Shown piece by piece: positions 1 to 11,909 of a stretch of 11,909 nucleotides of DNA (positions are counted from its first letter, which is position 1; each line of letters starts with the position of its first letter). Source of the DNA: Candidatus Micrarchaeia archaeon (GTDB lineage Archaea; Micrarchaeota; Micrarchaeia; CABMEP01); NCBI GenBank assembly GCA_038886535.1, contig JAVZXS010000014.1, positions 1 to 11,909 on the forward strand, read 5' to 3'. Below the pieces are notes generated by a model. It saw nothing but the letters and a program-made list of their open reading frames with translations, did no database searches and was not told where the DNA came from. Both the position numbers and the translations under genes were made by a program.

Positions 1-2651
1 TTTAGTTTTTTGCCAACATCGGTTTCGCCGATAAAAAGGGTCTCGGTGACGATTTTTTTAGCGGAAATTAAACCCGCTTTGATTTTGCCAATGATAACTT
101 CCGCAAAAGCGCCGATTCTTTCAATAATATCACCGGTTTTTTCATTTTTTACCTGAAAACCTTTTTCTTCATTGCCTTGAATTGAAAAATCACCGGTGGA
201 GGTAAGATAAACATCTGGGTCGTACCAGGAGACATTGACAAAAACCATGATTTTGCCGACATAAATATAATCACTTTCATTAAGCTTATATTCTTTTTTG
301 ATTTCTTCTTTGTTTTCCAAAGAAGAGACGGGGACACGGAAACAGGGTTTTTTAGGATTAGTACCATCATCTTCTGGCCATTTAATTGAAGAGATTGAAG
401 AAACCAAAGGACAATTTTTCTCATTCCAGTGGTCAGTTGATTCTAGAGCTTTGCCAACAACCGGACCGGCTTGGGTGGCTTTCATGCCGAAACCACTCAA
501 ATATGAGGAAGTTATTCTATCACCAATATTTATATTTCCTTTAATTGAAGTAACTTTTGCGGGGACTTTTCCAGCTAAAGCTATTAAGGACTGATTGTCT
601 CTTAATAAAGTATTGTCTTTCAAAAAATTATCTTCATCCTTGGTATTTTTTTTAGCACCAATAATTAACCCAGGACTTGTAGATACAAACCCTAACAGAT
701 ATTTATCATTTTTCTTTTTTGATTTTGTAATTTGTTCTTTTTTAGCACTTTTTTTTATCGAAACCAAATCACCAAACTCAAATTTTTCGTTAGGATTATT
801 ATTATAGTATTCTGCTAAATCAGGTTCGCCAGTACTCCAACCAGACCTTATTCTTCCTTGACCGCTTTCATTAATTGATACTTGCGTTGTTGGTATGTCG
901 GTAGTAGCAGATATTGCGATCCAAAATTTATCATCATCAACCCTAATATCTCTCCTTAAATTTGTACCGGTTCTAAGAACTATTCCTGTTAAGCTATTAG
1001 GGGTTCCTATATCAACAGTACCACCTGTATTTACTTTAAAACGGTAATATGCGTAATATGGACTTGTAGTGCTTGGAATAAATTTTACCACTTCTCTCCA
1101 TCCCTGAGAAGAATGGTATTTGTAAAAACTTAAAGCATTATTATCACCACCATCTATCGTTCCTCTATGTGAAATAGCCCATAGATATCCTGTTTCTGTA
1201 TTATAAAAATATTGACCTGCCGTATAGTTTGCAGTAGTAGTAGTAAGATAACTTAAAGTATGAGTATTTGTTTGGATCCAAAATTTAGGAGGATTTTCAG
1301 CATAAGATGGCGCTGTCGTCCCGATGCCGACGTTGCCAGCAAAGTAGTTTTTATCTCCTGAGTTGCTTTGGTATAAACCAAAAGTATTAGTACCAACAAT
1401 ATCTCCGATATAAACACCATAACCATTAGTAATAGTACCCGCATTTATGCTTGTGCCAAACCAACCACCATATGCATTGGTAACAGTGCCGCCACTGGCG
1501 TAATTATTCGCTAAACCAAATATTCCATAAGCAGATGGCAGAATGCCGGTATTATAATTTCGACCAATACCATATACACCTATAGCATAACTTGAGTTTA
1601 AACTAGTAGCAGTACCATTATATCTTGCTTCTCCAAAGAGACCTTGAATATACTGGCTATATGACCCCACACTATTGACATTTGAGGCAACATAGGCATT
1701 AATTCCTCGATAAGTTTGATTTCCACTTAATGTTTCATCATTAACTGTATTACTGATAGAAGCACCAACTCGGTATCCGTTTCCGGTAAAAGTTTTTGAA
1801 GCATTGATTATTGCAGTAGTTGAGGGAGTGGTTGAAATACCTAAAGTTTCTGTAAATCTTCCATAACCACTAACATCTAAATTATATGCTGGCGCCGTCG
1901 TCCCGATGCCGACTTTGTTATCATTTGTCATAAACATAGTTGAAGTAGAGGAATTATTACGAATATTAAAACCACCAGAACCATAATTGATATACATAAC
2001 ATTATCTGACGAGCGCGGCCACATAAAAGTTTCATAAGTACCTGATGAGTTTTTAGCTTGTAGTGTAGATGCGTTTTCAACTCCAATAGCAGGACTGCCT
2101 ATGATAGTTAATTTTTGTCCCGGCGCCGTCGTCCCGATGCCGACGTTGCCTGAGGAATCAATAGTTACTCTTTCTATTCCACCTGTACCATATCCTGTCT
2201 CTGTAAAAAAACGTAATCTTCCGGAAAAATTATCAATATTCCAATGATTCGTACTTGTAATTAATCGTAAATTTGCACTGTCATTTCCTGTCGTGCCCAA
2301 AATAGATATACTATCCCCATCGTTTGCTTTTATCTCTAATTTTTGCTGAGGATTAGTGATTCCAATGCCGACACTGCCGTTAATATATAAATTCGCATTA
2401 CCGGGGTTATTGGCGCCAATAGCCACTTTTCGAAAAGTTTGAATTTCTTGAGTTCCTCCATGACTTTCGATTTTTAATTGACCAGTAATTGCCAAGGCAG
2501 ATTTAGGTAGTTTTGAAATATCAATTTTTATTTTTGAAGATTTGGATAAATTAATAGCGTAAACAGAAATTAAAATTAAAGAGAATAACAAAATTGCTAA
2601 AAAAGAAAAAGGAAGACGATTTTTAACTTTTTTTTTCCGCTTTTTTTTCAT
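1..2651 (-). CDS. Membrane-anchored or secreted tail-fibre/adhesin-like protein with GNVGIGTTAP repeats and a Peptidase_G2-like C-terminal domain; truncated at the left window edge (>883 aa)
   Basis: Hand translation from ATG 2651 stays open to position 3 with no stop, which is why the ORF track omits it. It begins MKKKRKKKVKNRLPFSFLAILLFSLILISVYAINL (basic stretch, then hydrophobic helix). GxVGIG motifs lie at 2349-2378, 2121-2150, 1890-1919 and 1308-1337. A Gly/Tyr/Asn-rich beta-repeat module (AYGIFGLANNYASGGTVTNAYGGWF...GYGVYIGD) is present. The C-terminal part reads DLAEYY...GDLVSI...LGFVSTSPG...IALAGKVPAKV...GDRITSS...GFGMKAT...VGKALE. Confidence 0.9.
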   Translation of the reverse strand, partial: MKKKRKKKVKNRLPFSFLAILLFSLILISVYAINLSKSSKIKIDISKLPKSALAITGQLKIESHGGTQEIQTFRKVAIGANNPGNANLYINGSVGIGITNPQQKLEIKANDGDSISILGTTGNDSANLRLITSTNHWNIDNFSGRLRFFTETGYGTGGIERVTIDSSGNVGIGTTAPGQKLTIIGSPAIGVENASTLQAKNSSGTYETFMWPRSSDNVMYINYGSGGFNIRNNSSTSTMFMTNDNKVGIGTTAPAYNLDVSGYGRFTETLGISTTPSTTAIINASKTFTGNGYRVGASISNTVNDETLSGNQTYRGINAYVASNVNSVGSYSQYIQGLFGEARYNGTATSLNSSYAIGVYGIGRNYNTGILPSAYGIFGLANNYASGGTVTNAYGGWFGTSINAGTITNGYGVYIGDIVGTNTFGLYQSNSGDKNYFAGNVGIGTTAPSYAENPPKFWIQTNTHTLSYLTTTTANYTAGQYFYNTETGYLWAISHRGTIDGGDNNALSFYKYHSSQGWREVVKFIPSTTSPYYAYYRFKVNTGGTVDIGTPNSLTGIVLRTGTNLRRDIRVDDDKFWIAISATTDIPTTQVSINESGQGRIRSGWSTGEPDLAEYYNNNPNEKFEFGDLVSIKKSAKKEQITKSKKKNDKYLLGFVSTSPGLIIGAKKNTKDEDNFLKDNTLLRDNQSLIALAGKVPAKVTSIKGNINIGDRITSSYLSGFGMKATQAGPVVGKALESTDHWNEKNCPLVSSISSIKWPEDDGTNPKKPCFRVPVSSLENKEEIKKEYKLNESDYIYVGKIMVFVNVSWYDPDVYLTSTGDFSIQGNEEKGFQVKNEKTGDIIERIGAFAEVIIGKIKAGLISAKKIVTETLFIGETDVGKKL
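230..821 (-). other. Peptidase_G2-like intramolecular chaperone / autocleavage domain within the 2651..<1 CDS
   Basis: The motif series DLAEYY, GDLV, GFVSTSPG, ALAGKVPAKV, IGDRITSS, GMKA, VGKALE, GKIMVFV matches my recollection of PF11962-like domains at the C-termini of fibre proteins. Recognised by eye, no HMM run. Confidence 0.6.
1308..1337 (-). repeat. GC-rich 30-bp module-boundary repeat, copy 3 (GGCAACGTCGGCATCGGGACGACAGCGCCA)
   Basis: 28/30 identical to 2121-2150; encodes GNVGIGTTAP. Confidence 0.9.
1890..1919 (-). repeat. GC-rich module-boundary repeat, copy 2 (AACAAAGTCGGCATCGGGACGACGGCGCCA)
   Basis: 1891-1913 is a 23-bp exact match to 2122-2144; encodes NKVGIGTTAP. Confidence 0.9.
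2121..2150 (-). repeat. GC-rich 30-bp module-boundary repeat, copy 1 (GGCAACGTCGGCATCGGGACGACGGCGCCG)
   Basis: 23 of 30 bases are G+C in an AT-rich gene; encodes GNVGIGTTAP. Confidence 0.9.
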
Positions 2652-2690
2652 TTTTTTAAAGAAGTATGTAAATATTGATTGGTTAATTTT

Positions 2691-2719
2691 AAGATAAACA
2701 ATTTTAAAACAGTTGTCAA
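2691..2719 (-). promoter_or_regulatory. Putative sigma70 promoter for the 2651..<1 gene
   Basis: Minus strand shows a perfect -35 TTGACA (2719-2714), a 17-bp spacer and a -10-like TATCTT (2696-2691), 40 bp upstream of the ATG. Confidence 0.6.
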
Positions 2720-2744
2720 GAGGGAAAACACCTAACCCTTAATA

Positions 2745-2814
2745 AAATCTTAAATCTTAAATCTCAAATCTCAAATCTTAAATCTTAAATCCTAAATCCT
2801 AAATCCTAAATCCT
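2745..2814. repeat. Intergenic heptamer tandem array (AAATCYY)x10
   Basis: AAATCTT x2, AAATCTC x2, AAATCTT x2, AAATCCT x4, then degenerate units to about 2842. Confidence 0.95.
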
Positions 2815-2937
2815 AAAACCATATCTTAAATCTATAAATCTTTAATCAATCCTTAAATAACTAAGATAACCAAATTCTCTCCTTATAGCGAAATCCTCTA
2901 TAAGTGATAAAATCCAAATAAAATTAAAAAAATTCAT

Positions 2938-3030
2938 TAACTCGCTAACTCGTTAACTCGCTAATTCTTTAATTTTTTAATTTTTTTAATAATTTAACTC
3001 GTAAACTCGCTAACCCGCTAACTCGCTAAC
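2938..3030. repeat. Two octamer tandem arrays (TAACTCGY) just downstream of the giant gene's stop codon
   Basis: 2938-2967 reads taactcgc taactcgt taactcgc taattc; 2995-3030 reads taactcgt aaactcgc taacccgc taactcgc taac. An A/T-only spacer separates them. Confidence 0.95.
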
Positions 3031-3033
3031 TTT

Positions 3034-9549
<6,516 letters not shown>

Positions 9550-9633
9550 ATTTCTGGTATAGACTAATTTTCAGATTTAACAGGTTATTTTCTTTGTAAA
9601 ATTCTTTTATTAAAACTTGTCTTAGGCCTAAAT

Positions 9634-9687
9634 AAGTTAAAAGTTTAAAATTCAAAGTTGAAAATTTCAGTTCAAAATTCAAAGTTT
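9634..9687. repeat. Heptamer array forming the downstream arm of the four-helix-bundle gene
   Basis: aagtt aaaagtt taaaatt caaagtt gaaaattt cagtt caaaatt caaagtt, abutting the TGA stop; inverted relative to 10069-10129. Confidence 0.85.
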
Positions 9688-10068
9688 TCATAGTTTATTT
9701 TTTCCTTTTAAACTAGTAATACTTGCTCCTAAAATTTTGGCTAATTCATCGGTTTCTTTTAATATTTCATTAATTTCAAAAATTAAATTATTATCCAGCT
9801 CTTTACTTAGAGCTAACCAAAATTTACTTTCATTGGCGCTTTTTAAAGCATGATTTAGAAAATTAATAAAATCTTTTTTAGAACTGGCGGATTGAGCTTC
9901 AATAACATTGCTTCCAATTAAAGTACCTGCTCTTAAAAGCTGGTCAGTTATTACCCAGGCAGAGCGCTTATTGGGAAATTTATCAACTAAAACAATAATT
10001 CTTCGAGCTAAATTAAAAACTCTTCTTATTAGTTGTTTTTTGAACTTTTCATTGGTTAATTTTTTCAT
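9688..10068 (-). CDS. Four-helix-bundle protein (TIGR02436 / PF05635 23S rRNA IVP-like family)
   Basis: 126 aa carrying the family pattern R.F.LA..II.LV..FP....W.I.DQLLRAGT.IGSNVIEAQSASSKKDFINFL..ALKSANESKFWL.L...E..EL.KIL..SI. Confidence 0.9.
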   Translation of the reverse strand: MKKLTNEKFKKQLIRRVFNLARRIIVLVDKFPNKRSAWVITDQLLRAGTLIGSNVIEAQSASSKKDFINFLNHALKSANESKFWLALSKELDNNLIFEINEILKETDELAKILGASITSLKGKNKL

Positions 10069-10129
10069 AACTTTAATAACTTTAAACTTTAAATTGTAAC
10101 TTTTAACTTTTAACTTTGAACTTTGAACT
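10069..10129. repeat. Heptamer array (AACTTTD) forming the upstream arm of the four-helix-bundle gene
   Basis: AACTTTA at 10069, 10078 and 10085; AACTTTT at 10098 and 10105; AACTTTG at 10112 and 10119; AACT at 10126. It abuts the ATG. Confidence 0.9.
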
Positions 10130-10140
10130 AATTAAGGTTT

Positions 10141-11909
10141 TTATTGTCCAAATCTTATGGCTGAACTTTCATTGTATAAATTTTTAATTTGAACGGGCGT
10201 TAAAGCATAATTGTAAATCCGAACATCATCAATTTGCCCCGCATATCTTTCGCTGGCATTTGATCTTTGGCCGATATTTACATTAGTTGAGTTACTGCTG
10301 GTAATACTACCGGTGCGGGAATTGCTGGCAACTTGTGAGCCGTTAAGATAAAGTTTGATATTACTGCCGTCATAAGTACAGATAAGATGAGACCAGGTAT
10401 TATTAGGAAGGGTAGAGGAATATACCGCGGTATTGCCGGTATCACCAACTTGACAGGTTGGATAGCCGTTGGAGTCGGTATAAAGCCGGAATTCTCCACC
10501 TTTGTGAATTAAGGTTTTGCCGGTTTGATTATTTGTCGCTTTTACCCAAGCGGCCCAAGAAACATTAGAATAATTTTGAGAGTCAGCGGTAATTAGAGCA
10601 ATATTGCCGGTAGCAACATAGTCGTCTGTTCCATCAAAATTTAAACTGGCGTTAAATTTTCCATTAACACCATTGTACCAAGCACCAGAGGAGGTACAAG
10701 TTCCTGCGGAAGTTTGGCTTCCCGAAGCGCCAATGGTAATGGTACCATTATTGTTATTTCCTGATGAATCATAAGCGGTTGTTCCTTGGCATTCATCAAA
10801 TTTCCAATGAGCAATTGGTGCGCCTCGATTATAATCCCAAGCAATCTGAGCGGGCGTTCGGGCGTAGTTGTAGATTTTAAAATTATCAATCAAACCCTTA
10901 AACCATTCATATGGAGATAAATTCATACTCCCCATTCTAAAATAACCAGAAGGCGTTTTTAAATTACCACTAGTATCTAATTCGACGTTTAAAATGCCGT
11001 CAATATATAGTTTTGCTTTATTATTATTAGCATCATAGACTCCTTCTAAATGATGCCAGGTGTTGTAAGGAAGAATATTGTTTGAATACAAATCATATCT
11101 TGTTCCTGAAGTATTAAAGAAAAACAAAACTACTTTTCCTTTATTAGCTCCATAAGCTGGTCCTAAAACGTGAGCGTAAGCTGATATTGGTCCGGGATAA
11201 CCACCAGTGCCGTTGGTAAAAAACTGAGGATAATCTATCGTTGGCATTGGATTTTTAAACCAGAATGAGTAAGTAATACTATTTGAGGTGATTGTATTCA
11301 TTTGAACATAATCATCCACTCCATCAAAACTTAAAGCGGAGCCTATTTTTCCCTGAGTCCAACTTGGGCCATTCATCAGGGTGCCTGAGTTTCCATTTCC
11401 GCTAATATCATAAGCATACTGTCCTTGTTTTTCATCAAATTTCCACTCCGCCACCGGTGGAGCGCAGTAATCGCTAGAACCAGGAACGCAGTATTCCGCT
11501 GAGGCGGAATTTGAGGCAACAGAACCGCCGGAGAGTGCCGAGGTATCTGATAAGCTTCCCAACACTATTGCAGAACCTCGGTTATATTCTTGTTTTATTT
11601 CATCTTCAGAGAGAGCGTAATTGTAGATTTTGACTTCGTCGATAAGGCCAATGTAACTGGCAGCGCCAATATTAACTGAAGTTCCAAAACTGACTCCGGT
11701 AGTTGAGCTAGCGGTTTGTTTGCCATTTTGATAAATCTTACAAACATTGGCCCCGTCTGAAATAACAACAATGTGTGTCCAGTGATTTAAAGGAATAACT
11801 GTTCCAGTGCAATTACCGTAAACTGGTCGTGAAGAAGAATCGGTTGTTAATTTGCTGGCTGTTATTAAAGTTTTACTAGCGACGTTGGTATTAGGATTAA
11901 GCCAAAGAG
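10141..11909 (-). CDS. Multi-LamG (concanavalin A-like lectin / laminin G3) domain protein; its start lies beyond the right window edge
   Basis: The frame of the 474-aa track ORF stays open to the edge (LWLNPNT...NHWTHIVVISDG...KIYQNG...YIGLIDEVKIYNYALSEDEIKQEYNRGS). This gives at least three LamG-like units with W.FDE..G..AYD.SGN, AL.FDG.DDYV, W.H, and G.ID..KIYNYA motifs; the first unit is partial. Confidence 0.92.
   Translation of the reverse strand, partial: LWLNPNTNVASKTLITASKLTTDSSSRPVYGNCTGTVIPLNHWTHIVVISDGANVCKIYQNGKQTASSTTGVSFGTSVNIGAASYIGLIDEVKIYNYALSEDEIKQEYNRGSAIVLGSLSDTSALSGGSVASNSASAEYCVPGSSDYCAPPVAEWKFDEKQGQYAYDISGNGNSGTLMNGPSWTQGKIGSALSFDGVDDYVQMNTITSNSITYSFWFKNPMPTIDYPQFFTNGTGGYPGPISAYAHVLGPAYGANKGKVVLFFFNTSGTRYDLYSNNILPYNTWHHLEGVYDANNNKAKLYIDGILNVELDTSGNLKTPSGYFRMGSMNLSPYEWFKGLIDNFKIYNYARTPAQIAWDYNRGAPIAHWKFDECQGTTAYDSSGNNNNGTITIGASGSQTSAGTCTSSGAWYNGVNGKFNASLNFDGTDDYVATGNIALITADSQNYSNVSWAAWVKATNNQTGKTLIHKGGEFRLYTDSNGYPTCQVGDTGNTAVYSSTLPNNTWSHLICTYDGSNIKLYLNGSQVASNSRTGSITSSNSTNVNIGQRSNASERYAGQIDDVRIYNYALTPVQIKNLYNESSAIRFGQ

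Follow-up and report, generated by a model that had tools for sequence, protein, structure and literature searches.

RESULTS

Two fibre-like genes and the family of P0001

The window (the whole 11,909-nucleotide stretch of a Candidatus Micrarchaeia archaeon that was analysed) carries two neighbouring genes for fibre-like proteins, both on the minus strand. P0001 (3..2651) encodes a predicted surface protein of 883 residues; its 3′ end is missing, since base 1 of the window is also the start of the contig. P0002 (3034..9549) encodes 2171 residues. Pfam matches among the ORFs of the window are limited to 23S_rRNA_IVP and Laminin_G_3-type families; the 23S_rRNA_IVP ORF (a bAvd-like fold family) lies at 9688–10068.

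The translation of P0001 has a hydrophobic stretch, a putative anchor, at its N-terminus. Three modules, A (2151–2348), B (1920–2120), and C (1338–1889), precede a predicted tip or chaperone-like region. A Pfam search at E ≤ 0.01 gave no family for P0001, S74 included, and the C-terminus is cut off by the contig end. Its homologues P0003, P0004, and P0007 carry Peptidase_S74, and P0005 carries Peptidase_G2. Residues 132–306 match the Bdellovibrio Bd2133 fibre (8ond_A) with an E-value of 4.7e-8 by phmmer, which also finds 8oml, 8on4, and 8ojn, and in the alignment the Bd2133 repeats GNLGLGTAAP and GNVGIGATAP line up with the motif of P0001 described below. The PHROGs tail fiber families phrog_9942 (9.8e-10) and phrog_18345 match as well. 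P0001 is thus a predicted tail-fibre-like adhesin, related to the mosaic adhesive trimer (MAT) fibres of Bdellovibrio. The available text on that mosaic family (Caulton et al., 2024; PMC10769870) describes capping loops on a trimeric β-helix with the consensus V-G-G/N-pi-x-x-P-x-x-x-L, and the VGIGTTAPxxKL of P0001 differs from it by one residue in the spacing of the proline.

Judged by alignment, the homologues of P0001 are mosaic, with alignment ends piling up at the motifs. Of 593 BLASTP HSPs against homologues, 190 end at residues 440–459, and viral relatives, which are 27–58% identical over parts of the protein, have matches that all end (19/19) at residues 444–450, in the third motif. 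Among the 40 nearest genomes none gave a P0001 match or an orthologue, and the related loci that were fetched contain no close DNA relative.

Three GC-rich islands between unrelated modules

The motif GNVGIGTTAP or a close variant is encoded three times in P0001 by almost the same DNA, always on the minus strand. Copy 1 (2121..2150) reads GGC AAC GTC GGC ATC GGG ACG ACG GCG CCG (GNVGIGTTAP, residues 168–177), copy 2 (1890..1919) reads AAC AAA GTC GGC ATC GGG ACG ACG GCG CCA (NKVGIGTTAP, residues 245–254), and copy 3 (1308..1337) reads GGC AAC GTC GGC ATC GGG ACG ACA GCG CCA (GNVGIGTTAP, residues 439–448). All three contain the in-frame core GTCGGCATCGGGACGAC(R)GCGCC. A tract of 23 bases, running through GGCGCC, is identical in copies 1 and 2, and copy 3 differs from them by a single base, ACA for ACG. 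A pattern search of the window with GTCGGCATCGGGACGAC gave exact matches at 1315–1331, 1897–1913, and 2128–2144, all on the minus strand, and a fourth match with three mismatches at 6191–6207; four or more matches were seen in none of 200 dinucleotide shuffles. The shared cores reported in the initial annotation are therefore real. Its suggestion of searching the genome for the word gave only these three sites in the 1.137-Mb genome bin, with up to two mismatches allowed.

The islands are direct repeats, with start-to-start distances of 231 and 582 bp, that is 77 and 194 codons, so that the frame is kept as had been claimed. No similarity was found between the flanks of the three islands on alignment, and BLASTP finds no likeness among modules A, B, and C outside a 16-residue motif, which agrees with the earlier description of the intervening sequences as unrelated. 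P0001 is hence built of a glycine-rich motif set between unrelated segments.

The GC content of the 30-mer at 2121–2150 is 0.77 (the 23 of 30 originally counted) and that at 1308–1337 is 0.70, in a gene with a GC3 of 0.242, or 0.220 without the three ten-codon island blocks. All 12 eight-codon windows of P0001 with at least seven GC-ending codons lie at the islands, and the 90 island nucleotides hold 17 of the 81 CpGs of the gene. Copy 1 has seven CpGs of a possible seven, and among the 393,216 ways of encoding it synonymously only 14 exceed it in duplex stability. In the codon usage of the bin (634 ORFs, contig C14 excluded), nine of its ten codons account for only 6–12% of their synonymous sets and AAC for 25%; the ten-codon usage products for the three copies are 6.5e-11, 2.5e-9, and 3.1e-9. 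Codon usage sets contig C14 apart from the rest of its bin, with ATA/Ile at 0.08 against about 0.5 and ACC/Thr at 0.33 against about 0.1, and the CPR host implied in the initial annotation is doubtful.

Related motifs in AT-type codons occur at 2349–2378 in P0001 and at 6184–6213, 6439–6468, and 8194–8223 in P0002, where they serve as an internal control. Three of these had been pointed out before, but those at 2349 and 6184 are not wholly AT-rich, since they still carry GTCGGCAT. The first, on the minus strand at 2349..2378, reads GGC AGT GTC GGC ATT GGA ATC ACT AAT CCT (GSVGIGITNP, residues 92–101); it retains GTCGGCAT and has its 3′ half in AT codons. The argument that protein constraint does not explain the identity of the DNA is supported by the rare codons, by the GC3 island, and by the excess over codon usage described next.

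The same DNA word in other genomes

A word of about 24 nt, GGC AAC GTC GGC ATC GGG ACG ACG, recurs widely: hundreds of fibre genes carry it, in CPR bacteria, in DPANN archaea, and in other MAGs, and the GC3 of its flanks ranges from 0.16 to 0.76. The exact 23-mer is present in at least 127 stretches (at least 145 copies) of metagenome contigs, with flank GC of 0.31–0.61 among the matches listed. In species genomes, GGCAACGTCGGCATCGGGACGAC occurs in at least 158 stretches, and the matches listed come from MAGs of many CPR groups, of DPANN and methanogen archaea, and of Omnitrophica, Elusimicrobia, Proteobacteria, Planctomycetes, Acidobacteria, and Bacteroidia. De-duplicated copies were relied on, while some other counts include copies doubled through overlapping loci.

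In unbiased samples the word is about 50–100 times commoner than codon usage predicts. In viral contigs, forms of the type GTCGG[C/T]AT[C/T]GGGACG were observed 18 times against 0.19 expected from the codon usage of the same ORFs (207 copies), and a near-GC form is present in 22 of 117 viral contig groups. Five whole AT-rich genomes have the exact 17-mer at 22 of 75 sites coding for VGIGTT, clustered by gene. In 201 genomes of one CPR-type phylum it is exact at 10 of 150 listed sites (there are 147 further sites), and is the commonest single form listed. The edges of the island are sharp: among de-duplicated non-seed copies in ORFs with flank GC3 below 0.40 (108 and 79 copies), GC3 is 0.59–0.89 at codons −2 to +5 and 0.12–0.56 outside.

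The word is not used throughout. Other fibre genes of the same genomes, and very AT-rich viral relatives, have AT codons in the motif. Ten viral-contig copies of DKNYFAGNVG[I/L]G (about seven distinct sequences) are 3–7 mismatches away from the GC form, with GC3 of 0.10–0.22 in seven and 0.39–0.57 in three, and in an unbiased viral sample all 112 copies with flank GC3 below 0.25 follow host composition. The initial annotation suggested testing whether the third positions are conserved regardless of host GC, and named motif codons that follow the host among the evidence that would speak against its reading. Such evidence is found in part, since in the AT-rich viral relatives, which carry the same module (DKNYFAGNVGIG...), the motif codons do follow the host. 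Only some of the genes are thus in the GC form, which is not required universally.

A 42-nt island query gave no match at E ≤ 0.01 in GenBank phages or in PLSDB plasmids, so that all the evidence comes from uncultured material. A literature search on the motif peptide and a 15-nt DNA word returned no paper on either, only unrelated papers on microcins and antimicrobial peptides, and the titles and abstracts found on tail fiber recombination in Patescibacteria contain nothing on such a word.

Breakpoints of relatives fall inside the word

If the islands are crossover points, then related genes should have breakpoints at the motif, as was suggested at the outset. This is what is found in relatives. 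Three pairs of metagenome contigs that are nearly identical have five junctions between them at which identity sets in or breaks off, and all five lie inside the island. One pair (L037/L094) is 99.3% identical over 919 bp, the second (L022/L038) is 97% identical over 990 bp and 99% over 125 bp, and the third (L048/L053) shares a 228-bp cassette at 98.7%. Of 58 HSP ends, 29 are no more than 15 nt away from a motif, which holds for 9.7% of random positions. Several of these comparisons repeat one relation through overlapping loci, and some clustering of ends at motifs is to be expected, since nothing but the motif is conserved enough to anchor an alignment. The view of the islands as recombination sites is thus upheld in so far as they delimit unrelated in-frame modules and the same word holds the breakpoints of relatives; its site-specific version is not supported, as described below.

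All three contig pairs are short-read assemblies, and a short shared word is also a place where an assembler may make a chimeric join.

Possible remnants, artefacts, or codon constraint

The islands might be a historical remnant of modules from a GC-richer donor, or an artefact of chimeric assembly at shared k-mers. The codon usage of contig C14 and the missing orthologue in the 40 nearest genomes are in keeping with this, as are the half-eroded copies at 2349–2378 and 6184–6213, and where a genome is GC-rich the word reflects no more than ordinary codon usage. However, GC3 is back at the host level within one or two codons on both sides of the island. Since amelioration affects every synonymous site equally, a remnant that nothing maintained would be expected to erode together with its flanks. 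As for an artefact, a word of 24–30 nt is presumably shorter than a read, and it is also found inside contigs of 370–620 kb and in contigs from many projects. Two sequencing runs contain 87% and 75% of the 31-mers sampled from window positions 1000–2700, and may be the source samples. We consider this explanation unlikely. The runs that share 31-mers with the window are labelled hot springs metagenome.

Alternatively the codons might be constrained for reasons apart from recombination, either by an mRNA or DNA hairpin or by a ribosome pause at rare codons that assists folding or trimerisation of the β-helix modules. The island codons are indeed rare in the host, and the third positions, all C in the 5′ half and all G in the 3′ half, make a quasi-palindrome, with a folding energy of −16.6 kcal/mol for copy 1. 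The z-scores against shuffled sequence are, however, only −1.70, −1.50, and −0.56 for the three copies. Third-position complementarity is 106 against 61.6 expected, but controls are equally high: with one copy per contig, the V3–T1 ratio is 1.48, and control pairs give 1.39–1.44. The hairpin was rejected on these grounds. The 5-bp dyad noted in the initial annotation is complete in copy 1 and incomplete in copies 2 and 3, and its stability is not beyond that of shuffles. An Rfam search of the window gave no match at E ≤ 1. Fibre genes of the same genomes, and the window itself, have motifs in AT codons, so that the loop evidently folds without need of the GC form, and the word is also present at flank GC3 up to 0.76, where these codons should be less rare. 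A constraint of this type appears to us quite improbable.

Site-specific recombination as an improbable alternative

Short repeated DNA sites bounding exchangeable adhesin or cassette modules are known from R64-type shufflons (Rci acting with sfx repeats in pilV) and from integron attC sites. The idea that a dedicated integron-, shufflon-, or invertase-like system recognises the 17–23-bp core, and excises, inserts, or shuffles modules, draws on the identical GC-rich repeats within coding sequence, as for sfx sites, on the partial dyad in copy 1, on a Shufflon_N (PF04917) protein-domain match in the homologue P0007, and on two IS200-like Y1 transposases among 103 neighbouring ORFs at 63 related loci. 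We regard it as very improbable, since no recombinase was found among the window ORFs, no tyrosine or serine recombinase domain (0/103) among those neighbouring ORFs, the sites are all in direct orientation and in frame, not inverted, neither a folded site nor covariation beyond controls is supported, and a word spread over so many bacterial and archaeal phyla is hard to reconcile with a single host-encoded enzyme.

A diversity-generating retroelement target is not supported either: the window contains no reverse transcriptase, its 23S_rRNA_IVP ORF is the sole item that could be related, and no long near-repeat pair involves the islands.

DISCUSSION

The reading that we prefer is that the islands are short-homology crossover or gene-conversion points for the in-frame exchange of modules, kept near-identical, CpG-maximal, and close to maximal stability. 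We give it a probability of roughly 0.55. The data show the islands themselves, how far they exceed codon usage, that they recur across lineages, and that breakpoints in relatives lie inside them. We infer that exchange also takes place within P0001 itself, that it is driven by homology rather than by a specific enzyme, and that the word is maintained by biased conversion or by selection for exchangeability.

The proposed mechanism is as follows. Each GNVGIGTTAPxxKL motif would open a new structural module, and the island, as the DNA side of the motif, would act as a short patch of perfect homology for recombination or gene conversion with other copies in the same gene, with other fibre genes, or with incoming DNA. 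Because all islands are in one reading frame, any crossover between them removes, repeats, or exchanges entire modules without a frameshift; modules of 77 or 194 codons would be affected here. We read the sharply bounded GC island as a mark left by repeated heteroduplex formation that is limited to the sole homologous stretch. Homogenisation with GC-biased repair, or the preferred success of the most stable pairing, would yield such an island, which in turn would offer some 23 nt or more of identity and so enable further exchange. With 23 nt, the identity would only just reach the minimum for RecA-type exchange. GC-biased conversion accounts for G or C at third positions, and does not account for the same choices of C versus G recurring across phyla.

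A bolder version, which we put forward only tentatively, is that the word of about 24 nt, GGCAACGTCGGCATCGGGACGACG, is a cross-domain ‘standard connector’: a CpG-maximal encoding of the fibre loop motif, close to maximal stability, kept at synonymous sites against the AT pressure of the host because its carriers (CPR bacteria, DPANN archaea, other bacteria, and their viruses) can trade adhesin cassettes with any other carrier. Such a connector would work as an adaptor for recombination that reinforces itself, or as a selfish DNA word, hidden in coding sequence and driven by conversion.

The closest precedent is the gp38 adhesins of T-even phages (Tetart et al., 1998), in which crossovers within small conserved glycine-rich motifs (GRMs) give chimeric adhesins, according to the available text of Trojet et al. 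(2011; PMC3157838) and of PMC12032242, where the point is restated. In both cases short, conserved, glycine-rich motifs part hypervariable receptor-binding segments of a phage-type fibre adhesin, and the proposed principle is the same. However, gp38 is small, monomeric, and apparently unrelated in sequence, and the Pfam and PHROG matches of P0001 include no gp38-related family. The motif of P0001 is predicted to be the repeat-start loop of a trimeric β-helix fibre in cellular genomes, and its island is one CpG-maximal encoding common to phyla of both bacteria and archaea, irrespective of flank GC; a synonymous-site island is not described for gp38 in the available text of PMC3157838 and PMC12032242. 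The MAT fibres (Bd2133; 8ond, 8oml, 8on4, 8ojn) resemble P0001 in their mosaic domains and probably in their repeated xGNxGxGTxxPxxxL loop motif; they have S74 or other tips, and P0001, cut at its C-terminus, has no Pfam S74 match. In the available text of PMC10769870 their mosaicism is treated at the level of protein and structure, with no DNA-level conservation or exchange mechanism, and recombination is mentioned only for strain construction.

Our preferred reading of the islands, if true, would widen the idea of recombination at motifs, as in gp38, from one phage group to a fibre family in both prokaryotic domains. It would also provide a clear natural example of synonymous sites that are maintained in spite of the base composition of the genome, and make it possible to ask directly whether prokaryotic coding DNA is shaped by biased gene conversion or by selection for exchangeability. 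Episymbiotic CPR bacteria and DPANN archaea hold their hosts by surface fibres, and fibre genes are among their most variable. If the word does mark module exchange, then it would provide a sequence handle on cassette boundaries, and on gene flow between very distant lineages.

GC-rich islands in a fibre-like gene

A pattern scan of the window with GTCGGCATCGGGACGAC gave three exact matches in all, on the minus strand at 1315-1331, 1897-1913 and 2128-2144; no shuffle out of 200 equalled the window's match count. The GC-rich islands around them (copy 3 at 1308..1337, copy 2 at 1890..1919 and copy 1 at 2121..2150) are spaced 231 and 582 bp from start to start, and all lie in frame within ORF 3..2651(-). 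The product, P0001, is a fibre-like protein of 883 residues, whose 3' coding end is missing because window base 1 is also the first base of the contig, C14 (JAVZXS010000014.1). Over 23 nt, copy 1 matches copy 2 base for base, and copy 3 is off by one base; the encoded peptides are GNVGIGTTAP (residue 168), NKVGIGTTAP (245) and GNVGIGTTAP (439). The GC3 of P0001 is 0.242, or 0.220 with the three island blocks left out. In this gene 12 eight-codon windows have 7 or more codons ending in G or C; all fall at the islands, whose 90 nt also contain 17 of the gene's 81 CpGs. The exact matches, the shuffles and the GC3 contrast confirm the initial annotation's three conserved, GC-rich, in-frame sites in an AT-rich gene. 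It was also right that the sequences between the sites are unrelated, their likeness ending with a 16-residue motif, and that AT-type codons encode further copies of the motif elsewhere in the window (at 2349, 6184 and 6439, and also 8194); GTCGGCAT is kept in two of these four.

C14 is the strongest codon-usage outlier among the contigs of its genome bin (ATA/Ile 0.08 vs about 0.5 in the rest, ACC/Thr 0.33 vs about 0.1, AAG/Lys 0.08 vs about 0.33). It may be misbinned, foreign or horizontally acquired, and composition was therefore judged against C14 itself. In the bin, nine of the ten copy 1 codons make up 6-12% of their synonymous sets, and AAC makes up 25%. A search of the 40 nearest genomes found no match to P0001. 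The word was found, with up to one mismatch, in 5 of 401 genomes of the bin's phylum; fibre-type sites among these have a locus GC of 0.50-0.59, where the island codons are ordinary, and in two of the five the matching sites are not fibre motifs.

GNVGIGTTAP has 393,216 synonymous encodings, of which only 14 exceed the duplex stability of the word (nearest-neighbour energy) and none exceeds its CpG count of 7 out of 7. Third positions are C in the five 5' codons and G in the five 3' codons, which produces a quasi-palindrome. As a selected structure this finds no support: the islands fold no more strongly than shuffles, third-position complementarity equals that of control pairs when each contig is counted once, and no Rfam family matches in the window.

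Relation to mosaic fibres

No Pfam or NCBIfam family matched P0001, which is matched by PHROG tail-fibre families. Residues 132-306 align with Bd2133, a Bdellovibrio fibre of known structure (8ond, E 4.7e-8), and with the structures of three more fibres of the "cell wall surface anchor family", and the motif lies opposite their GNLGLGTAAP and GNVGIGATAP repeats. The available extracts of Caulton et al. (2024, PMC10769870) describe such fibres as mosaic adhesive trimers, intertwined trimeric β-helices with recurring capping loops and tips that are S74 or other. The database homologues of P0001 are likewise mosaic, the best non-self match spanning 42% of the query, and they include Peptidase_S74 or Peptidase_G2 domains. 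Of 593 HSPs, 265 begin at residues 80-99, which is motif 0 (2349..2378(-), residues 92-101), and 190 stop at residues 440-459, which is motif 3 (copy 3).

One homologue, P0007, carries Pfam Shufflon_N (the PilV constant region; residues 295-350, E 9e-12) besides Peptidase_S74, which ties the fibres to the pilus adhesins of shufflons at the protein level.

The same word in other genomes

A 23-mer scan of metagenome contigs gave at least 127 stretches with at least 145 copies, at a flank GC of 0.31-0.61; many genes among the matches listed have two or three exact copies. The GGCAACGTCGGCATCGGGACGAC scan of species genomes gave at least 158 stretches, some enclosed in contigs of 370-620 kb. Among the matches listed, the records are MAGs throughout, labelled as many CPR groups, Woesearchaeota, Aenigmatarchaeota, Methanosarcinales, Methanoregula, Omnitrophica, Elusimicrobia, Gammaproteobacteria, Planctomycetes, Acidobacteria and Bacteroidia. 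Most non-seed motif copies in the matched ORFs have the same word. In de-duplicated non-seed copies with an ORF flank GC3 below 0.40 (108 from metagenomes and 79 from genomes), GC3 is 0.59-0.89 over codons -2 to +5 (GGC AAC GTC GGC ATC GGG ACG ACG) and 0.12-0.56 outside them on either flank.

Ascertainment was controlled with a peptide-only degenerate pattern, AAYGTNGGNATHGGNACNAC, which matched viral contigs at 216 places inside ORFs. In the 112 copies whose flank GC3 is below 0.25, the motif tracks the host, with a GC3 of 0.18 and no exact 17-mer; in the 84 copies at 0.25-0.45 its GC3 is 0.47-0.56, with six exact 17-mers. Forms GTCGG[C/T]AT[C/T]GGGACG occur 18 times in the viral contigs vs 0.19 expected from same-ORF codon usage, AT forms occur at 1-8 times expectation, and a near-GC form is present in 22 of 117 viral contig groups. 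In viral contigs, the module preceding motif 3 (DKNYFAGNVG[I/L]G) comes with AT-type motif codons that differ from the GC form by 3-7 mismatches. Across five AT-rich genomes scanned whole, the exact 17-mer makes up 22 of 75 VGIGTT-coding sites, grouped in particular genes, with AT forms in other fibre genes of those genomes. One CPR-type phylum was sampled evenly with 201 genomes, of which 75 have such sites (150 sites listed and 147 further sites); of the 150 listed, 10, spread over four genomes, have the exact word and 7 its commonest one-base variant. It is therefore concluded from these controls that the GC form, strongly over-represented, characterises a subset of fibre genes and is no universal property of the motif. 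The proposed independence of the motif codons from host GC holds in that subset, and fails in the viral copies of lowest flank GC3.

Proposed exchange at the word

Fetched loci were compared all against all by blastn; 31 HSPs joined different contigs over 100 bp or more at 80% identity or higher. Of 58 non-edge HSP ends, some repeating one relation via overlapping loci, 29 lie within 15 nt of a motif, vs 9.7% of random nearby positions. Three contig pairs give a clean picture. Loci L037 and L094 are 99.3% identical over 919 bp up to and through an island, and then unrelated. L022 and L038 agree at 97% over the 990 bp that lead to one island, and at 99% from the next island onward; between these islands there are about 970 bp with an intein in L022, and two fibre modules (447 bp) in L038. 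One 228-bp module is common to L048 and L053 (98.7%), with an island at both ends and unrelated neighbours. Identity thus switches inside an island at 5 of 5 junctions in three contig pairs, which are short-read metagenome contigs, in which a chimeric join would likewise fall at the shared 24-30-mer. The predicted breakpoints at the motif are accordingly seen in contigs of relatives, with chimeric joins possible.

Fibre adhesins seldom carry inteins. The intein-like insert in the L022 fibre gene (about 1180-2110 of Ga0138355_1006030; CITGDSLL ... TGNHPYL ... HNFVANGIIAHN/T) lies nine codons past a GC-form motif, and part of it recurs from about 2400; the near-identical L038 has the two fibre modules at its site.

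Neighbouring genes and other repeats

A co-occurring tyrosine recombinase had been suggested. None is present among the window ORFs. The 103 ORFs adjoining 63 related loci contain no tyrosine or serine recombinase; they include one rve integrase, two IS200-like Y1 transposases and one group II intron reverse transcriptase. There is no sign of a dedicated enzyme at the window or the related loci. Recurrent neighbours are 23S_rRNA_IVP (4), Cupredoxin_1 (5), LamG (2), DUF4143/AAA_14 and housekeeping genes.

The window's other ORFs encode a 23S_rRNA_IVP protein (9688-10068; a bAvd-like fold family) and a Laminin_G_3 protein (10141-11907). Genes of these two kinds repeatedly adjoin GC-form fibre genes (L035, L066, L080, L094, L025 and L050), with no reverse transcriptase beside them in the window or at those six loci.

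The fibre genes and the IVP gene are preceded by intergenic regions (2745-2847, 2937-3031, 9640-9687 and 10077-10129) full of tandem 7-8-mers (AAATCTT x14.7, TAACTCGC, TAACTTT x7.7), which could be promoter spacers or length-variable elements. A 29-nt inverted repeat (2936-2964 and 3848-3876, 90% complementary, 883 nt apart) has one arm in the octamer array that precedes P0001 and the other inside the 3' part of P0002, the 2171-residue fibre-like neighbour (3034..9549(-)); it could mark an invertible segment or be a chance product of the array. Three copies of a unit of about 990 bp in P0002 (5696-7842; 77-96% identical over 161 nt) point to a recent internal duplication of putative modules of about 330 residues.

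Proposed mechanism

Homology-driven exchange is the most economical reading of these sequences, and for P0001 itself a candidate process. Because the motif is the sole stretch alike between different modules and genes, heteroduplex and crossover would be confined to it. Repeated conversion would make the copies identical, and GC-biased repair, or the advantage of the most stable pairing, would push third positions to G or C. The resulting perfect identity of at least 23 nt would favour further in-frame deletion, duplication and swapping of modules. T-even gp38 adhesins are similar in their exchange at short conserved motifs; the extracts of PMC3157838 and PMC12032242 report such exchange at glycine-rich motifs as proposed and shown in crosses. 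Biased conversion alone does not account for the same C/G choices across phyla, which may reflect shared cassette traffic or selection for compatibility.

A literature search had no hit for the peptide string or for the DNA word, and the extracts of PMC10769870 do not discuss DNA-level conservation of mosaic adhesive trimers. As a kind of mechanism, recombination of fibre adhesins between their conserved motifs is already known. What appears to be new is a specific synonymous-site island, common to bacterial and archaeal fibre genes whatever their GC content.
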